Sequence record: PZ338878.1 | DNA from: a phage | DNA: 64,000 bases | Reading direction: 5' to 3' (one strand) | Shown: positions 1 through 64,000 of the stretch, piece after piece | How the letters are laid out: each line of letters opens with the position of its first letter | How positions within the stretch are numbered: position 1 is the first letter of the stretch | Translations under genes and position numbers: made by a program | The notes under the pieces: generated by a model | What the model was told of the DNA's origin: nothing | Seen by the model: only the letters and a program-made list of their open reading frames with translations | Database searches by the model: none

Positions 1-82
1 GGCGTAAAACAAAACTTGGGATATCTTCATAACAGGTTAATGTACCTGCTGCATTAATATGGTCTACTTGAAAGTCTTTCAT
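1..82 (-). CDS. hypothetical protein, N-terminal 27 codons only (gene runs off the window start)
   Basis: AGGAGG Shine-Dalgarno 6 nt upstream of ATG at 82-80 (minus strand); frame open to position 1. Confidence 0.25.
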   Translation of the reverse strand, partial: MKDFQVDHINAAGTLTCYEDIPSFVLR

Positions 83-326
83 ACCTCCTGTATGTCCACA
101 CAATTCACATTGACAATTCCAAACCTGTTTCGGTTTGCCTGTTTTCTTATCTAAAACTACATTGCCATCTTTATCCAACCTATCGGCTTTAAATCGTACA
201 GATTGGATCTTTTTTATCTTATTCGGGTGTCTCACCCATGCTTTCCTTAAGCAACCCCTTAAATATGTATAAAAGGCTGCTTGAGTTTTCCAAGGTGTTC
301 CATCTCCCCAAATAACTTTAGGTTCT

Positions 327-521
327 TTATTTTCCAATAGTGCTCACCTTTTTAGCTACATAATCTCCAGGTGGAATGTTATATTTAAAGAAAAGCATAC
401 GGTCTAAACCAGCCTTACACATGTTTTCTGGGATTGTGATTGTATATAGGAGTTTATCTCCACGTTTATTGTATATTTTATACACTTCACCCTCTCCGTA
501 TTGTTTACCGTGAGAAGCCAT
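327..521 (-). CDS. hypothetical protein (64 aa)
   Basis: ORF preceded by AAGGAG RBS; in a co-directional early gene block. Confidence 0.45.
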   Translation of the reverse strand: MASHGKQYGEGEVYKIYNKRGDKLLYTITIPENMCKAGLDRMLFFKYNIPPGDYVAKKVSTIGK

Positions 522-906
522 CTACACTCTCCTTCAATTGTTCAATAGCATCTGCTGCTTCAATATACTTGCCTTTATACATTGCTTTTAAAGCCTTACG
601 AACAAGAACATCGTCTGTGTATAAATCAATTAGCTGATTAGCTAACTCAATTTTTACAGGATTTTTTAAGTTAGGGTAGGCTTCATACAACATATTGTAA
701 TATTTATCACTCAATTCTTTTTCAATATGAATAACGTGAATCGCTTTGTTTAGGTTGATCACACGATCACCTTTGTTTCGACAAGCATACTTAGCTAACT
801 TAGTGAAACAAGGAGTTGCACCAATTAGATATGCAAGTTCCAAAGGTTGCATACGCATACGTTTGTAGTGATCACCATCAATTTGAATATCCAGTGCTGT
901 AGTCAT
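505..906 (-). CDS. hypothetical protein (133 aa)
   Basis: ORF with GGAGGA RBS; short overlap with downstream gene. Confidence 0.5.
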   Translation of the reverse strand: MTTALDIQIDGDHYKRMRMQPLELAYLIGATPCFTKLAKYACRNKGDRVINLNKAIHVIHIEKELSDKYYNMLYEAYPNLKNPVKIELANQLIDLYTDDVLVRKALKAMYKGKYIEAADAIEQLKESVDGFSR

Positions 907-944
907 AAATCCTCCAAAAATAAAGGGGCTTTCGCCCCTTTTTA

Positions 945-1907
945 TTAAATTCCAATAACAGTGTTTACACGCTTCTCTTTGCTACGCAAATTAACACGTC
1001 CACGAGACAGGCTATTACATGATGTGCATCTTAGCACTTGGAATGTACTAACCGCTGTTGTGTAAACCTTACCAGGAACAACTTCAAGGTGCTCTTTACC
1101 GCAACGAGGACAACGAAGTTTTTCATCGTCATAGAATGCAGATACGTTAGGATGTTGTGGAATCCACGCACGAAGTTTGATGTAAAGATCTCTAAGAGAA
1201 ACAACATCACCATCGTTGTATGTTTGCATACGGAAGAAGGCGTGTCTGTCTCCTTCACAACATGCTTTCCACAAAGGAAAACCTTCATTATCAAGTTTAA
1301 AGTTTTCTGTATCAAAATACAAACACATTTCTTTAAGCGCATTAGAAGGTAGTGCAAACTGCTTCTTAGCTGCCTTGAGTGTATCAATTACAACATAGTG
1401 TGATGGTGGCTCCATACCGTGAAAAGCAAAACGTTGGTTAATATAAGCCTTATCAAACTTAATACCGTTGTGTGCGATCACAATATCTGCATCGTCAAGC
1501 AAGTGCCACAGATCTTGACATAATTCCCAATCATCTGTATGATCTATGTCAAACAGAGGGTAATTGCTAAGGTTCTTACCTTCTACTTCTCCTGTTTCTA
1601 AGTCAGCAGATGAATAGGAAAGCAAGTAACCTCGACGAATAACTTGTTCAGGTGCAATAAAGGCTTTGAAACGTGAGAAGCTATACACGATCTCCGGTGC
1701 TGTCTCTACGTCAATAATTTTAATTACTGGCCCACCTTTATCTTGCGGAGCACCGCGATGTGGTGAATTTACACGAGCTAAGTAATCATTTACTGTGCTC
1801 TTCTTAGTAGAACTTCCCAACACCTCTTGTGCAATCTTACGCGAAGAATAACCTTGTGCTTTCATAGATACAATCAAGGCTTTCTGTTCGTCTGTTAATT
1901 TACTCAA
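945..1907 (-). CDS. 3'-5' exonuclease, DEDDh/DnaQ-like, with N-terminal HTH and C-terminal Cys4 zinc ribbon
   Basis: Motifs IIDVET (Exo I) and IAHNGIKFD (Exo II); CPRCG...CTSCN ribbon; N-terminal helix-turn-helix-like segment. Confidence 0.6.
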   Translation of the reverse strand: MSKLTDEQKALIVSMKAQGYSSRKIAQEVLGSSTKKSTVNDYLARVNSPHRGAPQDKGGPVIKIIDVETAPEIVYSFSRFKAFIAPEQVIRRGYLLSYSSADLETGEVEGKNLSNYPLFDIDHTDDWELCQDLWHLLDDADIVIAHNGIKFDKAYINQRFAFHGMEPPSHYVVIDTLKAAKKQFALPSNALKEMCLYFDTENFKLDNEGFPLWKACCEGDRHAFFRMQTYNDGDVVSLRDLYIKLRAWIPQHPNVSAFYDDEKLRCPRCGKEHLEVVPGKVYTTAVSTFQVLRCTSCNSLSRGRVNLRSKEKRVNTVIGI

Positions 1908-2938
1908 TGTTCCTCCTGCTCTGAAATATATGCTTGTAGCATACTTTCAAAAGTTGTTTCATCATTCGCCCAACGTTTCATATATACCAACTGAAAAATT
2001 GTCTCTATCCATTCGTCAGTTGTCATCTCTACTTCTTCACCATCCCAAGAAGTAAATTTAACGCCATCTGGGAACCATTCATAATACTGATCTTTAACTG
2101 TCTGAAAAAGTTCAGCCTGTGTTTTACATTTGGAAATAAGATTAAAGCAAGTAATATCTCCAAACTTAACATCGAAATCTTGGTAAGGTCGAATACTATC
2201 TGTCTTATCACCCATTAGCATTTGATAAGCTAACCAGTAACTACCCCAACCCTTAATTTCTTTTTTCTTACCTTTTTCTACGATCCAGATATCACCAATA
2301 GATTCATCAATCAGAATAATACAAGGATTTTTATAAACACCATCCTCTTTATAAAAGTTAAAGAGTAAACTTGGTGTGTGCAAGCTATCTTTGTCGATAG
2401 ATGCTACAATATGAGAAAACTTACCAGTCTCCTTGTAGGCTTTATACCCTGCATATCCATAGATTTCTAAAGCATCATCTGCCTCAATACCAGTAACAAC
2501 GTCACCGTTATGTTTTTCAACTAGATAATCTTTAGTATCTGATAAATGGATTGGTCTTAAATCTGATCGTTCTGATTTATATTCTTTTGGCATTTTGAAA
2601 GAATGCCGGAAGGTTTTTCCTACCCCGATGACACCGCAATACTTTTGAAGTTTTAGGTGATCCATCATCTGGGTTATTTTTGTCTTTGCAGCTTGAAACG
2701 TAAAAGAAATATTATCTGGGACTATTTGAACGTCTTTTATTTCAAAATCTTCTCTAGAGAACAACTTCTTACCAGCAGCTTCGCGTTGCGCGTTAAGTAC
2801 TCCTAACCATCCTCCAATATTTTTTGAAGATTTACCCCAAAAATCTGTTCTTGTTTCAAACTCTTTTACATTACCGGAAGCCTTGTGTACAGCGTGGATT
2901 TTTCTTTGTTCTAAAGCTGAAGATGCTTGGAACGCCAC
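1904..2938 (-). CDS. 5'-3' exonuclease / flap endonuclease (Pol I 5'-nuclease-like)
   Basis: GIEADD and ASIDKD motifs matching the FEN/5'-nuclease GxEADD...S.DKD signature; 4-nt overlap with upstream gene. Confidence 0.6.
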   Translation of the reverse strand: MAFQASSALEQRKIHAVHKASGNVKEFETRTDFWGKSSKNIGGWLGVLNAQREAAGKKLFSREDFEIKDVQIVPDNISFTFQAAKTKITQMMDHLKLQKYCGVIGVGKTFRHSFKMPKEYKSERSDLRPIHLSDTKDYLVEKHNGDVVTGIEADDALEIYGYAGYKAYKETGKFSHIVASIDKDSLHTPSLLFNFYKEDGVYKNPCIILIDESIGDIWIVEKGKKKEIKGWGSYWLAYQMLMGDKTDSIRPYQDFDVKFGDITCFNLISKCKTQAELFQTVKDQYYEWFPDGVKFTSWDGEEVEMTTDEWIETIFQLVYMKRWANDETTFESMLQAYISEQEEH

Positions 2939-3030
2939 TTGATCGTAGTCTATTGCAAGAATTGTGTTCTCGTCAACATATTTGTGCAGGTCTTCCGGTT
3001 GGATTAAAATGTAACCGCTAATATTACCTC

Positions 3031-3243
3031 CTATTCATCATCTGAACTCTCTGTTGAGAATGTTCGTGTGTAGGGACACTGACGACTTGCAGAAACCTCT
3101 ATAACCTTGTCGTACATACCATTAGAGTAAAAACAGTATTTTGTACTTCCAGAAACTTGTTCTCCAGAATTAATTAAAGTTATTTGACCAGCATAAGAAT
3201 AAGAACTGATTGCTAGAAGTAAACCGACAAGAAGTTTTTTCAT
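3031..3243 (-). CDS. small secreted protein with N-terminal signal peptide (70 aa)
   Basis: MKKLLVGLLLAISSYSYA hydrophobic leader; AGGAGA RBS. Confidence 0.4.
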   Translation of the reverse strand: MKKLLVGLLLAISSYSYAGQITLINSGEQVSGSTKYCFYSNGMYDKVIEVSASRQCPYTRTFSTESSDDE

Positions 3244-3256
3244 GGTGTGTCTCCTT

Positions 3257-3284
3257 AAAAGCCCACCTAACTAAGTAGGTAGGC
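3257..3284 (-). terminator. rho-independent terminator downstream of the RdgC-like gene
   Basis: Minus-strand hairpin GCCTACCTA-loop-TAGGTGGGC followed by TTTT. Confidence 0.45.
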
Positions 3285-3317
3285 ATATTAACACATATTA
3301 AATTAGTAAGTCAAGTA

Positions 3318-4223
3318 TTATTTTTGAATAGTTGACTTGATAAGGTCTTGCATAATACCACGGATTTCGTTAAAGCACAGAAGGACAGATGCTTCAAAAG
3401 ATCCTTCTTCATCATTAAAGTATTTAGGGAATTTAATACCACTCAACTTAAATTCTTTATCAACAATAAAGTTAACGAAGCCGTCATATTCCAGGCCAAT
3501 GGCAACAACGTGCTTACCATCTTCCATAAGTTCTACTGCACGAGATTCATAAAGGGACTCTTTACTCCATACAACCACACCTTCCGAATCTTCAAGTTTA
3601 ATATAATTACCCAGGGTCAGTCGTTCAGCTTCATGTTCTTCTAAGATGGTATCAAAACCTTTAATAATGGCTTCTTCGTGTACACTAAACGGCAGAACTG
3701 GGAAAGTACCCAACACCTCACGAAGAAATACAGCAATATCTTCACTAATTTTCTTAGTACCATTAAGAACATAGGTAATACTGTTTTCAGTGTCTACAAC
3801 AACATAGTTATAGAAATCATCTGCCTCTGTTTCTGGGAGCAGAGAAAACACAATATCAGCCTCAATTGCTTTTTTGCTTTCTTTGTCCAAGAAGAACTCT
3901 TTAGTAGGATTTGCAGCAATAAACTCTTGTTCCATCTCCTGGAGTTTTTCATTAAGAATGCGTTTAACTTTCTTCTTGTTAACTTTCTTAACAGACTGCC
4001 CTACTTTAATAACCTCTAAACCAGAGAACACTTTTACATAGGAACCATCATCTTCAAAACGAACAAGACCAATGGTATGTGCTTGTTGCCCCTGTGCCAC
4101 AACAAAATCCAGCGGTTTGTCTGTTACTGTGTTCAGTGCTGAAATAGACAGACCATCACCAGAAATCAGGGTTACGCAAGATTTGAAATTTTTAGCAAAC
4201 ATAGTTTTCTCCTCAAATAACAA
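3318..4223 (-). CDS. rdgC: recombination-associated protein RdgC-like
   Basis: About 300 aa; blocks colinear with E. coli RdgC from memory (SLLPETEADDFYNYVVVDTENSITYV, ISEDIAVFLREVLGTFPVLPF). Confidence 0.55.
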   Translation of the reverse strand: MLFEEKTMFAKNFKSCVTLISGDGLSISALNTVTDKPLDFVVAQGQQAHTIGLVRFEDDGSYVKVFSGLEVIKVGQSVKKVNKKKVKRILNEKLQEMEQEFIAANPTKEFFLDKESKKAIEADIVFSLLPETEADDFYNYVVVDTENSITYVLNGTKKISEDIAVFLREVLGTFPVLPFSVHEEAIIKGFDTILEEHEAERLTLGNYIKLEDSEGVVVWSKESLYESRAVELMEDGKHVVAIGLEYDGFVNFIVDKEFKLSGIKFPKYFNDEEGSFEASVLLCFNEIRGIMQDLIKSTIQK

Positions 4224-4491
4224 CTACAAAATATTTTACACCATCATATTCGACAATATGATCAGGATATTTAAATCCTTTATAAGATTTACCAAACAGA
4301 CTAACAGCCTCATTAGCTTTGTTTTGCGGATTACTCAACCACTGTTCTTCTGTGTAAAACTTAAATTCTGTTCTCTTACCTTCTTTTTCTAAACCAACAA
4401 TTTCCTGTGTGATATCTTCAATACCTGCATTCTTCAAGGATTTGATTACCTGACGCAAACCGTGTTTAAAGATATCTTCTGCTGTTAACAT
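4213..4491 (-). CDS. hypothetical protein (92 aa)
   Basis: ORF with GGAGG RBS; overlaps start of RdgC-like gene. Confidence 0.45.
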   Translation of the reverse strand: MLTAEDIFKHGLRQVIKSLKNAGIEDITQEIVGLEKEGKRTEFKFYTEEQWLSNPQNKANEAVSLFGKSYKGFKYPDHIVEYDGVKYFVVVI

Positions 4492-4527
4492 AATACCTCC
4501 AATAAGCCCCCGAAGGAGCTTTATTTG

Positions 4528-5250
4528 TTAAGCAATGATTGCTGCGATATTAGGTTTAACAAAGGTAGATGGCTTCATAATTTTACCTTTGTCATCAAAG
4601 AATACGTATACCTTTTGAACTTCGTTATATACAGCATGTACTCCAGTATAAGAACCTTCTGCACGATCTTTGCTTCGCATCTCGATAGCATCACACTCTT
4701 TTTCAAGAGCTTCAACAATATCCTTAGTTTCCCAAATAGCCAGGAGTTGCTTCTTGGTAGGATACTTGGACTCATTGCTATTCAACACTTCACGCATAAC
4801 CTTCTTCTCGTTATAAACAGAACGCACCAAAGTATCTCGTGCCATACGTGTAAGTGTAAGAGACATTAGGGCAAATTGCAAGTCATTTTCTACCATTTTA
4901 TCAAATTCAATGATAACATCGTAGATGTTTTCTGCCAGAACATCTCCTGTCGGCATTTCCAGAGCTTTATCAACACCTTCTTTACCAAAGAACATAAACG
5001 CCAGGTAGGATGCTACCACAAAAATATCTGCTGCTGCATCAAGTAATTCAACGTGATCATTTTCCTGTGCTGCTGCTTGGAACTCTTTTAGTTCTTCTCG
5101 TACAAAAGAAAGTTGAGCTTCAAACATCTCTTGAGTAAATTCTGGAGTTACGCCTCCACGTGCCTTAGCATTCCAAGCAACAATTTGATCGGCAGCTTTG
5201 ATAAAGAAGCTATTGTCCACTTTTACTTGTTTGAAAAAATTCTCGATCAT
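4528..5250 (-). CDS. MazG-like nucleoside triphosphate pyrophosphohydrolase (putative)
   Basis: EExxE...ExxD-type acidic helix signature (REELKEFQAAAQENDHVELLDAAAD). Confidence 0.4.
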   Translation of the reverse strand: MIENFFKQVKVDNSFFIKAADQIVAWNAKARGGVTPEFTQEMFEAQLSFVREELKEFQAAAQENDHVELLDAAADIFVVASYLAFMFFGKEGVDKALEMPTGDVLAENIYDVIIEFDKMVENDLQFALMSLTLTRMARDTLVRSVYNEKKVMREVLNSNESKYPTKKQLLAIWETKDIVEALEKECDAIEMRSKDRAEGSYTGVHAVYNEVQKVYVFFDDKGKIMKPSTFVKPNIAAIIA

Positions 5251-5259
5251 TGTTTCTCC

Positions 5260-5440
5260 TTATTTAAAATATTGTTCTAACAAAACACTAATGCGAACTA
5301 CCGATTCGCCCATATACGCCCCAGCACAGAGGAAAACAACAAATCTACAAAAATTGCAGTACCATTTGTTCACTGGAAACGAGGCTAACATTATAATTGC
5401 AATAGCAATTAACATCATAAGAACTGTTACTAATACCATA
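5260..5440 (-). CDS. small membrane protein (59 aa, below ORF-track cutoff)
   Basis: MVLVTVLMMLIAIAIIMLASF hydrophobic N-terminus; GAGG RBS; nested between ligase and MazG-like genes. Confidence 0.3.
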
Positions 5441-5448
5441 TTTACCTC

Positions 5449-6564
5449 TTACTCTGCTGGTTCCCAAGTACCTGGAATCATCTTACGTACACGTACCCCA
5501 ACAGGCTTGGTAGGAATACCTTCGTCTGAAAATTCTTCGTACTCAATTTCAACAAATTGACCAATAAGTGTCAAAGCATTTTCTTCTTTACGATAGTTAA
5601 TGGTTTCATCTGAATCCTTACGCATCAGGAATTCGACTACTTTACCATTTTCCATCTCGCCTGTCAATACCCCGTCACCATTTTTATCACGTTTTGCACT
5701 TACCACCTTAACTTCAAGCGTCTGCCGTGGTTTACGTTTAATAACATCATAAGAACGTTTATCAAACTCATAAACACCTTGTGCATTACGATAAACAACA
5801 CCTTCAGCTTTCTCACGCAGAGCTTTTGCATAGAATGCATCAAACTGCTCTTGGTTTTCAATGTACTCTGTATGTACTACACAAATAAGTTCATCTAAAC
5901 CTTTATCTTCAACAACTTCTTTTAGAGCAGCCAAAACTTCAACCCTCTTCTCAAATGGTACAGATGGCACAGGAACATCATATACATAGTATTTAAGAAG
6001 CGGAGTGTTAGCATTATGCTTTTTCCACGCACTATTAATTTGTTGAAGGCTAAGGACACCCAAACCAGCAAAAACTTCACCATCAAGAGGATGACCAACT
6101 ACTTCTTTAATGAAGGTTGGAATTTCTTTCCAGTGAGGTGGAAGTTTATATACCTCCCCAGCTTTAGATAAGCATTCACCTTGCATGTTAATCATTGAAC
6201 GTAGACCATTCAATTTATATTGTGCATAACCTGGGAACAAAACACGATCAGCATAATCTTTATAATCCTGACATTTCATGGGTGTGGAAGGAACATGGTT
6301 TTCAGCTTCCTCTTTTGTTTTGTAATACCCATTCTTAAGTTGCTTTGTCCATTTGGCAAGAGCTTCTATTTCAGCTTGTTCTTCTGCTGTTGTTTCATTT
6401 GAGCGACCAATATTTTTAGGTTCTGCCGTATAAGATTTGCTAGTAATCTTTCCACCTAATTGACCATGAGCAACAGTTACAACACTACCTTCGGTATAGA
6501 CTGACCACTGTTTAATTTTACCTGTAGAAGTTTTACCATACAATGTAGGATTAGTTTGTTTCAT
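5449..6564 (-). CDS. ATP-dependent DNA ligase
   Basis: Nucleotidyltransferase motifs KLNGLR (I), DGEV (III), EGVVYR (IV), DVIKRK (V). Start moved to ATG at 6564, which has a GGAGG RBS; the ORF-track start at 6612 lacks one. Confidence 0.6.
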   Translation of the reverse strand: MKQTNPTLYGKTSTGKIKQWSVYTEGSVVTVAHGQLGGKITSKSYTAEPKNIGRSNETTAEEQAEIEALAKWTKQLKNGYYKTKEEAENHVPSTPMKCQDYKDYADRVLFPGYAQYKLNGLRSMINMQGECLSKAGEVYKLPPHWKEIPTFIKEVVGHPLDGEVFAGLGVLSLQQINSAWKKHNANTPLLKYYVYDVPVPSVPFEKRVEVLAALKEVVEDKGLDELICVVHTEYIENQEQFDAFYAKALREKAEGVVYRNAQGVYEFDKRSYDVIKRKPRQTLEVKVVSAKRDKNGDGVLTGEMENGKVVEFLMRKDSDETINYRKEENALTLIGQFVEIEYEEFSDEGIPTKPVGVRVRKMIPGTWEPAE

Positions 6565-6754
6565 CTTTAACCTCCAGTTGCGAAAGAACCCATTTAGCCA
6601 TTTCAATTTCACCGTGTAGTCTGCCTAGTTCATAGGCATCATCAATATTACCACCAGTGTAATCATCCACCATAAAGTAAGGATCTTCGCTACTGTTAGG
6701 TGCGTTTGCAATTCTCGTTAATTCTTCAATAAATGTCATAGTTACCCTTACCAA
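6551..6754 (-). CDS. hypothetical protein (67 aa)
   Basis: ORF in co-directional block; stop overlaps ligase start. Confidence 0.4.
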   Translation of the reverse strand: MVRVTMTFIEELTRIANAPNSSEDPYFMVDDYTGGNIDDAYELGRLHGEIEMAKWVLSQLEVKDETN

Positions 6755-6972
6755 TTATATACAAGAGTTTGAATCTCTTCCATCAAGTCTTCAAGATCTG
6801 TATCAACGTATTCAGAAGATGTTGCCATAAAGTATGTAATCATTGTGAACCCTTCCGAAGAAAGGGCATCAAGGATATCATTAAACATATCTTCCATTTC
6901 AGTATTCTCACCAAATGAGAATAACATTTGTTGATCTTCGCTTACACCTTTAACATAGATAGCTGTACTCAT
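6748..6972 (-). CDS. hypothetical acidic protein (74 aa)
   Basis: ORF tightly packed with neighbours. Confidence 0.4.
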   Translation of the reverse strand: MSTAIYVKGVSEDQQMLFSFGENTEMEDMFNDILDALSSEGFTMITYFMATSSEYVDTDLEDLMEEIQTLVYNW

Positions 6973-6975
6973 ATA

Positions 6976-7296
6976 TTAATCCTTAAGACGTTCATTTAAA
7001 TCTGCAATAACATCACCTAAATCTTCACATTCCAGTGTTAACTCTGAAACTTGTCCACTCAAATAACAAACTTCTTCATTTAGATCTGAAATAATGTTTT
7101 CTAATGAATCTACTTGATCATCATATGAACGTTTTGTTTCTTCAAGTTCTTCTGTAAGATCATTAATCAGACGAAGCAAAGATAAGATATAGCCGTCTCC
7201 TGTCTCGTTCCTCCACTCACTTCCGTAGCGATAAATAATAATTTCACCATTATCGACTACTGTAAAATACTTACCTTCACCAGAATAAATTTCCAT
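6976..7296 (-). CDS. hypothetical coiled-coil protein (106 aa)
   Basis: ORF with charged heptad-like sequence. Confidence 0.4.
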   Translation of the reverse strand: MEIYSGEGKYFTVVDNGEIIIYRYGSEWRNETGDGYILSLLRLINDLTEELEETKRSYDDQVDSLENIISDLNEEVCYLSGQVSELTLECEDLGDVIADLNERLKD

Positions 7297-7305
7297 ACAC
7301 TCTCC

Positions 7306-7710
7306 TTATTGTAGCTTAAGTGAACTGCGAAGACGTTTCTCTTGCTGATCACGAATATGTTGTGGAACCTCATGAATTGAGTCGTTACCGTGCCTATTTT
7401 CAACAACTAAAGAGATAACTTGATAACCAAACTCTTCAGCAAGAGTAAAATAAGGTTTAAGTTCTTTCTCTGTGGTTGAAGTGTTAGAGACAATAATCTT
7501 TTTAATATCAGATGCCATAGCATCACGAACAATACTCTGACACCATGCGTGTGCTTTACCTACATTCTCTGGCTTCCAATCGTAAACACCACTTTCTGTG
7601 TAATGATATTGATCTGCCTCACAGATAGGCCAATAACCTTCAGAAATAATTTCTGCTACTGTAGATTTACCTGCACCTGAAACACCACGTAAAATGATAA
7701 GTTGTTTCAT
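7306..7710 (-). CDS. P-loop polynucleotide 5'-kinase-like protein
   Basis: N-terminus MKQLIILRGVSGAGKST resembles the T4 Pnk kinase domain start (Walker A); abuts the RNA-ligase-like gene. Confidence 0.5.
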   Translation of the reverse strand: MKQLIILRGVSGAGKSTVAEIISEGYWPICEADQYHYTESGVYDWKPENVGKAHAWCQSIVRDAMASDIKKIIVSNTSTTEKELKPYFTLAEEFGYQVISLVVENRHGNDSIHEVPQHIRDQQEKRLRSSLKLQ

Positions 7711-8643
7711 TTAGCCTCCAAAGAAGTTTTCTATTTCTTTACGTCGCTCTTGTGGATCTAAAGCAGCCCATTGAGTCTTAGTAAAGTTGTTTCGAAGCCA
7801 TTCTAGCAAAGTATAATATTCTTCGTCAACAATTTGTTTAGCATTTTTTGGGTTGTCCCAAATCATATCCCACTTCTTATTGCCACCACGCATAAGGAAT
7901 TTCTTAGCAAGATAATATGGTGACTTAATCTTTAACAGCAAGTTAAACGGATAGTTTGTTTCACGAATAACAAACCCTTCGTGCTTACAATGTTTAGACA
8001 TTTCAACAACATCTGAAAATTTAATCATCGGATAAACTTCAGGACGTTTAAATTTTGTAATAGATGCAATCCCATCAAGCACACCTTCGGGTAACATGAA
8101 ACTTGTCCCATCAGGATTTTGAATCCTTGCTCCAATTAAGTATGCGCCTGGTTCTTCTTCAACAATATGTGGATCAGAAGGATCACAGATTTCAAAAAGG
8201 AAAGTTGCTTTTGCACTTTCTGTCCACTTAATGAAATATTCTATGTCATCACACTCGGAAACAATATGGTTCTTGGCAAGAATTGCAAAATCTGACTCTA
8301 GGCTCCCTGTTGTTGATACAATAAGTTGCCCTTTGTACACACCTACAGATGCCATAAAACCGTTTACTTTACGGACAGCATCTACAAGCTGGTCTGCTGG
8401 AAGATCTGTACCATTCTCAAAACGATTAAAGATTTTAGTAAAAGGCCAAATAACAACATTGTCTTCTGAGTCAACAACCAACCCACGACAATCTAGAAGG
8501 CGTTTGTCTACGTCCCACAAGTTGTCCCAGAATACATTGTTTTTGTATTTAAGTACAGCAAGACCAGCATACTCTCCAGATTTAACTTCTTTTTTATGCA
8601 CTAAACCTTTTGCAATCAGGTCATCACAATTGAACTTAGCCAC
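7711..8643 (-). CDS. RNA ligase-like nucleotidyltransferase
   Basis: Motifs KVNGF (I, no Arg at +5, unlike DNA ligases), FEICD (III), EGFVIRE (IV), LLLKIK (V). Confidence 0.5.
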   Translation of the reverse strand: MAKFNCDDLIAKGLVHKKEVKSGEYAGLAVLKYKNNVFWDNLWDVDKRLLDCRGLVVDSEDNVVIWPFTKIFNRFENGTDLPADQLVDAVRKVNGFMASVGVYKGQLIVSTTGSLESDFAILAKNHIVSECDDIEYFIKWTESAKATFLFEICDPSDPHIVEEEPGAYLIGARIQNPDGTSFMLPEGVLDGIASITKFKRPEVYPMIKFSDVVEMSKHCKHEGFVIRETNYPFNLLLKIKSPYYLAKKFLMRGGNKKWDMIWDNPKNAKQIVDEEYYTLLEWLRNNFTKTQWAALDPQERRKEIENFFGG

Positions 8644-8644
8644 C

Positions 8645-9196
8645 TTAATCTCCTTTGATTATCTTATGATGGTCTACAACAACAATATCACGCTTATCCA
8701 TAATAGAGATGATTTCGTCAAAATGCAAGATTTTTCCGTGTGCGTCCCAACCAACATCCAACATTTTCCCATACAAATGATCAGGGAATGATCCGTGAGA
8801 GTGCCCGTGTAGCATGATTGATCCATGCCCTTGTTTATTCCAGGAAGCCATAGGGTAATGGCTTAAGACGAAGAACAGTTTCTGATATTTCACTTCATCA
8901 TAATACACCACCTCGCCATATTCTGCAAGCACTTCTCGGTGTTTACTGTAATCATGGTTCCCAACACAGTAAGTAATATCCCCTTGGAGACGGGAAGCAA
9001 TCTTACGGGTATCTTCTTCAGTCCCGAAACAGAAGTCCCCAAGATGGTACATCTTTACTCCTGGTCTTGTGGCACATTTATTCCATGCTTCGATCAGTGC
9101 TTCTGTCATATGCTCCATATCTTCCCACGGGCGATATTCAGGAGCAAACTCTCGGATACGTTTGTGCATAAAATGCAAATCACTTGTAATAAACAT
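8645..9196 (-). CDS. calcineurin-like metallophosphoesterase (candidate 2',3'-cyclic/3'-phosphate end-healing phosphatase)
   Basis: Motifs DLHF, GDFCFG, GNHDY, GHSHG. Confidence 0.6.
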   Translation of the reverse strand: MFITSDLHFMHKRIREFAPEYRPWEDMEHMTEALIEAWNKCATRPGVKMYHLGDFCFGTEEDTRKIASRLQGDITYCVGNHDYSKHREVLAEYGEVVYYDEVKYQKLFFVLSHYPMASWNKQGHGSIMLHGHSHGSFPDHLYGKMLDVGWDAHGKILHFDEIISIMDKRDIVVVDHHKIIKGD

Positions 9197-9555
9197 TAGT
9201 ATAATCCCTCGCTGAATAGTTCACTGTCGTGACCATTTCTTTCATAGTTAATTTGTTTGGCATTATCTGCAATGATATAAGCATCTTTGCGACTCCACCA
9301 GTTATAATACTGATCAATAAACCCTTGATTATCAGGTAAGCAAAACAGTTTATCAATCAATCCTGCATCTTTTAAAACATTAAGTTGTGCAGATAGTACA
9401 GGATTTGCATGCCTAACACAAGGGATAATTAACTCTTCACCATTGTTGAGAATATACTTATTCGCAGCGCATACTATAACACGTTGAGCATAGTGATCCT
9501 CACCAATCCAAGTAAGAGGTTGGTAACAAATATCATGTTGATTAGTAGCGCACAT
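9196..9555 (-). CDS. hypothetical protein (Cys-rich, 119 aa)
   Basis: ORF; start moved to ATG at 9555 (ORF-track start at 9558 is TTG). Confidence 0.4.
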   Translation of the reverse strand: MCATNQHDICYQPLTWIGEDHYAQRVIVCAANKYILNNGEELIIPCVRHANPVLSAQLNVLKDAGLIDKLFCLPDNQGFIDQYYNWWSRKDAYIIADNAKQINYERNGHDSELFSEGLY

Positions 9556-9701
9556 CAATTTTCTTCATACTCTTCGTCTGTATGTATATCGTAAAAGCAA
9601 TCTTCAAAAGTTGCAAGTGCTTTTTCTACATCGGGCCAATGGTTAGTGTGTTTGTATATATAAAACCCATCCCCTTCATCTACCCAAATAACATAAAGCA
9701 T
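9555..9701 (-). CDS. small hypothetical protein (48 aa)
   Basis: AAGGAGG RBS then ATG at 9701; stop overlaps next start (ATGA-type junction). Confidence 0.3.
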   Translation of the reverse strand: MLYVIWVDEGDGFYIYKHTNHWPDVEKALATFEDCFYDIHTDEEYEEN

Positions 9702-9710
9702 AACACCTCC

Positions 9711-10052
9711 TTAATAGTTAACACGTTTAATTTCAACACCGTAGGATGAAATAAAATTTTCCTTAGCTAACATATATTTACCAGCAGCAGAAGGGTTTGA
9801 TGTATGGACATAGATAGTTTTAAGAGCATCCCATTCACCAGCATACAACATACATTCTACGTCTAAGAATGCATGATATCCTTCCTGATCTTCTCCAAGA
9901 TCATTATCGAAGTGTATCTCTGAGATATTATTGAAATTATCTTCATCTGAAACAAAAGATAACCAATCCTCAAAAGATTTTAACCAAATGGCATCCTCAT
10001 AACCATAATCTTTAGGATCTCTTAAATCGTCTAACCAAAGAATTTTAGCCAC
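9711..10052 (-). CDS. hypothetical protein
   Basis: ORF; likely GTG start at 10052 with GAAGGGGG RBS just after the upstream stop; ORF-track start at 10085 overlaps the upstream gene. Confidence 0.4.
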   Translation of the reverse strand: MAKILWLDDLRDPKDYGYEDAIWLKSFEDWLSFVSDEDNFNNISEIHFDNDLGEDQEGYHAFLDVECMLYAGEWDALKTIYVHTSNPSAAGKYMLAKENFISSYGVEIKRVNY

Positions 10053-10054
10053 TA

Positions 10055-10246
10055 TCAACCCCCTTCCTGTTTCTCTTCTTTCCAAGTTTTACCATTATCT
10101 ACCAACTTCTTAGAAACAGCAAATCTTTCTCCATTGATATAAAACAAATAAAGAATAAAGGATTTTCCTATAGTTACAGTATCTACTACTTCTACACGCT
10201 TCACACCTTGCATGTATTTGGCTTTACCTGAATAAATAAGGAACAT
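10055..10246 (-). CDS. hypothetical protein (63 aa)
   Basis: ORF in co-directional block. Confidence 0.35.
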   Translation of the reverse strand: MFLIYSGKAKYMQGVKRVEVVDTVTIGKSFILYLFYINGERFAVSKKLVDNGKTWKEEKQEGG

Positions 10247-10524
10247 TACTTATTCCTTTTGTTGTTGATCACATCTAAAGCTGTGTAAGGTTTGTTTGTA
10301 CCGCTGTATTCAAGAATAATTGGTACATATTCATAGACCAACTCAAAAGTACCATACATAGAATCTGCAACTGAAATAAGCATTTCAGTGCCTTTGTCGT
10401 TCTTAATTAATGAAAATCTTGCCCCTGGTTTATTGAGCACTTCATATTTCTTACCTGCTGTCAGCAAACCTGAATACCATTCATTTTCCACAACAGATAA
10501 ACACTTCAGATAAGTTTTTCTCAT
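10246..10524 (-). CDS. hypothetical protein (92 aa)
   Basis: ORF, start/stop overlap with neighbours. Confidence 0.4.
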   Translation of the reverse strand: MRKTYLKCLSVVENEWYSGLLTAGKKYEVLNKPGARFSLIKNDKGTEMLISVADSMYGTFELVYEYVPIILEYSGTNKPYTALDVINNKRNK

Positions 10525-10862
10525 TTCTTTTTGCTCCTTCTTTTAGGCTTCTCGTATAAACCTAACACAGCCGACTCTTTTGCGCAAATAGGAACTGACT
10601 TCATTCCTCGTTTTTTAGCTTCTGGTAGATTCAAAACCCACCAGCCAAACCAGTACAATTCATCTTCTGTGAAAGGATCTGCCATAGGATCTGCATCACG
10701 TGCTTCAAATTTAGCAAGAGCTTCTTCTATCTTTTCTATTGGAGTATCAAAGACAAAAGCCTCTGTGTCAAATTTTTGTTTCTTAGGAGCGGCTTTTGCC
10801 GCCACATCTTTAGATGCGCGCTTTGTTACGGATCGCTTCTTCGGTGTTTTCGCCATCAACAA
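10521..10862 (-). CDS. hypothetical basic protein, possibly nucleic-acid binding
   Basis: Lys/Ala/Pro-rich basic N-terminus and basic C-terminus. Confidence 0.4.
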   Translation of the reverse strand: MLMAKTPKKRSVTKRASKDVAAKAAPKKQKFDTEAFVFDTPIEKIEEALAKFEARDADPMADPFTEDELYWFGWWVLNLPEAKKRGMKSVPICAKESAVLGLYEKPKRRSKKK

Positions 10863-11049
10863 CCTCCATGCGGTGTAAGAAATCTTGCTGGAATCGCCAA
10901 TACTGTTGACCAGTCCTTACATCTTCGTAGATCACAACAGGATCAAATACTTTAGATACACCCGCTGGTTTAGGAAAGCCAACTACACGATATAAACCGC
11001 CTTTGCTAATACAAGAATATGTTACATCAGTTAAAATTTCTTTTTTCAT
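10810..11049 (-). CDS. hypothetical protein (79 aa)
   Basis: ORF in co-directional block. Confidence 0.35.
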   Translation of the reverse strand: MKKEILTDVTYSCISKGGLYRVVGFPKPAGVSKVFDPVVIYEDVRTGQQYWRFQQDFLHRMEVVDGENTEEAIRNKARI

Positions 11050-11243
11050 TTCTTAATAAACTCCAATACAGGTACGTGATCAGCAGTTAAAGTTACACAA
11101 TTGTAACTTACCTTTTCAACTTCAGAAAATGCTTCAACCCATAGCAAGAAATTCTCTTTAGCTTCTTCATAATTCAATGTTGACTTAACAACATGGAACT
11201 CACCAAGGATTACTCTATAGATTGTTTGCATAGTTTGATTCAT
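11046..11243 (-). CDS. hypothetical protein (65 aa)
   Basis: ORF, 4-nt overlap with next gene. Confidence 0.35.
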   Translation of the reverse strand: MNQTMQTIYRVILGEFHVVKSTLNYEEAKENFLLWVEAFSEVEKVSYNCVTLTADHVPVLEFIKK

Positions 11244-11309
11244 TTATTTTTCCTTTGTTTAAAATGTGTTAAACAATCGCAAATGCTTGTGACGCACTTT
11301 GTGATCCCA

Positions 11310-11717
11310 CTAATTAATGTCAGCACTATGATTGTTGAGAGTATAGGATACTCCATCGCCCAAGTCAACATGAATCTCAACTCCTAACTGTCTTTCTAAT
11401 GGTAAACGTTTTGAGAATTGATAATTACAAAATTTACAGTCTAAGTCAAGCAACTCATGTTTGCTTAAACCTGCAACGATAACTTTGCTTCCCACTGTCC
11501 ACTCAATACCTTCAAAGTTATCTCTTCTTTTCAAAATGTCAAGTAAGAAGATGATTTGTTGCCACTCCGTAGACAAGTCTTCTTCATAAAATGCAGAACA
11601 AAAAGTTTTATCATCGTAGAAAGCATACATTATGCCTCCATCTATTGTTTCACTTCTAACGTAACGTGTGACCCTCATTATTCCCTCCTGTATGGCTCTG
11701 TAACGAGCTAATAGCAC
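11310..11717 (-). CDS. hypothetical protein, first gene of the leftward early block
   Basis: ORF with AGGAGGG RBS; borders the divergent intergenic region. Confidence 0.4.
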   Translation of the reverse strand: MLLARYRAIQEGIMRVTRYVRSETIDGGIMYAFYDDKTFCSAFYEEDLSTEWQQIIFLLDILKRRDNFEGIEWTVGSKVIVAGLSKHELLDLDCKFCNYQFSKRLPLERQLGVEIHVDLGDGVSYTLNNHSADIN

Positions 11718-11809
11718 CTAAGATATGCAATCACCTTACCTCACAGTAAAACTCGTTACAATCGTTTTTAGGAGGTTCAGGTTGTACTTAAAAATAATCT
11801 AAAAAGGTG

Positions 11810-11838
11810 TTGACAAACGCAAAAAAGTATGCTACCCT
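11810..11838 (+). promoter_or_regulatory. sigma70-type promoter (TTGACA, 17-nt spacer, TGc-TACCCT)
   Basis: Perfect -35 and TG-extended -10 sharing the TATG-N-TA architecture of the other promoters here; transcript would begin at a CCCCC...GGGGG stem (11841-11871). Confidence 0.35.
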
Positions 11839-12019
11839 AACCCCCGAAAAACGCCGAGCGCAGCGAGGGGGTGTTATCTAATCTTGTGATACATGATCTA
11901 ACAGACAACTGAGTAGTCTACATATAGCACTATGTTATGTCTATAATACTAACATACATGCTCTATACTAACAATAGATTATTTATTAATTTTATTATTA
12001 ATTAAATAATAAATATCTA

Positions 12020-12048
12020 TTGACTTTAGATCTATCTGTATGTAGAGT
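12020..12048 (+). promoter_or_regulatory. sigma70-type promoter upstream of the prs-like gene
   Basis: TTGACT, 17 nt, TAGAGT preceded by TG; AT-rich upstream tract. Confidence 0.5.
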
Positions 12049-12087
12049 AGAGAACATAAAGTCCTAACTCAGCTAAGGAGATAAAAA

Positions 12088-12981
12088 ATGAAAGTTAGTA
12101 TTCTGCATGGTGTTGACTGTTATGTTACTGATGTAGACGTTAAAGTGTTTACATTCTCTGGTGGAGAACAACATGTTCAATTAGATATGAATCTATCAGA
12201 TTTCAATCATGCTACAGACAGAATCTTACTCACTTTAGAAGTAAGATCTGCTAAAGACTTGATGACTTTGGTTATGACTAAGAATGCATTGGACAATATG
12301 CTATATCATAAACCATATTGTGTTGATTTACTCATGTTGTATGTGCCGTATGCACGACAAGACAGAGTGTGTGAGCCTGGGGAAGCATTCGGAGTTAAAG
12401 CATTTGCTTCTATAATTAATTCATTAAATTTCTCACGTGTTATCGTTGCTGATCCGCATAGTGATGTTACTCCAGCAGTGTTTGACAGACTCTGTGTAAT
12501 ACCTCAAGAAGAGATTGCTTACGAAACTTTAAAGTGGAAGTTACGTATGGAGAATTTTGCTCTTGTTAGCCCTGATGGTGGTGCTCTTAAGAAAATATTT
12601 AAATTATCTAAGAAAATGTCTTTAGATGTGTTCTGTGCAGAGAAGGTTAGAGATACCGCAACAGGTGCTATTGTTCGTACAGACATTTCTGTACAGGATT
12701 TCAATAAGCGTAACCTGATGATCGTAGATGATATCTGTGATGGTGGTAGAACTTTTATCGAATTGGCTAAAGTGCTACGTGCTCGTAACGCAGGTAAGAT
12801 TGAGCTATATGTTACGCACGGTATCTTTTCTAAAGGTCTTAAAGAGTTAAGTGAGCACTTTGACTGCATTCATTCCCTTAATGTGTGGGAAGATAACATC
12901 CAAGAAGATTCTGGTGTTCTTGTTAAGAATCAGTCAGATTTGCAACAACAAATTGTATCTCCATACGTGTGGAATTTTTAA
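12088..12981 (+). CDS. prs: ribose-phosphate pyrophosphokinase (PRPP synthetase) family protein; candidate ADP-ribose pyrophosphokinase (Adps) of a NARP1-type pathway
   Basis: PRPP-binding loop MIVDDICDGGRTF; AAGGAG RBS; adjacent to nadV-like gene. Confidence 0.75.
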   Translation: MKVSILHGVDCYVTDVDVKVFTFSGGEQHVQLDMNLSDFNHATDRILLTLEVRSAKDLMTLVMTKNALDNMLYHKPYCVDLLMLYVPYARQDRVCEPGEAFGVKAFASIINSLNFSRVIVADPHSDVTPAVFDRLCVIPQEEIAYETLKWKLRMENFALVSPDGGALKKIFKLSKKMSLDVFCAEKVRDTATGAIVRTDISVQDFNKRNLMIVDDICDGGRTFIELAKVLRARNAGKIELYVTHGIFSKGLKELSEHFDCIHSLNVWEDNIQEDSGVLVKNQSDLQQQIVSPYVWNF

Positions 12982-12991
12982 ATAATAAGTG

Positions 12992-13020
12992 TTGACAATA
13001 GGGAGTATGCTTAGTAAGAT
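12992..13020 (+). promoter_or_regulatory. sigma70-type promoter upstream of the nadV-like gene, with overlapping inverted repeat
   Basis: TTGACA, 17 nt, TAAGAT; 8-bp inverted repeat GGGAGTAT / ATACTCCC (13001-13008 and 13019-13026) brackets the -10. Confidence 0.5.
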
Positions 13021-13052
13021 ACTCCCACATTAACAAACAAGGAGACATAACT

Positions 13053-14786
13053 ATGAATATTTTTGCACCTTTTGCTACTGATTGGTACAAACCTGGTCAC
13101 AAGCAGATGTACAACCAAAATACAAAACTTATTTTCTCTAATTTAACTCCTCGTAATGATAAAAACTTTGCACACTATGCAGATCGTGAAGCACGTGGTG
13201 TGATTGTTTTAGGTATTCGTCGAGCAGTCACTGATGCTCTTGTAACTATGTGGGATAGCTTCTTTAAAATGTCTCGTAGTGCAGCAGTAAATAAATTTTA
13301 TCGTATGTCTAAAAATGCATTAGGTGCTTCTGCTCCTTCTGCTGAATGTTGGGGAGAATTGCACGATTTAGGTTATCTTCCGCTGGAAGTTCGATCTCTG
13401 CCAGAAGGTGTTTTGTGTCCTATTGGTGTTCCTGTGTTTACTGTGCATAATACTTTAGAAAAATTCTTTTGGTTAACTAACTATGTGGAAACACTACTGT
13501 CAGATGAAACTTGGAAGACAATGACTAATGCCACAGCAGCTTTTCAGTATAAGCGTATCGCTATGGCATATGCGATGGCAACGTGTGATAATATTGATCA
13601 CGTTAACTTCCAGTGTCATGATTTTAGCCTACGTGGTTTAAGTAATATCGAAGATGGTTATAAGAGTGGTATCGCTCACTTGGCATCGTTCACAGGAACA
13701 GATAATATTCTGGCTATTGAAACTGTGCATGACTATTATGGTATTGATTATGATCAGTTTGTTGCAGGTTCGATTCCGGCAACAGAACATTCAGTAGCAA
13801 CGACTAACATTGGAGCTATTGTTGAAGATCTGAAGAAACATTTCCCACATCTTAAAGATGATGTAGATGGGCTTCGTTATGTAGCAGAAAAAGAGTTTCT
13901 TCGTCGTTATATCGAAGAAATTGTTCCAGAAGGTTTTTGTTCATATGTAGCAGACTCTTATGACTATTGGGCTGTATTGACTCGCATTCTGGTAGAATTG
14001 AAAGATTCCATTATGTCACGAAATGGTCGTCTTGTTATTCGTCCAGATTCAGGAGATCCGGTTAAAGTTGTTGCAGGATACAATGTTGAATCTTTTGATA
14101 ACTATGAAGACCTCTTAAATAATGGTATTGCGACAGCCACTGAAGTAGTTCATTTGGCTGATGTTAATAAGTATTACAATGTTCTTCAGGATTGCAGTGT
14201 TGCTGACTGTATTGATGAAACTTATGAGATTCCTTATTGTGAAGCAGTAGGTTCTATTCAAATCCTTTGGGAAGTGTTTGGTGGTACTATCAACCGAAAA
14301 GGCTACAAGGTTCTTGATCAGCATATCGGTATGATTTATGGTGATTCTATTACTGTTGAACGAGAACACGAGATCTTACGCCGACTGAAGAAGAAAGGTT
14401 TTGCAGCTTCCAATATTGTATTTGGTGTTGGTAGTTATACTTATCAGTTCAATACACGAGATACTTTTGGTTTTGCTGTTAAAGCAACAGGTAGTATTAT
14501 CGGTGAACACGAAATTTTGGTAAGTAAGGAGCCTAAAACTGATCCTGGTAAACGCTCTGCAAAAGGTTTTATTAAGGTTGTTAAGGATACCAATGGTAAT
14601 CTGTCTCTTGTAGATAATCTTTCTTTTAAAGATATCCAGGATGAAGACAATGAGTTACAAGTTATCTTCAAGGATGGTAAGGTTATTACACCACAAGTAG
14701 AAGGCCGTGATGAAACATTCACTGATATCCGCAACCGTGTTGACGTAGAGGTTCTTCGTACTATGGGAACCATCCAGGTTGACTAA
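13053..14786 (+). CDS. nadV: nicotinamide phosphoribosyltransferase family protein; candidate nicotinamide ADP-ribose transferase (Namat) of a NARP1-type pathway
   Basis: 577 aa; NAMPT-like N-terminus (FATDWYKPGHKQMY); GGAG RBS. Confidence 0.75.
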   Translation: MNIFAPFATDWYKPGHKQMYNQNTKLIFSNLTPRNDKNFAHYADREARGVIVLGIRRAVTDALVTMWDSFFKMSRSAAVNKFYRMSKNALGASAPSAECWGELHDLGYLPLEVRSLPEGVLCPIGVPVFTVHNTLEKFFWLTNYVETLLSDETWKTMTNATAAFQYKRIAMAYAMATCDNIDHVNFQCHDFSLRGLSNIEDGYKSGIAHLASFTGTDNILAIETVHDYYGIDYDQFVAGSIPATEHSVATTNIGAIVEDLKKHFPHLKDDVDGLRYVAEKEFLRRYIEEIVPEGFCSYVADSYDYWAVLTRILVELKDSIMSRNGRLVIRPDSGDPVKVVAGYNVESFDNYEDLLNNGIATATEVVHLADVNKYYNVLQDCSVADCIDETYEIPYCEAVGSIQILWEVFGGTINRKGYKVLDQHIGMIYGDSITVEREHEILRRLKKKGFAASNIVFGVGSYTYQFNTRDTFGFAVKATGSIIGEHEILVSKEPKTDPGKRSAKGFIKVVKDTNGNLSLVDNLSFKDIQDEDNELQVIFKDGKVITPQVEGRDETFTDIRNRVDVEVLRTMGTIQVD

Positions 14787-14857
14787 ATAAAAACTTCGTG
14801 ATAAGATTAAGGTAAGGAGAGCCTACAACTGCCCTGGATGGGCTTCACGAAGGATTT

Positions 14858-15079
14858 ATGAAACAACATAATTTTTATTTTCGTTGCCGAGCCTGTAACA
14901 GACACTTGACTAATCATTCCCGTAGAGACAGGAATGGTAATATTCAAGAGTCGGATCTATGCTCGATTTGTACAAGTTTGGCATTCGATGACAGTCCCGA
15001 AAGGGTTTATCAACATCAAAGTGTAACTGATCTTCTTCTAAATTACACAACACCAGAGGAGGAATTAGATTTCACATAA
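14858..15079 (+). CDS. hypothetical zinc-ribbon protein (73 aa)
   Basis: CRAC...CSIC cysteine pairs. Confidence 0.35.
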   Translation: MKQHNFYFRCRACNRHLTNHSRRDRNGNIQESDLCSICTSLAFDDSPERVYQHQSVTDLLLNYTTPEEELDFT

Positions 15080-15092
15080 TTAAGGAAACAGT

Positions 15093-15203
15093 ATGTCTAC
15101 AGAAATTATTTTTGGCTTATCTGTTTTTATTGCTATTGTATCTTTTGTATGCGGTTATACACTAGGTTACAGATCAAGAAAAAATATTGTAAAAACTAGT
15201 TGA
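15093..15203 (+). CDS. small single-pass membrane peptide (36 aa, below ORF-track cutoff)
   Basis: AAGGA RBS then ATG; MSTEIIFGLSVFIAIVSFVCGYTLGY hydrophobic core. Confidence 0.25.
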   Translation: MSTEIIFGLSVFIAIVSFVCGYTLGYRSRKNIVKTS

Positions 15204-15229
15204 CAACATAGCTAGTTATTTGCTAAGAT
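15200..15229 (+). promoter_or_regulatory. sigma70-type promoter (TTGACA, 18 nt, TAAGAT)
   Basis: Perfect -35 and 5/6 -10, upstream of ORF 15260 and the tRNA array. Confidence 0.45.
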
Positions 15230-15259
15230 AAGCACAAGTTAAACAAAAAGGAGAAAACT

Positions 15260-15526
15260 ATGACAGAACGTACTTATGGTAAAGAATTGATTGAGAAGCA
15301 CGTATTGATTGATAATAAAGGTGGAGCAATCTTTATTTTTGAACCTGAATCAGTTCTTACTGAAAACGAAAATGGTAGCGTTAGCCTTAAAACAGAAAGT
15401 TTGGTAATTGACTTCCTTGCTCTTCTGGATGAAATGGGGCTTCCGCACGAAGAAGAAGCAGCTATTGCTTTGATTACAGTTCTTCTGGAGAAACGCGAAG
15501 CTGGTGAAATGACCCAGTATGCTTAA
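15260..15526 (+). CDS. hypothetical protein (88 aa)
   Basis: ORF with AAAGGAG RBS. Confidence 0.45.
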   Translation: MTERTYGKELIEKHVLIDNKGGAIFIFEPESVLTENENGSVSLKTESLVIDFLALLDEMGLPHEEEAAIALITVLLEKREAGEMTQYA

Positions 15527-15533
15527 TATTCAA

Positions 15534-15609
15534 GGTTCCATAGCTCACTGACGAGAGCGCACACCTCATAAGTGTCGAGGGCAGGGATTGTAACCCTGGG
15601 GAACCACCA
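15534..15609 (+). tRNA. tRNA-Met (anticodon CAT; Ile2 or initiator not excluded)
   Basis: 76 nt; acceptor GGTTCCA/GGGAACC (one 7:66 mismatch); anticodon loop CTCATAA; non-canonical T-loop ATTGTAA; CCA encoded. Confidence 0.5.
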
Positions 15610-15640
15610 TTTAAAAGGAGATGCTATGCATCTCCTATAT

Positions 15641-15726
15641 GCAAGTGTGGTGGAATTGGTGATACACATTGTGCTTAAAACGCAACGCTTAAATGATTGA
15701 GGGTTCGAATCCCTCCACTTGCACCA
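15641..15726 (+). tRNA. tRNA-Leu (anticodon TAA)
   Basis: 86 nt class II; acceptor GCAAGTG/CACTTGC; anticodon loop CTTAAAA; long variable arm; T-arm GAGGG-TTCGAAT-CCCTC; A73; CCA encoded. Confidence 0.7.
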
Positions 15727-15728
15727 AC

Positions 15729-15834
15729 GCCTAGTAGGGTATTTGGTAATTCCGAGGCCATCAAAGCCTGAAAAATATGTTAGACCGCTTTGTCTAACTA
15801 AATACGAAATATGGTTCGATTCCATAACTAGGCT
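15729..15834 (+). ncRNA. tRNA-like element, 106 nt, non-canonical (possible stable small RNA, pseudo-tRNA or suppressor-like)
   Basis: Perfect 7-bp acceptor pairing GCCTAGT/ACTAGGC and canonical T-arm TATGG-TTCGATT-CCATA, but a 40-nt internal region with a 7-bp hairpin (15779-15798); candidate anticodon loop CATCAAA; no CCA encoded. Confidence 0.3.
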
Positions 15835-15866
15835 TCAATTTAAATAATAATTTTAGTAAAAATATC

Positions 15867-15895
15867 TTGACATTCACTTAGTTTTTTGTTATAGT
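15867..15895 (+). promoter_or_regulatory. sigma70-type promoter inside the tRNA array (TTGACA, 17 nt, TGt-TATAGT)
   Basis: Perfect -35 plus TG-extended -10, about 12 nt upstream of the next tRNA-like gene. Confidence 0.5.
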
Positions 15896-15906
15896 TACTG
15901 TGAAAA

Positions 15907-15988
15907 CGGGGTGTATCTCACCTGACTTCTAATCAGGCGTTAACCGAGTAATTGGAGTATGCAGGTTCGAATCCTGTCACCCCGACCA
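15907..15988 (+). tRNA. tRNA-Arg (anticodon TCT)-like, non-canonical D region
   Basis: 82 nt; acceptor CGGGGTG/CACCCCG; canonical anticodon arm CCTGA-CTTCTAA-TCAGG; T-arm GCAGG-TTCGAAT-CCTGT; CCA encoded; only 5 nt where the D-arm should be and a 23-nt region before the T-arm. Confidence 0.45.
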
Positions 15989-16006
15989 AAAAGTTTTAAA
16001 AACTAC

Positions 16007-16036
16007 TTGACAAGCAAGATAGTTTTATGTTAGATT
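16007..16036 (+). promoter_or_regulatory. sigma70-type promoter inside the tRNA array (TTGACA, 18 nt, TGt-TAGATT)
   Basis: Perfect -35 plus TG-extended -10, about 15 nt upstream of tRNA-Ser. Confidence 0.5.
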
Positions 16037-16051
16037 TAAAGTATGATAACG

Positions 16052-16141
16052 GGAAGGTAGGGCGCAGCGGTGCGCAACCAGGTTTGAACCCTGGCCCATT
16101 GTAGCGATACGGTGATGGTTCGACTCCATTATCTTCCTCCA
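16052..16141 (+). tRNA. tRNA-Ser (anticodon TGA)
   Basis: 90 nt class II; acceptor GGAAGGT/ATCTTCC; anticodon arm CCAGG-TTTGAAC-CCTGG; 19-nt variable arm; T-arm GATGG-TTCGACT-CCATT; CCA encoded. Confidence 0.7.
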
Positions 16142-16159
16142 AATTCAACTAGGAGCTTT

Positions 16160-16312
16160 ATGAATTATAAAACTATTGGACAGGTTGTTACCGGAGTTAA
16201 GATTGTAGATAATAAAGTTGTTTATGAGTATTCTAATCTTCAACAATCTGAAGATGGTAAAAATATTCGTATGGTAAAAGCAGAACAAAAAGATTCCGGT
16301 TGTTTTGAATAA
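16160..16312 (+). CDS. small hypothetical protein (50 aa) between tRNA genes
   Basis: AGGAG RBS then ATG at 16160; the ORF-track start at 16112 lies inside tRNA-Ser. Confidence 0.3.
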   Translation: MNYKTIGQVVTGVKIVDNKVVYEYSNLQQSEDGKNIRMVKAEQKDSGCFE

Positions 16313-16320
16313 TTAAGAAC

Positions 16321-16406
16321 GGTAGATTGGTGAAATGGTAGCCACAACAGTTTGCTAAACTGTCGTCGGAAACGGCGTGTAGGTTCAAGTCCTACATCTA
16401 CCGCCA
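16321..16406 (+). tRNA. tRNA-Ser (anticodon GCT)
   Basis: 86 nt class II; acceptor GGTAGAT/ATCTACC; anticodon arm ACAGT-TTGCTAA-ACTGT; long variable arm; T-arm GTAGG-TTCAAGT-CCTAC; G73; CCA encoded. Confidence 0.7.
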
Positions 16407-16540
16407 AGTTATCTTTAATGTAGCTTGTAATCTTACTTTAATAGAGTAAACTTTCGGCAGATGGCCTCCACCATCTTACCGATACCCTAATACTTCATAG
16501 TCAAGTGCCGCAAACACTGGCTATTTTAAAGATAATTTAT

Positions 16541-16616
16541 ACATCGTTAGCTTAGTTGGTAGAGCAAGGGGCTTTTAACTCCAAGGTCGAAGGTTCGAAT
16601 CCTTCACGATGTACCA
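16541..16616 (+). tRNA. tRNA-Lys (anticodon TTT)
   Basis: 76 nt; acceptor ACATCGT/ACGATGT (A1-U72); D-arm GCTT-AGTTGGTA-GAGC; anticodon loop CTTTTAA; T-arm GAAGG-TTCGAAT-CCTTC; CCA encoded. Confidence 0.65.
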
Positions 16617-16621
16617 AACAC

Positions 16622-16708
16622 GTAGGTATCGCATAGCGGCAATTGCTGGAGACTGTAAATCTCCTGCCCTTCGGGGCTTCGTTGGTTCGAGTCCAACTAC
16701 CTGCACCA
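16622..16708 (+). tRNA. tRNA-Tyr (anticodon GTA)
   Basis: 87 nt class II; acceptor GTAGGTA/TACCTGC; anticodon arm GGAGA-CTGTAAA-TCTCC; 16-nt variable arm with TTCG loop; T-arm GTTGG-TTCGAGT-CCAAC; CCA encoded. Confidence 0.7.
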
Positions 16709-16715
16709 AATTAAA

Positions 16716-16800
16716 GATGGATTGGCCTAGTGGTTGGGCGACGGACTGTTAATCCGTGAACGAAAGTTCTAGCAAGGTTCAAATCCTTGATCCATCGCCA
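16716..16800 (+). tRNA. tRNA with Asn anticodon (GTT) but a class II-type long variable arm
   Basis: 85 nt; acceptor GATGGAT/ATCCATC; D-arm GCCT-AGTGGTT-GGGC; anticodon arm ACGGA-CTGTTAA-TCCGT (as E. coli tRNA-Asn, from memory); 15-nt variable arm with GAAC/GTTC stem; T-arm CAAGG-TTCAAAT-CCTTG; G73; CCA encoded. Confidence 0.55.
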
Positions 16801-16879
16801 AATAGTGCTTGTAGAGTTAATAGAAACCTCTAGAATTTTCTAGAATTGTAGGTATAAAATCCTACCAAGCAAATATTTT

Positions 16880-16954
16880 GCTCCTATCGTATAACGGCTA
16901 TTACGGTTGCCTTGTAAGCAACTTATCAGGGTTCGAGTCCTTGTGGGAGCACCA
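16880..16954 (+). tRNA. tRNA-Thr (anticodon TGT)
   Basis: 75 nt; acceptor GCTCCTA/TGGGAGC; anticodon arm GTTGC-CTTGTAA-GCAAC; T-arm CAGGG-TTCGAGT-CCTTG; CCA encoded. Confidence 0.7.
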
Positions 16955-16971
16955 ATTTTAACTCTAAAGGA

Positions 16972-25389: not shown

Positions 25390-25782
25390 ATGGCAACTGG
25401 AATTTCTTTATCAAACTACCGCCAGGAATTTGGACACCTTGTTCTGGGTGGAGTATTTAGTTCTGACCTAGGTCACTGTGTTCGTGAAGTGAACCTGGTT
25501 AAAACTGCAACCATGAAAATTGGTTCTGTACTGAAAGCTGACAACACAGAAGCTGCTTCTGCTGGTGAAGCTGTTAAAGTTCTGCTGTGGACTGACGCAC
25601 TGTTCGGGATCGATGATGTTGCAGTAGGTGACACTTTCACCGCAGTTGTTGGTGTACGTGACCTGACTCTCAACCGTTATGCAGTTTACTACAAGAGTGG
25701 TGATCTGATTGATGACGCTGGCGTTGCAGCACTGGAAACTCACGATCTGAAACTGACTGAAAAAGTTGTTTTCACTTCTTAA
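25390..25782 (+). CDS. head protein (decoration-type?), highly expressed
   Basis: 130 aa ORF with strong codon bias (CTG, CGT, GGT) like the adjacent capsid gene; AAGGAG RBS. Confidence 0.35.
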   Translation: MATGISLSNYRQEFGHLVLGGVFSSDLGHCVREVNLVKTATMKIGSVLKADNTEAASAGEAVKVLLWTDALFGIDDVAVGDTFTAVVGVRDLTLNRYAVYYKSGDLIDDAGVAALETHDLKLTEKVVFTS

Positions 25783-25803
25783 TTTTTAATAGGAGATTTA
25801 TAC

Positions 25804-26805
25804 ATGCCAGCTATTATCTTAGATCAGGTTGTTGACTTTAGCCCAATGATTGAGCTACAAGAAACTCCTGATACACTTATCGCAAGTCTGAACCTGTTTG
25901 ATGTTCAGTATCATGCTACCACTGCTATCGAAATTGGCAGACAGAAAAATGCAGATGGTCTGATCCCAGCACGTGAACGTGGTGGTGAGCGTAACTTCCT
26001 GACTATGGACGCTCCAAGCGTTAAAGTCTTCCGTATTCCGTTCTTCCCTCTGGATAAGAACATTAAGGCACAGGATATTCAATCCTTCCGTAGCTTCGCT
26101 ATGGGTGGCATCAATGATAACCTGCGTACCGAAGCGGAAGTTGTTAACCGCTATATGACTCAAATCCTGCGTGATGTTGCAAAAACTAAAGAAAAAATCT
26201 TTGCAGAAGCAGTAATGGGTCGTGCATACAATGGTGTTGGTGGTGCAGCTAACTCTGCATACAACTGGTACACCGAATGGGGTGCTACCCAGAAATCAGT
26301 ATCTGTAGATTTCGCTTCTACTACTGTTTCTCCGGCTGCTACCATTGAGAAAGAAGCTCGTGCATACATCATCGATCAGAAACAAGACGGTTCTACCGCT
26401 ACTCGTATCGTTGCTCTGTGCTCTCGTGAGTTCTTTGCTTCTCTGGTTAACTCTCCGTTTGTTCGCCAGGCTTATCAATACTTCCAAGGTACTCCGAACC
26501 TTCTGCGTGACCGCCTAAGCGGTAATATGGACGTTCAAGTATTCGAATGGAATGGTGTAACCTACATCGAAGATATCCACGGTAACATTCCTGCTGGTGA
26601 AGCGTTTGTTCTGCCGATGGGTATTCCAGATATGTTCCAGGCGCACTATGCTCCAGCGGATACTCCAGAACTGGCTAACACTGTTGCTCGTGATCTGTAT
26701 ACCTTTATGGTATCTGAACACCGCACTGTACAGCTACAGTCTGAATTCTCCCTGCTGGCGGTTAATACCCGTCCAGAACTGGTAGTTAAACTGACTACTG
26801 CTTAA
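25804..26805 (+). CDS. major capsid protein (putative)
   Basis: 333 aa, strongly biased codon usage, position after scaffold, followed by a strong terminator. Confidence 0.5.
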   Translation: MPAIILDQVVDFSPMIELQETPDTLIASLNLFDVQYHATTAIEIGRQKNADGLIPARERGGERNFLTMDAPSVKVFRIPFFPLDKNIKAQDIQSFRSFAMGGINDNLRTEAEVVNRYMTQILRDVAKTKEKIFAEAVMGRAYNGVGGAANSAYNWYTEWGATQKSVSVDFASTTVSPAATIEKEARAYIIDQKQDGSTATRIVALCSREFFASLVNSPFVRQAYQYFQGTPNLLRDRLSGNMDVQVFEWNGVTYIEDIHGNIPAGEAFVLPMGIPDMFQAHYAPADTPELANTVARDLYTFMVSEHRTVQLQSEFSLLAVNTRPELVVKLTTA

Positions 26806-26826
26806 TCCTTAACGGGATTCTAAAAA

Positions 26827-26853
26827 GCCTGCCCCTTGCGGGTGGGCTTTTTT
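26827..26853 (+). terminator. rho-independent terminator after the capsid gene
   Basis: GCCTGCCC-CTTGC-GGGTGGGC stem then TTTTTT. Confidence 0.6.
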
Positions 26854-26872
26854 ATTATGTGTCCCACTAACA

Positions 26873-27241
26873 ATGAGAGGAAACACGATTATGGGTAACG
26901 CTGTACTGAAAACATATTTTAGCTACCATGAAATGATTATGGATTTTGCTTCACTATCTCCTGCATTAGATGCAGGTAAGACACTTAGTGTTGCTCCACC
27001 TATGTCATTCTATACTACAGATGGTAGAGTAGCCCTTGGCGGTAACTTTATTCACTTCTTAGTTCGTCTACGTGAAGAGACAGGAATTCAGGTTCATCCC
27101 TTCGGAAGTGAAGAACATCCTGGTTACTATCTCGTTAGCTATGAAGATTATGCACCTGTAGAATTAAAAACGCAAGATAAAATTGAAGTTAAAGCAGTAG
27201 ACACACCAGCAAAGAAACGTGCACAGCGCACTAAAAAGTAA
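26873..27241 (+). CDS. hypothetical head/neck-module protein
   Basis: ORF; start ambiguous (ATG 26873 or 26891). Confidence 0.4.
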   Translation: MRGNTIMGNAVLKTYFSYHEMIMDFASLSPALDAGKTLSVAPPMSFYTTDGRVALGGNFIHFLVRLREETGIQVHPFGSEEHPGYYLVSYEDYAPVELKTQDKIEVKAVDTPAKKRAQRTKK

Positions 27242-27253
27242 TAGGAGGTTTAC

Positions 27254-27802
27254 ATGCTTGTAGCTAGTGACCTTGTACCTATGATCCGTATATTGGTGTT
27301 TAATCCTTCACAAGAAACACTTCCTGATGCAATGATTGAACAGATCATTCAAACGTGGATAGATGTGCTAGGGAATGATGATGCCAATAAATGTGCCGTA
27401 CTGTGGAACAGTCTGATCTCTGTACTTGAATACTTGTGGAATACAGACGTACTAAATCATAATACACAGACAGGTGGTGCTCTTTCTAGAAAAGAGAAAG
27501 TTGGCGAAGTACAGGTTGAAGTAACCTTTGGTACTGGACAGACAGAATACATCTCACCTTGGGAAAATATCTATAAAGGATATCTTGATGGTGATATGAT
27601 GATACCTGGTTGTACTTCTGGTAGAGGTGTAACGAGTAAAGTATTAGTTGGTGGTGTTGATGCTCGTGAAATTGATCGTGTCAACAGTGATCCTAATTCA
27701 GTAAATGGTTTAGGTGGTGTTGGCAGTGTAGATCGACATACGAGAAATATCAAGTATGCCAGAAACTATGGCCCCATTGGTTACTACAGAAGGGATAAAT
27801 AA
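27254..27802 (+). CDS. head-tail joining protein (putative, by synteny)
   Basis: ORF with AGGAGG RBS between capsid and sheath genes. Confidence 0.35.
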   Translation: MLVASDLVPMIRILVFNPSQETLPDAMIEQIIQTWIDVLGNDDANKCAVLWNSLISVLEYLWNTDVLNHNTQTGGALSRKEKVGEVQVEVTFGTGQTEYISPWENIYKGYLDGDMMIPGCTSGRGVTSKVLVGGVDAREIDRVNSDPNSVNGLGGVGSVDRHTRNIKYARNYGPIGYYRRDK

Positions 27803-28290
27803 TGAAATGTGAGATCAAACGTGGCGATGATATGTCGTTAGATGAATATTTTAGTAAAATGCTGGCTCTGGATAATATAGAAATAGATGCTGGTTTTCTT
27901 ACTGCTGTTCGCCATCCAGAATCAGATCTCACTATCCCTGCAATTGCTGCCATACAACAGTTTGGTAATGAAACAAACAATACTCCTGCACGTCCGTTTT
28001 TAACGGATGGTGCAGTCCACGCCAGCAAAGAAATACCTAAACATTTTGATGAAGTGTTTAGAAATTATTTACTTCGTGGAAGGGGTTTAGCTGCCTTTGA
28101 ACCTATTGCAAAAGTTTCACGAGAATCTATTGCTAAAGCGATTGCTCTGCAACGTTATAGACCACTATCTCCTGTGACTATTAAAATCCGTAGAGATAAA
28201 GGTAACTACTCTTCTCATATTCTTATTGATACTGGACACTTAATTAACAGTATTGAATCAGAAATCAAGAAGGGTCGTTCTAAAAAATAA
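27802..28290 (+). CDS. head-tail joining protein (putative, by synteny)
   Basis: ORF; start overlaps upstream stop (ATGA). Confidence 0.35.
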   Translation: MKCEIKRGDDMSLDEYFSKMLALDNIEIDAGFLTAVRHPESDLTIPAIAAIQQFGNETNNTPARPFLTDGAVHASKEIPKHFDEVFRNYLLRGRGLAAFEPIAKVSRESIAKAIALQRYRPLSPVTIKIRRDKGNYSSHILIDTGHLINSIESEIKKGRSKK

Positions 28291-28291
28291 C

Positions 28292-28320
28292 TTGCAATAA
28301 GTCTGTTTTTGATGTATACT
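28292..28320 (+). promoter_or_regulatory. sigma70-type promoter (TTGCAA, 17 nt, TG-TATACT)
   Basis: 5/6 -35, TG-preceded -10, upstream of the AAAGGAGA RBS of gene 28335. Confidence 0.4.
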
Positions 28321-28334
28321 AAAAAGGAGATACA

Positions 28335-28751
28335 ATGCTATTAGACCAATTTACTCTCCTTGATCTTACAACGTATCAGGGTCGTAAAAGAACCTATGTT
28401 CAAGATCCTGATTCGCCAATTTCCAATATGGGTAATACAGTAGCATACGAAGACTTTACAATAGAGGCTGCAAGTTTGCAACCAATATCAGGTAGAACAC
28501 TTCAAGCACTGCCAGAGGGATACAGATCTAAGGCACAATATAGCTTCTGGACAAAAACAGAAATCAGAGGCATTCAGCAAGGATCAGATCAATTATCTGA
28601 CCAAATACTAATAGATGGACAATGGTTTTCCATTTATTCTTTGAAAGATTGGACAAGAACATCTTTCTTAATACACACACATTGTGTTGCTATTCTAGAT
28701 GACCAGAATAACACCTATTCTTATTCTGAGGAGGGTGGTAATTTTGGCTAA
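28335..28751 (+). CDS. neck/tail-completion protein (putative, by synteny)
   Basis: ORF with AAAGGAG RBS. Confidence 0.35.
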   Translation: MLLDQFTLLDLTTYQGRKRTYVQDPDSPISNMGNTVAYEDFTIEAASLQPISGRTLQALPEGYRSKAQYSFWTKTEIRGIQQGSDQLSDQILIDGQWFSIYSLKDWTRTSFLIHTHCVAILDDQNNTYSYSEEGGNFG

Positions 28752-29400
28752 TATCTACGAACAAATTGAATTGTATGAAAATACGATATTATTAAATATC
28801 GCTAAGTTCTTACAAAGACTCGTGGGGCTTCCGGTTTATGTTATGGATAAGCCATTTGTTAAACCAACAACCCCATATCTGACATTACGTATTGTATCAT
28901 CTGATGATTCAGGTGGTTGGTCACAAAAATATTCTTTTAGTGAAGATGCGTTTTCATATCTAATGGACAATAAGTATGAAATAGAACTTATGGCTTTTAG
29001 AGGAAGACCAATGACACTTTTAAGTTATGTTCTTGCGGCACTTCGTGGTGCAGATGAATTAAAATACCAGTATCTTTATTCCAAAGGTATTAGCTTCTTG
29101 TCTGCAACAAATGTTGCACAGGCTAACACTGTTCTGGATGGAGATAAAACTGAACAAAGAGCGAGAATATTTCTTACATTCAATACTACGATGGTTATTG
29201 AGGATTTAGTAACTACCGAAATTGAAGCAATTAATATGAACATTCATTCGTTCAGAGATGATTACGATGATCCTACTCCAATAGATCTTCCTTTGGATAA
29301 GATTTACATTGTTGCTCACAGAAGTAAAACTTATTACTTTACGACGACTGATGATGGATCATTAATTAAGTATATCCCAACGGATAATTCATTGGAATAA
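28744..29400 (+). CDS. neck/tail-completion protein (putative, by synteny)
   Basis: ORF; probable TTG start at 28744 after GAGGAGGG RBS (ORF-track ATG at 28699 lies deep in the upstream gene). Confidence 0.35.
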   Translation: MANIYEQIELYENTILLNIAKFLQRLVGLPVYVMDKPFVKPTTPYLTLRIVSSDDSGGWSQKYSFSEDAFSYLMDNKYEIELMAFRGRPMTLLSYVLAALRGADELKYQYLYSKGISFLSATNVAQANTVLDGDKTEQRARIFLTFNTTMVIEDLVTTEIEAINMNIHSFRDDYDDPTPIDLPLDKIYIVAHRSKTYYFTTTDDGSLIKYIPTDNSLE

Positions 29401-29420
29401 AGTTTCTAACAGGAGCATAA

Positions 29421-30827
29421 ATGGCAACTTTTCGTGATAAGGTAGTTTCCGTAACCCTTACCTACGGTGCTACTTCAATTAGTGAAACACAGTTTGATAT
29501 CCCTCTAATTCTTACAGGGCATAACGTTACTGGCAATCTTGTAGATTATTTCACTTCTTCAGACGCACTTCTGCAAGCAGGTTTTGGCACTGCCGATCCA
29601 GCTTATAAAATGGCAAAACTACTATTTGACGGTCTGTTCGCACCAGAACAAGTTATCGTCGGTAAGCGTGATGTTTCTAAAACAACTCTAACTCCAGTAG
29701 TTGAAGATAGTGCAACTTACGTTATCACTATTAAAGCAAATTCAAAAAGCAAGGACTTCAAGTTTGTTGCCGATGATACTGCAACTGCTCAAGAGATTGT
29801 TGTTGGTTTAACAGAAATGATCAACGCAGACATGGTGTATAAAGAATTCTTCACTGTGTCAAACGATGGTAGTGTTATCACTGTAACCCCAGTTGCAGGT
29901 AAATACGCTACTATGGATAGTTCAGGATTCACAACTAAAGTAGAATATGCAAATGATATCTTAGAAGATATTGCTAAAATTGCAGATTATGAAAACAGTT
30001 GGTTCTGGTTACTATCTGATTCTCACGCAGAACAAGATATTATCGATCTAGCAGGTTATGTAGAAGAGCACGATAAAGTGTATTTCTTCTCTACCTCGCA
30101 ACCAGGTGTTCTAACTAAACAAGAAGATAACATTCTAGAACGCTTAGGTGATATGGGCTACAATAACACTTGTATGGCATTGTGGATGACTAACGCTGAT
30201 ACAGTGTTCCCAGAAGCTGCTGTAGTTGGTTCTATCTGCTCTGCAACACCAGGTACTACTACCCTGCATGGTAAAACCCTTGTTGGTATCGAGATTGAAA
30301 AACTTGGTCAGACAGCAGAAAACTTTATCGTTCAACAGAATGGTAATATTTACCGTAAAGAACACGGTGTTCTGTTCTACCGTGATGGTTTCATGGTTAG
30401 TGGTTTCTATGTTGACTATGTGGTACACGCTCTGTGGTTCAAAGCTCGCGTAGAAGAATCTCTGTTCGCTCTATTTAAACAGCAATCTATGCTTGGTAGT
30501 GGTGTTAGAGCAACTTCTGCTGGTCTTGCTTTGATTCGTCAGGCTGTTACTGCAAACCCAATCCAAGTAGGTATTAACAATGGTTCTATTGCCAATGAGG
30601 TAGTAACTTCAGAGGAAACAGGACTTCTGGTAAGCCTTAAACCTACTATCTATATCCCATCTCGTGCAGATATGACTGATGCTCAAATCAATGCACGTTT
30701 GGTTGATGGTATGGTTATTGAATACGTATATGCTGGATTCTTCCACTATGTTAAAGTGCAGGTAAACGTTCTGACGAACCGCACTGCAAATAGCCAGAAT
30801 TCCAATAGCTCTACTGTATCTTCATAA
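29421..30827 (+). CDS. tail sheath protein (putative)
   Basis: 468 aa, biased codon usage, AGGAG RBS, directly upstream of tube-sized gene. Confidence 0.45.
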   Translation: MATFRDKVVSVTLTYGATSISETQFDIPLILTGHNVTGNLVDYFTSSDALLQAGFGTADPAYKMAKLLFDGLFAPEQVIVGKRDVSKTTLTPVVEDSATYVITIKANSKSKDFKFVADDTATAQEIVVGLTEMINADMVYKEFFTVSNDGSVITVTPVAGKYATMDSSGFTTKVEYANDILEDIAKIADYENSWFWLLSDSHAEQDIIDLAGYVEEHDKVYFFSTSQPGVLTKQEDNILERLGDMGYNNTCMALWMTNADTVFPEAAVVGSICSATPGTTTLHGKTLVGIEIEKLGQTAENFIVQQNGNIYRKEHGVLFYRDGFMVSGFYVDYVVHALWFKARVEESLFALFKQQSMLGSGVRATSAGLALIRQAVTANPIQVGINNGSIANEVVTSEETGLLVSLKPTIYIPSRADMTDAQINARLVDGMVIEYVYAGFFHYVKVQVNVLTNRTANSQNSNSSTVSS

Positions 30828-30835
30828 TTAAAAGC

Positions 30836-30853
30836 AGCGGGGGAAACCCCGCT
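30836..30853 (+). terminator. GC-rich hairpin (partial terminator/attenuator) between sheath and tube genes
   Basis: AGCGGGG-GAAA-CCCCGCT with no U-tract. Confidence 0.3.
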
Positions 30854-30885
30854 TATATGAAAAGTAGTATAAAAGGAGATCCACT

Positions 30886-31365
30886 TTGGATAAAATGCTT
30901 ACTGGCGTAATGGCCTATGATCCTTCTCAAGTAATCCTGTCTTTGGGTGGTTGGGAACCTTGGGGTTTCGCCGCAGATACCAAAATTGTTATTAACAAAA
31001 CTAACGATATCATCAACCCATATTCAGGTACTGATGGTGACGTTTCCTTGGCGCTTAGTCGTAACCGTTTAGGTACGCTAACAATGTCACTGCAACGTAC
31101 TTCTCCAGCAAACGAAGTTCTTGCTGCTTATGCACAAACGATGTATTCTACTCGTCAAGTAGCATTTAGCGTATATCTGGAAGACCCTCGCGGATATTAT
31201 ATCAGCACAATTGGTTGGATTCAAAGCCAACCGGACGATACTATTGGTGAAACTATTCAAGAAAACCAATGGGTAATTGGTCTTAAAGATGCAAGCCTAC
31301 TTCGTTCTACTGTAGGTGTTGGTGTTAACGCACTTAACTCTATTAGTGCTCTAACTATTCAGTAA
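30886..31365 (+). CDS. tail tube protein (putative)
   Basis: 159 aa ORF after sheath gene; AAAGGAG RBS; TTG start. Confidence 0.45.
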   Translation: MDKMLTGVMAYDPSQVILSLGGWEPWGFAADTKIVINKTNDIINPYSGTDGDVSLALSRNRLGTLTMSLQRTSPANEVLAAYAQTMYSTRQVAFSVYLEDPRGYYISTIGWIQSQPDDTIGETIQENQWVIGLKDASLLRSTVGVGVNALNSISALTIQ

Positions 31366-31368
31366 TAA

Positions 31369-31394
31369 AAAGGGCAGAAATGCCCTTTATTTTT
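31369..31394 (+). terminator. rho-independent terminator after the tube gene
   Basis: AAAGGGCA-GAAA-TGCCCTTT then ATTTTT. Confidence 0.55.
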
Positions 31395-31408
31395 AAAGAG
31401 AGGAAATA

Positions 31409-31891
31409 ATGGAACAACAAAAAGATAATACTATTGCAAAATTTGCTCGTCCAGAAGTAATGGTTGAAATTGATCTGGATGAAGGACGCAGTGTAAAATT
31501 TAGAGTTCTCAAGTGGAGTCCGACTAAAGTTTTTGAAAGGATTCCAGAACTAGGTAGTGTACTGGCTGTTCCTATGACAATGTATAATACTGCTCTTATG
31601 TCAGCAGACGAAGATCTAGAAGCTCGTATTGCTATGGCACTGATCCAATTATTCAGTGGTCTGGAAGAAAAAAACTTAGCCGCATTCTTACGTAAAATTT
31701 TAGATGAAGTTTACACAGAAGCAGGACACAGTGTTTCCGATAATTTTGATGAATTGTTTTTTGCTCACCCAGAATTAGTTGTTGACTTAGCTGCAAAAGT
31801 TCTTGAGGTGAACTATGCCCCTTTTTTCAAACGAGGTTTCGGAAAACTGTTGACCCAATTTCAAGGAATAGAGACTCTAGCGAAGAGTTAA
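31409..31891 (+). CDS. tail assembly chaperone (G-like)
   Basis: 160 aa ORF between tube and tape-measure genes; slippery site near its 3' end. Confidence 0.5.
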   Translation: MEQQKDNTIAKFARPEVMVEIDLDEGRSVKFRVLKWSPTKVFERIPELGSVLAVPMTMYNTALMSADEDLEARIAMALIQLFSGLEEKNLAAFLRKILDEVYTEAGHSVSDNFDELFFAHPELVVDLAAKVLEVNYAPFFKRGFGKLLTQFQGIETLAKS

Positions 31892-32166
31892 GTCCGGCAA
31901 TTAAATCAGCAATTGAAATTGCCTCACAAACCCTTAGCTTGACATGGTATGAAGTAATTCTTTGTAAGGTAATTAAGAATACCTCCGAAACCTTGTCCTC
32001 GTTAGATAATTATGGTGTAGATTATCTACTTAAAATTTATGAATATTTAACATTTGAAGACTATGTACAAGATCTTCACGTTAAAGATGCGGATATTAAA
32101 CGTGGTCAACAGAGAACAATAAGAGAACTGGATACGGCTATGAAAAAATTAATTCCAGATTCATAA
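31409..32166 (+). CDS. tail assembly chaperone, -1 frameshift fusion product (G-T-like)
   Basis: Shift at 31822-31828 joins ORF 31409 to the 31939-32166 ORF frame; canonical position immediately upstream of the tape-measure gene. Confidence 0.4.
31822..31828 (+). other. -1 programmed ribosomal frameshift slippery heptamer T TTT TTC
   Basis: X XXY YYZ heptamer in the chaperone 0 frame; the -1 frame is open from 31807 to 32166. Confidence 0.45.
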
Positions 32167-32185
32167 GTAATACGGAGGATTACCC

Positions 32186-34165
32186 TTGTTAGAAATTAAC
32201 ACTTCCAAGATTAAGAATACAGTAACGTTTACTGTAGATAAAGACAGTTTAAAAAATACTAAAGACGCAATTAAAAACCTTAAAACTTTTACAGAATCTA
32301 TTGAACCATCTTTAAATATGACTAAAATGCGTCGTCAGTTTAAAAGTATGGAAGAGTATGCTAAAAGAATAAGGCAGCAAATGTCAGGTCTTGGCGGCGG
32401 TAATCCTCCACCAATCCCACCAGCCGGAGGTTCAAGTGGTGGTGGAAAAGGAGGAAGTGGTAGAGGTGGTTCTGGATCTTCTGGAGGACGTAAGACACCA
32501 GAGGAAAGAGCCGCAGAAGCCGCCGCTAAACGTGCAGCACTTGCTAATATGAAGCAAGACGATTTTAGTTTTAAAGCTATGCCTTTTACAAAAGCAGACA
32601 GCAGAATTCTAGAAAAATCTAAAAAGATTGTAGAAGAAACTGTTGAACTTTATCGTAAAGGTGTAATCACTAGCCAACAAATGAATAATACTTTGGCTAG
32701 ACAGTTAGAAGAACTACGAAGATCTCATAGAGAGAAGAATGCACAACTTCTTGATGAAGAGAGAGCTAGACGTAGAATTGCCCGTCTGCAAGAAGCAGAA
32801 GATAAAAGAAGACAGCGTATCCGAGAAAGAGAAAGAAAGGATTTCGAACGTCAGCAAAGAAGAGAGAAAGAAGCAAGACAACGAGATAGACAACGTAAGC
32901 TATCTGGTGTAGGTAATGCTGCTATTGCTCTTAACCCTGCTATGTTTGGTGCTGCTCTTTTAGGTGCTGGTTTATATCAAGGTATAAGCAAAATAGCTGA
33001 AAATATTACAGCGGCGGCAGAACGTATTAATATGGTTAGTAAAGGTGGTCAGAACGTACAGGTAAACCCTAACGCAATTTTAACAATGCGTACTTGGGGT
33101 GAAATGAACGGTGTAGACTCTGCCAGCATTATTAAAGCCATTGACAATATTAAAGACGTTCGTGAACGTTTAGGTAATACTGTACTCCACTCTGAATTTG
33201 ATGAAAAATCAGGTAAATGGAAAGGTGGAGATAGTGGTATTAATGAAATCATGAACCAATTTGGTTGGTCGAAAGAAGATGTTGCTAAATTCCAGAACAG
33301 ACCTCTAGACTTTGTTCAAGCACTTGTTAATGAAGGTCAAAAAAGAGGAATGAACTCCGCGCAAATTGGTCGTTTGATGGAAAACCTTGGTGATGACTTA
33401 ATGCACTACCAACGTATGTTTTTGGATAACGGTAAAGAGTACATGAAAGTCTTGGATATGTTAAAAAATTCAGGAGCAACTCTTAACGATGAAAACATCA
33501 AAGCAGCACAAGATTTTGTTAAACTAAGAGCACAAATTAGTGCAGCAGGAGAAGGTTTTACCAATAACTTACTTGTAGGGTTTATGGATGGTTTAAAATC
33601 TGCACCAGATTTTGCAGAAAATATGAAAACTTTCCAAGAAGCTGCTCGTGGTCTTGGTGAAATGTCTGGTAGTATTGTAAGTAGCCTTGCAAAAATTGCG
33701 AAATATTTCCTTGATTTTTCAAATAAGGTTGGGCCAAAAAACAATACTAAAGAAGCTGTAAGAGATTATTATAATGGTACGCAGTATGGGTACGATGCAC
33801 AGGTTGGTGGTAATCCTTGGGCTTATTGGCCTATTGGAAGAGATCAACATAAACCTGAAAATCAACCTTTAGGTGACTTTGATAGTAGTTTCTTAACTAG
33901 CGCCTTAAACCCAAGTGCTTCTAGTATTGGTTACAATAGACCTGATTTAACAGCATCTATGCTAACACCACGCCAAGGTGTTCCAGTACCGTTAAGTCTA
34001 GAGAATACGGTTGTTATCCCAGACAACGCATTCCAGATTAATGTTATTCCAGATGGTTATGGTTTTAGTAATTATCTAGATGCGACAATGAATACCAGTT
34101 TTAGTAACTTCTCACAAGGTTTAACTCTTCAGTTAAGCAGTGGACAATCTTCTACTGGTGGTTAA
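32186..34165 (+). CDS. tail tape measure protein
   Basis: 659 aa; Gly-rich tracts (GGGNPPPIPPAGGSSGGGKGGSG); Arg/Glu-rich coiled coil; TTG start after GGAGGA RBS. Confidence 0.6.
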   Translation: MLEINTSKIKNTVTFTVDKDSLKNTKDAIKNLKTFTESIEPSLNMTKMRRQFKSMEEYAKRIRQQMSGLGGGNPPPIPPAGGSSGGGKGGSGRGGSGSSGGRKTPEERAAEAAAKRAALANMKQDDFSFKAMPFTKADSRILEKSKKIVEETVELYRKGVITSQQMNNTLARQLEELRRSHREKNAQLLDEERARRRIARLQEAEDKRRQRIRERERKDFERQQRREKEARQRDRQRKLSGVGNAAIALNPAMFGAALLGAGLYQGISKIAENITAAAERINMVSKGGQNVQVNPNAILTMRTWGEMNGVDSASIIKAIDNIKDVRERLGNTVLHSEFDEKSGKWKGGDSGINEIMNQFGWSKEDVAKFQNRPLDFVQALVNEGQKRGMNSAQIGRLMENLGDDLMHYQRMFLDNGKEYMKVLDMLKNSGATLNDENIKAAQDFVKLRAQISAAGEGFTNNLLVGFMDGLKSAPDFAENMKTFQEAARGLGEMSGSIVSSLAKIAKYFLDFSNKVGPKNNTKEAVRDYYNGTQYGYDAQVGGNPWAYWPIGRDQHKPENQPLGDFDSSFLTSALNPSASSIGYNRPDLTASMLTPRQGVPVPLSLENTVVIPDNAFQINVIPDGYGFSNYLDATMNTSFSNFSQGLTLQLSSGQSSTGG

Positions 34166-34172
34166 TGCATAA

Positions 34173-34196
34173 AGCCTCGCTTCGGCGGGGCTTTTT
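34173..34196 (+). terminator. rho-independent terminator after the tape-measure gene
   Basis: 8-bp stem AAGCCTCGC/GCGGGGCT with TTCG tetraloop then TTTTT. Confidence 0.6.
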
Positions 34197-34203
34197 ATTT
34201 GTC

Positions 34204-34233
34204 TTGACAAAGAGTTGTTTTTCGTGATAAAAT
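34204..34233 (+). promoter_or_regulatory. sigma70-type promoter (TTGACA, 18 nt, TGa-TAAAAT)
   Basis: Perfect -35 plus extended -10; upstream of the baseplate gene block. Confidence 0.5.
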
Positions 34234-34280
34234 GAGTGATAAGGGAGAATGTTTCTTATCACATTAAGAGGTAAAATTAT

Positions 34281-34991
34281 ATGGCAGCAAACACTCCAGA
34301 ACAACACGTTCAAGCGGTTTATAAAGCGGAACAAGATATAAATTCTACAAAAAACACAAATAACTCTGCCTCTACTGTGAAAGGGGAGAATGGTTTTTGT
34401 ATTTTAGCAAGTGTTTACAATAGTGCAAGTGATCAATATATTCAAAACTACCAGGCTATAGTTTTTGATGCTGTGCCAAATATCGGTGTAAAACGCCAAG
34501 CAGATGTTACTAGCTATCCTGTAGAAAATGGTGCTAATGTATCGGATCACGTTCAAGTTAAAAATAATACTTTCTCTTTATCAGGAATGATTACAGAGAC
34601 ACCTGTAAGATTGATGCGAGATATGCTATATAGTGCTGGTGTTAACGGTACTCGTATCAGTCAAGCAATTACTTACTTAGATAAAATATTTGATGAAAGA
34701 CAGCCTATCATTTTAATAACAGAACATAAGGTGTATGAGAATGTTATTTTGAAAGGCATATCATATGAATATCAAACAGAATATGCAATGCAATTTGACT
34801 TGGAATTTGAACAAGTAAGATTAGTTTCCTACGGGGAAACAAATGCTATTGCACTTAAGACAAAACCAAATAAGAATACAGGTGTTAAAAACAAGAAAGG
34901 TACTAGTCCAGATGCTGATTTGGATGCAAGAACAGGGAAAGCAACTGGTACAGAACATCTTAGTGATCACAGTGCAGATGGTAAAAAATAA
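34281..34991 (+). CDS. baseplate/tail structural protein (putative)
   Basis: ORF with AAGAGG RBS; first gene after the TMP terminator. Confidence 0.4.
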   Translation: MAANTPEQHVQAVYKAEQDINSTKNTNNSASTVKGENGFCILASVYNSASDQYIQNYQAIVFDAVPNIGVKRQADVTSYPVENGANVSDHVQVKNNTFSLSGMITETPVRLMRDMLYSAGVNGTRISQAITYLDKIFDERQPIILITEHKVYENVILKGISYEYQTEYAMQFDLEFEQVRLVSYGETNAIALKTKPNKNTGVKNKKGTSPDADLDARTGKATGTEHLSDHSADGKK

Positions 34992-35002
34992 GGAGAAAAT
35001 TT

Positions 35003-35422
35003 TTGGCTATTTCATCTTATTCAAAGATCAGTAGAAGCACATCTAATAGTGGCTACAATGCAGTATTTATTGATCGAAATTTAGGTTATTATTCTTGGTA
35101 CTTACCTACAGAACAGTACCCAGACCAAACATATACGGTAACTCTCGATGGAGTAGATTATGATATACGTTTGAGATGGAATACAAGAGATCAAGCGTGG
35201 CAAATGCAATTAGGATTATCAGGAGACAACCCTAGTGTAACTTTTAAAGTAACCAATGGTTTAGATCTTCTAGAACCATATAAGTATATAGAATCTGTGC
35301 CGGATGGTCAACTCTATTTGGTAGATACTGTTAAAATAAACGGTAGACCTAATTACTATGACACAGGTGTAGATAAAAGATTTGCTTTGGTTTATATCGA
35401 CGCTCTTCCATATCAAGCATGA
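35003..35422 (+). CDS. baseplate/tail structural protein (putative)
   Basis: ORF with AAGGAGAA RBS. Confidence 0.4.
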   Translation: MAISSYSKISRSTSNSGYNAVFIDRNLGYYSWYLPTEQYPDQTYTVTLDGVDYDIRLRWNTRDQAWQMQLGLSGDNPSVTFKVTNGLDLLEPYKYIESVPDGQLYLVDTVKINGRPNYYDTGVDKRFALVYIDALPYQA

Positions 35423-35438
35423 TAAAAGGAGTTTTTAA

Positions 35439-36449
35439 ATGGCAGAAGAAAGAAATTACACAAAAGCTCCTGCACCCAATCTAAACAGAGCATACAAACT
35501 GTTAATAGGTACAGCTACTAATACTAAAGAAAAAAGGACAAAAAATTCCTCTTTCAAATCTACAGTAGACTTAGATACTAAACTAGGGGATGCTAAAAAA
35601 TCAACCCCTAATTTGTATGTTATTACGGAGCACCAAATATCTTTCACAATAAGAAAAGATAATAATAAAGATCCTAATCAAGCCGAGATAACTATTTATA
35701 ACCTAAGTGATGATACTGTTAATTATATTAACAAAGGTATTCGTAACAACTTGGCTGTTGCTTTGGCAGTAGGTTATGAAGGTCAAGAGTTAATTATGAT
35801 CTTTAAGGGAACGGTGCAGTGGGTGAGTGATACCTTTAACAATACAGACAGACGTACAGTGTTACATTGTCTGGATGGTGGTATTAACATCTCCGAAGCA
35901 AGGACAAGCAGAAGTTATCCGAAAGGTACAAAAGTAAGTAAGGTTGTTAAAGATTTAGTTAAAGATTTAGGTACTACAGAAGGTAATATTCACGTAGATA
36001 CAGAGAAAACTTTATCATCTGCAACAGCTATGTGTGGGAACACATCACATTACTTAGAAAGTATCTGTAAAGGTATTGATCATAACGTGTCAATACAAGA
36101 CGGATCTGTTTACGTGACACCAAGATCACAAATGTCTAGTGCAAGATGCGCATATATTAGTGCAGAAACAGGTTTAATTGGTAGTCCAGAACCTTTCCAC
36201 AACGATATTAAACCGACACAAAAAGTAACTAAATCTTCTAAGAAAGCTAAAAAGCCTACAGATGGTGTTAAGTTCAGATGTGAAATGAACGGTGCTATCT
36301 TACCAGAAAAAACTGTTTGGCTCAAGAGCCATAACTATGATGGTGGTTTTAAGGTGGTGTCTGTTGTTCATACAGGCGATAGGGAAGGTAAAGACTGGAC
36401 AACTGAAGTAGAGTCTGTATCTGTATCTGCAATTATTAAGAAGGGCTAG
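35439..36449 (+). CDS. baseplate hub-like protein (putative)
   Basis: 336 aa ORF between TMP and spike-like gene. Confidence 0.35.
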   Translation: MAEERNYTKAPAPNLNRAYKLLIGTATNTKEKRTKNSSFKSTVDLDTKLGDAKKSTPNLYVITEHQISFTIRKDNNKDPNQAEITIYNLSDDTVNYINKGIRNNLAVALAVGYEGQELIMIFKGTVQWVSDTFNNTDRRTVLHCLDGGINISEARTSRSYPKGTKVSKVVKDLVKDLGTTEGNIHVDTEKTLSSATAMCGNTSHYLESICKGIDHNVSIQDGSVYVTPRSQMSSARCAYISAETGLIGSPEPFHNDIKPTQKVTKSSKKAKKPTDGVKFRCEMNGAILPEKTVWLKSHNYDGGFKVVSVVHTGDREGKDWTTEVESVSVSAIIKKG

Positions 36450-36451
36450 AA

Positions 36452-37189
36452 ATGGATGCTTTAAATTTTGTAACAGCAATCCGTGGATTAATCAACGAAC
36501 AAGTTGCGGAAGTACATACATCTTTACCTGTAAGGGTAATTGGTGTAGATTATGGATCTAAGACAGTAACTTTAGAATCTATTGTAAAAAACACCAGATC
36601 TACTGAAGATGAAATAGATTACCCAACATTCCACGATGTTCCTTTTATGGTAAATGGTGGTGGTACAGGTAGAATTTCATTTCCAATTAAAGCAGGAGAT
36701 ATTGGTGTTGTTGTCTTTTCGGAAAGAGATCCGTCGAATGCTTTCCAGACAGATGGAGATACAGCCAGCAGCGGAACATTAATTCAACCTTGTGGTTTAT
36801 ATCCAGCCTGTTTTATTCCTAAGATAGCAACAGCTACAGATTCTTCAGAAGAAGTAGATTCTGAAAAAGTTGTTATCTCAAATAATAAGCAAACTTACGC
36901 TTCGTTTGATCCTAACGGTAATATATCTGTGTACAACACACAAGGTATGAAAATAGATATGACACCAAACAGTATCGTTCTTACTGATGCAGGAGGAGGA
37001 AAACTTACACTGCAAGGCGGGACTATGACATATAAAGGTGGTACTGTAAATTTAAACGGTTTAACAATCACACCTGACGGTCGTATGAAAGATAGTGGTG
37101 GCATTGGTTTACACACACATACACACCCTGTACGCGGTGTTGAAACTGGTGGTAGCACTGTTACTTCCGACAAACCAAATGGAGGTTAA
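36452..37189 (+). CDS. baseplate central spike protein (gpV/gp5-like), putative
   Basis: C-terminal Gly-rich segment with HTHTHP motif typical of metal-binding spike tips. Confidence 0.4.
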   Translation: MDALNFVTAIRGLINEQVAEVHTSLPVRVIGVDYGSKTVTLESIVKNTRSTEDEIDYPTFHDVPFMVNGGGTGRISFPIKAGDIGVVVFSERDPSNAFQTDGDTASSGTLIQPCGLYPACFIPKIATATDSSEEVDSEKVVISNNKQTYASFDPNGNISVYNTQGMKIDMTPNSIVLTDAGGGKLTLQGGTMTYKGGTVNLNGLTITPDGRMKDSGGIGLHTHTHPVRGVETGGSTVTSDKPNGG

Positions 37190-37192
37190 CAG

Positions 37193-37828
37193 ATGGGAAT
37201 ACCATTTGATTTAAAACTTGATGGTTCTAACGATTTAGTAATGGTGGATGGTGATTTAACACTAACCACAACTAAAAGTGAAATTGCAGCACAGACGCTT
37301 GGAATAACACTTAGAACTTTCCGTGGAGAATGGTTCCTCAATTCTAATTTTGGGGTTCCATATCTGCAAGAGATTATTGGTGTTGCCAAGAAGAAAGAGA
37401 TTGTTGATCGCATTTTCTTATCAACTATCGCAAGTAATGTTTATATAGATAATATCAATTCCTATACATCCTCTTATGATAGAGATGATAGGTATTACTC
37501 AATGAACGTTACTGTTACAGTTGGTGAACAAGTTGTTAGTGCTCTATTCAGTACACAGCCGTCTGAAGAATATATCTATCCAGAAGCTGGTGATGATAAT
37601 GCAGCAATCACTTGTGAAGCATTTGAAATTGTTGAATCTGCAAATAGACTCTATCGCTTTATTAACATTGTTGGTCTTCCTAAAGATACTTATTCTACTT
37701 GGTGGAATGAGTGGTCTAACGAGGCATTGCTTGAAAAATACCTTGTTAACGAAGCCAATAAAGGTCTTGCAACCAATTACAATTATGCTATAACAGCAAC
37801 AATGGGAGCTACAAATAATAATGGCTGA
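37193..37828 (+). CDS. baseplate wedge protein, gp25/W-like
   Basis: FRGEWFLNSNFGVPY matches the conserved RGE...fG core of gp25/GPW-family proteins. Confidence 0.5.
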   Translation: MGIPFDLKLDGSNDLVMVDGDLTLTTTKSEIAAQTLGITLRTFRGEWFLNSNFGVPYLQEIIGVAKKKEIVDRIFLSTIASNVYIDNINSYTSSYDRDDRYYSMNVTVTVGEQVVSALFSTQPSEEYIYPEAGDDNAAITCEAFEIVESANRLYRFINIVGLPKDTYSTWWNEWSNEALLEKYLVNEANKGLATNYNYAITATMGATNNNG

Positions 37829-38294
37829 TTTAACTACAATCAAGGTGTCTGATCTACCTGTAACAACATCTGTTTCAGACACAGATTATTTTGTAACAGA
37901 TCAATCAGGCATCACTAAGAAAACATCATTACGTGTTCTTCTTGCGGGTGCTGGTGTTACACGAAATCGTCTTTCTGCAAGGGGTACTGTTACAAATACC
38001 CTAGCTTTAGATATTAGCACGGCAGAGTATTTCTCTGCCACTTTATCTAGTCCAACTTGCAGTATTTCATTTAGTAATGTTCCAGTTACAACTAACATTG
38101 TTCAAAACTTTACTCTATCCCTACGTCAAGGCAGTGGAGCAAATAAAGTAACGTGGCCTCAATCTGTTAAATGGAGTTTTGGTCGCGCTCCTGTTTTGAG
38201 TTATAAACAGGGAGCTACAGATATTTTTGAATTTGTTAGTTATGATAATGGAGCTACCTGGATAGGTAGTTTAGTGATGGCAGGAGTGATTTAA
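37821..38294 (+). CDS. baseplate structural protein (putative)
   Basis: ORF overlapping neighbours by a few nt. Confidence 0.35.
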   Translation: MADLTTIKVSDLPVTTSVSDTDYFVTDQSGITKKTSLRVLLAGAGVTRNRLSARGTVTNTLALDISTAEYFSATLSSPTCSISFSNVPVTTNIVQNFTLSLRQGSGANKVTWPQSVKWSFGRAPVLSYKQGATDIFEFVSYDNGATWIGSLVMAGVI

Positions 38295-41170
38295 TGTCAA
38301 GAATTAAGCACAGAATTGACAATGTTTTTCAACTGATCGATGGACATATTCAGTTCTTAGATCGTAATACAGGTTTAACTGTAGATCCTACAGTGCAACA
38401 CTATGTATTAAACCCACAAAACGTTCTAGCTAATAACAGACACTTTATAAACTGGACTGCTCAAGAAGGGCAACCAAACGGGGATGCTACAACAGAAGGT
38501 CAATCCGTGCTTGTTCTTGGTTGCGCTTATGCATACCTAGCTTCCGGCGATACAAAGTATTTAGACTCTGCTAAAAAATATTGGCAAGCCTATATAGATT
38601 ACTTCTTTGGTGGTCAACCTATCCCAGATCCGCCAGCAAAATATCGCCCTAACTGGATTATTAACGGTAAAGAACCACGTCTTGCACACTATCCTCTTAC
38701 AGATGATGGCTACCCTACACACGGAGGTTTTAAGGGTAGCTTAATGACGTGGACTAACGGTAGAACAGTTATTCCTCATGGTGCTCCACATTGGGGAGAA
38801 TACCTTGATAAAGCATGGTTTGCTTTTAATGGTAATCTAGGATGGAACTCTGTAAACGCTACAGTATATGCTGTTAATGCAGATGGAACAACAGATTGGT
38901 CTAAGAATGGAGATCAGTGGGACGTTGATTGGATCATTGATCGTCTAGGACGTAAAGTTGATTGGGATGGAAATATCTTAGAAGAAGGTTTTCCAACATC
39001 TCAATACGGAACAGTTCAACTAAAAAATACTTCTGTCAACGGTACATATAAATTTAACTACGCGACTTGTAACCCTGTTGAACACGGCGGTTATTTAATG
39101 GAGCGTAACACTATGTGGCATAACAGACCAGTTAACGTTCCGGTAGAAATGGGCTTTCAGGATAATGCGTCAGATGCCGAAACTTGGTGGTGTGATGCTA
39201 ATTACCTGATGTACCAAATTACAGGAGAAAGAAAATATTGGCTATGCTGGCAGTCTTCACTGTTAGTGTGTCAAGATTACTCAAACATTGATATGTTTGA
39301 TAAATTCTTCCGTAAATCTACATATGCAACTATTCCGTTTACAGATGGCATCTCTTACGATTATTCGTATCCATCTACAGCAATACCTAAATATTCAAGA
39401 GATACTTTAGGTTATATTGTTATTAGACAAGATGTTGCTGCTCAAACAACATTAGAACAGCAAGCCATTTGGTTTAAAGTTGATCAGAACTCTAAGTTAC
39501 GAGTTCAGTTCCAAGGTGTAGATGACGTAGGACATGGTATCCTTTTCCGTCCAGAATTGGAGCTAAGTAAGACCAAAGATGAAAATAACACAGTAACTTA
39601 CCGTTGTGGTTTACCACTAGGTACAGCTAATATGACAAGCATGGATATTCCATTATCCAGCTTTATGAGAAGTACCCCTCCGAATGGTGGAACATATATT
39701 ATCGCAGACCCGCGAATTATTGTTGACTGGGGTGACAATACTGTGGTACAATATAAGTATGTAACAGGTATTGCTGGAACTAATAATGACCAGATTGTTA
39801 CTGCATCAATGGATACGGATGGTGGTATCACTGTTGGTTTTTGGTTAACTCCTACATCAAAAGCTAATGTTAAGTCTATCACATATAGAACATATGAAGA
39901 TGACTTTAACATGACTATCACGGATGCTCAAGGTTGGAGATGGTGGGCTATGCTGCCTAAAACGCAAGGGGCATGGAGTACGAAGACTTTATCAGCCTCT
40001 GCTTTTAAGTTAAGTGCTTATCAGCCTAATCATCCAGAAACAGATCCTAAACCTTCAGCAATAAATCTTACTGCGGTAGATCAGGTAAATTTAGTTCTGG
40101 ATACGGCTCCTGTCAATGGTTTAACAGGAACAATAGATTTCTATTGTATTAACGATGTACCTGAAAGATATTCATCATCTTCTGGTGATGATTATACCAT
40201 GTACTTCCGTATCACTGTACAGGCTTCAAGTTCTCATACTGCTAAGTTAGGTGATTGTACTATTATTGACTATAAGTTAAATAGTCTTAATTACACACCA
40301 GGAATAATTCCATTCTCTAATATCAGTGACCCAAACACTGCATTATACGATGGATGGCGTGGTATTCCATACCCAGGATACCAGTATCCTTCCTTATACT
40401 GTTTCGCAGGTAGGGATATTGATTGGACACGTTTAAACAACAGTATTGATTTCTTGTATGATGCTCAAATGTGGTTTTATAACACGTTTGATCCTGTGAT
40501 GCCTGGGCCTATGGCACAAGCATATGTGTGGGATCGTTGGGATGCAAGAAAATACGGTGAACCGAATACGTTCACAATGAAACACTGGAATGAAAAAGCG
40601 TGGGATGGTTATGAAGCTCGTGCATTCTACTGTGCTTGTCATGCTGTATACGAACTTGTACAAAGAGGAGAAACACCTCCTGAAAAACTGGTAACAGTTT
40701 GTAAAAATTGGATCAACTACCTTAAATGGTTCCAAGACAATAATGATGGAAGAACACCAACTATCTTTAACCCAGATGGTACAGTTCTTGCACCTATAGA
40801 TGACTTTACTAGTCATATGTCTGCACTGTTTATGGCTGGTTGTTCAATCATGGGTTTGGCAGGTTATGATTCACAAATTCCAAACATTGGTATTGTAGCA
40901 GACAGATGTTTTGATCTGATTCAGCAAAACTATATTGTGCTTTCCCCTAACCATCCGATGAATGGTTGTTGGAGTGTTGCACCGCGTCCAGATTCAGATA
41001 ACGGAATGTTCTTTGGTTTCCATGCTGGAGAACTACTACGTGGTTTTGGTTTATATGCTTTATATCGTAAACTAAATCCTCAAAACGCCTTACCAATTTT
41101 GGACAATAGTAACATACCGACACTAACTGTTCTAACTATGAATGATATTAGTGTTGATGTAACCAAATAA
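38294..41170 (+). CDS. large tail-associated protein with glycoside-hydrolase-like helical domains (candidate depolymerase)
   Basis: 958 aa; Trp/Tyr/Asp-rich segments reminiscent of (alpha/alpha)-barrel carbohydrate enzymes; no motif confirmed. Confidence 0.35.
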   Translation: MSRIKHRIDNVFQLIDGHIQFLDRNTGLTVDPTVQHYVLNPQNVLANNRHFINWTAQEGQPNGDATTEGQSVLVLGCAYAYLASGDTKYLDSAKKYWQAYIDYFFGGQPIPDPPAKYRPNWIINGKEPRLAHYPLTDDGYPTHGGFKGSLMTWTNGRTVIPHGAPHWGEYLDKAWFAFNGNLGWNSVNATVYAVNADGTTDWSKNGDQWDVDWIIDRLGRKVDWDGNILEEGFPTSQYGTVQLKNTSVNGTYKFNYATCNPVEHGGYLMERNTMWHNRPVNVPVEMGFQDNASDAETWWCDANYLMYQITGERKYWLCWQSSLLVCQDYSNIDMFDKFFRKSTYATIPFTDGISYDYSYPSTAIPKYSRDTLGYIVIRQDVAAQTTLEQQAIWFKVDQNSKLRVQFQGVDDVGHGILFRPELELSKTKDENNTVTYRCGLPLGTANMTSMDIPLSSFMRSTPPNGGTYIIADPRIIVDWGDNTVVQYKYVTGIAGTNNDQIVTASMDTDGGITVGFWLTPTSKANVKSITYRTYEDDFNMTITDAQGWRWWAMLPKTQGAWSTKTLSASAFKLSAYQPNHPETDPKPSAINLTAVDQVNLVLDTAPVNGLTGTIDFYCINDVPERYSSSSGDDYTMYFRITVQASSSHTAKLGDCTIIDYKLNSLNYTPGIIPFSNISDPNTALYDGWRGIPYPGYQYPSLYCFAGRDIDWTRLNNSIDFLYDAQMWFYNTFDPVMPGPMAQAYVWDRWDARKYGEPNTFTMKHWNEKAWDGYEARAFYCACHAVYELVQRGETPPEKLVTVCKNWINYLKWFQDNNDGRTPTIFNPDGTVLAPIDDFTSHMSALFMAGCSIMGLAGYDSQIPNIGIVADRCFDLIQQNYIVLSPNHPMNGCWSVAPRPDSDNGMFFGFHAGELLRGFGLYALYRKLNPQNALPILDNSNIPTLTVLTMNDISVDVTK

Positions 41171-41178
41171 GGAAAATA

Positions 41179-43338
41179 ATGAAACAGGCTATTTTTACTG
41201 TAACTCGAAATACGAGAGTAAATGCCAGTTCATTCAGCTATAAGACCGTCGATGGAACGGCGGTCGCTGGTAGAGATTATGTAGCTAAACAGGGAACAGT
41301 AACGTTCCCTTCTGATGCAGATTCTGCTACTGTGGTGGTTGATGTATATGAACGTCCGGCAAACTCTTTAGATCTTTATTTTACTCTTGAGATTACTAGC
41401 ATAAGTCAAAATAACATGATGATCAATGAAGAAATTCGTTGTGTTATTACGACTAATCAATCGAATACAACCCCGCTAACTTGGCCTGTTGTGAAGTCTA
41501 GAATGTTTGATCCTAAGTTTTGGACAATAGATTCTCAAGCAACAGAAAGTTGTTCTATTATCTCTAATGGTGATTCTTTCACAGCAAGAATGGTTAATAG
41601 GACAGTGGCTGGTCTTGCTGGGATTATTTGGTCAACTTACGATAAATATGATCACAAAGGATTAGGCTACCAAGAACATTCTGACTTAAGTAAAGAGAAA
41701 CTTTGGTTTAAAATGGAACTTAGTCAAGGTGTTCCTGGATTAAAAGAAGAAAAATTAATACCATCCTTAACAGTGACACTGAAGGATGAAACAGTTCATT
41801 ATGTATCTCTAAACTTTTATGCAGAAGAAGTTTCAGAAGATGGTAAGACAGCAACAATCAAATTAGATTTCTCAAACTTAAAATCGGGGCCAGAAAATGA
41901 TATTGTTGTTGACACTACACAAATAGATAATATGTTCTTCTCCTTGATCTCAACGAGGTATCAAGAAATTGAAGATATTATTCCTGTAGACAATGAGGAT
42001 CTTTCCTTTAAGTTTACCATACTGGAGCCTGATACTGGTTACAGTATGATGAATATGGGTAATTTAAATGTTCCAGCACACACCATAAGAATGTGTACAT
42101 CTTATGATGATATGTATAACCTGACCCCAGAGCGAATTATTTCTAACACCTACAGATTAGGTTATAGGGATATGATTAACCACTATAATGGTATGTCACA
42201 CTATTATCAGTTTAGTTGGGATGCTGGTTCTAATAAATGGGCTTTGAATAGAACAGAATATTTAAACCCAGCAACAGAAGCATGGTTTGATAATTTCCAC
42301 GCTAATGCAAAAGCTATGGGCTACACAGTAATGAATTCCTTAAGTTTTGAACTTATGAGTACAGTGTGTCCTGTAGAATGGGTACAACATACTTGGAATG
42401 ATGATCTTGCTGCTACAGGTTATGAGCCACCAAGTTATGTTTTATCTCCTTCAATTGATGAAGGGATGAATTATTTACAAGGTGTAATAAATAAAATAGC
42501 TTCTATATCCGCTGCTAATGATCTTCCGGTTATTATTCAGGTTGGTGAACCGTGGTGGTGGTATAACACAGCTACCAATCTACCGTGTATTTATGATTAT
42601 ACAACCAAAGTTGCATTTAATAATGAAACTGGATTGTATGCACAAGATGTTGGTACAGTTAAAAATTATAAAACTGGTACACCATATAATGAATATTATG
42701 CATTCCTATCTAAAACATTAGGACTGCGTGTTGCTAAATTTGCAACAGATACCAGATTAGCATATCCTGGAGCTAAAGTTACATTGTTACCATTTGTGCC
42801 ATCCATTTTGGGTAATGGTATGATGGAGTTTGTTAACTTCCCTAAAGATTATTATATCCCAGAGAACTTTGACTTTTATTGTTCAGAATGTTATGACTGG
42901 TTGTTGGAAGGTAAGATGGAAAAATCTTTCGACGCTATCACAATACCTAATGAGCAACTAGGTTTTAGTTACGATAAGATACATTATCTTGCAGGGTTTG
43001 TTCCAGACGCAACTCTAGCACCATTATATGGCTTTGATCCTGAATCAGACTACAGAACATATTTGTGGAAAATGATTATAGGTAATATTGTATTGAATGA
43101 TCAGAAGTTTGTTGGTTTATATCAATACATATGGGCTTACCCACAAATAATGCATGATTCAATAACTGTTCTTAATTCAAAATCCCAAGTGTTTTATATG
43201 GGTAATGTGCCTTTGAATTGCTACTTGCAAGATATCACTCTTAAACAGGTAAATGTTGAGATTGCCACTATAAGTGGAATTACATTAGCCACTAAATCTG
43301 GAGAAGATTTAGTAACAACACAAAAATTTTATATATAG
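41179..43338 (+). CDS. tail-associated protein with N-terminal Calx-beta-like domain
   Basis: KTVDGTAVAGRDYVAKQGTVTFPSDADSATVVVDV resembles the Calx-beta motif. Confidence 0.4.
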   Translation: MKQAIFTVTRNTRVNASSFSYKTVDGTAVAGRDYVAKQGTVTFPSDADSATVVVDVYERPANSLDLYFTLEITSISQNNMMINEEIRCVITTNQSNTTPLTWPVVKSRMFDPKFWTIDSQATESCSIISNGDSFTARMVNRTVAGLAGIIWSTYDKYDHKGLGYQEHSDLSKEKLWFKMELSQGVPGLKEEKLIPSLTVTLKDETVHYVSLNFYAEEVSEDGKTATIKLDFSNLKSGPENDIVVDTTQIDNMFFSLISTRYQEIEDIIPVDNEDLSFKFTILEPDTGYSMMNMGNLNVPAHTIRMCTSYDDMYNLTPERIISNTYRLGYRDMINHYNGMSHYYQFSWDAGSNKWALNRTEYLNPATEAWFDNFHANAKAMGYTVMNSLSFELMSTVCPVEWVQHTWNDDLAATGYEPPSYVLSPSIDEGMNYLQGVINKIASISAANDLPVIIQVGEPWWWYNTATNLPCIYDYTTKVAFNNETGLYAQDVGTVKNYKTGTPYNEYYAFLSKTLGLRVAKFATDTRLAYPGAKVTLLPFVPSILGNGMMEFVNFPKDYYIPENFDFYCSECYDWLLEGKMEKSFDAITIPNEQLGFSYDKIHYLAGFVPDATLAPLYGFDPESDYRTYLWKMIIGNIVLNDQKFVGLYQYIWAYPQIMHDSITVLNSKSQVFYMGNVPLNCYLQDITLKQVNVEIATISGITLATKSGEDLVTTQKFYI

Positions 43339-43346
43339 GAGTAAAA

Positions 43347-45662
43347 ATGTCAACTACAATTACTAATTTACCCGAAACATCAAAAGTTAATGGTTCTGAT
43401 TACCTGGTTTTAGACCAACCTGATAAGACTGTTAAAAGCACAGTTTCCAACTTTCTTACTAACACTGGGGTGGTTGCTGCGGGGAGTTATACACCTAGAA
43501 CATTAGCCGATAGATTTGCTGATGTATTTAACGTTAAAGACTTTGGTGCAATTGGTGATGGAGTTACCGATGATACAGCAGCACTGCAAGCAGCAATAGG
43601 CGCAGCAGCAACTTCTGGTGTAAAACTGATATGGCCTGCTGGTACTTACTTGTTCACCAAACTTAGTAGCACTATTAGATATGGAGCATACAATTGGGAG
43701 GCAATAGGTCACGTAGAGCTTATCAGCACAGCTAACCCTGTCGGTGAAGCAGGTCAGGCTATACTACTAAGCGGAGCTTATAGTTCAGATCTGCTAAGTT
43801 TCGAGGAATATGATGTTAAGAAAGGTGATAGATCTATTACCTTAAATAAGGTACTTGATGCATCTACAAAAGACCTCATCGTGATTCGTAATAAGCACGT
43901 TGTACGAGGTGATCATCGTGGTAGCTGGCAAGAAGGTCAAATATCAGGTATTACAAAAGTAGAAGGAAATACCATTATGTTAGACCAGAATGCGCAGTAT
44001 TACTATAGGTCTGGTGGTAACTTCCATTTCACAGTTACTGGTGCGGAAAGTGGACGCAAGTTTTCTGCTGCTGAGTTTTCTGTTACCAACCCGCCACGTG
44101 ATGCATTATATCGTATCACAGGAACAACCGGTGTTAATGCTGGTATAACAAAGGTTGTAACAGCATATGATGATGCAACTAAGACCTTCACCATAGGTTC
44201 TGATGCAAACACAGGGTTCCCTAATACACCAGCAGTTGGTGATCAGTTCTTACTAGATAGGAAAGCAGAGGCTTGGTTGGTATACCCAGCAACTGTACAC
44301 ATTTCTGGTGACTTCGTACTTAAGACACAGCGTGGCCTTATTACAGATGCAGAAAAAGGTTCTCTCGCATGGGATGGACTTGTTCTAAGATATTGCCGTG
44401 ACAGCAAGATACAACTTGGTGGTGTACACAATTTCCCTAACTCAGGTGTTACAGTGAATATGTCATTGCGTGTTCATGTCAATGTAAGTAATATTACTGG
44501 GGCTAACAGGGTGTGGGATGGGTCAGGAGGCTCTGGTAATGCGGTATCCATTAACACCAGTAGCTTCTGCATAGTAGAAGGTCTGTCTTCGACAGGTTGC
44601 CGAAGGGGTGTAGATGTCACCGGTAGTAACTGGTCTAGTTTCTATAACATGATTAAAGACATCTCTGTGAGAGGGGGTGGCGTAGGTTTCACAGGTCAAT
44701 CTATCTTCCCACAGATAGGGTCTGCTGCTGATTGCTATGGAGTGGGCAGTCATGGCGGAGCTGTAGGTACAATGTATGATGGATGTGATTTAGTGGATTG
44801 CACTATACCATTTACCATACGTGGTTTTGATGAGAGTATTCAGAATAGTACAATTCGTGGGTATTGCTCTCAGCCAATTCGCCTGTATTACGCAAGCGGG
44901 TGCTACATTAACAATGTTACATACTCTGACGGTTTCACAGAAACTAAAGGGAGCACTAGCGAGTGGCAGACGATTACAACGACAGAGTACCGTAAGTTAC
45001 GACCAATTAGTTTCTTGACTATCACAGATACTTGGTCTTTTGAAACACCAACTGTAGTGGAGAATTGTGTTGCCAAATCTATTACTCGCTCTTTTGCTTA
45101 TGTAACAACAAAGGAAGAACAGCTAGATAACTTGGTACTTAAGGGTTGTATAGCTTATGTGGATAACTATGGCGCATCTACCACTGATGCAGCTTTCTTG
45201 CAAGTGATTGGTACTCCAGAGTTCCTAGGTAATATAGGTATGTTTGGTGGATGTGATCTTATTTTAGTTGGTTCAAACAACACAGTAAGCTCAAGTCAAA
45301 TGGTGAGAATTGCCTCCGCTTGTACTGGTATCATCCGCAGAAGTGAGACATTGTGGGAAGTAAGGATTAATTCAGGAGAGCAGAAGCGTGTGCCTCTTTC
45401 GAAAACATCTTCTATGCTTCTTGTAGATGTAGCTAACATGGGCAACCCAGGTAACTATAGTGCTTGCAATGTAATCATGGGTAAGGACGATGCAACCGAT
45501 TACTCGCCACTAAGCTCCTTCAACAAGAATAAGGTAGAGTTGCGAGATACTGGAGGGGCAACTGCCGGCACTCTTGCCTTATGGTTTTCTGGTAACAAGC
45601 TAGGAATAACTAATGGTTTCGGAGGAAAAGCTAATATACTTATAGATATTAGATCGTTCTAA
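43347..45662 (+). CDS. tailspike with pectate-lyase-like right-handed beta-helix domain (candidate depolymerase)
   Basis: N-terminal particle-binding segment then DFGAIGDGVTDDTAALQAAI (pectate lyase superfamily signature). Confidence 0.55.
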   Translation: MSTTITNLPETSKVNGSDYLVLDQPDKTVKSTVSNFLTNTGVVAAGSYTPRTLADRFADVFNVKDFGAIGDGVTDDTAALQAAIGAAATSGVKLIWPAGTYLFTKLSSTIRYGAYNWEAIGHVELISTANPVGEAGQAILLSGAYSSDLLSFEEYDVKKGDRSITLNKVLDASTKDLIVIRNKHVVRGDHRGSWQEGQISGITKVEGNTIMLDQNAQYYYRSGGNFHFTVTGAESGRKFSAAEFSVTNPPRDALYRITGTTGVNAGITKVVTAYDDATKTFTIGSDANTGFPNTPAVGDQFLLDRKAEAWLVYPATVHISGDFVLKTQRGLITDAEKGSLAWDGLVLRYCRDSKIQLGGVHNFPNSGVTVNMSLRVHVNVSNITGANRVWDGSGGSGNAVSINTSSFCIVEGLSSTGCRRGVDVTGSNWSSFYNMIKDISVRGGGVGFTGQSIFPQIGSAADCYGVGSHGGAVGTMYDGCDLVDCTIPFTIRGFDESIQNSTIRGYCSQPIRLYYASGCYINNVTYSDGFTETKGSTSEWQTITTTEYRKLRPISFLTITDTWSFETPTVVENCVAKSITRSFAYVTTKEEQLDNLVLKGCIAYVDNYGASTTDAAFLQVIGTPEFLGNIGMFGGCDLILVGSNNTVSSSQMVRIASACTGIIRRSETLWEVRINSGEQKRVPLSKTSSMLLVDVANMGNPGNYSACNVIMGKDDATDYSPLSSFNKNKVELRDTGGATAGTLALWFSGNKLGITNGFGGKANILIDIRSF

Positions 45663-45753
45663 TGCCACTAATCAAATCAGTTAAGCAAAGTGCTGTACGC
45701 CAGAACACACAAGAGGTTATTCAGTCAGGACGTGACACTAAACAGGTTATAAG

Positions 45754-45773
45754 ACCCCTCTTCGGAGGGGTTT
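45754..45773 (+). terminator. hairpin terminator after tailspike gene
   Basis: ACCCCTC-TTCG-GAGGGGT then TT. Confidence 0.45.
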
Positions 45774-45796
45774 ACTAGAAAAACAAAGAGGTACTT

Positions 45797-45946
45797 ATGA
45801 ACGAATTATTCTACCAAGGCGGTATTGCCCCAGGTACTACTGCCATTAGTCTTAGTGCTGCTGTACTTGTGCATTCAGCGGGTTCTGTAGACCTTGGGGA
45901 ATTAGCTGTATCTTGTGATTTAAAAAGTAATGAGAACGCACCATGA
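45797..45946 (+). CDS. small hydrophobic protein (49 aa, below ORF-track cutoff)
   Basis: AAAGAGG RBS; stop overlaps next start (ATGA). Confidence 0.3.
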   Translation: MNELFYQGGIAPGTTAISLSAAVLVHSAGSVDLGELAVSCDLKSNENAP

Positions 45947-46188
45947 GAAAATTTTTAATAGGTATGTTTTGTACATATCCTGATAATAAAGTCAGTTCTA
46001 CTAAAGTTTGGAATGCTATTGGTATGATTGTTATGTCCAGTATGTTTATTTATTTGGGAATTGATAAAGAAATTCCTGAATGGATGGGCTGGGCTTTTGT
46101 TTTTATGATCACACCATCCAGACTAATGAAGAATTTAATAGATTTACGTTGGGGCAGATCACCTGCCCCTGATAAGGAGGATAACTAA
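45943..46188 (+). CDS. small membrane protein with charged C-terminus (holin-like topology)
   Basis: Two or three hydrophobic segments then RLMKNLIDLRWGRSPAPDKEDN. Confidence 0.35.
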   Translation: MRKFLIGMFCTYPDNKVSSTKVWNAIGMIVMSSMFIYLGIDKEIPEWMGWAFVFMITPSRLMKNLIDLRWGRSPAPDKEDN

Positions 46189-47675
46189 TGGCAGATTATG
46201 GTTTAACAGATGCTGGTTTTGTAATTCCAACGTTTGATGATATTTTAAATAATTATATGACAGCATTGAAAAACACTTTCGGTGCAGATACAGCTACATC
46301 TGAAGATACTGTCTTTGGTCAACTGTTTCGTATTATTGCATATACAGATTACACACTTTGGGAAGGTATGCAAGGTGTTTACAATACCCAAACCTTAGAT
46401 GGTGCAGAAGGTATTTACCTTGATGAAATTTTCTCTAAAAGGGGTTTTTATCGTAAAGCTGCTTCTGCTGGTAGTGGTTATGCTTATGTTAAATCTAACA
46501 ATAAGGCAGCTTGGACTTATGAACTAAGCACAGATGTTTATTTTAATGCCGATAACGATTTGACATATTATGTCAGTGCACCAACAATGTTGAATGCTAA
46601 GATTGGAGCATATACCATTTCTAAAGCAAACGCAACAGCTTCTGGTGAAACTTCTATTACTTTCTACATTCAAAGTGCTATTGATGGTGGTCTTAACAGT
46701 AAAACATTAAGTCCTAGCAATACAAACTTTATTGTAGATCTCACGAATTTCATTAAAGCTAACGTATCAACAACAGATCGTGCTTTAGTATGGAATGATG
46801 CTAGTAATGTTTACATGGGTTATAATCCAGAAGATAATGTTAATCCAATAGGTCTAGTAACACCAGTGAAATTTTATGCATCTATTGCCATTGGTACAAA
46901 ATGGAGTGAAATTCCAGTTACGTGTTCAGACGTTGGTTATAATCCAGTAGGTACAGAAAGTATTACAGGTATTTCTTCAACGTTTACAGGCTTTTTAGAT
47001 ACAGGTAACTTCTATCCGTTCTCTCCAGGTACAGATGTTGAAACAGATGCAGAATTCCGTTCTCGTTTCAATGATAATATGGATGAAGCTAATGCTGCTA
47101 CTCGTGCTGCTATTGTTAAAGCTCTATTACTGACAGACGGTGTGACAAAGGTTAAGATTTATGATAACCCTACACTACACGATCAGGAACATGCTCCAGC
47201 TATGACATTTCAGACTATTGTGTATGGTGGTACAGCAGAAGAAGTTGCACAGGTTATTTATAATACTAAGCCTATTAACACCTTAACTTATGGTACGACA
47301 GCAATTACTATCATAACAGAAGATGGTGGTCAAGAAGTAATTCGTTTTTCTCCTGGTGATAATGCGGAATACTCACTTAAACTGGTATATCAAACTGGCA
47401 ATGGTAGTGTGTTAAGTACAACAGAAAGGGAAAATATTGTTTCTGCTCTTGCAAACTTACAGGCTTATTTTGAATTAGGCTCAACAGTAACTAACGATCA
47501 GATAAAAGGTGTAATTTATTCTGCACTTGCGTTCGGACGCTTGACTTCTCTCCGTGTTTATGTTAAACTTAATACTGAGGATGACAGTAAATATAATGAG
47601 GGAGATATCACTCCAGCGTACAATGTTGTACCATCCTTTGACCTTGATAATATTTCCTACGAGTACGGAGTCTAA
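46188..47675 (+). CDS. baseplate J-like / tail-fibre-proximal structural protein (putative)
   Basis: 495 aa ORF; N-terminus FDDILNNYMTALKNTFG loosely resembles baseplate J-family proteins. Confidence 0.35.
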   Translation: MADYGLTDAGFVIPTFDDILNNYMTALKNTFGADTATSEDTVFGQLFRIIAYTDYTLWEGMQGVYNTQTLDGAEGIYLDEIFSKRGFYRKAASAGSGYAYVKSNNKAAWTYELSTDVYFNADNDLTYYVSAPTMLNAKIGAYTISKANATASGETSITFYIQSAIDGGLNSKTLSPSNTNFIVDLTNFIKANVSTTDRALVWNDASNVYMGYNPEDNVNPIGLVTPVKFYASIAIGTKWSEIPVTCSDVGYNPVGTESITGISSTFTGFLDTGNFYPFSPGTDVETDAEFRSRFNDNMDEANAATRAAIVKALLLTDGVTKVKIYDNPTLHDQEHAPAMTFQTIVYGGTAEEVAQVIYNTKPINTLTYGTTAITIITEDGGQEVIRFSPGDNAEYSLKLVYQTGNGSVLSTTERENIVSALANLQAYFELGSTVTNDQIKGVIYSALAFGRLTSLRVYVKLNTEDDSKYNEGDITPAYNVVPSFDLDNISYEYGV

Positions 47676-47677
47676 AA

Positions 47678-48307
47678 ATGGCAGTGAGTGTTGACCATGT
47701 GACAACGTGGGATAGTATCAATGAAGATGTTAAAGACCTACTGATTGAAGATTTTAAATCTTCTCCGAACATTGTCAAACTACTCTATATCATTTCTAGC
47801 GAAAAACAAAAGATAGATCAGGCAATGATCTATCTTGCCAAACACCGCTTAATCTCTACTGCAACTGGTAAGTATTTAGATCTTATTGGTGAAGAGATGG
47901 GGATGGAGAGAAATGGTGCTACGGATGAAGAGTATCGTACAATATTAAAAATCAGGGCTTATCGTGTTGCGTCTTCTGGTACGCGAGATGATATCATTGA
48001 TATGTTCGCTCGTTTTACAGGAACAGAAAAAGAAACGATCAATACATACGTTGGATTAAATAAAACATTCGACGTATTCTTTTATAATTTGTGTCTACAA
48101 TCCGATCAGGCAGTAGCACAGTTACTTAACGTTTTCCCGATCCTAAGTAGTTATCGCTTAGGTGCGAAAGCGGGTGCAGCCTTTGGTTTCACTTCCTATT
48201 ATGCCACAAAGCCACCTCATGGTATAGGTGGTTTAGGTTCTCTTTACACAGAGGCTGAAGGAGATGATACAGGGCGAATGACTATGCTGATAGCTCAAAT
48301 AGAATAA
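47678..48307 (+). CDS. tail structural protein (putative)
   Basis: ORF immediately downstream. Confidence 0.35.
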   Translation: MAVSVDHVTTWDSINEDVKDLLIEDFKSSPNIVKLLYIISSEKQKIDQAMIYLAKHRLISTATGKYLDLIGEEMGMERNGATDEEYRTILKIRAYRVASSGTRDDIIDMFARFTGTEKETINTYVGLNKTFDVFFYNLCLQSDQAVAQLLNVFPILSSYRLGAKAGAAFGFTSYYATKPPHGIGGLGSLYTEAEGDDTGRMTMLIAQIE

Positions 48308-48320
48308 GGAGTTACTCTTA

Positions 48321-49301
48321 ATGGCAAAGCCACAATACTACCCTGACTGGGCGACACAAACAGTAACCCTCCCAGGAACGGGAAACACAAACAAGATTAG
48401 ACCAAAAGAAACCATCCGTAATGTTGGTATGGATTTTGGTCAGATTATGACTTGTGAAGAAATGAACTGGATCTTGAACAATATTGGGTCTTGGATTCGC
48501 TATATGCAAGATGAATTCTTCCCAACATTGCCTACTACATATCTTCCTATAGTCGGTACTAAAATTACAATGGCAGGTGATGCTACAGGTGAAGTTACAT
48601 GGAATGGTAATGCTGCTGTAACATTATCTATTCAAGTCGTAGATAATAGTCATAATCACTTATCAGCTAACATTACAGACGCAACATCAAACCAAGTTGT
48701 AGGAAATGTCCTTGTTAAGCGTGATAATGGTGGTGCTATCTATGCAGGTGATATTTACACTTGTGGTACAGGTGCTACAGATCCTGCAACATTATTTTTT
48801 AGAAACTATAACGGACAAACAGTAGGCAATATGTCTTCTGAACCAGGTGCAGGTGGTCAACTCTATATTTATAGAATAAATCCATCTACTGGAGGAACAT
48901 CTTGTGGAGTCCGTTTGTATGATGCAGGTTATGTTTTAATAGACAACCCTCGTTCTAATTCTGGTCAAGATACTGGTAATGGTAATGCTCTTGTAAGATT
49001 AGATTATCTTAACTCAAGACTAAACTCATTGCAAAGTACACTGCAAAATAATATTAACAACGTTAATAGCAACTTGCAAGGCCAAATTAATAACATTAAC
49101 AATAGAGTTTCTTCTGTTGTGTCTTCTATCCGTCTAGGTACACGTATTAAAGCTGGTGTATCTGAATCTCCTTTCTATGCTGGTCACGTGATCACAGGCT
49201 GGGGTTTTGGTGATAAGAAAGAACTTCGTGGTGCTTGGTATTGGTCTGCTCCGCTACAATATTACATTAATGGTAGGTGGATAACAGTAACCAACGTTTA
49301 G
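48321..49301 (+). CDS. tail fibre protein
   Basis: Asn/Gln/Ser-rich coiled-coil shaft (LNSRLNSLQSTLQNNINNVNSNLQGQINNINNRVSS) and Gly-rich beta segments. Confidence 0.45.
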   Translation: MAKPQYYPDWATQTVTLPGTGNTNKIRPKETIRNVGMDFGQIMTCEEMNWILNNIGSWIRYMQDEFFPTLPTTYLPIVGTKITMAGDATGEVTWNGNAAVTLSIQVVDNSHNHLSANITDATSNQVVGNVLVKRDNGGAIYAGDIYTCGTGATDPATLFFRNYNGQTVGNMSSEPGAGGQLYIYRINPSTGGTSCGVRLYDAGYVLIDNPRSNSGQDTGNGNALVRLDYLNSRLNSLQSTLQNNINNVNSNLQGQINNINNRVSSVVSSIRLGTRIKAGVSESPFYAGHVITGWGFGDKKELRGAWYWSAPLQYYINGRWITVTNV

Positions 49302-49313
49302 TAAGGAGAACAC

Positions 49314-49865
49314 ATGAAAAAAGATGTTATTTACACTGGCTTTGAACTATATCAACCAGAATTGACAGAAGAAAATGTCATCTATCTTTCAATAGGTGCT
49401 GGTTTTCTTAAAGATAAAGATGGTAATGATTGGTACGAAATTCAGAAATATTTATCCAAAAATTACCCTGATGCCTATTTCTTAACTCTAGATCACAATA
49501 ATGTAGTTGTTGCAGCTACGAAAGATGTTTCTACATATTTTCCCGCTGGTCTTACTGTTCTTGTAACATACAATGTTCCAGATAAAATAGAAGAAGAAAG
49601 CAACCTAGGATCGTGGAGATATGACAATGGTAAGTTTATTTCTCATAATGGGTTTGCAATAGAAGATGCCAACCTTAAAATGGAAAAAGAATTAACTTGG
49701 GCCACAAATCAAATATCTGCAATTCAAGATTTAGAGGAATTACAAGGTTTATCTGAAGAACAAAAAGATTGGTTAGGAAAAGTTAAACTATATCGTGCAA
49801 CACTGATTCAAATTAACGTTGAAGATGCACCTAATATAACTTGGCCTACAAGACCTAAGAAATAG
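49314..49865 (+). CDS. tail fibre assembly/chaperone protein (putative)
   Basis: 183 aa ORF directly after the fibre gene. Confidence 0.35.
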   Translation: MKKDVIYTGFELYQPELTEENVIYLSIGAGFLKDKDGNDWYEIQKYLSKNYPDAYFLTLDHNNVVVAATKDVSTYFPAGLTVLVTYNVPDKIEEESNLGSWRYDNGKFISHNGFAIEDANLKMEKELTWATNQISAIQDLEELQGLSEEQKDWLGKVKLYRATLIQINVEDAPNITWPTRPKK

Positions 49866-49874
49866 GGGTAATGT

Positions 49875-50216
49875 ATGGAGCTAACAGAAGTATGGGATAT
49901 CGCTAAAGAGGCGATTATCCCTCTTATTGGTGTAATCTGGGTGGTCTTCAAACAGAAGATAGATGATATAGCAAGTGATTTGGATAAAATGGAAGACAAA
50001 TACCGTGAACTAGAAAAGAAGTTGGTGTTTGTTGAATCCACTTATGCTACCAAAGCAGAACTTGCTCAAATGCTTAACCAGATCAACTCTACATTAATGG
50101 CAAATAATACTGCCTTAGAACAGAAGATTGAAAAAATAATGGATTTAAAAAATGCTCCTGTTCAATTAATGCTAGAGGAGATTACGAAGCGCACACAAAG
50201 TAAGGACAAAAATTAA
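49875..50216 (+). CDS. hypothetical protein with N-terminal hydrophobic segment and coiled coil
   Basis: IIPLIGVIWVVF then heptad-like charged sequence. Confidence 0.35.
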   Translation: MELTEVWDIAKEAIIPLIGVIWVVFKQKIDDIASDLDKMEDKYRELEKKLVFVESTYATKAELAQMLNQINSTLMANNTALEQKIEKIMDLKNAPVQLMLEEITKRTQSKDKN

Positions 50217-52630
50217 TGGCGAATTTTCCAACATATCCTGCTACGACACTAGAACAAGGTGTTGATCTGGTTATATTCTCGTCTAACCAGATGCATGATG
50301 TTATTAACGGGGATGCTACAGCAACTGTAGAAACCGAAACAGGTTTAATACCTACACTGCGTAAAGCACTTGTTGATAACTTCTTCTTTAAGAGTCCTGT
50401 TGCTTGGTCAGCAGGATCAACTGAAACTGTATTTAACCAGTTACGTTATTTTGAAAACGGTATCTTGAGTGGGTACTACTATGCTCCATCTGCCACTACT
50501 GCGAACCCTGTACCTATGCAGGGTACACCTGTAGGAGACAGTAACTGGACTCTGTATGCTCTTAAAACTGAACAGTTAGCTTCAGATGTGTATCCTTGGT
50601 ATTTTAAAGGTGCTACAGGGTATGAGACAGAAATCAGTCCTCCTTATATCTTTGATAATGCTATTGTCACCATTAACGGTGTAATTCAGATTCAGGGTGA
50701 AGCATTTACTATCAAAGATAGTAAAATTATTCTGGCAGAACCATTAGGTTTAGATCCGTCTACTGGTCTACCTAACAAATTGTTTGCTTTTATTGGTAAA
50801 ACAACAGCCTCTACTTCTTACGTAGAGAAAAACCTTTTGTCATCTACCACTGGTGCAGCAATGGTTGGTCTTCCATCTGGAGGCAATCTGTTACAAGCTC
50901 AATACTTTGTAACGCCTGAGCAGTTTGGTGCAATTGGTGATGGAGTTACCGATGATACTCAAGCAATTCTAAAAACCATTACTTTCGCTAACACGAATAA
51001 CATTCAAGTACGTGCAGATAAGAATTATAGATTCACAAGCTCAATTGCTATGTCTGGTATTCGTTGGTATGGTGGTACATTCACTGGTAACGGTGGAACA
51101 ATGATTTCTACTGTGTCCTGTTGGATTGAAAACGTTCGCTTTGAAAAATGTTATGTTAAGATGTTAGGTGGTGATTGCCGATTCTATCGTAATATCTTCT
51201 CCAACGCAACATCTACAGCAGCATTTTTAATGCAAGCAATGACAAGTGAAGGTACGTTGGACTTCAGTTACAACGAAATGTATGGTTGTAAATATGCGAT
51301 CCTGCAACAAGGTACTGGAGAAGTAATGACCTATGGGCGTTACTCTAACAACTACATTCACGATATCAAAGGTGATGCTATTGAACTTAACGTAGTTCAA
51401 AAACACTACACTGAAGGTTTGATCATCGAGAATAACCACATTGCTAACGTAGATGCTTCTGGACAAGGGGCAAACTGGGGTATTGGTATTGGTGTAGCAG
51501 GTAGTGGCCCATATGGTGTTGATGCTCCTGATTCACAATATGTACGTAACTTCAGTATCGTTGGAAATAGGGTTTACAATTGCCGTCAATGTTTACACGT
51601 TGAAATGGGTAAAAACTTCACTATACGTGACAACGAAGTTTATCCTAACACAGCAGTTTCAACAGGTACAGGTTTAACTACTTGTGGTGTTGCATTATAC
51701 GGATGCCAAGATTTTGAAGTTGATGGTTTAACTGGTTATCTGCTTAATGATCCGTCTGTTTCAACACGCATGGTCTTTATTGACTGGGGTGTTAACAGTG
51801 GAAGATATGCGGGGCCACCAATTAACTTTACAATTAAGAATTTGGATATTCCAGAATCTTCAATTGAAATTGCAACGGCTGGATCAGATGCCTGGGAAAA
51901 CTCTACAATTGTTAGTAACATCAATTGTAATGTTTTTAAATGGCGTGGATTACCATCTAGCTCTACCTTTAATAATATTCGTTGCCGTAGTATTGACTTT
52001 ATTGGTCAACACGGAAGCGGAGAAGGAAGTGGTGGCGGTTTCTATACTCGCAGCCAATTCACTTATATGAAGTGGGTAGGATGTACAGCACTTAGCGGAG
52101 ATGAAACAACAGTTTCTTTTGCTAAAATCTACACGGATCGTTGCGATCAGGTTGGAAATAACTTTGGTGTTCCAACTGCTGTTGATGGTACAGGTCATCG
52201 TGGGCCAGTCTTAACCACTATTTCTGAACAATATTTTACAGATTATGATGAATTCCCAGGTGGGCGTGACTTCCCTACTGGAACAGTTATTCATTGTGCA
52301 AGCGGTAAAAAACACGTTGTTACAGTAGGTGGTGCTTTCTTTAGTAATAATGAGAAAATAAAAGCAACTGTTACAGGTCAAACCTATCTACAGTCTAATG
52401 CTTTAAACTGGGCTAGTAATGGCTACGCTAAAGCGGCAGGTACTAAGATTGTTATTCCAGGTGCAGGAGCAAATGGTGGCGATCTTGTGACAACTATAGC
52501 ACGTGCTACGTATGTGACAAATAGTTTGTACACAATAGATATTGCAGATCCAATTGTAACACCTACAGCAGAGAATACACAAATTAAAGCTCTGAACCCT
52601 GTTACTTTTGTTACTGTCAATAATGCTTAA
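50216..52630 (+). CDS. second tailspike with pectate-lyase-like beta-helix domain (candidate depolymerase)
   Basis: QFGAIGDGVTDDTQAIL signature; shares a 35-nt identical DNA stretch with gene 43347. Confidence 0.55.
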   Translation: MANFPTYPATTLEQGVDLVIFSSNQMHDVINGDATATVETETGLIPTLRKALVDNFFFKSPVAWSAGSTETVFNQLRYFENGILSGYYYAPSATTANPVPMQGTPVGDSNWTLYALKTEQLASDVYPWYFKGATGYETEISPPYIFDNAIVTINGVIQIQGEAFTIKDSKIILAEPLGLDPSTGLPNKLFAFIGKTTASTSYVEKNLLSSTTGAAMVGLPSGGNLLQAQYFVTPEQFGAIGDGVTDDTQAILKTITFANTNNIQVRADKNYRFTSSIAMSGIRWYGGTFTGNGGTMISTVSCWIENVRFEKCYVKMLGGDCRFYRNIFSNATSTAAFLMQAMTSEGTLDFSYNEMYGCKYAILQQGTGEVMTYGRYSNNYIHDIKGDAIELNVVQKHYTEGLIIENNHIANVDASGQGANWGIGIGVAGSGPYGVDAPDSQYVRNFSIVGNRVYNCRQCLHVEMGKNFTIRDNEVYPNTAVSTGTGLTTCGVALYGCQDFEVDGLTGYLLNDPSVSTRMVFIDWGVNSGRYAGPPINFTIKNLDIPESSIEIATAGSDAWENSTIVSNINCNVFKWRGLPSSSTFNNIRCRSIDFIGQHGSGEGSGGGFYTRSQFTYMKWVGCTALSGDETTVSFAKIYTDRCDQVGNNFGVPTAVDGTGHRGPVLTTISEQYFTDYDEFPGGRDFPTGTVIHCASGKKHVVTVGGAFFSNNEKIKATVTGQTYLQSNALNWASNGYAKAAGTKIVIPGAGANGGDLVTTIARATYVTNSLYTIDIADPIVTPTAENTQIKALNPVTFVTVNNA

Positions 52631-52632
52631 TT

Positions 52633-52653
52633 AAAAGGGGCGAAAGCCCCTTT
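52633..52653 (+). terminator. rho-independent terminator
   Basis: AAAAGGGGC-GAAA-GCCCCTTT. Confidence 0.5.
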
Positions 52654-52670
52654 ATAAAAGGAGTAGTAAA

Positions 52671-54632
52671 GTGATTTTAACACGTCCAAATAGTGCCATT
52701 GCAGACATGGTAGAGTCTCGCTATAGAAAGCGTAGAAGTTTTGCAAGTGGTTTTACCTTAAGAGATGCTCGTGAAGCATTGCTCTTTGAAGCTGACGGTA
52801 ACTACTATCAGTGGAAAGGTTCTCTACCTAAAGTTGTACCTGCTAACTCTACTCCTACATCTACTGGAGGGATTTCAGATACAGCTTGGAAAAATGTGGG
52901 TAATGCAGATGACATTGCTCAAATAGAATCAGAATTAGATGCTATTGAAGCTGAAATTGAAGATCTTAGAGAATCCATCCCAGAAGCTGGTAAATCAGCT
53001 TACCAGATTGCCGTAGACAATGGTTTCCAAGGTACTGAGACACAGTGGTTGGCTTCTTTAAAAGGTGATCCAGGTGCTCCATTAAAGCTATTAGGGACAC
53101 TATCTAATACCAACCAATTACCTACAAGTGGAAACAATGCAGGGGATGCATGGATTGTAGGCGAGAATATGTATGCTTGGGATGGTACTGCTTGGAGAAA
53201 AGTAAACTCACAGGGGCCAGAAGGTAAATCTGCTTATGAAGTATGGCTTGCAGCAGGAAATGAAGGTACAGAACTAGATTATCTTGCTTCAATTAAAGGT
53301 GATAAAGGGGAGCCTGGCCCAGAGGGGCCACAAGGTGTGCCAGGTAATAATGCTAATGGTTTTGATTACCAAGGCGCAGCTAATTCCGTTTCAGATCTTC
53401 CTTCTGCATCTCATGGAAACACATCTCAAGCATGGAGTGTTGGTACATATCTATACGTGTCAAACGGTGTAGAATGGATCAATATGGGTGCTATAGTGGG
53501 GCCAAAAGGAGATAAAGGCGACAAAGGTGATAAGGGTAACACTGGTGATTCAGCTTATCAAGTCTGGTTAAATGCTGGTAACGTTGGTACTATTGACGAA
53601 TATATTGCCTCTCTGAAAGGAGAAAAAGGTGATAAGGGAGACAAGGGTGATCAAGGTGCACAGGGTATACAAGGCTTGACGGGGCCAACTGGTGCAGGGT
53701 TGACCATTATTGACATTCTGACTAACACTTCTGAACTACCACAAACTGGAGAAGAGGGTGATGGTTATCTGATCAATAATGAACTTTGGGTCTGGTTGCA
53801 AGGAGCCACAGAGTGGACAAATGTTGGTCGTTTAGCTGGTACTCCAATCACTGCAAAAGGACACGTTGCGTCTGCAAGTGCACTTCCTCCTACAGCTAAT
53901 TACGGTGATGCTTATCTGACGGAAGATACAGGTCATCTTTACATTTACACCTATGATGAACAAACTCAAACTGCTGAATATGTAGATATGGGTAGTTTGA
54001 AAGGTGATAAGGGTGAAAAAGGTGACGCTGGTACTAACGGTACAGACGGTGCAACTTGGATTGTTAAAACAACAGATCCAATCTCTAGTGATGGTAAACA
54101 AGGTGATTATGCCTTTAATATCTCCACGGGCGAGGTGTTCTTAAAAACATCTGCAACTGTCTGGACTTCTCAAGGTACACTACCTAGTATCACAGATGCA
54201 CCTAGTGACGGTAAGACTTATGCTCGTAAAGATGGGGCATGGGAAGAACTCACTAATTCTGTAGATGGTCAAGATATAGTTCCAACAAAAGTAACAACTA
54301 ATTTTATAGAGGTTACAGCATATACCAACAATTCTGTTACAGGGGACTGGACACCTCCAGGAACACATAACATGAATGTGTTGAATCTTACTGGTAACGC
54401 TACTATAAAAGCATGGCCTGGTGTCGAAGATAGTACAAAACCTAAACCATTCTCTGCAATAGTTTATCTTATCCAAGATGCCACTGGAGGTCGTACTGTT
54501 ACTTTAGATCCATCTTACAAAGTAATTGGTTCCAGTGATATTAATACAGATCCTAACGGAGTAACAATACTACAACTAACATATTGTGGTGTTGGCGATT
54601 ACGTGGATGCTATTGTTGCTAAACGCACATAA
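52671..54632 (+). CDS. tail fibre with collagen-like Gly-X-Y tracts and phage-tail-repeat motifs
   Basis: GDKGEPGPEGPQGVPG, GPKGDKGDKGDKGNTGD, GEKGDKGDKGDQGAQGIQGLTGPTGAG; three SAYQ..W...G..GT...Y.AS.KG repeats; GTG start. Confidence 0.55.
   Translation: MILTRPNSAIADMVESRYRKRRSFASGFTLRDAREALLFEADGNYYQWKGSLPKVVPANSTPTSTGGISDTAWKNVGNADDIAQIESELDAIEAEIEDLRESIPEAGKSAYQIAVDNGFQGTETQWLASLKGDPGAPLKLLGTLSNTNQLPTSGNNAGDAWIVGENMYAWDGTAWRKVNSQGPEGKSAYEVWLAAGNEGTELDYLASIKGDKGEPGPEGPQGVPGNNANGFDYQGAANSVSDLPSASHGNTSQAWSVGTYLYVSNGVEWINMGAIVGPKGDKGDKGDKGNTGDSAYQVWLNAGNVGTIDEYIASLKGEKGDKGDKGDQGAQGIQGLTGPTGAGLTIIDILTNTSELPQTGEEGDGYLINNELWVWLQGATEWTNVGRLAGTPITAKGHVASASALPPTANYGDAYLTEDTGHLYIYTYDEQTQTAEYVDMGSLKGDKGEKGDAGTNGTDGATWIVKTTDPISSDGKQGDYAFNISTGEVFLKTSATVWTSQGTLPSITDAPSDGKTYARKDGAWEELTNSVDGQDIVPTKVTTNFIEVTAYTNNSVTGDWTPPGTHNMNVLNLTGNATIKAWPGVEDSTKPKPFSAIVYLIQDATGGRTVTLDPSYKVIGSSDINTDPNGVTILQLTYCGVGDYVDAIVAKRT
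52989..53696 (+). repeat. intragenic repeats (three roughly 30-aa units plus collagen-like triplets)
   Basis: Repeat units at aa 107-136, 185-214 and 291-320 of gene 52671; Gly-X-Y runs at aa 209-226, 277-293, 316-342. Confidence 0.5.
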
Positions 54633-54635
54633 TCA

Positions 54636-54660
54636 AAGCCCCTTCGGGGGCTTATTATTT
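54636..54660 (+). terminator. hairpin terminator
   Basis: AAGCCCC-TTCG-GGGGCTT then ATTATTT. Confidence 0.45.
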
Positions 54661-54671
54661 AAGGAGATTAA

Positions 54672-57491
54672 ATGTATCCTATTCCTTTATTTATGTCAAC
54701 AACATCAGCTTCAGTAGTAACAGCTACATCTATAACCACTTCCTCTATTGGTATTGCAATAGTTGGTAGTAAAAAGCAACTGACATACACAGTTTCACCG
54801 GAAGATGGTGCGTTATTTGATATAGCTTTTTCATCTTCAGATAATACCAAAATGGTTATAGATAATAATGGTATGATGGAGTTTGTTGCCGAAGGTGGTT
54901 TTGATGCAATAATGACAGCTAAAAATAATTTAGGTGCTGTCTTAACTGATCAATCTGGTGGCTATGCTTCAGAATTAAGTGTGTACACTGAAAGTCTGTC
55001 TGCTATGGATGCAGGAACTACTCAACAATTGGTTGCTACAATCAGTCCAGAAGGTGCTAAAGACCTTCCAGACATGGTAATTACGTACACCACAACAGAT
55101 CCAGAAGTAGCTACTGTAAGTCCTACAGGATTAATAACTGCTCTTAAAGATGGCAGTTGCCGTATAGGTTGCACTGCAACTTATCAAGGAACAGTGGTGG
55201 CCTCTGATAGTTCTTATTTAGGTGTTAATGCTGTTCCTGTTATTTCTAATGTAACAGCCGTGGCAAACAGCTATGGAGACATTCGTGTTGCTTGGGATGT
55301 AGCTGATCCGCTAGATGGTGATACTTATACTGTAGAAGTATTAGATTTAAGTAATAACAGTGTCCAGTGGACTACAACAACCACGAATACTTACGCTTAC
55401 TTTGATATCTCTGACTCTATTCCTCTTTATGGGTTTGCTCCAACATACCTTAAAATTAGCGTTAAGAGCACCAAAGCAGCACCCGTTATCTTTAATAACT
55501 CAATAGCTACAGATGATTCATTCATTAAAGAAGTTATTGTCTTTGCTGGACAAGATAACGTAAATGCACACTTTACAGAACTATCTGGTGCAAATAAAGC
55601 AGCAATGAGTAGCACAACAGCCCGTAATGCATATGCTACGCAACGTGGTTTAGCAAATGCTGAAGTTCTCCCGTTAAATACAGCTTCTGGATCATCAGCA
55701 GCAGATAAATATGCTGACGATAAAGCTGGAACAGGTACACCAGACAACTACTGGTATGATCTGGATAACACAGCAGATGGGCCATGCTTAACTAACTTTA
55801 TCACTAAAGTCACACCTTATGCAAGTAAGGTTAAAGCGATTATTTGGGGACAAGGTGAAAATGATGCTGTATCAGCATCTTCAACTGTTGCAGGTAGATA
55901 CAGTAACACTACACGTTACCATGATGCTACGATAGCTATCTTTGATAAGATGCGTACAATAGTTCCTGCTTCTCAAGCAAAAATTGTTTGGCAGATCCTA
56001 GGACGTTCTTATTTATATGGTGTAGAAGTTAATGGTGTGGATTGGCAGAAATACAGAAATGTACAAAGAACCATCTCTACAGCACGTGACGATGTTATCA
56101 TTGGTTCTTGGGTGGATGGTGCTGAACGCTACAGTGGTTATGTTTATGAAGAAGGTATTGCTGGTCGTATCCATTATATTTCTTCTGTATACCAAACAGC
56201 AGCTACAAAACTTGCTAAATCAGCAGCAGACGGTACAGACCTAACATCAACGTCACCTGTTTGGGTTGATATGGCTGTTCCAACTGGAGCAACAGCTATT
56301 TCCCAATCTAATCAAGATATAATTTTAGCATGGGATGCTCAAGGTTATAGTAAACACTACTTCCGTAATATTAACGTCTTAACAGCATCTGTATTAACTG
56401 AACAAACCCTTAATACGAACAGTTATACGTTTACCTATGCAGATCAAGTAGAACAATATGGTTTTGCAGCAGGTACTACGGTATTTGATGTTGCATATTA
56501 TGACGAAGCAAATGATGTGTTATCTCCTTTAGTACGTTTTAATGTTAGCGTTACAGCAGGAAAAGTAGAAGATAAACCTGTCGTGATGGATTATGATTTG
56601 ACACAAGAAACTCTTCCATCAGATGTTAAGGTTAATGGTGGGAACTCTTTTGCTCGTGCTTCTGGAGATAAACTTGTAGCCACTAACACCTTGGTTGCTC
56701 CGTTGGAGTATGTTGGTACTACCCCTGTAGGTAGACGTGTAACAGCTAACACAGCTACACAAATTTTTGTCAACAACGCCTTAACAAGCGCAAGCCCGTG
56801 GGTAAAGACCAACTTAACTGTTGCAGCTTCATCTGATAACTCTCCGGCTGGAACTACTGCTAATGTATTCAAATTAACTCCGACTACAACCTCTGGTAGT
56901 CATATCTTAACTGCAACATATACTAACGCGTACAACATATCTGCCGGACGTAACTGGTCTGCCTCTGTTTTCTTGAAAGCGAACGGGATTACTAAGGCCA
57001 AACTAAGATTAAAAGCAGGAACTGAAGTTAATGAGGGTACTTTTGATTTAGCAGCAGGTACATTCGCAGGAAGTGAAGCTAATATTATATCTATGGGCAA
57101 CGGTTGGTATCGTGCTATTCTGCATAAAACAGGGATAGCCAAACAGTCCTCCATAAGTTTTGAAATAATTGCCTTGGATGCAACTGGTGCGGAGATTTTC
57201 GCTGGAGATGGTACTAGTAACCTTGCAGTTTGGTTGCCACAGCTTGAAGGTGCTTCTACAGGAGACACATCAAAAGCTGGATCGCCTTATGTCTGCACAT
57301 ATCCTGGAAATTTAGGAGGAGTATCCTTCACTATACCAAGGAACGGACATACTGGTGTGGATGTTTACTATTCCAACGGAGACGTTGTTCGTGACGTATT
57401 CTCTGGTACGGCATCTACTTGGACAATAAACTACTCCAGCTTGTACGATTGGGGATCAGTCTTTATTACAGGTTTGAAATATTACGACTAA
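54672..57491 (+). CDS. tail protein with Ig-like segments and a SASA/SGNH-type carbohydrate esterase-like domain
   Basis: VIVFAGQDNVNAHF (GQxN block) and IWGQGENDA (QGExD block) resemble sialate O-acetylesterase motifs, with Asp in place of the usual Ser. Confidence 0.45.
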   Translation: MYPIPLFMSTTSASVVTATSITTSSIGIAIVGSKKQLTYTVSPEDGALFDIAFSSSDNTKMVIDNNGMMEFVAEGGFDAIMTAKNNLGAVLTDQSGGYASELSVYTESLSAMDAGTTQQLVATISPEGAKDLPDMVITYTTTDPEVATVSPTGLITALKDGSCRIGCTATYQGTVVASDSSYLGVNAVPVISNVTAVANSYGDIRVAWDVADPLDGDTYTVEVLDLSNNSVQWTTTTTNTYAYFDISDSIPLYGFAPTYLKISVKSTKAAPVIFNNSIATDDSFIKEVIVFAGQDNVNAHFTELSGANKAAMSSTTARNAYATQRGLANAEVLPLNTASGSSAADKYADDKAGTGTPDNYWYDLDNTADGPCLTNFITKVTPYASKVKAIIWGQGENDAVSASSTVAGRYSNTTRYHDATIAIFDKMRTIVPASQAKIVWQILGRSYLYGVEVNGVDWQKYRNVQRTISTARDDVIIGSWVDGAERYSGYVYEEGIAGRIHYISSVYQTAATKLAKSAADGTDLTSTSPVWVDMAVPTGATAISQSNQDIILAWDAQGYSKHYFRNINVLTASVLTEQTLNTNSYTFTYADQVEQYGFAAGTTVFDVAYYDEANDVLSPLVRFNVSVTAGKVEDKPVVMDYDLTQETLPSDVKVNGGNSFARASGDKLVATNTLVAPLEYVGTTPVGRRVTANTATQIFVNNALTSASPWVKTNLTVAASSDNSPAGTTANVFKLTPTTTSGSHILTATYTNAYNISAGRNWSASVFLKANGITKAKLRLKAGTEVNEGTFDLAAGTFAGSEANIISMGNGWYRAILHKTGIAKQSSISFEIIALDATGAEIFAGDGTSNLAVWLPQLEGASTGDTSKAGSPYVCTYPGNLGGVSFTIPRNGHTGVDVYYSNGDVVRDVFSGTASTWTINYSSLYDWGSVFITGLKYYD

Positions 57492-57492
57492 T

Positions 57493-57523
57493 AAAAAAGG
57501 AGCCATTAGGCTCCTTTTCTTTT
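57493..57523. terminator. bidirectional hairpin terminator between convergent genes
   Basis: AAAAGGAGCC-ATTA-GGCTCCTTTT with A/T runs on both sides. Confidence 0.55.
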
Positions 57524-57526
57524 ATC

Positions 57527-57958
57527 TTAATCAGTGAAAATTACGCTCACATCTTCTTTAGAGAAGAGTTTATGATCTTCACCTTTTGTCTCAAGAGTTT
57601 CATACAGGTTAAGAAGTTCTGAAACATCTTTCTCTACCAGTTTCTTCAATGTTGCAATTTTCTGTTTGCGATTCTTAATACGTTCAGCTACAACCTTACG
57701 TTGGTATCCAGCAGTACGATAACCTGAGAAAGTTACACCAGTAAGACTTGCAGTTACAGGATCGTAGTGACGTTCAATCTGAAATTTATTAAAAGGTACA
57801 GCGTCATCACGAATAATCTTACCGCCATTACTTACTTGACGAAGACCAGTAACTTGTTCCAGTCGTGCCATAGAAATCTTTGGAGACAGACCAGAGTCCA
57901 AATTCATACCGTTGTTAATCAGTGCTTTCAGGGTGATTTTGCTGTTCAGTGTACTCAT
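57527..57958 (-). CDS. hypothetical protein (143 aa)
   Basis: ORF overlapped at its 5' end by the methyltransferase gene. Confidence 0.45.
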   Translation of the reverse strand: MSTLNSKITLKALINNGMNLDSGLSPKISMARLEQVTGLRQVSNGGKIIRDDAVPFNKFQIERHYDPVTASLTGVTFSGYRTAGYQRKVVAERIKNRKQKIATLKKLVEKDVSELLNLYETLETKGEDHKLFSKEDVSVIFTD

Positions 57959-58646
57959 TTAGTCGTTCCTCCGCTTGCTTAAAAATATTTACATCGGCTT
58001 CACAGCCTAAGTATTCTCTACCTGTTAAAAGTGCCGCAACTTGTGTTGTTGCACTTCCAGAGAAGAAGTCTAAGACTACATCTCCTTCGTTGGTATGTAT
58101 ATTAATAAGGTCACAAAACAAAGTCAAGTGTTTTTGTGTTGGATGAAAACGATCTGCTCCTTGATAGATAGGATACTCAAACACACCCTTATGGTAGGAA
58201 GCATTGAAGGTTGGCTTCGAACCTTTAACACAAACAATAGCCATCTCTTTAGCGTTACTAAGGTAGTTAACACCACTGTTGATGGGTACAGGGTTTGTTT
58301 TAATCCATTCAATAGTACGGAACATACGAAAACCAAGCGGTTCAAGGATTTCACGTAGTTCCTGGATCTTCCAGATATCATACCAAACTATGCAAGTACC
58401 ACCTTTTCTAAGCACCCTATAGGCTTCTTTGAATACTTCTTTAAAGTAAGGAATATCTACAACATCCCAGTCACCAAAGTTGTAAGATACACGGAATCTA
58501 TCCGTATCTTTTCCAGTAGGTTCTCCAGATTGAAAATTTGTGTCACGAGAAATAGCATATGGTGGGTCAGTAAGAATCAAATCTACACTATTGCTTTCGA
58601 GGGTTTGCAGGTAGTTTAATGCGGTGTTGTTTACAAATTCGCTCAT
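57915..58646 (-). CDS. DNA methyltransferase (N6-adenine or N4-cytosine, beta-class motif order)
   Basis: Motif IV LILTDPPYAI precedes motif I VVLDFFSGSATT; GAAGGAGA RBS. Confidence 0.7.
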   Translation of the reverse strand: MSEFVNNTALNYLQTLESNSVDLILTDPPYAISRDTNFQSGEPTGKDTDRFRVSYNFGDWDVVDIPYFKEVFKEAYRVLRKGGTCIVWYDIWKIQELREILEPLGFRMFRTIEWIKTNPVPINSGVNYLSNAKEMAIVCVKGSKPTFNASYHKGVFEYPIYQGADRFHPTQKHLTLFCDLINIHTNEGDVVLDFFSGSATTQVAALLTGREYLGCEADVNIFKQAEERLNEYTEQQNHPESTD

Positions 58647-58657
58647 TATATCTCCTT

Positions 58658-58684
58658 CAAAGAAAAGGAGCCGTTAGGCTCCTT
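58658..58684 (-). terminator. rho-independent terminator, near-identical copy of the 57493 hairpin
   Basis: Minus-strand AAGGAGCC-TAAC-GGCTCCTT then TTTCTTTG. Confidence 0.5.
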
Positions 58685-58706
58685 ATATTCACACAATATT
58701 TAATTA

Positions 58707-59654
58707 TTAGAAACAGTGCAGGAAGTTTCGACCATATTGCAAACCAATAGGAGCAAACGGGATATCATCATCGAAATCTTGAACAACAGGTTCTGGTTCT
58801 TTCGGTGCTGGCTCTTTCTTCTCTACTTTTTTAGTTTCTTTCTTAACTTCTTGTACTGGGGTAGACATTCCACGGATAGCAGCAGCTACTTTATCAGACA
58901 AAGCAAGAACTTCACGAGCAGCTTCAATAATCTCTTCTGCCGTTACAGTTTTACCTGTATGATCACGACAAGCGTTAAGAATTGCGTGTCCAACTGAAGC
59001 ACCAAGATCATAGTCAGTTACATCAACGCCACGATCTTTAGCAATTTCAGCTTTCAGAGTAACAGTTGCAGATTGTACCACACCAGCCAAGTCGAAAGCA
59101 TCACCTTTCACACCAGCACGTAGAAGCTCCAGAGCGCCGTTTACAGCGTGTCCTGTTTCAATCCCTACGGTATCACGTTTTTTGTAGTTAGGCTTGTTAC
59201 CGTCATTATTAGATGGCTTATTTCCACCTTTTGAAGAGGATTGCGCTTGCTGAACACCTTCTGTTGAAAGAATAGTGATTTTACCTTTAGAGGAGTTGTA
59301 GTATGTTTTGCCATTCCATTCGGAAGGTTTAACATCCATAGTTAGTTCTACGCCTTTTTCGATAGTAACCCACTTATCACCATCTTTAACTTGCAGGTTT
59401 TCATGTTCTGGGTGCAGTTTAACTTCACCTAGGCTAACCCAAACACCTTTATCATCAGCACCAGCACCTTTCTCTTTAATAAGCAGAGATGCTTTGTGAG
59501 TTGATTCAATTTTCTTATCTGGCTGACCTGCAACCTTAATATAAGAGACTTTCATTTCATCAAACTTATCTAGTTTGACATATTCGACAATACCTTCAGC
59601 CCAGAATGCTTCTTTTTTAGTACGGCGGTCGATTTCAGAATTAATTACTGGCAT
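58707..59654 (-). CDS. single-stranded DNA-binding protein-like
   Basis: Acidic DFDDDIPF motif (as at the E. coli SSB C-terminal tip, from memory) near the C-terminus; Gly/Asn/Lys-rich linker; 315 aa. Confidence 0.45.
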   Translation of the reverse strand: MPVINSEIDRRTKKEAFWAEGIVEYVKLDKFDEMKVSYIKVAGQPDKKIESTHKASLLIKEKGAGADDKGVWVSLGEVKLHPEHENLQVKDGDKWVTIEKGVELTMDVKPSEWNGKTYYNSSKGKITILSTEGVQQAQSSSKGGNKPSNNDGNKPNYKKRDTVGIETGHAVNGALELLRAGVKGDAFDLAGVVQSATVTLKAEIAKDRGVDVTDYDLGASVGHAILNACRDHTGKTVTAEEIIEAAREVLALSDKVAAAIRGMSTPVQEVKKETKKVEKKEPAPKEPEPVVQDFDDDIPFAPIGLQYGRNFLHCF

Positions 59655-59670
59655 AAATTCTCCTCTATAA

Positions 59671-60069
59671 TTACATTACTTTAACACAAAACTCTCGTAA
59701 AAGAGTAGCGTCAGTTTCTTCCAACAGGTATTTACCAAGACCAATACCAAATCCTATTTCACCACTTTCAAAATGGAGAATTTGTATCTTTTCTCCACCA
59801 AGGTTAATTACTTTTGCTTTTCCAGGATTGTCCAAAACATCTCGTATTGTGTCCTGTAGTAGCATTAGTTCACGTTTTGTAATAGTGGTTTCAGATATCT
59901 CTTTGTCTTCTACCCGCACTGTTAAACGGTTGTATCCACCAAAGAGACATAGTATTTGAATAAAAAAGGTATTATCTTGAGGTTCAACATCTTTTTTAGT
60001 TAGTTCAAGACGATTAGTTTCTCTACTATAGAACGTCTCGACTAAGATTTTAGAACGATTGTCTGTCAT
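59671..60069 (-). CDS. hypothetical protein (132 aa)
   Basis: ORF with GAGGA upstream. Confidence 0.45.
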   Translation of the reverse strand: MTDNRSKILVETFYSRETNRLELTKKDVEPQDNTFFIQILCLFGGYNRLTVRVEDKEISETTITKRELMLLQDTIRDVLDNPGKAKVINLGGEKIQILHFESGEIGFGIGLGKYLLEETDATLLREFCVKVM

Positions 60070-60079
60070 TCAAGTCCTC

Positions 60080-60109
60080 ATAATAACACATAATTGTAAG
60101 GTTTGTCAA
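60080..60109 (-). promoter_or_regulatory. sigma70-type promoter on the minus strand (TTGACA, 18 nt, TGt-TATTAT)
   Basis: Perfect -35 and extended -10 read on the minus strand; only about 10 nt from the ATG at 60069, so the transcript would be near-leaderless. Confidence 0.3.
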
Positions 60110-60112
60110 CAC

Positions 60113-60706
60113 TTAAATCTTAAATTCTTCGTTGTTAAACGAATCTAGTGTACGTACTTCTGGTTTTTTGGGAATGAAAACGTCTTTTACAAAGCGGAAC
60201 ATAGGGAAACGTTCTGCCATTTTACGGACGTGTGCTTCTTTACCTGTGTATCGGTGATTAATAGTGCAAATATTAGTTTTCAATGCAAAGTCAAAATCTG
60301 GATGATATACATAATTTTGACCATCCCAGTAACACAGGCAAATAGCTACGTCAAAATTCCATACGATTTCACTGCGTACACCCTCTTCCATGATCATAAA
60401 GTTAAACTTAAGATCTTTATAGTATGCTTCAAATACCCATTTCAAATGTGGTAGTTCGGCATAAGTGTGTTCTGTTTGCTTAGTAAGTTGTTTAACATTA
60501 CGTGCACCAACACCCAACATCAAAAATTTCTCTACCAGTACGGTTGTATTGTGGTTAGGCATACGCAAGTAAATGTCAATATCTTGCGCAGGTGTTTCTA
60601 ATCGCCAGTCGCGTACAGCGCCGCCAGCTACAATTGCAAACGGATCTACCAGTTGGCACATACGTAATACTTCTAAAGCGCGTACTTTTTGATCTTCAAT
60701 ATTCAT
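60113..60706 (-). CDS. CCA-adding enzyme/poly(A) polymerase-type nucleotidyltransferase head domain
   Basis: AIVAGGAVRDWRLETPAQDIDIY matches the GGxVRD...DxD motif of class II tRNA nucleotidyltransferases; 197 aa. Confidence 0.5.
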   Translation of the reverse strand: MNIEDQKVRALEVLRMCQLVDPFAIVAGGAVRDWRLETPAQDIDIYLRMPNHNTTVLVEKFLMLGVGARNVKQLTKQTEHTYAELPHLKWVFEAYYKDLKFNFMIMEEGVRSEIVWNFDVAICLCYWDGQNYVYHPDFDFALKTNICTINHRYTGKEAHVRKMAERFPMFRFVKDVFIPKKPEVRTLDSFNNEEFKI

Positions 60707-60843
60707 ATTTTCTCCTATCTCTTATGGTCTTTGCGTTATTCTAGATGTTCAAACATCTAATTATGAAATGGTTTAAAAGTGCGGAACAACCTTGGCAATA
60801 ATAGATTGTCCCACATAAAAACTCCTTTAAAATCAAACAGATA

Positions 60844-63423
60844 CTAGTGACAACTGGCCCATGAGTTACCAACATCGTAACCAGCAGTGAGAGGTACATT
60901 AAGATTGTAATACTCACCAGCTTTATTAACAGCGATAGATGCTAATTCTCCAGCACGACTGTAGGCTGTAAACCAACCACCTTTCGGAGATTCATGTACG
61001 TTAGCCCAAATCTTGCCAGTACGTTTCTCTTCTTCTTCTTTCCAGGCGTTAACTTTATCCAAACATTCTTTATCAATTTTCTTTTGTTCTTCTGGATCAT
61101 CAACTTGAGTCCAACCTAAAGATTCTTTAGAGAACCATTTAAAATGCACTAGATCACGAGTTACTTCAAGCTGTGCTTCATCGTGATATGCAATCATTTG
61201 TTGAACGAATGACTTATTTTTCCAGTCATCAACAAAAAAGTCAACAGCTAATCCTTCTTCTTCGATAAGATCATCGTAGATAACCATTGCTCTTTTTGCA
61301 CAAATAACACCACCACTCTGGAACAGAGAGTTAAGTATTGCGTGTGCAGATCGTGTAGGTACTTTCCTACCATCAATACCAAGAATGTATTTCTTACCTG
61401 TTTTAACCCAAAAATCATGCAGACGTTCTTTAAGAAGCGCAAGAGGCTTTGCAGCTTCCCAGAAAGCATCGTATACAAGCTGTCCTGTATACATATCACT
61501 ACCAATAGTTTTTGCTACTTTTGCAGCTTGAGCACCATAGGTAATACCATATTTAACAGATTTAGCAGGGCTTCGTTCAAACTTACGACCAATAGTATCA
61601 GAAATACGTCGAGCCATCATTGTATGAACATCATTAGGTTTTTCCAACAATAGAGCGTTACAATATTCGTGTGGCTCCTGCTCGTACCGCCAACAGTAGT
61701 GTGATTCTATTTTTGCTTCAAGAGAATCGAAGTCATAACCAATCTGGAAGTATTTTGGAACTTCTACACCAAATAAGTTACGCATTTCATATCCGTACAG
61801 AGATGTTACACGTGGAATGTTTGCTACTAATCTATGTTTCATACGAGACGTAGCTGCATCACACGTTGCAGCAGGAGTTGGTATACGACCATCAGCCCTT
61901 ACTGCCGCCAGATAACCTTTATCGTAATCCTCTTCATCTTCTTCCCAATCAGCACCACCACCTAGAATAGAGTTTCTACGATGTTTATACGTAAGATACT
62001 GCACAATCTGCGTAGCATAAGGAAACTTTTCACCCAGTGCTTCCAAGTTAGGACAAATATCTTTCTCTTGCCCTTTTGTAAAGGAAGGGTTAGTAAGCAC
62101 TTTAACACCACGACCTTTAGCTTTAGCAATACGATCTCTTAGTTTCCATTCCAAAGTTTCTGGTGTGCACTCCAGATGATCACATCTATCCTGGCAGAAG
62201 TTAGATGCTAATGTTTGATCAACATAGTCACGAATAGCCTTCTCCATTTGTGCTTCATCTTTCTTAATCTTAGTGCCAGATTTAAGAGTGATATCTTTAT
62301 CTTTATATTCAGATGGACTCCAACCTAAACCAACTAACCAATTTTTAATATGTGTAGTGTCGTCTAAAGTAGCAGGTACTGTAGGATCACAAATAGGTTC
62401 TTCTGCTGGAATAGGTAGTTTAAACTCTTTACCTAATGCAAATAACCACCAACCATCTTCTTTTTGTACAAGTTCACCAGAATGTTTCTCTGCAAACTTT
62501 AGCATGTTACTTGAAGGTTCACCATTCTTTTTAAACTGTAGTTTAGGTGGAATGAATGATTTCAAATAACCTTTAGTAGCAGGTTTAGGAGGTAGCACAG
62601 GTTCTGCCTCTAAACGACATGCTTCCATTCGAGCATCCAGATCACGAATATTATCCTCTGCTTGTTTCATATTGAAAGCAAAGCCACGGTGCTCTTGACG
62701 TGTAATAATATCAGCTACACGTTGTTCTAAGTTAAATGGTTCAGACCACTTATTATAATCACCCCACTCTTCCATCAAATAACGGAACACTGCGGTGTTA
62801 GCTTTGTTATCGTAAATACAGTAATACAGCATATCTGCTGCAAATGTTCTAAATCTTTCAGTTTCAGGGATGTTTTTTCTAAAATCAATTTTAACATCCC
62901 CTCCAGCTTTCTTAGATAACTCTGCCAGACTATGACCACCGAAGCGATCAGGGTTTAGTGTCTTACTTAAGATCATAGTATCACAAATTTCAATGTTACT
63001 ATTACCCCAAGTATTGTACTTAATACTGTAGTTGAGTTTAAAAAATAATTTAATTGCCAGTAAGTCGAAGTTAATGATGTTGTGTCCAACTACTTTGGTA
63101 ATTTTATAGTTTGAATTACCTTTAAATTTACCTGTTCCATTTACAAAATCAGGAAAATCTTTAAGAGGGAAATGGGTATATTCTAAATGCTCATATTCCT
63201 CCAGTCGGTATTCATACTTTCCGTCAGTCTCAATATACGGACGACCATCGAAAAGATATTTATCACCATCATGGAAAGCAATAATCTCTCCAGTATCATG
63301 ACTTTCACACACAATACAGTGCATTGCAAAACTATCTTTTAAACGATATGGACTTGCCAAGTAATCTACACTTTCGTCATTAAGCAAGTTGTTACTTTCA
63401 ATGTCGAAAGTAAAAGCTCCCAT
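60844..63423 (-). CDS. DNA polymerase, family A, with 3'-5' proofreading exonuclease domain
   Basis: FDIESNN (Exo I); DFDSLEAKI (motif A-like); KSVKYGITYG (motif B); YHDEAQLEV (motif C); AAGGAGGGAGA RBS. Confidence 0.75.
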   Translation of the reverse strand: MGAFTFDIESNNLLNDESVDYLASPYRLKDSFAMHCIVCESHDTGEIIAFHDGDKYLFDGRPYIETDGKYEYRLEEYEHLEYTHFPLKDFPDFVNGTGKFKGNSNYKITKVVGHNIINFDLLAIKLFFKLNYSIKYNTWGNSNIEICDTMILSKTLNPDRFGGHSLAELSKKAGGDVKIDFRKNIPETERFRTFAADMLYYCIYDNKANTAVFRYLMEEWGDYNKWSEPFNLEQRVADIITRQEHRGFAFNMKQAEDNIRDLDARMEACRLEAEPVLPPKPATKGYLKSFIPPKLQFKKNGEPSSNMLKFAEKHSGELVQKEDGWWLFALGKEFKLPIPAEEPICDPTVPATLDDTTHIKNWLVGLGWSPSEYKDKDITLKSGTKIKKDEAQMEKAIRDYVDQTLASNFCQDRCDHLECTPETLEWKLRDRIAKAKGRGVKVLTNPSFTKGQEKDICPNLEALGEKFPYATQIVQYLTYKHRRNSILGGGADWEEDEEDYDKGYLAAVRADGRIPTPAATCDAATSRMKHRLVANIPRVTSLYGYEMRNLFGVEVPKYFQIGYDFDSLEAKIESHYCWRYEQEPHEYCNALLLEKPNDVHTMMARRISDTIGRKFERSPAKSVKYGITYGAQAAKVAKTIGSDMYTGQLVYDAFWEAAKPLALLKERLHDFWVKTGKKYILGIDGRKVPTRSAHAILNSLFQSGGVICAKRAMVIYDDLIEEEGLAVDFFVDDWKNKSFVQQMIAYHDEAQLEVTRDLVHFKWFSKESLGWTQVDDPEEQKKIDKECLDKVNAWKEEEEKRTGKIWANVHESPKGGWFTAYSRAGELASIAVNKAGEYYNLNVPLTAGYDVGNSWASCH

Positions 63424-63464
63424 TCTCCCTCCTTAAAATATTTCTAAAGTCTTAATTTGTTAAT

Positions 63465-63493
63465 ACTGTACCATAAATTAATTGTTTTGTAAA
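63465..63493 (-). promoter_or_regulatory. sigma70-type promoter for the DNA polymerase gene (TTTACA, 17 nt, TACAGT)
   Basis: Minus-strand reading; about 35-nt leader containing the RBS. Confidence 0.4.
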
Positions 63494-63510
63494 GGGGCTT
63501 TCGCCCCTTC
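63491..63510 (-). terminator. hairpin terminator downstream of gene 63514-63999
   Basis: GGGGC-GAAA-GCCCC then TTTAC on the minus strand; overlaps the -35 of the polymerase promoter. Confidence 0.35.
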
Positions 63511-63513
63511 TTG

Positions 63514-63999
63514 TTATTTATTGTCAGCACTTAATTGTACTTTAATAAGGCAATTAGGGACACCATTGGTATTTCTCAAACCTACACGGTCAATTTTAAC
63601 TGTCCCTGTTAAGCCACTAAAAGTGGAAACAATGTTATTAATGTTTTCATCCTTACTAGCGATATCAAGAACAACTTTATCACTAACATTTTTCAACATA
63701 CGATCTACAAGCTCTCCCACAAAACCACTGGTAGTTTGAATGAGAAGGTATAGGCAACCATCCTCAAACCACAAATGTTCGCCATAAGCATAACCGTATG
63801 GTTCTAACTCCGATCCATCTTGAAATTTAAACTTGGCAATAGTTTTCGTATAATCATACCCTAACGCAGAAGGGGATACCCCATAGAGGATATTTTCGTT
63901 GTCTTTCATATTTTTCTCCTTAATAAGAACCATCAGGAATATTCTCTGGGTTACTTGTGTATTGATCGTAATCGTGAAGTGTCGCTGTTTTAATCTCAT
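63514..63999 (-). CDS. hypothetical protein (161 aa)
   Basis: ORF upstream of the polymerase gene; start at the window edge. Confidence 0.45.
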   Translation of the reverse strand: MRLKQRHFTITINTQVTQRIFLMVLIKEKNMKDNENILYGVSPSALGYDYTKTIAKFKFQDGSELEPYGYAYGEHLWFEDGCLYLLIQTTSGFVGELVDRMLKNVSDKVVLDIASKDENINNIVSTFSGLTGTVKIDRVGLRNTNGVPNCLIKVQLSADNK

Positions 64000-64000
64000 A

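Follow-up and report, generated by a model that had tools for sequence, protein, structure and literature searches.

A predicted, conserved tRNA-shaped RNA gene with a long extra arm at the end of a phage tRNA operon

What is the 106-nt element that closes a tRNA operon in a phi92-like coliphage (Justusliebigvirus), and that carries the two ends of a tRNA around an aberrant core? The element lies in a 64,000-nt window, the whole stretch of DNA analysed here (sequence record PZ338878.1; 64 kb of a genome of about 149 kb). An original prediction, made from the letters alone, placed it directly after tRNA-Leu and described a perfect 7-bp acceptor stem, a canonical T arm, no encoded CCA, about 40 extra interior nucleotides with a 7-bp hairpin, and a CATCAAA loop with anticodon UCA and A at position 33. 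The sequence bears out each of these features (Table 1), with a gap of 2 nt between the CCA of tRNA-Leu(UAA) (15641-15726 by ARAGORN) and the first base of the element. Two others had gone unseen, a U-U mismatch in the D stem and an anticodon-like stem of only 4 bp.

Three readings had been offered: a stable small RNA of the kind seen in other phage tRNA clusters, an interrupted tRNA, or a degenerate suppressor-like tRNA. Comparative analysis of sequences best supports the first category, that of a conserved, structured, predicted RNA gene in a tRNA operon; it goes against the second and upholds half of the third. We predict that the element is a genuine tRNA-shaped RNA gene, kept in evolution, rather than an ordinary tRNA or a broken one.

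The element is the last member of a unit that runs from a sigma-70-like promoter through one ORF, tRNA-Met and tRNA-Leu, and no plus-strand terminator was found between that promoter and the element. The next promoter, which limits the unit at its 3' end, is kept in relatives that do not carry the element. The same order, Met–Leu(UAA)–element, is seen again in four contigs (L037, L075, L077 and L103). Genes for NAD salvage lie 1-3.7 kb upstream, and genes for a polynucleotide kinase, an RNA ligase and a phosphoesterase 6-8.5 kb upstream. No ORF is consistently adjacent to the element across relatives, and no candidate protein partner was identified.

Table 1. Predicted features of the element and its locus, in window positions.
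Feature	Position	Strand	Basis or remark
Sigma-70-like promoter of the unit ORF (15261-15527)–tRNA-Met–tRNA-Leu–element	15200..15229	+	TTGACA-18-TAAGAT, 10/12 matches, extended -10 TG
tRNA-Met(CAT) and tRNA-Leu(TAA), upstream neighbours, apparently co-transcribed with the element	15534..15726	+	ARAGORN, Rfam
tRNA-like RNA gene, 106 nt, acceptor 5' end to discriminator	15729..15834	+	Family model R1 gives identical ends, 96.4 bits
Acceptor stem, 5' strand GCCTAGT	15729..15735	+	Pairs with ACTAGGC (15827-15833), 7 perfect pairs
Positions 8-9, AG	15736..15737	+	A8 in place of the near-universal U8
D arm GGTA / TTTGGTAA / TTCC, loop with G18 G19	15738..15753	+	3/4 D-stem pairs covary
Anticodon-like arm, 4-bp stem AGGC/GCCT, 7-nt loop CATCAAA	15755..15769	+	C32 A33 U34 C35 A36 A37 A38
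Extra arm, 5' linker GAAAAATAT	15770..15778	+	Single-stranded, conserved
Extra (variable-position) arm, hairpin GTTAGAC-CGCTTT-GTCTAAC	15779..15798	+	7 bp and 6-nt loop
Extra arm, 3' linker TAAATACGAAA	15799..15809	+	Family consensus (A)AAUAC-AUAG
T arm TATGG / TTCGATT / CCATA	15810..15826	+	4/5 T-stem pairs covary
Acceptor 3' strand ACTAGGC, discriminator T (15834), then TCA, not CCA	15827..15837	+	Sequence
Segment of 125 bp missing from the element-less relative VivaForever	15732..15856	+	Alignment A1
Next promoter, 3' limit of the element's transcription unit	15867..15895	+	TTGACA-17-TATAGT, 11/12 matches

A tRNA-like fold upheld by compensatory substitutions

The element belongs to a family of long-extra-arm tRNA-like sequences for which we built a covariance model, R1. 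Family members, which are carried within tRNA clusters by many phages of enteric hosts and occur in rV5-like and phi92-like phages, one N4-like phage and metagenome contigs, score 86-122 bits against R1, and ordinary tRNAs at most 24 bits; the window element is found with E about 3e-20. Across 35 distinct sequences pairing is kept in 99.4% of the cells of modelled pairs, and 15 of the 20 modelled pairs show compensatory double changes. None of 500 shuffles reaches the observed level of covariation, and slid controls give 31-46%. The minimum free energy of the element itself has z = -2.7 against dinucleotide shuffles.

Compensatory changes support a predicted L-shaped fold in which the acceptor stem has 7 bp, the D stem 4 bp (with GG in its loop) and the T arm 5 bp, and the D and T loops pair at the elbow. 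In the acceptor stem, six of the seven pairs show such changes and all cells are paired. The tertiary elbow pair G19:C56 covaries too (columns 18 and 98 of alignment A8), being G:C in 24 sequences, U:A in 11 and broken in none. Broken cells occur in only four distinct rows, all from the window's genus, and reflect the single D-stem U-U mismatch (15740/15751), which is fixed there. Within the anticodon-like stem, pair 27:42 covaries (AU/GC/GU), 28:41 and 29:40 are invariant, and the fourth pair is C:G, A:U or U:A by clade. Covariance models had been named as a means by which the element might turn out to be an unrelated hairpin array. The Rfam tRNA model does miss it, but the family model and the covariation point to a true L-shaped, tRNA-like fold.

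The extra arm of the family spans 30-40 nt and sets conserved, single-stranded linkers of about 9-11 nt on both sides of a hairpin. The hairpin stands at the same place in all members, and its sequence and length are hypervariable: it has only 4 bp in rV5-type members, its stems covary within clades (for example CCTCC/GGAGG against CCCCC/GGGGG), and within the window's genus the loop bases alone vary. Entropy is 0.31 bits in the GAAAA columns of the 5' linker, as against 1.40 in the hairpin; the 3' linker stands at 0.22 bits, the level of the T loop, and the 8-nt D loop, TTTGGTAA in the window, also at 0.22 bits. The conserved linkers of the family are GAAAA and AAUACAUAG. No pairing partner was found for the 5' linker, and inspection by eye across clades gave no consistent pairing between the two linkers or between the anticodon-like loop and the D loop.

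All family hallmarks are present at 15729-15834, with one exception. They comprise the 7/5 acceptor/T branch, the combination A8/U14 (invariant in family alignments A4 and A8, in every row of the latter), the 4-bp anticodon-like stem flanked by G26 and G44, and GAAAA and AAUAC linkers around the hairpin; the exception is the 3' linker, which in the window's genus departs from the consensus after AAUAC and is one base longer. Comparison of the sequences indicates that what had been called an aberrant core (4-bp anticodon-like stem, A33, A8/U14 and an extra arm of 30-40 nt) is the family's conserved design.

The anticodon-like loop differs between clades, with the triplets UCA, UCC/GCC, UUU, UAU and UCG; the window's clade has UCA and A33, and a paralogue carries C33 instead. 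Type B relatives (UCC/GCC) have a 5-bp anticodon-like stem, whose fifth pair covaries, and a 6-nt loop. Among type-A lineages, which are 60-72% identical overall, the loop columns are each identical in 7-9 of 9, and the AUCAA of the loop is kept across lineages only 60-70% identical overall. The discriminator seems to follow the loop class, with U73 beside UCA and KCC, and A73 beside UUU and UCG. CCA is encoded after the discriminator in 14 of 20 tabulated family variants; within the window's genus the trailer is TCA or CCC.

Distribution and relation to known RNAs

The element gene is present in at least about 170-200 sequenced phage genomes, rV5-like and phi92-like phages among them. The copy in the N4-like phage UTK0002 is 88.6% identical to the CCA-encoding copy in the myovirus Hena1, and comparison at this level indicates that the element has moved between unrelated phages. 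No match was found in 5,426 complete E. coli genomes. Among GTDB species representatives a first search pattern gave 0 matches and a second gave 20, all of which failed the model, in scans of a kind that may overlook divergent copies. Two metagenome contigs holding relatives (866 kb and 369 kb) gave no Pfam or PHROG match save for an IscB-like ORF. GenBank treats homologues inconsistently: labels range from none through tRNA-TERM/sup(tca), tRNA-Stop(tta), tRNA-Lys and tRNA-OTHER to a spurious "hypothetical protein". We found no description of the RNA in the rV5, phi92, Hena1 and Vequintavirinae literature, and two phage genome papers do not count it (PMC3606486, PMC12210895).

Within the window's genus the gene is both constrained and sometimes absent; PD06, EmilieFrey and PaulScherrer are among its carriers. 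Seven members have identical stems throughout and three variable sites, all in loops; the adjacent 30 nt of 3' spacer carry several substitutions and indels. In VivaForever the missing segment leaves the first 3 nt of the element (GCC changed to ACC). In the window a TAGTA repeat flanks the segment, yet the element-less junction retains only TA, and we therefore rejected a mobile-element insertion with target-site duplication; a junction with TA alone fits a simple deletion. We infer that the other listed records, which show 82% coverage in two pieces, are also without the element. Because some members of the genus lack it, the element is dispensable. Among members of 105-107 nt the window-genus copy deviates most, through its D-stem U-U, missing CCA and altered 3' linker, and its R1 score of 96 bits is the lowest among members of that length from sequenced isolates.

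Searches with models of known RNAs returned no match on the element. ARAGORN made no call at default or relaxed thresholds, and Rfam RF00005 gave nothing on 15729-15834 at the gathering threshold (29 bits) or, with permissive filters, at E<=10; the neighbouring tRNAs score 40-69 bits. Several canonical traits are nonetheless there: the 7-bp acceptor stem, the 5-bp T stem with a UUCRANY-type loop (both helices covarying), and a D arm whose G18 G19 contact the T loop through G19:C56. The canonical U8 and A14 are absent, as are U33 and the 5-bp anticodon stem, while the 7-nt loop and A37 are present. The variable region measures 40 nt (15770-15809), and about 31 nt in rV5-type members, against 4-5 nt in class I tRNAs and roughly 10-24 nt in class II. 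ARAGORN found no tmRNA in the window, and there was no Rfam tmRNA match.

Class II tRNAs (Ser, Leu, Tyr, Sec) are the nearest ordinary tRNAs in outline, with a 7/5 branch, a GG D arm and, between anticodon arm and T arm, one more stem-loop. Leu, Tyr and Ser tRNAs score higher against R1 than any other ordinary tRNAs, though at only 19-23 bits as against 86-122 for members. The family is set apart from them by A33 and A8/U14, by an anticodon stem of 4 bp and by its extra region of 30-40 nt with conserved linkers. Bacterial tRNA-Sec is marked by a 13-bp 8/5 branch and a D stem of 6 bp with a 4-nt loop (branch and stem as in the Rfam consensus), unlike the element, with its 7/5 branch and 4-bp D stem with an 8-nt loop; the UCA loop alone is shared. 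RF01852 gave no match on the element at E<=10, its only match in the region being tRNA-Ser at 16052 (35 bits).

Allo-tRNAs have non-canonical cloverleaves with a long V-arm and diverse anticodons, stop-reading ones included; polycistronic tRNA clusters of bacteria and of phages contain them, proposals for their role include suppression and/or regulation as ncRNAs, and U73/G73 together with the V-arm has been discussed as a SerRS identity (Mukai et al., PMC5389517). What defines them is an 8/4 or 9/3 branch, together with a long, tetraloop-capped D stem and anticodon stems of greater length, whereas the element family has a 7/5 branch in 35 of 35 sequences, only 4 bp in its D stem, 8 nt in its D loop and a shorter anticodon stem. 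Among non-decoding tRNA mimics, the "tRNA-Other" sRNA of Bacillus cereus (work cited by PMC5389517) and bacterial Y RNA, in its tRNA-like domain (PMC4201824), share tRNA-like acceptor, T and D parts, handling by tRNA enzymes and a regulatory or scaffolding role. Y RNAs differ in the Ro-binding stem formed from the RNA ends, and tRNA-Other in its ordinary tRNA size.

A likeness in setting is found in phage T4, whose species 1 (rnaC) and species 2 (rnaD) are, like the element, small RNAs that close a phage tRNA cluster and share its strand; their function was unknown as of 2022 (PMC9697503). The 139-nt rnaC has paired ends and a canonical T arm (GGGTTCGAATCCC); immediately 5' of this arm stands a hairpin, preceded by an A/U-rich stretch, and the layout of this 3' half of rnaC resembles that of the element. 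Unlike the element, rnaC has no recognisable D arm and fills the place of the D and anticodon arms with a single long, irregular hairpin; rnaD has no significant fold. In a search with R1, neither T4 RNA gave a match at E<=10.

Mimic, decoder or relic

The element's role probably involves host factors that bind tRNA. Tentatively, and as a near-even possibility, we favour a tRNA mimic that would be processed like a tRNA and act as a decoy for a host tRNA-directed factor. The RNA would be transcribed from the 15200 promoter jointly with tRNA-Met and tRNA-Leu and released by RNase P and 3' trimming; since the window copy does not encode CCA, the host's CCA-adding enzyme would supply it. A stable RNA would result, some 106-109 nt long and no ordinary decoder, that may bind a tRNA-binding partner through its acceptor/T/elbow half and core linkers. 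A fast-evolving specificity surface could then be formed by the anticodon-like loop, which is clade-specific, and by the hypervariable arm. The likeliest partner would be a host tRNA-directed factor such as a defence tRNase, with the RNA serving as decoy or inhibitor in an accessory, host-dependent counter-defence.

The signs that the element is no standard tRNA are the absence of Rfam and ARAGORN calls, the 4-bp stem, A33 and the clade-variable loop. tRNA-cleaving defences are common in E. coli (PMC13056530), and phage tRNAs evade them by anticodon-loop mutations (PMC10264068) and by shortened anticodon stems (PMC12445682), the latter including resistance to P2-OLD (among PMC10264068, PMC12445682 and PMC11555353). 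With these nuclease-resistant phage tRNAs (same three papers) the element shares its cluster location, altered anticodon loops and, under the mimic model, an accessory counter-defence role. They are otherwise canonical, 73-90 nt long, and restore decoding of one codon; the element family, in contrast, has no conserved anticodon, no U33 and a large conserved extra domain. One observation against a mimic is that the deviant window-genus copy could mean decay.

The best-surviving rival, which we judge rather unlikely, is an irregular yet functional decoding tRNA: a weak opal (UGA) suppressor in the window, with Gly-, Lys-, Ile- and Arg-type anticodons on the same scaffold in other clades. Its short anticodon stem and A33 would give resistance to host anticodon nucleases at a cost in decoding efficiency. 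The acceptor/T half, the elbow and, in most clades, the encoded CCA are canonical. The 7-nt loop with pyrimidine 32, A37 and A38 in most clades, the conserved AUCAA and the discriminator that tracks the loop class all fit an odd decoder better than a mimic. A36-A37-A38 is the motif of UNN-reading tRNAs, and the discriminator-loop match runs in the direction of the E. coli identity rules, which are U73 for Gly-type and A73 for Lys- and Arg-type tRNAs. UCA is one substitution away from UCC or UCG, related clusters hold other irregular tRNAs with stop-reading anticodons, and GenBank pipelines named homologues tRNA-sup(tca), tRNA-Lys and tRNA-Stop. Moreover, rV5 has no canonical tRNA-Lys (tRNA scan; PMC3606486), and phage tRNAs with shortened anticodon stems still decode (PMC12445682).

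Against decoding stand the loss of the U-turn uridine, replaced by A33 or C33, the 4-bp stem, the 6-nt loop of type B, the dispensability of the element in the genus, and an extra arm with sequence-conserved linkers that would be unprecedented among decoders. Phages with the UCC loop have a canonical tRNA-Gly(UCC) as well; as their tRNA set leaves no gap for the element to fill, we rejected a gap-filling decoder. Nor is a benefit of suppression visible in the window, whose 58 ORFs of 100 aa or more (code 11) account for 84% of the sequence and end in TAA (46), TAG (7) or TGA (5). Read-through of TGA would extend them by only 2-7 codons, and the single in-frame TGA junction lies antisense to a 939-aa ORF; we rejected UGA recoding and programmed read-through for these 64 kb accordingly. 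Of the degenerate suppressor-like tRNA first proposed, the degeneracy falls away, given a conserved core and an AUCAA loop kept across lineages of 60-70% identity; other triplets in other clades and the lack of UGA recoding in the window speak against a suppressor.

Improbable, in our assessment, is a relic: a window-genus copy in decay, derived from the family or from an old tRNA, still transcribed and cut but with no role in its own right, and at most a processing signal that ends the tRNA-Met/Leu transcript. The fixed D-stem mismatch, the lost CCA, the lowest R1 score among isolate members of 105-107 nt and the absence from VivaForever, and apparently from other genus members, would suit such a relic. 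Yet stems are identical in seven genus members, with loop-only variation beside a variable spacer, and the AUCAA loop and architecture are retained relative to lineages 60-70% identical. A mere RNase P handle, moreover, needs neither conserved linkers nor a conserved loop.

Far less probable still is that the conserved part is not an RNA gene but a DNA-level or antisense signal, such as a minus-strand intrinsic terminator made of a hairpin and a T-run, or a short ORF. A scan did find a terminator-like site on the minus strand (15798-15779, then ATATTTTTCA), and a 34-codon "hypothetical protein" is laid over the element in the annotation of some GenBank records. However, covariation covers the entire cloverleaf and not just the extra-arm hairpin, the hairpin has just 4 bp in rV5-type members, and all genes around the element are on the plus strand. 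A protein-coding role was rejected: the ORF in frame 3 runs uninterrupted in the window and Hena1 alone, with stops in most other members examined.

Lastly, comparative evidence effectively refutes, and leaves with hardly any probability, an interrupted tRNA made normal by removal of an intron or insert: with introns allowed, ARAGORN does fit tRNA-Asn(gtt) with an 18-nt intron to exactly 15729-15834, but that intron would include one side (3') of the anticodon-like stem, a strand that covaries family-wide with the 5' side, the forced model has a poor anticodon stem, the anticodon falls in the variable-arm region, where relatives carry unrelated sequences, the extra 40 or so nt at that position are part of the conserved architecture, and neither a group I intron nor any other Rfam family matches. 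Bacterial self-splicing introns are, besides, far larger than 18-40 nt.

Implications for phage biology

For annotation, R1 now cleanly parts this family from ordinary tRNAs. As a natural L-shaped scaffold, the element accommodates A8/U14, an anticodon stem of just 4 bp, a loop without U33 and an extra domain of 40 nt, which is of interest for tRNA engineering and for the true requirements of tRNA-processing enzymes.

tRNA cleavage is emerging as a major antiviral strategy of E. coli, with PrrC, PARIS, retron PtuAB, P2 Old, Schlafen and Cas12a3 as examples. A tRNA look-alike that is conserved and dispensable, that moves horizontally and whose loop and arm evolve fast is a candidate new counter-measure; alternatively, it may represent an unusual, nuclease-proof suppressor tRNA. 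Carried to the whole family, the mimic model becomes more speculative, and we hold this version to be unlikely: a dedicated, host-matured counter-defence mimic that would block or soak up tRNA-directed immune nucleases or toxins, with loop and extra arm engaged in an arms race and the linkers forming a new tertiary module. If true, a counter-defence mimic would be the first non-decoding tRNA decoy described in phages, and might help to explain the T4 species 1 and 2 RNAs, which have been a puzzle for 50 years.

Anatomy and setting of the element

Direct reading of the sequence bore out everything that had been described for the 106-nt tRNA-like element: the perfectly paired acceptor stem, the T arm, the extra hairpin, the CATCAAA loop (UCA, with A33), the missing encoded CCA and the placement right after tRNA-Leu, whose CCA ends 2 nt before the element begins. 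Two features had escaped the original prediction, a U-U mismatch in the D stem and an anticodon-like stem of 4 bp instead of 5.

Over this region the window matches Escherichia phages PD06 and PD114 at 100% identity; both are phi92-like myoviruses of the genus Justusliebigvirus (subfamily Stephanstirmvirinae). The region is also ~98% identical to four ~146-kb records labelled "Campylobacter phage" (host C. jejuni; MG065639, MG065645, MG065656 and MG065689), which are probably Justusliebigvirus genomes with a mislabelled host, or a contaminant. The element sits within a cluster of 16 tRNAs called by ARAGORN. One sigma-70-like promoter lies upstream of a small ORF, tRNA-Met, tRNA-Leu and the element, and a terminator scan found no + strand terminator between it and the next strong promoter. 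We infer with good confidence that the element would be co-transcribed with tRNA-Met and tRNA-Leu, cleaved at its 5' end by host RNase P, trimmed at its 3' end and given CCA by the host enzyme, on which T4 tRNAs without encoded CCA likewise rely. In the well-annotated relative EmilieFrey, NAD-salvage genes lie 1–3.7 kb upstream, and polynucleotide kinase, RNA ligase and phosphoesterase genes 6–8.5 kb upstream on the opposite strand.

Two other readings of the locus were rejected. The extra-arm hairpin and the ATATTTTTCA that follows it score, when read on the minus strand, as an intrinsic-terminator-like site; since every neighbouring gene is on the + strand and other clades have only a weak hairpin here, this is probably incidental. 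A ~34-codon "hypothetical protein" is placed across the RNA gene in several GenBank records; its frame is open only in the window's genus and Hena1 and is interrupted by stops in most of the other members checked, which makes the CDS spurious.

The window holds further irregular tRNAs. The second, which ARAGORN does not call, has its own strong promoter, is labelled tRNA-Undet or tRNA-OTHER in PATM, cardinal and VivaForever, and is kept in a relative lacking the 106-nt element. The third is flanked by tRNA-Met and tRNA-Ile.

Features of the element, its neighbourhood and related contigs
Feature	Location	Strand	Description
Sigma-70-like promoter	15200-15229	+	upstream of the tRNA-Met/tRNA-Leu/element unit
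tRNA-Leu(UAA)	15641-15726		CCA encoded
Element	15729-15834	+	106 nt
Acceptor stem	15729-35, 15827-33	+	GCCTAGT + ACTAGGC
D arm	15738-53	+	GGTA-TTTGGTAA-TTCC
Anticodon-like arm	15755-69	+	AGGC-CATCAAA-GCCT; UCA = 34-36
Extra hairpin	15779-98	+	GTTAGAC-CGCTTT-GTCTAAC, 7 bp
T arm	15810-26	+	TATGG-TTCGATT-CCATA
Discriminator	15834	+	T, then TCA
Terminator-like site	15779-15798	-	extra-arm hairpin read on minus strand
Annotated ~34-codon CDS	15743-15847	+	also L002 744-848, L035 119-220
Deletion in VivaForever	15732-15856		125 bp, element + 22 nt spacer
Strong promoter	15867-15895	+	from promoter scan
Second irregular tRNA	15907-15985	+	Rfam tRNA 40 bits; ~4 nt in place of D arm; ~24-nt variable region; canonical anticodon arm CCTGA-CTTCTAA-TCAGG (UCU, Arg-AGA); CCA encoded
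Third aberrant tRNA-like sequence	~18248-18329	+	Rfam tRNA 22.9 bits (sub-threshold), family model 15.4 bits; Trp-type anticodon arm TATGG-CTCCAAA-CCATA; canonical T arm; CCA; ~10 extra nt between acceptor strand and D arm; acceptor-stem mismatch
Divergent paralogues	L084 5031-5134; L061 3794-3897; L092 6189-6292		CCA encoded; loop CCUCAAA (UCA, C33)
432-aa ORF	L084 7632-8930	+	RRXRR + HNH domains (IscB-like)
Irregular 75-nt tRNA	L007 1400-1474 (Klebsiella phage KPP-1); L022 2598-2672; L030 5383-5457; L093 3313-3387		5-bp anticodon stem; 6-nt loop ACGAUA; CCA encoded
CUA tRNAs	L103 2791-2865; L077 7862-7934		weak anticodon stem; ARAGORN "tRNA-Pyl"

A phage RNA family and its fold

The window copy is one member, somewhat deviant, of a larger family. 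BLASTN with the element returned 31 near-identical copies in Justusliebigvirus; copies of ~70% identity came from two Erwinia phages, Hena1 and pEp_SNUABM_01, and from Salmonella N4-like phage UTK0002 and Klebsiella phage KPP-1. When the Hena1 copy served as query, at least 80% of it was covered in 167 phage records spanning Vequintavirus (rV5, FV3), Avunavirus, Mydovirus, Seunavirus and Henunavirus. A covariance model built from 11 diverse copies scored members at 86.5–121.8 bits and the best ordinary tRNAs (Leu, Tyr, Ser, Thr) at 24 bits or less. One member was seen per phage genome. Further clades came from pattern scans of IMG/VR and JGI metagenomes, and as the scans were pattern-limited the distribution is a lower bound. 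No copy occurs in 5,426 complete E. coli genomes, and pattern hits among GTDB species representatives included no true copy, a result that does not by itself prove absence from cells.

A member lies within arrays of Gly, Val, Arg and Met tRNAs on each of three mutually related metagenome contigs of cellular or viral origin, among them one of 866 kb and one of 369 kb; each also carries a divergent paralogue scoring 39–40.5 bits ~1.4–2 kb from the main copy. The paralogue-bearing array also holds a 73-nt tRNA with a GUCAA mini-loop, labelled tRNA-SeC(tca) by ARAGORN, and an IscB-like ORF adjoins the tRNA array.

The element RNA folds, as judged by comparison across the family, as an L-shaped tRNA-like molecule, because its four helices and the tertiary elbow pair covary. 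Across 35 distinct sequences, in an alignment that is model-fitted and hence somewhat favourable to structure, 99.4% of cells over 20 modelled pairs are standard pairs, and 15 pairs show compensatory double changes (118 cells). None of 500 column shuffles reached these values, and sliding the 3' partners by 1–3 columns reduced pairing to 31–46%. Covariation is present in all four cloverleaf helices, and an independent MAFFT/RNAalifold analysis of 11 sequences recovered the same helices. The elbow pair between D-loop G19 and T-loop C56 is G:C in 24 sequences, U:A in 11 and broken in none. Unpaired D-stem cells are confined to the window's genus.

The core, originally called aberrant, does depart from canonical tRNA, but within the family it is a conserved design. 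A8 and U14 are constant, a swap of the U8:A14 that is near-universal in tRNAs. The D loop UUUGG(Y)AA and G26 are likewise constant, as are a 4-bp anticodon-like stem with a G and several A residues after it and an extra arm in which single-stranded linkers (GAAAA… and …AAUAC-AUAG) flank a hairpin. Column entropy is 0.22–0.31 bits in the linkers, D loop and T loop, ~1.0 in the D stem, whose changes are compensated, and 1.40 in the extra-arm hairpin, which every member has with sequence and length unrelated from clade to clade.

The anticodon-like loop is clade-specific. Type A, [Y/A]-A-U-C-A-A-[A/G], occurs in the window, Henunavirus, UTK0002 and several metagenomic lineages, with 7–9 of 9 positions kept between lineages of just 60–72% overall identity. 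Type B, found in Mydovirus, Seunavirus and others, has a 6-nt loop C-N-[U/G]-C-C-A on a stem of 5 bp, the fifth of which covaries (U:A or C:G). The rV5 and Av05 types have UUUUUAA and UUUAUAA, and another clade UAUCGAA. At the 3' end, CCA is encoded by 14 of 20 tabulated variants; it is replaced by TCA in the window copy and by CCC in some others of its genus. Members with UCA and KCC loops have a U discriminator and those with UUU and UCG loops an A, an association resting on very few independent events; its direction is that expected by E. coli identity rules.

Irregular tRNAs also accompany other members. Mydovirus-type phages carry a 75-nt tRNA immediately 5' of the family member, reported by ARAGORN as tRNA-??? 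with a 2-base anticodon; two neighbouring tRNA-like genes with 6-nt loops suggest that the short loop is selected, not accidental. Phage-like contigs with a type-A (UCA) member also encode a CUA (amber-reading) tRNA, and irregular tRNAs that read stop codons may recur across such clusters.

Annotation and relation to known RNAs

Standard tools miss the element. ARAGORN makes no call at default or lowered thresholds, and Infernal/Rfam, put forward as a check in the original prediction, finds nothing, whether tRNA, tRNA-Sec or another family, even with permissive filters and a cutoff of E<=10. When introns are permitted, ARAGORN imposes a "tRNA-Asn(gtt) with an 18-nt intron" on exactly 15729–15834. 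We rejected this model, since the "intron" takes out one strand of a covarying stem. The earlier suggestion of an interrupted tRNA falls too: the insert occupies the variable-arm position as part of an architecture that is conserved.

GenBank labels of homologues range from none to tRNA-sup(tca)/TERM, tRNA-Stop(tta), tRNA-Lys and tRNA-OTHER. The rV5 genome paper counts 6 tRNAs (PMC3606486) and the BME3 paper 16, with the anticodons that ARAGORN calls in the window (PMC12210895); neither mentions the element. We found no published description of the family, which is represented solely by inconsistent machine annotations.

The element departs from canonical tRNA in covariance-model score, U8/A14, the 5-bp anticodon stem, U33 and variable-region length; from tRNA-Sec in the 8/5 branch and 6-bp D stem; from allo-tRNA in the 8/4 or 9/3 branch; and from tmRNA and intron-containing tRNA in their defining features. 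The nearest precedent is T4 species 1 RNA (rnaC), which closes the T4 tRNA cluster; its T arm is canonical, with an A/U-rich stretch and hairpin before it, and the RNA is still without known function (PMC9697503). Our family model detected neither rnaC nor rnaD of T4, so the likeness is resemblance, not membership. The element would work like a member of a broad class of irregular tRNAs and tRNA mimics that includes T4 species 1 RNA, allo-tRNAs, B. cereus tRNA-Other and the tRNA-like domains of Y RNAs.

Conservation, loss and candidate function

Sequence variation points to purifying selection on the RNA, because its stems are invariant while the adjacent spacer varies. Seven Justusliebigvirus copies have identical stems and differ at three sites only (two hairpin-loop bases and position 32), and the ~30-nt spacer directly downstream shows several substitutions and indels.

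The element is nonetheless dispensable. A 701-nt query was covered to at least 80% by 51 records, of which 31 carry the element; among those listed, the ones aligning in two pieces with 82% coverage appear to be without it. The one such relative aligned, VivaForever, retains the element's first three nucleotides at a junction with TA microhomology only, indicating loss by deletion. The element also moves: the copy in UTK0002, an N4-like podovirus, shares 88.6% identity with that of the myovirus Hena1, which indicates horizontal transfer.

Of the categories first proposed, a stable tRNA-like small RNA fits best, given the conserved L-shaped fold, tRNA operon placement and non-canonical features. 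We tentatively read the element as a tRNA mimic rather than an ordinary decoder. The main rival, which we consider less likely, is a nuclease-proof, low-efficiency decoder that would act as an opal suppressor in this phage. The UCA loop behind the earlier suppressor-like suggestion is real; it conforms to Y32, A37 and A38, AUCAA is conserved, the discriminator tracks loop class, and phage tRNAs can resist P2 Old through a shortened anticodon stem with decoding kept (PMC12445682). However, the window, 64 kb of a ~149-kb genome, gives no sign of recoding. Under the standard code, ORFs of 100 aa or longer number 58 and account for 84% of its length, with 46 TAA, 7 TAG and 5 TGA stops; read-through of the five TGAs adds just 2–7 codons, and the single case of TGA-joined long open segments lies antisense to a gene of 939 aa. 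A canonical tRNA-Gly(UCC) is, moreover, also present in phages whose type-B loop is Gly-like. A functionless relic is improbable given the conservation within the genus.

As a tRNA mimic, the element would bind a partner that recognises tRNA through its canonical acceptor/T/elbow half and conserved linkers, with the loop and extra arm forming a fast-evolving surface. It is predicted to serve as a decoy for a tRNA-directed host factor or to inhibit it. Such a role would fit because the element is dispensable and horizontally mobile, because tRNA-repair and NAD-salvage genes lie nearby, and because tRNA-cleaving defences are abundant in E. coli (PMC13056530, PMC11555353, PMC12445682, PMC10264068).

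What the first reader, a model, noticed from the sequence alone, without database searches (positions are those of the whole stretch)
15907..15988. Further non-canonical tRNA-like genes: Arg(TCT)-like without a D-arm and Trp(CCA)-like with an enlarged D region
Element 15907-15988 has a perfect acceptor stem, a textbook Arg anticodon arm, a normal T-arm and CCA, yet only 5 nt where the D-arm belongs and 23 nt between anticodon and T arms. Element 18247-18329 has a Trp-type anticodon arm and T-arm but about 7 extra nt in the D region and an imperfect acceptor stem. With the 106-nt element, three of 19 array members deviate from the cloverleaf, which is unlikely to be sequencing noise.
Basis: seen in the sequence. 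Interest (0 to 1): 0.5.

Follow-up and report, generated by a model that had tools for sequence, protein, structure and literature searches.

The report
Phage arginine tRNA with rearranged D-arm
Both flagged elements are real, conserved tRNA genes of a phi92-like E. coli phage, and the arginine one belongs to a widespread phage-only family whose D-arm parts sit on either side of the anticodon arm, a layout I could not find described.

Summary
The window is a phi92-like E. coli myophage (Justusliebigvirus) with a 19-member tRNA array.

Element 15907-15988 passes the Rfam tRNA threshold (40 bits; threshold 29), but only with the D-arm deleted and a 20-nt insertion. It is not simply D-armless. 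Across 126 distinct homologues from phages and metagenomes, three bases after U8-A9-U always pair with three bases inside the "variable" region, with many compensatory changes. That makes a D-stem that encloses the anticodon arm. The segment that follows, UAAUUGGAGUAU, reads like a tRNA-Arg D-loop, including the ArgRS determinant A20, and runs straight into the T-stem. Every family member has an arginine anticodon (UCU, CCU, UCG or ACG). The gene encodes CCA, has its own near-consensus promoter, and is the only Arg tRNA in the array of an AGA-rich phage. Best reading: a functional tRNA-Arg(UCU) with a locally permuted D domain. Charging is not shown.

Element 18247-18329 is a conserved tRNA-Trp(CCA). 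It has a 9-nt A/U-rich insertion before the D-stem and a 5-nt D-loop.

Seven full-text searches found no description of the Arg architecture.

The parts
15867..15895 (+). sigma-70-type promoter-like site (TTGACA, 17 nt, TG-n-TATAGT) ending 11 nt before the Arg gene
   Evidence: Best promoter match in 15000-18700: 11 of 12 positions plus an extended -10 TG. This is a consensus match only.
15907..15988 (+). tRNA-Arg(UCU) gene with a permuted D domain, including the encoded CCA
   Evidence: Rfam tRNA model 40 bits. Family model R1 97.9 bits, against 25 or less for every other tRNA in the window.
15907..15913 (+). acceptor stem, 5' strand (pairs with 15978-15984)
   Evidence: 99.4% of cells paired; all 7 pairs show changes on both sides across 49 sequences.
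15914..15916 (+). U8-A9-U junction
   Evidence: UAU in 123 of the 132 distinct family sequences parsed at fixed spacing; UAC in 4.
15917..15920 (+). CUCA. CUC (15917-19) is the strand that pairs with GAG 15946-48 and takes the place of D-stem positions 22-25
   Evidence: The three pairs are standard in 126 of 126 sequences, with 4 pair types at each of the second and third positions.
15921..15937 (+). anticodon arm (5 bp plus CUUCUAA; anticodon UCU at 15928-15930)
   Evidence: All 5 pairs show changes on both sides. The loop has U33, C35 and A37.
15938..15944 (+). 7-nt connector CGUUAAC (family consensus C-R-U-Y-A-A-N) that bulges between the anticodon stem and the long-range helix
   Evidence: Conserved in the family, but only 2-3 nt long in variants L077:2689-2763, L188 and L203.
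15945..15948 (+). CGAG. GAG (15946-48) is the strand that takes the place of D-stem positions 10-13
   Evidence: Covaries with 15917-19.
15949..15960 (+). UAAUUGGAGUAU, the D-loop equivalent (proposed A14 A15 U16 U17 G18 G19 A20 ... A21 U48) that leads directly into the T-stem
   Evidence: Still conserved when the search was anchored on the 5' half only. Matches the D-loops of canonical phage tRNA-Arg genes, such as AAUUGGAGA and AAUGGAUA. The position assignments are inference.
15961..15977 (+). T arm (GCAGG UUCGAAU CCUGU)
   Evidence: 98.8% of cells paired. The loop fits the canonical UUCRANY.
15978..15988 (+). acceptor 3' strand, discriminator A73 (15985) and encoded CCA
   Evidence: The discriminator is A or G in 121 of 126 sequences. 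CCA is encoded in 53 of 76 distinct genes.
18247..18329 (+). non-canonical tRNA-Trp(CCA) gene, including the encoded CCA (anticodon at 18287-18289)
   Evidence: Eight distinct homologues. Compensatory changes occur in the acceptor (pairs 3-70 and 6-67), the D-stem (2 pairs) and the anticodon stem. It has A1-U72, G73 and the CCA anticodon.
18256..18264 (+). 9-nt A/U-rich insertion GAUUUAAAA between position 9 and the D-stem
   Evidence: Present at 7-9 nt in all 8 homologues (consensus roughly G.UUUAAN).
18265..18277 (+). D hairpin GAGU-AUGGU-ACUC (4 bp with a 5-nt loop)
   Evidence: 100% of cells paired; 2 of the 4 pairs have compensatory changes.

Best explanation
Element 15907-15988 is a working phage tRNA-Arg(UCU) that decodes AGA/AGG. 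Its D domain is locally permuted.

The chain runs in this order: acceptor 5' strand, U8-A9-U, a 3-4-nt strand that acts as the D-stem 3' strand, and the anticodon arm. Next come a 7-nt connector, the complementary strand acting as the D-stem 5' strand, and a D-loop-like segment (A14 A15 Y U G18 G19 A20 .. A21 U48). The chain ends with the T arm, the acceptor 3' strand, A73 and CCA.

The D-stem is therefore an extension of the anticodon helix. The molecule is a three-way junction rather than a four-way cloverleaf. The residues that build the L-shaped core and elbow (U8, A14, A15/U48, G18G19, T-loop) are all present, as is the ArgRS identity set (A20, C35, U36, A/G73).

Shown here: the long-range helix, the conserved motifs, restriction to arginine anticodons, restriction to phages, and the genomic context.

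Inferred: the L-shaped fold, charging by host ArgRS, and use on the ribosome.

The selective advantage over a normal tRNA-Arg is unknown. One possibility is escape from nucleases that read the D-arm or core of host tRNA.

Element 18247-18329 is most likely a functional tRNA-Trp(CCA). Its D region carries a 9-nt insertion 5' of the D-stem and has a minimal 5-nt D-loop.
For: Helix. In 49 aligned distinct sequences, and again in 126 parsed ones, the three pairs are standard in every sequence. The second pair is U-A 76, G-C 32, A-U 16, C-G 2. The third pair is C-G 104, G-C 12, U-A 9, U-G 1. The rival local hairpin is paired in only 69.8% of cells, with almost no compensation.

Stack length. The fourth pair of the helix and the first pair of the anticodon stem are mostly alternatives: 86 sequences have only the latter, 22 only the former, 5 both. 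This keeps the stack length constant, as with the 26.44 layer of normal tRNAs.

D-loop equivalent. It stays conserved when the search is anchored elsewhere and equals the D-loops of canonical phage tRNA-Arg genes.

Arginine identity. A search that did not constrain the anticodon returned only Arg anticodons: UCU 118, CCU 4, ACG 2, UCG 2. The discriminator is A or G in 121 of 126. The arginine identity set is A20, C35, U/G36 and A/G73 (PMC9976931).

Family separation. Members score 81-100 bits with model R1 and ordinary tRNAs score 35 or less.

Context. 98 of 109 loci lie among canonical tRNA genes. Only 2 of the 109 also hold a true canonical tRNA-Arg(UCU). The 20-tRNA array of Felixounavirus warpig has no other Arg tRNA, and the 64-kb window has none either. 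AGA makes up 28% of Arg codons, 10.9 per 1000, in window ORFs. The gene has its own promoter-like site and encoded CCA.

Distribution. Found in Justusliebigvirus, Felixounavirus, Asteriusvirus, Mydovirus, Streptomyces phages and many environmental viral contigs. There were only 4 hits in one-genome-per-species data covering 185,579 species, all on MAG contigs. There were none in 5,426 complete E. coli genomes.

Trp element.
Against: There is no expression, end-mapping, charging or structural data, so the three-dimensional fold and the position assignments (A14, A15/U48, A20, A21) are inferences from sequence similarity. The long-range helix is only 3-4 bp, and neither RNAfold nor RNAalifold predicts it from energy.

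The invariance of UAA.UGGAGUAU and the T arm in alignment A1 is partly forced by the search pattern. The independent 5'-anchored scan relieves this only in part.

Six of 76 distinct family members lack CCA and have a 12-15 bp extension of the acceptor helix. That would block charging unless the RNA is processed. One of them sits next to a normal tRNA-Arg(UCU).

For the Trp element, the acceptor 4-69 and T-stem 49-65 positions are mismatched in 5 of 8 homologues. The fold is no more stable than shuffled sequence.
Confidence: 0.7

Rival explanations
1. The Arg element is a truly D-armless tRNA, like mitochondrial tRNA-Ser(AGN), carrying a class-II-style variable arm. In this reading the 23 nt fold into their own hairpin (CCGA-GUAA-UUGG) and the 5 nt after U8-A9 are just a connector.
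For: This is the minimum-free-energy and centroid fold of the window sequence. It is also what the Rfam alignment implies: D-arm deleted and a 20-nt variable insertion.
Against: Across 49 homologues that hairpin is paired in only 69.8% of cells. Its four pairs are broken in 11, 17, 5 and 24 sequences, with a single double change. The competing long-range helix is never broken and covaries.
Confidence: 0.05
2. The Arg element is a tRNA mimic that is not used for translation. For example, it could be a decoy or sponge for a host or rival-phage nuclease or sensor that recognises tRNA-Arg(UCU), or a Y-RNA-like module.
For: Phage tRNAs are known counter-measures to tRNA-targeting defences (PMC10264068, PMC11464382 and PMC11555353, listed). 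The anticodon loop CUUCUAA is identical to the host's (table in PMC12482277), as a decoy would need. Six of 76 members have no CCA and a closed 12-15 bp helix extension, and one of these lies beside a canonical tRNA-Arg(UCU). A Ro-like protein gene lies 1.4 kb from the Francob copy.
Against: The window copy and 53 of 76 relatives encode CCA with an unpaired A/G73. The complete ArgRS identity set is kept. Anticodons vary only among arginine ones (UCU, CCU, UCG, ACG), which fits decoding demand better than mimicry of a single target. It is usually the only Arg(UCU) gene in arrays of AGA-rich phages. No Y-RNA family matched.
Confidence: 0.15
3. One or both elements are decaying tRNA pseudogenes carried along in the array.
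For: Both fail default ARAGORN. The Trp element is below the Rfam threshold, has mismatches in the acceptor and T stems, and has unremarkable folding energy. Truncated or broken copies of the Arg type do exist elsewhere (L087, L226).
Against: For Arg: 93 distinct acceptor stems, all paired, in 126 sequences from unrelated phages and habitats, with invariant functional positions. For Trp: compensatory changes in three helices across homologues only about 74-81% identical. The insertion is retained at similar length and composition in all eight.
Confidence: 0.03

Closest known systems
Canonical bacterial and phage tRNA-Arg(UCU) (E. coli argU type; canonical phage copies such as L039:1522-1598)
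   Same: 7-bp acceptor, a 5-bp anticodon stem with loop CUUCUAA, T arm with UUCGAAU/UUCGAGU, A/G73, CCA, a D-loop sequence AAYUGGA with A20, and a location inside phage tRNA arrays.
   Different: The order of segments. The strand equivalent to 10-13 plus the D-loop lies 3' of the anticodon arm instead of 5' of it. There is no D hairpin and no ordinary 4-5-nt variable loop, so the molecule is a three-way junction.
[quoted passage not shown]
   Same: No D hairpin between the acceptor and anticodon stems. They read AGN codons. They are functional despite the missing arm (PMC4013460).
   Different: The mitochondrial tRNAs are short, lack the G18G19/T-loop elbow contacts, are flexible, and work with co-evolved synthetases and EF-Tu. 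The phage RNA is full length (79 nt plus CCA). It keeps the GG motif, a canonical T-loop and a covarying D-stem substitute, and it must work with ordinary bacterial machinery.
Class II tRNAs (Leu, Ser, Tyr, Sec) and allo-tRNAs with long variable arms
   Same: A long stretch (23 nt) lies between the anticodon and T stems. The Rfam model treats it as a variable-region insertion.
   Different: Class II tRNAs keep a normal D-arm and their variable region forms its own hairpin. Here the local hairpin is not conserved, and the acceptor/T stems are the normal 7/5 rather than 8/4 or 9/3 (PMC5389517, abstract listed).
Circularly permuted tRNA genes of the red alga Cyanidioschyzon merolae
   Same: tRNA parts occur in a rearranged order along the gene.
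   Different: In the alga the whole gene is permuted (3' half before 5' half) and processing through a circular intermediate restores a normal cloverleaf (my own knowledge; not checked here). In the phage gene the acceptor 5' and 3' strands are in normal order and only the D domain is rearranged, so the mature RNA itself would be non-canonical.
Bacterial Y RNA (YrlA) tRNA-like domain
   Same: A tRNA-like module whose acceptor-type helix continues into a long stem, as in the six extended-stem family members.
   Different: No Rfam Y-RNA match. The phage elements carry full arginine anticodon loops. The window copy has a free A73-CCA end and no stem extension.

Membership tests
tRNA (Rfam RF00005) | Score at or above the curated gathering threshold (29 bits) | tested here: met
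   Arg element: 40.0 bits. The Trp element scores 22.9 bits and does not meet it.
tRNA (Rfam RF00005) | 7-bp acceptor stem, 5-bp anticodon stem with a 7-nt loop (U33, purine 37), and 5-bp T stem with a UUCRANY loop | tested here: met
   Sequence and covariation for both elements.
tRNA (Rfam RF00005) | Local D-arm hairpin between positions 9 and 26 | tested here: not met
   Arg element: 15 model positions are replaced by 4 nt, and ARAGORN finds no cloverleaf. A D-stem substitute is made by long-range pairing. The Trp element has a D hairpin, but displaced by a 9-nt insertion and with a 5-nt loop.
tRNA (functional definition) | Processed to a discrete RNA, aminoacylated and used by the ribosome | not testable with these tools
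   No expression or charging data were available.
tRNA-Arg (E. coli-type arginine identity) | C35 and U36 or G36 | tested here: met
   C35 is invariant. Anticodons are UCU 118, CCU 4, ACG 2 and UCG 2 of 126. Identity set from PMC9976931.
tRNA-Arg (E. coli-type arginine identity) | Discriminator A73 or G73 | tested here: met
   A in the window copy (15985). A or G in 121 of 126.
tRNA-Arg (E. coli-type arginine identity) | A20 in the D-loop variable pocket | tested here: inconclusive
   An A directly follows the GG motif (15956), as in canonical tRNA-Arg D-loops, and is nearly invariant. Whether it occupies the position-20 pocket in three dimensions cannot be tested here.
Mitochondrial-type D-arm-lacking tRNA | Short connector in place of the D-arm, with loss of the D-loop/T-loop elbow residues | tested here: not met
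   The GG motif, a canonical T-loop and a covarying D-stem substitute are all present. ARAGORN mitochondrial mode finds only a spurious 62-nt call that lacks the T arm, at other boundaries.
Class II (long variable arm) tRNA | The variable region forms its own conserved hairpin, and the D-arm is normal | tested here: not met
   The local hairpin is 69.8% paired without compensation, and there is no D hairpin.
Y RNA / YrlA tRNA-like RNAs | Match to the Rfam Y-RNA models; a long terminal stem with a Ro-binding site | tested here: not met
   Only the tRNA model matches, both in the window and in six extended-stem relatives. The window copy has no flank pairing.

The most novel reading that the evidence does not exclude
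This is a previously undescribed structural class of elongator tRNA, confined to phages. It is a three-way-junction tRNA-Arg whose D-stem is formed around the anticodon arm and whose D-loop strand feeds directly into the T-stem. It would be fully active with ordinary bacterial ArgRS, EF-Tu and ribosomes. It would be kept because the rearranged core escapes host or rival tRNA-directed nucleases or sensors that read the D-arm side of tRNA-Arg.
Probability: 0.35. Interest if true: 0.85.

Novelty: new variant of a known kind. Interest (0 to 1): 0.75.

Why it matters
Outside organelles, elongator tRNAs are regarded as invariably cloverleaf-shaped, and gene finders are built on that assumption.

This family would show that the L-shaped core can be assembled from a different strand order and still serve standard bacterial translation. 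That bears on how tRNA architecture evolves and on the design of orthogonal tRNAs.

It also exposes a systematic annotation gap. The gene is unannotated in most phage records. In the records inspected it is labelled 'Undet' in one phage and tRNA-Leu in another, and an endonuclease CDS overlaps it in a third. Phages such as the Felix O1 relatives are therefore recorded as having no tRNA-Arg.

If the rearrangement protects the tRNA from tRNA-targeting immunity, it would be a structural evasion route distinct from the anticodon-loop mutations already described.

Tried and rejected
- ARAGORN in default, relaxed-threshold, intron and mitochondrial modes gave no acceptable cloverleaf for the Arg element. 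The relaxed call was on the wrong strand, and the mitochondrial call lacked the T arm and sat at other boundaries. For the Trp element the only call was a weak one with a poor acceptor stem.
- Rfam at a permissive E-value returned only tRNA-clan matches, with no Y RNA, tmRNA or riboswitch. The RyhB-like match at 18495-18549 is just the terminator hairpin.
- I considered whether the 'anticodon arm' is really a D-arm and the true anticodon lies in the 23 nt. I rejected this because that stretch has no covarying local helix.
- The local GNRA-capped hairpin in the 23 nt was rejected on covariation.
- Rfam's alternative acceptor for the Trp element (18266-72) was rejected: 73% paired with no compensation.
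- The 5'-anchored IMG/VR pattern returned many A/T-rich chance matches inside coding sequence, which had to be filtered by eye.
- A looser anticodon-free signature was not run, because my own rough estimate put the expected chance matches in the thousands.
- The searches of representative bacterial genomes and of E. coli genomes were essentially empty.
- Seven full-text literature searches and four papers read gave no description of this architecture. The library lacks most subscription-journal papers, so absence is not proof.
- RNAalifold does not predict the long-range helix. It rests on covariation only.
Full report
**Source and setting.** The window is a phi92-like Escherichia coli myophage (Stephanstirmvirinae, Justusliebigvirus). 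The tRNA region 15500-18450 is 99.4% identical to phage pEC-M2929-1AR.1 and 97-98% identical to dozens of other isolates. ARAGORN with default settings finds 16 tRNA genes on the + strand between 15534 and 18410. The count of 19 array members, three of them deviant, is correct.

**Checking the Arg element.** Read directly from the sequence, the element is as follows.
- Acceptor CGGGGUG (15907-13).
- UAU (15914-16) and CUCA (15917-20).
- Anticodon arm CCUGA-CUUCUAA-UCAGG (15921-37, anticodon UCU at 15928-30).
- CGUUAAC (15938-44) and CGAG (15945-48).
- UAAUUGGAGUAU (15949-60).
- T arm GCAGG-UUCGAAU-CCUGU (15961-77).
- Acceptor 3' strand CACCCCG (15978-84), A73 (15985) and CCA (15986-88).

The Rfam tRNA model matches at 40.0 bits, above its threshold of 29. 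It does so only by deleting 15 D-arm positions (4 nt remain) and inserting 20 nt in the variable region. ARAGORN finds no cloverleaf on this strand in relaxed, intron or mitochondrial mode.

**Relatives of the Arg element.** A BLAST search of phage genomes found full-length homologues at 81-87% identity in these groups:
- Felixounavirus;
- the jumbo phage 121Q group (Asteriusvirus);
- Klebsiella Mydovirus;
- Streptomyces phage Francob.

In most records shown the gene is unannotated. Of those I inspected, PATM labels it 'tRNA-Undet', 121Q labels it 'tRNA-Leu(taa)', and in warpig the start of an HNH endonuclease CDS overlaps it.

I then scanned with a pattern taken only from the 3' part of the 23-nt stretch plus the T arm, which puts no constraint on the anticodon. 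It gave only 4 hits in one genome for each of 185,579 bacterial and archaeal species, all on MAG contigs. There was no match in 5,426 complete E. coli genomes. The family is therefore essentially phage-borne and is found in gut, freshwater, marine and soil samples.

**Structure from covariation.** I aligned 49 distinct sequences (A1) and later parsed 126 distinct sequences carrying 93 different acceptor stems.
- The acceptor, anticodon and T stems covary heavily.
- The decisive result is a fourth helix. The three bases after U8-A9-U (CUC in the window, 15917-19) pair with three bases inside the 'variable' stretch (GAG, 15946-48).
- The first of these pairs is always C-G. The second is U-A 76, G-C 32, A-U 16, C-G 2. 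The third is C-G 104, G-C 12, U-A 9, U-G 1. None is broken in any of the 126 sequences.
- The competing local hairpin CCGA-GUAA-UUGG is the minimum-energy fold of the window sequence. It is paired in only 69.8% of cells, is broken in up to 24 of 49 sequences at a single pair, and shows essentially no compensation.
- RNAalifold does not predict the long-range helix. It is short, and it rests on covariation rather than energy.
- A fourth pair of this helix and the first pair of the anticodon stem are mostly alternatives: 86 sequences have only the latter, 22 only the former, 5 both. The stack keeps a constant length with one unpaired layer, much like the 26.44 layer of ordinary tRNAs.

**What the remaining conserved residues look like.** Directly 3' of the second strand comes U-A-A-(Y)-U-G-G-A-G-U-A-U, and then the T-stem. 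A second scan was anchored only on the 5' half of the gene. The true family members it found still carried this segment, with only minor variants such as UAAGCGGAGUAU, UAAUGGACGUAU and UAACGGAGUAU.

Canonical tRNA-Arg genes from the same collection of loci have D-loops such as AAUGGAUA, AACUGGAUA and AAUUGGAGA. That is the same A14-R15-(Y)-Y-G18-G19-A20 motif.

My reading, which is inference, is that the strand equivalent to D-stem 10-13 and the whole D-loop have moved to the 3' side of the anticodon arm. In canonical numbering the chain would run 1-7, 8, 9, 22-25, (26), 27-43, connector, 10-13, 14-21, 48, 49-76. The last U before the T-stem could form the Levitt pair with A15, and the A two positions before it could act as A21. 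In normal tRNA these positions lie in adjacent layers of the core (established tRNA structure; my own knowledge). The new connections 9-to-22, 43-to-10 and 21-to-48 are therefore geometrically plausible.

Natural variants with a connector of only 2-3 nt (L077:2689-2763 with anticodon ACG, L188 and L203) show that the 7-nt connector C-R-U-Y-A-A-N is not needed for the topology.

**Arginine specificity.** The collecting pattern did not constrain the anticodon, yet every parsable member reads arginine codons: UCU 118, CCU 4, ACG 2, UCG 2. The few sequences that failed the fixed-length parse are mostly the same gene with a different connector length or a UAC junction. They again carry UCU. The rest are two copies cut by contig ends, one with a broken 3' end and one chimera (L173).
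- C35 is invariant.
- Position 36 is U or G.
- The discriminator is A or G in 121 of 126.
- An A follows the GG motif.

The published arginine identity set is A20, C35, U/G36 and A/G73, with A20 the main determinant for E. coli ArgRS (PMC9976931).

A covariance model built from A1 with the new structure (R1) scores the window copy at 97.9 bits and family members at 81-100 bits. Ordinary tRNAs score 35 bits or less. Two divergent variants fall in between at 53-57 bits, and both are Arg.

**Context that points to function.**
- 98 of 109 loci holding the gene also hold canonical tRNA genes, with a median of 5 per locus.
- ARAGORN called tRNA-Arg(tct) in 7 of these loci. Four calls were the permuted gene itself with extended boundaries, and one was a divergent variant. 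Only two loci (L039, L072) have a separate canonical tRNA-Arg(UCU).
- The Felixounavirus warpig array of 20 annotated tRNAs contains no Arg tRNA other than this unannotated one. The 64-kb window has none either.
- In window ORFs of 150 aa or more, AGA is 28.4% of arginine codons at 10.9 per 1000. AGA is rare in E. coli (my own knowledge).
- The best sigma-70-type promoter match in the array region (TTGACA, 17 nt, TATAGT with an extended -10 TG; 11 of 12) ends 11 nt before the first base of the gene.
- CCA is encoded in the window copy and in 53 of 76 distinct relatives.

**Best explanation for the Arg element.** It is a working tRNA-Arg(UCU) that supplies AGA/AGG decoding. It has a locally permuted D domain that keeps the parts needed for the L-shape and for ArgRS. 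I put this at about 0.7. Why phages keep this form instead of a normal tRNA-Arg is unknown. Escape from nucleases or sensors that read the D-arm side of tRNA is attractive, given current work on phage tRNAs and tRNA-targeting defence (papers listed). Nothing here tests that idea.

**Caveats and rivals.**
- Nothing shows expression, end maturation, charging or fold.
- Six of 76 distinct relatives (L022, L012, L009, L039, L052, L028) lack CCA, and their flanks continue the acceptor helix for 12-15 more base pairs with no free discriminator. Canonical tRNAs in the same arrays encode CCA and have no such extension. One of the six lies beside a normal tRNA-Arg(UCU). These may be precursors with an RNase III-type processing stem, or closed tRNA mimics. 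They keep a decoy or non-translational reading alive at about 0.15.
- A genuinely D-armless tRNA with a variable hairpin is disfavoured by covariation (about 0.05).
- A pseudogene is very unlikely for the Arg element.

**The Trp element.** The layout is as follows.
- Acceptor AGCCGGG (18247-53) and UA.
- GAUUUAAAA (18256-64).
- D hairpin GAGU-AUGGU-ACUC (18265-77), then AA.
- Anticodon arm UAUGG-CUCCAAA-CCAUA (18280-96, anticodon CCA at 18287-89).
- Variable loop GAUCA.
- T arm AGGGG-UUCGAUU-CCUCA.
- Acceptor 3' strand CCUUGCU (18319-25), G73 and CCA.

Rfam scores it at 22.9 bits, below threshold, and only by using AGUAUGG (18266-72) as the acceptor and dropping the D-arm.

Homologues are few. 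They occur in Justusliebigvirus, Klebsiella phage KP13-26 and relatives, Hafnia Ounavirinae, the LPML1 record, Pectobacterium POP18 and one IMG/VR contig.
- compensatory changes at acceptor pairs 3-70 (C-G to G-C) and 6-67 (G-C to A-U);
- two of the four D-stem pairs changed on both sides, with 100% pairing;
- two anticodon-stem pairs changed on both sides.

Rfam's alternative acceptor is 73% paired with no compensation. More precisely, a 7-9-nt A/U-rich insertion sits between position 9 and the D-stem, and the D-loop is only 5 nt (AUGGY).

A1-U72, G73 and the CCA anticodon match E. coli tRNA-Trp (my own knowledge). It is the only Trp tRNA in the window. Its acceptor 4-69 and T-stem 49-65 positions are mismatched in 5 of 8 homologues, and its folding energy is unremarkable (z = 0.35). 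I consider it probably functional, but with less confidence than the Arg element.

Both deviant tRNAs have an R-UU(U)AA-N linker immediately 5' of the strand that serves as the D-stem 5' strand (Arg: CGUUAAC-CGAG-UAAUUGG; Trp: GAUUUAAAA-GAGU-AUGG). I cannot say whether this is a shared structural module or coincidence.

**Comparison with known systems.**
- Closest in function is ordinary tRNA-Arg(UCU).
- Closest in missing a D hairpin are the metazoan mitochondrial tRNA-Ser(AGN). These are short and flexible, lack elbow contacts, and depend on co-evolved partners (PMC4013460).
- The element is not a class II tRNA, because its local hairpin is not conserved.
- It is not an allo-tRNA, because its acceptor/T stems are 7/5.
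- It is not a circularly permuted gene of the red-alga type, because its acceptor strands are in normal order.
- It is not a Y RNA, because no model matches.

Seven full-text searches, a 2020 review of non-canonical tRNAs (no mention of phage) and a 2025 study of Ounavirinae phage tRNAs gave no description of this architecture. The library omits most subscription-journal papers, so prior description elsewhere cannot be excluded.

**Verdict.** I rate the novelty as a new variant of a known kind and the interest at 0.75.

Noticed in passing
window 15729-15834 (+): The third deviant array member is 106 nt, with a 7-bp acceptor, a normal T arm and a variable region of about 36 nt containing a 6-7-bp hairpin (15779-15798). 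Its anticodon loop reads CAUCAAA, which is UCA with A rather than U at position 33. The Rfam tRNA-Sec model gives 29.4 bits (threshold 47). ARAGORN intron mode instead calls Asn(GTT) with an 18-nt intron. The homologue in Erwinia phage Hena1 is annotated tRNA-sup(tca), and comparison with it shows compensatory changes in the acceptor and anticodon stems. The element is absent from phage Paula. Only 3 of 42 long window ORFs end in TGA.
   Followed up: partly
L022:3702-3780, L012:2635-2713, L009:10457-10535, L039:1614-1692(-), L052:7571-7649, L028:955-1033: A subgroup of permuted tRNA-Arg genes lacks an encoded CCA. Their flanks extend the acceptor helix by 12-15 bp with no free discriminator. 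Neighbouring canonical tRNAs do not show this, and L039 also has a normal tRNA-Arg(UCU) next door. These may be processing stems or uncharged mimics.
   Followed up: partly
L077:2689-2763; L053:13348-13426; L188 and L203 (metagenome): These are divergent variants of the same architecture. Some have a connector of only 2-3 nt or a longer D-loop-like segment, and one has anticodon ACG. They score 53-57 bits with the family model.
   Followed up: partly
L173 (- strand, near 727) and L087:6111-6183(-): L173 is a type-II-like tRNA with a normal D-arm, but its 3' part (GUAAUGGAGUAU plus the T arm) matches the permuted family, so it may be a chimera. L087 holds a 5' half of a permuted gene that breaks off inside the D-loop-like segment.
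   Followed up: no
L003 / L267 (Escherichia phage warpig, record 54908-54991); L004 (121Q); L002 (vB_Eco_PATM): Annotation problems. In warpig the HNH endonuclease CDS start overlaps the 3' half of the unannotated tRNA-Arg. 121Q labels its copy tRNA-Leu(taa), and PATM labels it tRNA-Undet. As a result Felixounavirus arrays appear to have no tRNA-Arg.
   Followed up: yes
phage records MG065639/MG065645/MG065656 ('Campylobacter phage A150/A145/C3') and OK283618 ('Listeria phage LPML1'): These records match enterobacterial phages: about 98% identity to Justusliebigvirus for the first three, and an Ounavirinae classification for LPML1. The host labels look doubtful.
   Followed up: no
L006 (Streptomyces phage Francob), locus 1-147 and 1495-1572: A gene annotated 'Ro-like RNA binding protein' lies about 1.4 kb upstream of this phage's permuted tRNA-Arg. 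No link was tested.
   Followed up: no
window 15907-15988 and 18247-18329: Both deviant tRNAs carry an A/U-rich linker with a UUAA core immediately 5' of the D-stem 5'-type strand (CGUUAAC-CGAG-UAAUUGG versus GAUUUAAAA-GAGU-AUGG). IMG/VR contig L041 also carries both gene types.
   Followed up: partly
window 18495-18549 (+): A weak RyhB-model match (28.5 bits, threshold 55) coincides with an intrinsic-terminator-like hairpin at 18524-18542 that closes the tRNA array. It is most likely only a terminator.
   Followed up: no

Follow-up and report, generated by a model that had tools for sequence, protein, structure and literature searches.

A conserved phage tRNA-Asn gene with a long, class II-shaped variable arm

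The DNA analysed here (the window) is a stretch of 64,000 nucleotides from sequence record PZ338878.1. Its source is a phi92-like virulent phage of E. coli with at least 16 tRNA genes, which form an array with promoter-like sites at 15867, 16007 and 17316 and a terminator-like hairpin at 18524-18542. Within a tight block of this array lies a gene that joins an asparagine anticodon to a long variable arm. The features are as follows.

15534-18410, plus strand: tRNA array of 16 genes called by ARAGORN and one tRNA-like gene found by Rfam only, all on the plus strand
16541-16954, plus strand: tight block of tRNA-Lys(UUU), Tyr(GUA), Asn(GUU) and Thr(UGU), with spacers of 5, 7 and 79 nt (ARAGORN, parsed sequences)
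16716-16800, plus strand: long-arm (class II-shaped) tRNA-Asn(GUU) gene, 82 nt plus encoded CCA (ARAGORN, Rfam, fold, covariation)
16716-16722, plus strand: 5' strand of the acceptor stem, GAUGGAU, paired with 16790-16796 (G1-C72, A2-U71); all 7 pairs covary among homologues (fold)
16725-16739, plus strand: D arm GCCU-AGUGGUU-GGGC, with a 4-bp stem including U13.G22 and a 7-nt loop with G18 and G19 (parsed anatomy, covariation)
16741-16757, plus strand: anticodon arm ACGGA-CUGUUAA-UCCGU (comparison with E. coli asnT)
16748-16750, plus strand: anticodon GTT, decoding AAC/AAU (ARAGORN)
16758-16772, plus strand: variable region of 15 nt, comprising the hairpin GAAC-GAAA-GUUC (16758-16769) and then U-A-G (16770-16772) (fold, covariation)
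16773-16789, plus strand: T arm CAAGG-UUCAAAU-CCUUG (fold, covariation)
16790-16796, plus strand: 3' strand of the acceptor stem, AUCCAUC (fold, covariation)
16797-16800, plus strand: discriminator G73 and encoded CCA (parsed sequence)

ARAGORN called 16716-16800 (+) as an intronless tRNA-Asn(gtt) of 85 nt, its anticodon at position 33. The match to the Rfam family RF00005 spans 16716-16797 and the full model (1-71); it scores 56.5 bits, where the gathering score is 29 (E = 8e-11). The MFE and centroid predictions agree, both giving a cloverleaf plus a separate GAAC-GAAA-GUUC hairpin; the fold energy is -29.5 kcal/mol (z = -2.57), and 3 of 200 shuffled sequences folded at least as stably. An earlier reading made from the sequence alone (the sequence-only reading) had placed an Asn anticodon (GTT) on a class II body at this position. 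ARAGORN, Rfam and the MFE fold concur on this, and the structure call that it proposed as a check keeps a class II-shaped tRNA-Asn of 85 nt without an intron. At the corresponding place in the near-identical public genome OP177727.1, the tRNAscan-SE annotation gives an 82-nt tRNA-Asn.

All the standard parts of an RF00005 tRNA are present: a 7-bp acceptor stem, G18 and G19, a 5-bp anticodon stem, a 7-nt loop with U33, a 5-bp T stem, a UUCRANU loop and a discriminator base. In the parsed anatomy, U8 and G9 precede the D arm and G26 precedes the anticodon arm. The variable region, GAACGAAAGUUCUAG (15 nt), exceeds the 10 nt or more expected of class II and forms a stem-loop (4-bp stem, GAAA loop) that abuts position 43 directly; this stem-loop and G73, both pointed out in the sequence-only reading, are found in the fold and the sequence alike. 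In bacterial Leu, Ser and Tyr tRNAs the D stem is typically 3 bp long and 13:22 is a non-Watson-Crick pair; a D stem of 4 bp is class I-like. Here 13:22 covaries as a standard pair. Reviews restrict class II to Ser, Leu and Tyr (plus Sec), and the GUU anticodon falls outside the class II isotypes Leu, Ser, bacterial Tyr and Sec.

We aligned 10 divergent homologues, an alignment that excluded variants with 3-bp variable arms. Standard pairs occupied 100% of 250 pair cells, both sides had changed at 18 of 25 pairs, and the observed covariation was reached by none of 500 shuffles on any measure. All five helices covary, the variable hairpin included, with compensatory pairs at three of its four positions; the GAAA loop and the closing G-C of this hairpin are invariant. 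The 13:22 pair occurs as UG, GU, AU, UA and CG, and C11:G24 and 2:71 are variable as well. Given this pairing and covariation, unmatched by the shuffles, the fold is not due to chance. The comparison with orthologous phage tRNAs suggested in the sequence-only reading thus found the long arm conserved and its hairpin covarying, and the segment 16716-16800 is a genuine tRNA gene under selection, with an Asn anticodon, a long arm and G73. We ruled out an intron or misplaced nucleotides, as ARAGORN finds no intron and the hairpin covaries.

The sequence-only reading had recognised the anticodon arm as that of tRNA-Asn, correctly so: E. coli asnT has GCGGA-CUGUUAA-UCCGU, with position 27 the sole difference and nucleotides 28-43 identical. 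The phage tRNA further shares the CUGUUAA loop, G73 and the encoded CCA with E. coli tRNA-Asn(GUU) (asnT/U/V/W) and, through the loop and G73, has the same AsnRS identity set. It differs in its 15-nt hairpin region, where the host has the 5-nt variable loop AUGUC, in all seven acceptor pairs (host U1-A72, phage G1-C72) and in its D loop of 7 nt against 8 nt in the host; core identity is 0.49. According to the account given in PMC9976931 of Li, Pelka and Schulman (1993), Asn identity in E. coli consists of G34, U35, U36 and G73, a set that is complete in the window tRNA. Across more than 100 divergent long-arm homologues the set is (nearly) invariant, where GUU was fixed by sampling and G73 was required by the pattern that selected the bacterial subset; the same limits apply to the count of G73, found in 192 of 197 long-arm GUU tRNAs. 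From these elements we infer that host AsnRS, reading G34, U35, U36 and G73, would charge the long-arm tRNA with asparagine. Class II aminoacyl-tRNA synthetases reach the tRNA from the variable-loop side, as in the AspRS-tRNA complex, so a long arm could hinder AsnRS. The occurrence of both arm classes within one isotype served by one synthetase is described for the type I and type II tRNA-Leu of Streptomyces coelicolor (PMC6614811) and holds also for short-arm phage tRNA-Leu; in these cases a class II isotype loses its arm, whereas in the window Asn a class I isotype gains one.

The sequence-only reading had also raised mischarging by SerRS. Being blind to the anticodon, SerRS might read the long arm and G73, and Asn codons would then be translated partly as serine. 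Both elements are present, together with G1-C72 and C11-G24, and T5-like versions combine G1-C72 with G2-C71. Moreover, the arm of the phage's own tRNA-Ser(GCU) is equally short (4-bp stem, GAAA loop, 15-nt region), GCU becomes GUU by one base change, and anticodon mutants of tRNA-Ser do mistranslate. Against this, the geometry of the variable arm is Tyr-type, not Ser-type. It has a 4-bp stem and 3 unpaired 3' nucleotides, whereas, among the 364 genuine tRNA-Ser of this data set, 75% have stems of at least 5 bp and 96% have at most 2 unpaired 3' nucleotides; at least 3 unpaired 3' nucleotides occur in 70% of 136 long-arm Asn. The D stem of 4 bp is likewise class I-like. Among the Ser acceptor elements, G1-C72 and G73 are present and 2:71 is A-U, while G2-C71, present in both tRNA-Ser genes of the window phage, is said to be conserved without exception in the tRNA-Ser of E. 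coli (PMC9976931). The features conserved among homologues, GUU and G73, belong to the AsnRS set, while C11:G24 and 2:71 vary. Replacing Asn by Ser throughout the proteome would be costly, yet hundreds of lytic phages keep the gene, and where the expression of SP15 tRNA-Asn in E. coli as a control is described, the portion of the account drawn on here mentions no toxicity. Serine mischarging is therefore unlikely, and we regard a dual Asn/Ser identity as very improbable.

With bacterial class II tRNAs, especially tRNA-Tyr, the phage tRNA has in common a hairpin with a stem of 3-4 bp and a tetraloop, followed by about 3 unpaired 3' nucleotides. It differs from bacterial class II in its D stem, 4 bp by covariation, and from these tRNAs, tRNA-Tyr included, in the lack of an unpaired nucleotide between position 43 and the hairpin. 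It agrees with tRNA-Tyr at G34 and U35, but the TyrRS set (A73, U35, G34, A36) is incomplete, the phage having G73 and U36 in place of A73 and A36. The allo-tRNAs and tRNA-Ser-derived mistranslators (PMC5389517, PMC7609411) likewise combine a long V-arm with a non-Ser anticodon; they have 8/4 or 9/3 acceptor/T-stem lengths and Ser or Ala identity, in contrast to the 7/5 lengths, Tyr-like arm and Asn determinants of the window tRNA.

Long-arm tRNA-Asn is widespread. The variant of the window matches 155 phage records and a T5-like variant matches 696; carriers include Stephanstirmvirinae, Vequintavirinae, Demerecviridae and phages of about 170 kb that infect Klebsiella, Enterobacter and Serratia. 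In IMG/VR, a strict sequence pattern found 31 contigs, and a relaxed pattern gave at least 84 further ARAGORN-confirmed genes from 114 newly sampled loci. The gene was absent from 5,426 E. coli genomes, and the strict pattern had 0 matches in 185,579 species genomes. The relaxed pattern, however, located long-arm GUU tRNAs inside dense bacterial tRNA arrays. We accordingly dropped the idea that the form is exclusive to phages and narrowed the claim to accessory or mobile tRNA sets. Many phages have an ordinary tRNA-Asn of class I, host-like in sequence. Within the literature covered, which left most subscription journals outside, including the 1980s papers on T5 tRNA sequencing, we found no description of, nor experiment on, a long-arm tRNA-Asn. 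A word-start text search for 'variable' gave no match in PMC12409363, PMC11464382, PMC10264068, PMC12445682 or the preprint on OLD.

Six per-anticodon scans of IMG/VR give ratios among the matches listed, not counts, with unequal rates of chance matches. On this basis true long arms made up 84/114 for Asn, 49/116 for Lys(UUU), 39/116 for Thr(UGU), 15/117 for Asp, 9/118 for Ile(GAU) and 0/116 for Phe, where the matches were dominated by genuine Ser(UGA). The three highest shares among the matches listed (Asn, Lys, Thr) are those of the three AriB targets. In a less biased IMG/VR sample, long arms occurred in 5/41 Asn against 24/537 of other class I isotypes, a modest enrichment (p = 0.047), and in 0/31 Lys(UUU).

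Asn codons number 57 per 1000 in the ORFs of the window, and the GC content of the phage is 38%. This use of AAC/AAU is about 1.5 times that of E. coli. Long-arm Asn is flanked by other tRNAs and by small ORFs, a neighbourhood that varies from lineage to lineage and in which no conserved partner gene was seen. The four members of the Lys, Tyr, Asn and Thr block are all isoacceptors of reported tRNase targets (PMC12409363, PMC11555353, PMC13096335). Within the block, the anticodon stem is altered in Lys and in Thr, and the variable arm in Tyr.

E. coli tRNA-Asn(GUU) is a secondary target of PARIS AriB, cleaved only weakly (PMC12409363), and the kinetics of its cleavage by P2 OLD have been compared in vitro (PMC12445682). 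As nucleotides 28-43 match the host tRNA, the sites reported in these two papers, U36-A-A-U-C|C41 for AriB and the paired CNG motif (C28-N-G30/C40-N-G42) for P2 OLD, are host-identical and intact in the window Asn. Of the properties of a nuclease-evading tRNA, the window Asn therefore has one, being a phage isoacceptor of a cleaved host tRNA, but has no substitutions at the cleavage site. AriB no longer cleaved tRNA-Lys once U39 was changed to A (PMC12409363), and at this position the Lys and Thr tRNAs of the same phage are unlike those of the host. Stem changes are also seen in some long-arm Asn, namely U28-A42 in many T5-likes and C31-G39 in PVP-SE1. The T5 tRNAs for Lys(UUU), Thr(UGU) and Asn(GUU) studied with AriB (PMC11464382, PMC12409363) are comparable in being phage isoacceptors of AriB-cleaved tRNAs and in their array with Lys and Thr variants. 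Unlike the window Asn, with its host-identical site and long arm, these nuclease-resistant T5 tRNAs are class I and owe their escape to substitutions at or near 40|41 and in the D loop.

T5 has class I Asn and class I Thr, both with mutated stems. Their place in the array is taken, for Asn, by a long-arm form in Bas33, Lindwurm and SP15 (the SP15 tRNA-Asn is 80 nt; its letters lay outside the comparison), and Bas33 and Lindwurm also have a long-arm Thr. Both tRNAs of Bas33 combine the long arm with host-identical stems and an intact UAAUC|A/C site, and Bas33 is without Lys(UUU). In the published PARIS data, T5 tRNA-Lys rescues Bas33 by itself. According to the OLD preprint, Bas33 Thr(UGU) strongly counters P2 OLD, T5 Thr rescues partially and E. 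coli Thr(UGU) has no effect. The long-arm Thr(UGU) of T5-likes such as Bas33 (HildyBeyeler) resembles the window Asn in its GNRA hairpin, its 3-4 unpaired 3' nucleotides and its host-identical nucleotides 28-42, and co-occurs with long-arm Asn; it differs in isotype and in having published data on P2 OLD counter-defence. The paired CNG motif is retained in Bas33 Thr. Read together with these sequences, the published Bas33 rescue data suggest that long-arm, host-stem tRNAs work under AriB and OLD. We take the tRNA-Thr of T4 to be of the ordinary class I type. In the OLD preprint it, too, strongly counters OLD, and a long arm is thus not necessary for resistance.

Two further tRNA-Asn genes had to be set aside. 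The T5 tRNA-Asn of the PARIS paper is not a long-arm form but a class I gene of 78 nt whose stem is mutated, so that experiment says nothing directly on long-arm Asn. Bas34 (SelmaRatti) needs T5 tRNA-Asn despite an annotated tRNA-Asn of its own. We rejected it as evidence against a shielding role, as the annotated gene has a 3' acceptor strand that does not pair and is not called by ARAGORN. Separately, resistance of the Bas33 Asn and Thr tRNAs could stem instead from the D loop, position 32 or the 27:43 pair.

That the variable region can decide nuclease sensitivity has a precedent in T5 tRNA-Tyr, which resists retron-Eco7 owing to its distinctive variable loop (PMC11555353, PMC13096335). The variable region is the sensitivity element against retron-Eco7 PtuAB / Septu, a role that for the window Asn is proposed only. 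There the nuclease cuts a natural class II arm, which the phage alters, whereas the window Asn gains an arm.

We therefore consider the gene to encode, with a probability of roughly 0.5, an Asn-charged functional elongator tRNA whose arm would sterically block stem-cutting tRNases. The tRNA would be transcribed together with its array neighbours and then processed, its CCA end being gene-encoded, and would decode AAC and AAU, frequent in an AT-rich phage. The GNRA-capped hairpin, which replaces the expected 5-nt variable loop and adjoins the 3' strand of the anticodon stem, would act as a steric anti-determinant against defence tRNases that cut at 40|41 (PARIS AriB, P2 OLD). It could let the phage retain a host-identical anticodon stem-loop, read by AsnRS and presumably by host modification enzymes. 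With that stem-loop unchanged, the arm would be an alternative to stem mutation, the route used by the Lys and Thr tRNAs of the same phage. We infer a protective role of the arm from such comparisons of sequences; a nuclease-evading scaffold, one of the options in the sequence-only reading, appears to fit the comparative data and the published experiments best.

A neutral or historical origin is possible, though we think it the less probable course. The gene would then be an Asn-charged supply tRNA, its hairpin a tolerated insertion whose pairing is kept against misfolding, and would have spread in tRNA cassettes moved by homing endonucleases. The high Asn demand of the phage (57 codons per 1000, 38% GC) accords with a supply function, and covariation shows the maintenance of a helix only. 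Alleles are exchanged at one T5-like slot beside homing-endonuclease genes, and SegB targets the T2L tRNA-Asn gene. Phage tRNA-Leu, whose synthetase does not need the variable arm, also loses it, which suggests drift wherever this is tolerated. On the other hand, unrelated arm sequences recur on GUU tRNAs in very different phages and in bacterial arrays. In T5-likes and the window, the long arm goes with a host-identical stem, whereas class I alleles have mutated stems. The order of enrichment among the IMG/VR matches listed, Asn > Lys > Thr, matches the AriB targets, and Bas33 behaves as though its long-arm tRNAs function under AriB and OLD.

It is improbable that the tRNA acts chiefly outside decoding, as a decoy or competitive inhibitor of tRNases or other host factors, or as a handle for a phage protein or processing, with a minor role in translation. 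The authors of PMC12409363 raise competitive inhibition of AriB by over-expressed viral tRNAs, and the invariant GAAA loop and closing G-C could serve as a recognition motif. However, the elements needed for translation are all conserved (7/5 helices, G18 and G19, U33, T loop, G73, CCA), and the adjacent genes include no conserved partner. In Northern blots of the OLD preprint, moreover, the phage Thr(UGU) of Bas32 supplements the tRNA pool and does not block the nuclease.

The conserved and widespread long-arm tRNA-Asn, with its Thr and Lys sister forms, breaks the rule of textbooks and reviews that long arms belong to Leu, Ser, bacterial Tyr and Sec; acceptance of the extra arm by AsnRS and the ribosome would be implied. 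Should the arm block nucleases as we favour, it would constitute a second route of tRNA-based immune evasion, by shape rather than sequence, and would account for rescue by phage tRNAs with intact cleavage motifs in the PARIS and OLD experiments. Tentatively, the addition of a short GNRA-capped arm to class I tRNAs (Asn, Thr, Lys) might be a general and unrecognised phage counter-defence, whose shape keeps Toprim/OLD-family tRNases from docking while the anticodon stem-loop stays intact. The class of a tRNA (I or II) would then be an evolvable trait of the arms race, not one fixed by isotype. The idea would help to predict which phages escape tRNA-cutting defences, which is relevant to the choice of therapeutic phages, and would give a straightforward rule for designing tRNAs that resist nucleases or are orthogonal.

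As to the origin of the tRNA body, the 4-bp D stem favours insertion of the arm into a class I body. No single donor isotype emerged: a position-specific isotype classifier with only 75% leave-one-out accuracy was inconsistent, giving Tyr, Ser(GCU), Lys or Cys in enterobacterial phages and Gln or Asn in environmental ones. The lack of a consistent donor is in keeping with a neutral history. By identity within its own genome, the window gene is nearest to Gln(UUG) (0.68) and Ser(GCU) (0.63), and other lineages differ.

ARAGORN places 16 tRNA genes in the window, all on the plus strand and spanning 15534-18410, and calls an 85-nt tRNA-Asn(gtt) without an intron at 16716-16800 (+). The Rfam tRNA model agrees, matching 16716-16797 with 56.5 bits where its gathering score is 29. 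Both the MFE and centroid folds contain the cloverleaf and a separate hairpin, GAAC-GAAA-GUUC (-29.5 kcal/mol, z=-2.57). These results bear out the sequence-only reading, which had described an 85-nt gene with a GTT anticodon, a long variable stem-loop and G73; the likeness it drew to the tRNA-Asn anticodon arm was also right, that of E. coli asnT being GCGGA-CUGUUAA-UCCGU.

Elements of the window tRNA-Asn, as parsed from the gene
Acceptor stem: GAUGGAU/AUCCAUC, then U8 G9
D arm: GCCU-AGUGGUU-GGGC, then G26
Anticodon arm: ACGGA-CUGUUAA-UCCGU
Variable region: GAACGAAAGUUCUAG
T arm: CAAGG-UUCAAAU-CCUUG
3′ end: G73 and an encoded CCA

A gene at least 99% identical is present in 53 phage records, with diverged copies in Klebsiella phage KP13-26 (93%), Salmonella phage PVP-SE1 (85%) and Phapecoctavirus (75%), and further ones in T5-like phages of Escherichia, Proteus and Providencia. 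Using the T5-like version as query, we recovered 696 records, including ~170-kb phages of Klebsiella, Enterobacter and Serratia. Comparison of orthologues, a check the earlier reading had proposed, revealed that the long-arm design is kept in related phages: across an alignment of ten divergent copies, all 250 pair cells are standard, both sides have changed in 18 of the 25 pairs, and none of 500 shuffles reaches any observed measure. Three of the four pairs of the variable hairpin are compensatory (AU/UA/GC, UA/GC/AU/UG and CG/UA/AU/GC), while its closing G-C and GAAA loop are invariant. The gene is thus real and under selection. Covariation extends to the 13:22 pair, giving a D stem of 4 bp, a trait of class I tRNAs (those with a short variable loop); canonical bacterial class II tRNAs have 3 bp. 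Together with the canonical UCC...GGA-G acceptor of environmental copies, this 4-bp stem suggests an origin by insertion of a hairpin into a class I tRNA-Asn. No consistent donor isotype emerged from a simple isotype classifier or from same-genome identities.

Class II synthetases approach the tRNA from its variable-loop side, as in the AspRS complex, and assignment to asparagine would therefore require AsnRS to tolerate the arm. Asn identity in E. coli consists of the anticodon and G73, and tRNA-Lys acquires it when these are transplanted (PMC9976931). Among 197 long-arm GUU tRNAs, a sample chosen by that anticodon and whose bacterial subset was picked with a pattern requiring G73, 192 have G73. 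The T5 genome annotation records that an anticodon change in T5 tRNA-Asn yields no amber suppressor, as expected of an anticodon that serves as an identity element.

The sequence-only reading had also raised the possibility that SerRS charges this tRNA with serine. For that enzyme, arm size and orientation, G73 and the conserved G1-C72 and G2-C71 pairs are stressed (PMC9976931). We folded the variable regions of every tRNA fetched and scored stem length and unpaired 3′ nucleotides.

Variable arms by isotype
tRNA-Ser (n=364): stem of at least 5 bp in 75%; at most 2 unpaired 3′ nt in 96%
tRNA-Tyr (n=121): stem of 3-4 bp; mode of 3 unpaired 3′ nt
Long-arm Asn (n=136): stem of 3-4 bp in 73%; at least 3 unpaired 3′ nt in 70%

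The window tRNA-Asn, whose variable stem is 4 bp long with 3 nucleotides left unpaired and whose 2:71 pair is A-U, departs from the Ser type, whereas both tRNA-Ser genes of the phage keep G2-C71. Serylation is therefore unlikely, though the arm of Ser(GCU) in this phage is just as short and G2-C71 is present in the T5-like versions of long-arm Asn. Tyrosylation is unlikely too because of G73 and U36. The window gene almost certainly encodes an asparagine tRNA of non-canonical class II shape.

AriB, the tRNase of the PARIS defence, cuts between nucleotides 40 and 41, within U36-A-A-U-C|A/C; its cleavage of tRNA-Asn is weak, and PARIS is neutralised by the T5 Lys, Thr and Asn variants together (PMC12409363). 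P2 OLD, another defence tRNase cutting at this position, is resisted by class I phage Thr tRNAs via an altered motif and a shortened stem (PMC12445682). The window tRNA-Asn retains the AriB and OLD motifs, its nucleotides 28-43 being those of the host. Position 39, where a U39-to-A change abolished the cutting of tRNA-Lys by AriB, differs from E. coli in two further tRNAs of the window:

16541-16616 (+): tRNA-Lys(UUU), 39-43 CUCCA, A27/A43 mismatch
16880-16954 (+): tRNA-Thr(UGU), 39-43 GCAAC, anticodon stem close to that of T5 tRNA-Thr

The same split is seen in one gene slot of T5-like phages, where T5 Asn and Thr are class I with mutated stems, and long-arm Asn occurs in Lindwurm, SP15, Bas33 (HildyBeyeler) and hundreds of others. 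Long-arm Thr(UGU), 87 nt in length, occurs in 107 phage records (for example at L009 4406-4492, L025 8998-9084 and L860 9001-9087; T5-like, including Bas33), with variable hairpin GGA-GUAA-UCC, 4 unpaired 3′ nucleotides, and nucleotides 28-42 identical to E. coli thrU. Stems are identical or nearly identical to the host's in the T5-like long-arm copies examined, with a U28-A42 change in many T5-like phages. T5 tRNA-Lys by itself rescues Bas33 from PARIS and Bas33 lacks Lys(UUU), which suggests that its long-arm Thr and Asn work while AriB is active. OLD is strongly countered by Bas33 Thr(UGU), and likewise by T4 Thr; T5 Thr gives partial rescue and E. coli Thr has no effect. Bas34 (Escherichia phage SelmaRatti) requires T5 tRNA-Asn. 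Its annotated tRNA-Asn (L160 301-383) is a long-arm copy with an unpaired 3′ acceptor strand and no ARAGORN call, probably a pseudogene at a deletion junction, and a broken copy would explain the requirement. Word-start text searches of the PARIS and OLD experiment papers gave no match to "variable".

Host tRNA-Tyr is cleaved within its variable loop by retron-Eco7 PtuAB and by Septu (PMC11555353, PMC13096335), and T5 tRNA-Tyr resists retron-Eco7 owing to a variable loop of its own type. This is an earlier case in which sensitivity to a nuclease is set by the variable region. The arm of the window tRNA-Asn would sterically hinder tRNases that cut the anticodon stem, and comparative patterns together with re-read published data make such protection its most likely role. 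We assign a probability of roughly 0.5 to the combined explanation, an asparagine tRNA sterically protected by its arm. Asn codons amount to 57 per 1000 in the phage, so any account of the gene includes simple codon supply.

The window tRNA region is 99.4% identical to that of Escherichia phage pEC-M2929-1AR.1 (Justusliebigvirus, Stephanstirmvirinae), whose tRNAscan-SE-based annotation has an 82-nt tRNA-Asn at the same spot; for many phi92-like phages the identity is 97-98%. The gene is flanked by other tRNAs and by small ORFs, NAD-salvage genes lie upstream, and the annotated neighbourhood holds no tRNA repair or synthetase gene. Spacers are 5 nt (Lys-Tyr) and 7 nt (Tyr-Asn), and Thr lies 79 nt beyond Asn; the array is bracketed by strong promoter-like sites and a single terminator-like hairpin. 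Other features of the region are:

15534-15609 (+): one tRNA-Met, T loop AUUGUAA, without the usual U54-U55-C56 consensus
15867-15895: strong promoter-like site, TTGACA-17-TATAGT, accompanying the next gene
15907-15988 (+): tRNA-like gene (Rfam 40 bits, no ARAGORN call) with a 7-bp acceptor stem, a 7-nt linker replacing the D arm, CCUGA-CUUCUAA-UCAGG as its anticodon arm (UCU, Arg), CCGA-GUAA-UUGG as its variable hairpin, an ordinary T arm and A73-CCA; possibly a long-arm tRNA-Arg that lacks the D arm
16052-16141 (+): tRNA-Ser(UGA) with discriminator U73, not G73; best Rfam model tRNA-Sec, 35.3 bits, under the gathering score of 47
16622-16708 (+): tRNA-Tyr, variable arm UGCCCUUCGGGGCUUC with a GC-rich 4-bp stem and UUCG loop, unlike the E. 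coli tyrU arm CGUCACAGACUUC
17694-17768 (+): tRNA-Phe, T loop AUCGUUA, likewise without the U54-U55-C56 consensus
18266-18326 (+): weak Rfam tRNA match (22.9 bits, below the gathering score), fold no better than random (z=0.17); probably a degenerate remnant or noise

A strict pattern, TGTTAANCCRTG..GAAA..GGTTCRAATCC, matched 31 IMG/VR contigs, each with an ARAGORN tRNA-Asn of 83-87 nt, and had 0 matches in 185,579 bacterial and archaeal species (one genome each); the window gene had none among 5,426 complete E. coli genomes. A relaxed pattern identified ~35 long-arm GUU tRNAs in bacterial assemblies, mostly within dense arrays (17-36 tRNAs per 8 kb), an occurrence indicating that the design is one of accessory or mobile tRNA sets and is not confined to phages. 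Named hosts include Micromonospora, Verrucosispora (L052, L056 and L106) and Mycobacterium hubeiense (L146); MAGs placed in Acidobacteriota, Planctomycetota, Verrucomicrobia and Bacteroidota also carry such tRNAs. In these array loci, which include L057, L094, L062, L053 and L140, the long-arm tRNA(GUU) measures 81-91 nt. Arm sequences of the bacterial tRNAs are mutually unrelated, and an ordinary tRNA-Asn is also present at two loci. Long arms are also seen on Lys, Glu, His, Gln, Arg or Thr tRNAs in some of the bacterial arrays. Singleton GUU tRNAs of 86-89 nt lie outside arrays in four Alphaproteobacteria MAGs and one Limisphaerales MAG (L041, L055, L069, L142 and L154); they have GGGGGUG...GCCA bodies, classed as Asp-like in 4 of 5 and Gly-like in 1 of 5, and the D arm is Ser/Tyr-like in L069 at least. 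The gene is annotated in hundreds of genomes, and no account of its long-arm shape turned up in the searchable literature.

With the relaxed pattern, 84 of 114 newly sampled IMG/VR loci among the matches listed were confirmed as long-arm Asn, one of six parallel scans.

True long-arm tRNAs among the matches listed in six IMG/VR scans (first ~115 new loci each; chance-match rates differ between scans)
Asn (GUU): 84/114
Lys (UUU): 49/116
Thr (UGU): 39/116
Asp (GUC): 15/117
Ile (GAU): 9/118
Phe (GAA): 0/116

At loci chosen via a genuine Ser(UGA), a long arm was present on 5 of 41 Asn tRNAs and, across the remaining class I isotypes, on 24 of 537 (p=0.047); Lys(UUU) had it in 0 of 31. Many phages carry an ordinary tRNA-Asn. 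An 88-89-nt tRNA-Glu(UUC) was seen at L001 2305-2393 (KP13-26; variable hairpin GUAG-GAAA-CUAC) and L010 8396-8483. An 86-nt gene of PVP-SE1 annotated as tRNA-Lys (L002 1348-1433, CUUUUAA loop) has ~10 extra nucleotides separating the D arm and anticodon stem, and ARAGORN gives it a 4-nt anticodon. Phage tRNA-Leu genes measuring ~77 nt, in which the variable loop is short as in class I, are present at L013 7731-7807, L860 1829-1905, other T5-like loci and IMG/VR L626-L741, accounting in one IMG/VR sample for 11 of 31 Leu(UAG) and 8 of 27 Leu(UAA). Finally, tRNA-Ile(UAU) calls of 92-93 nt (IMG/VR loci, e.g. scan L742-L859; L053 6259; L140 5454) have a 20-24-nt "variable" region forming a hairpin whose 7-nt loop often reads CAGAUUA, suggestive of a miscalled insertion or of an additional arm resembling the anticodon arm.
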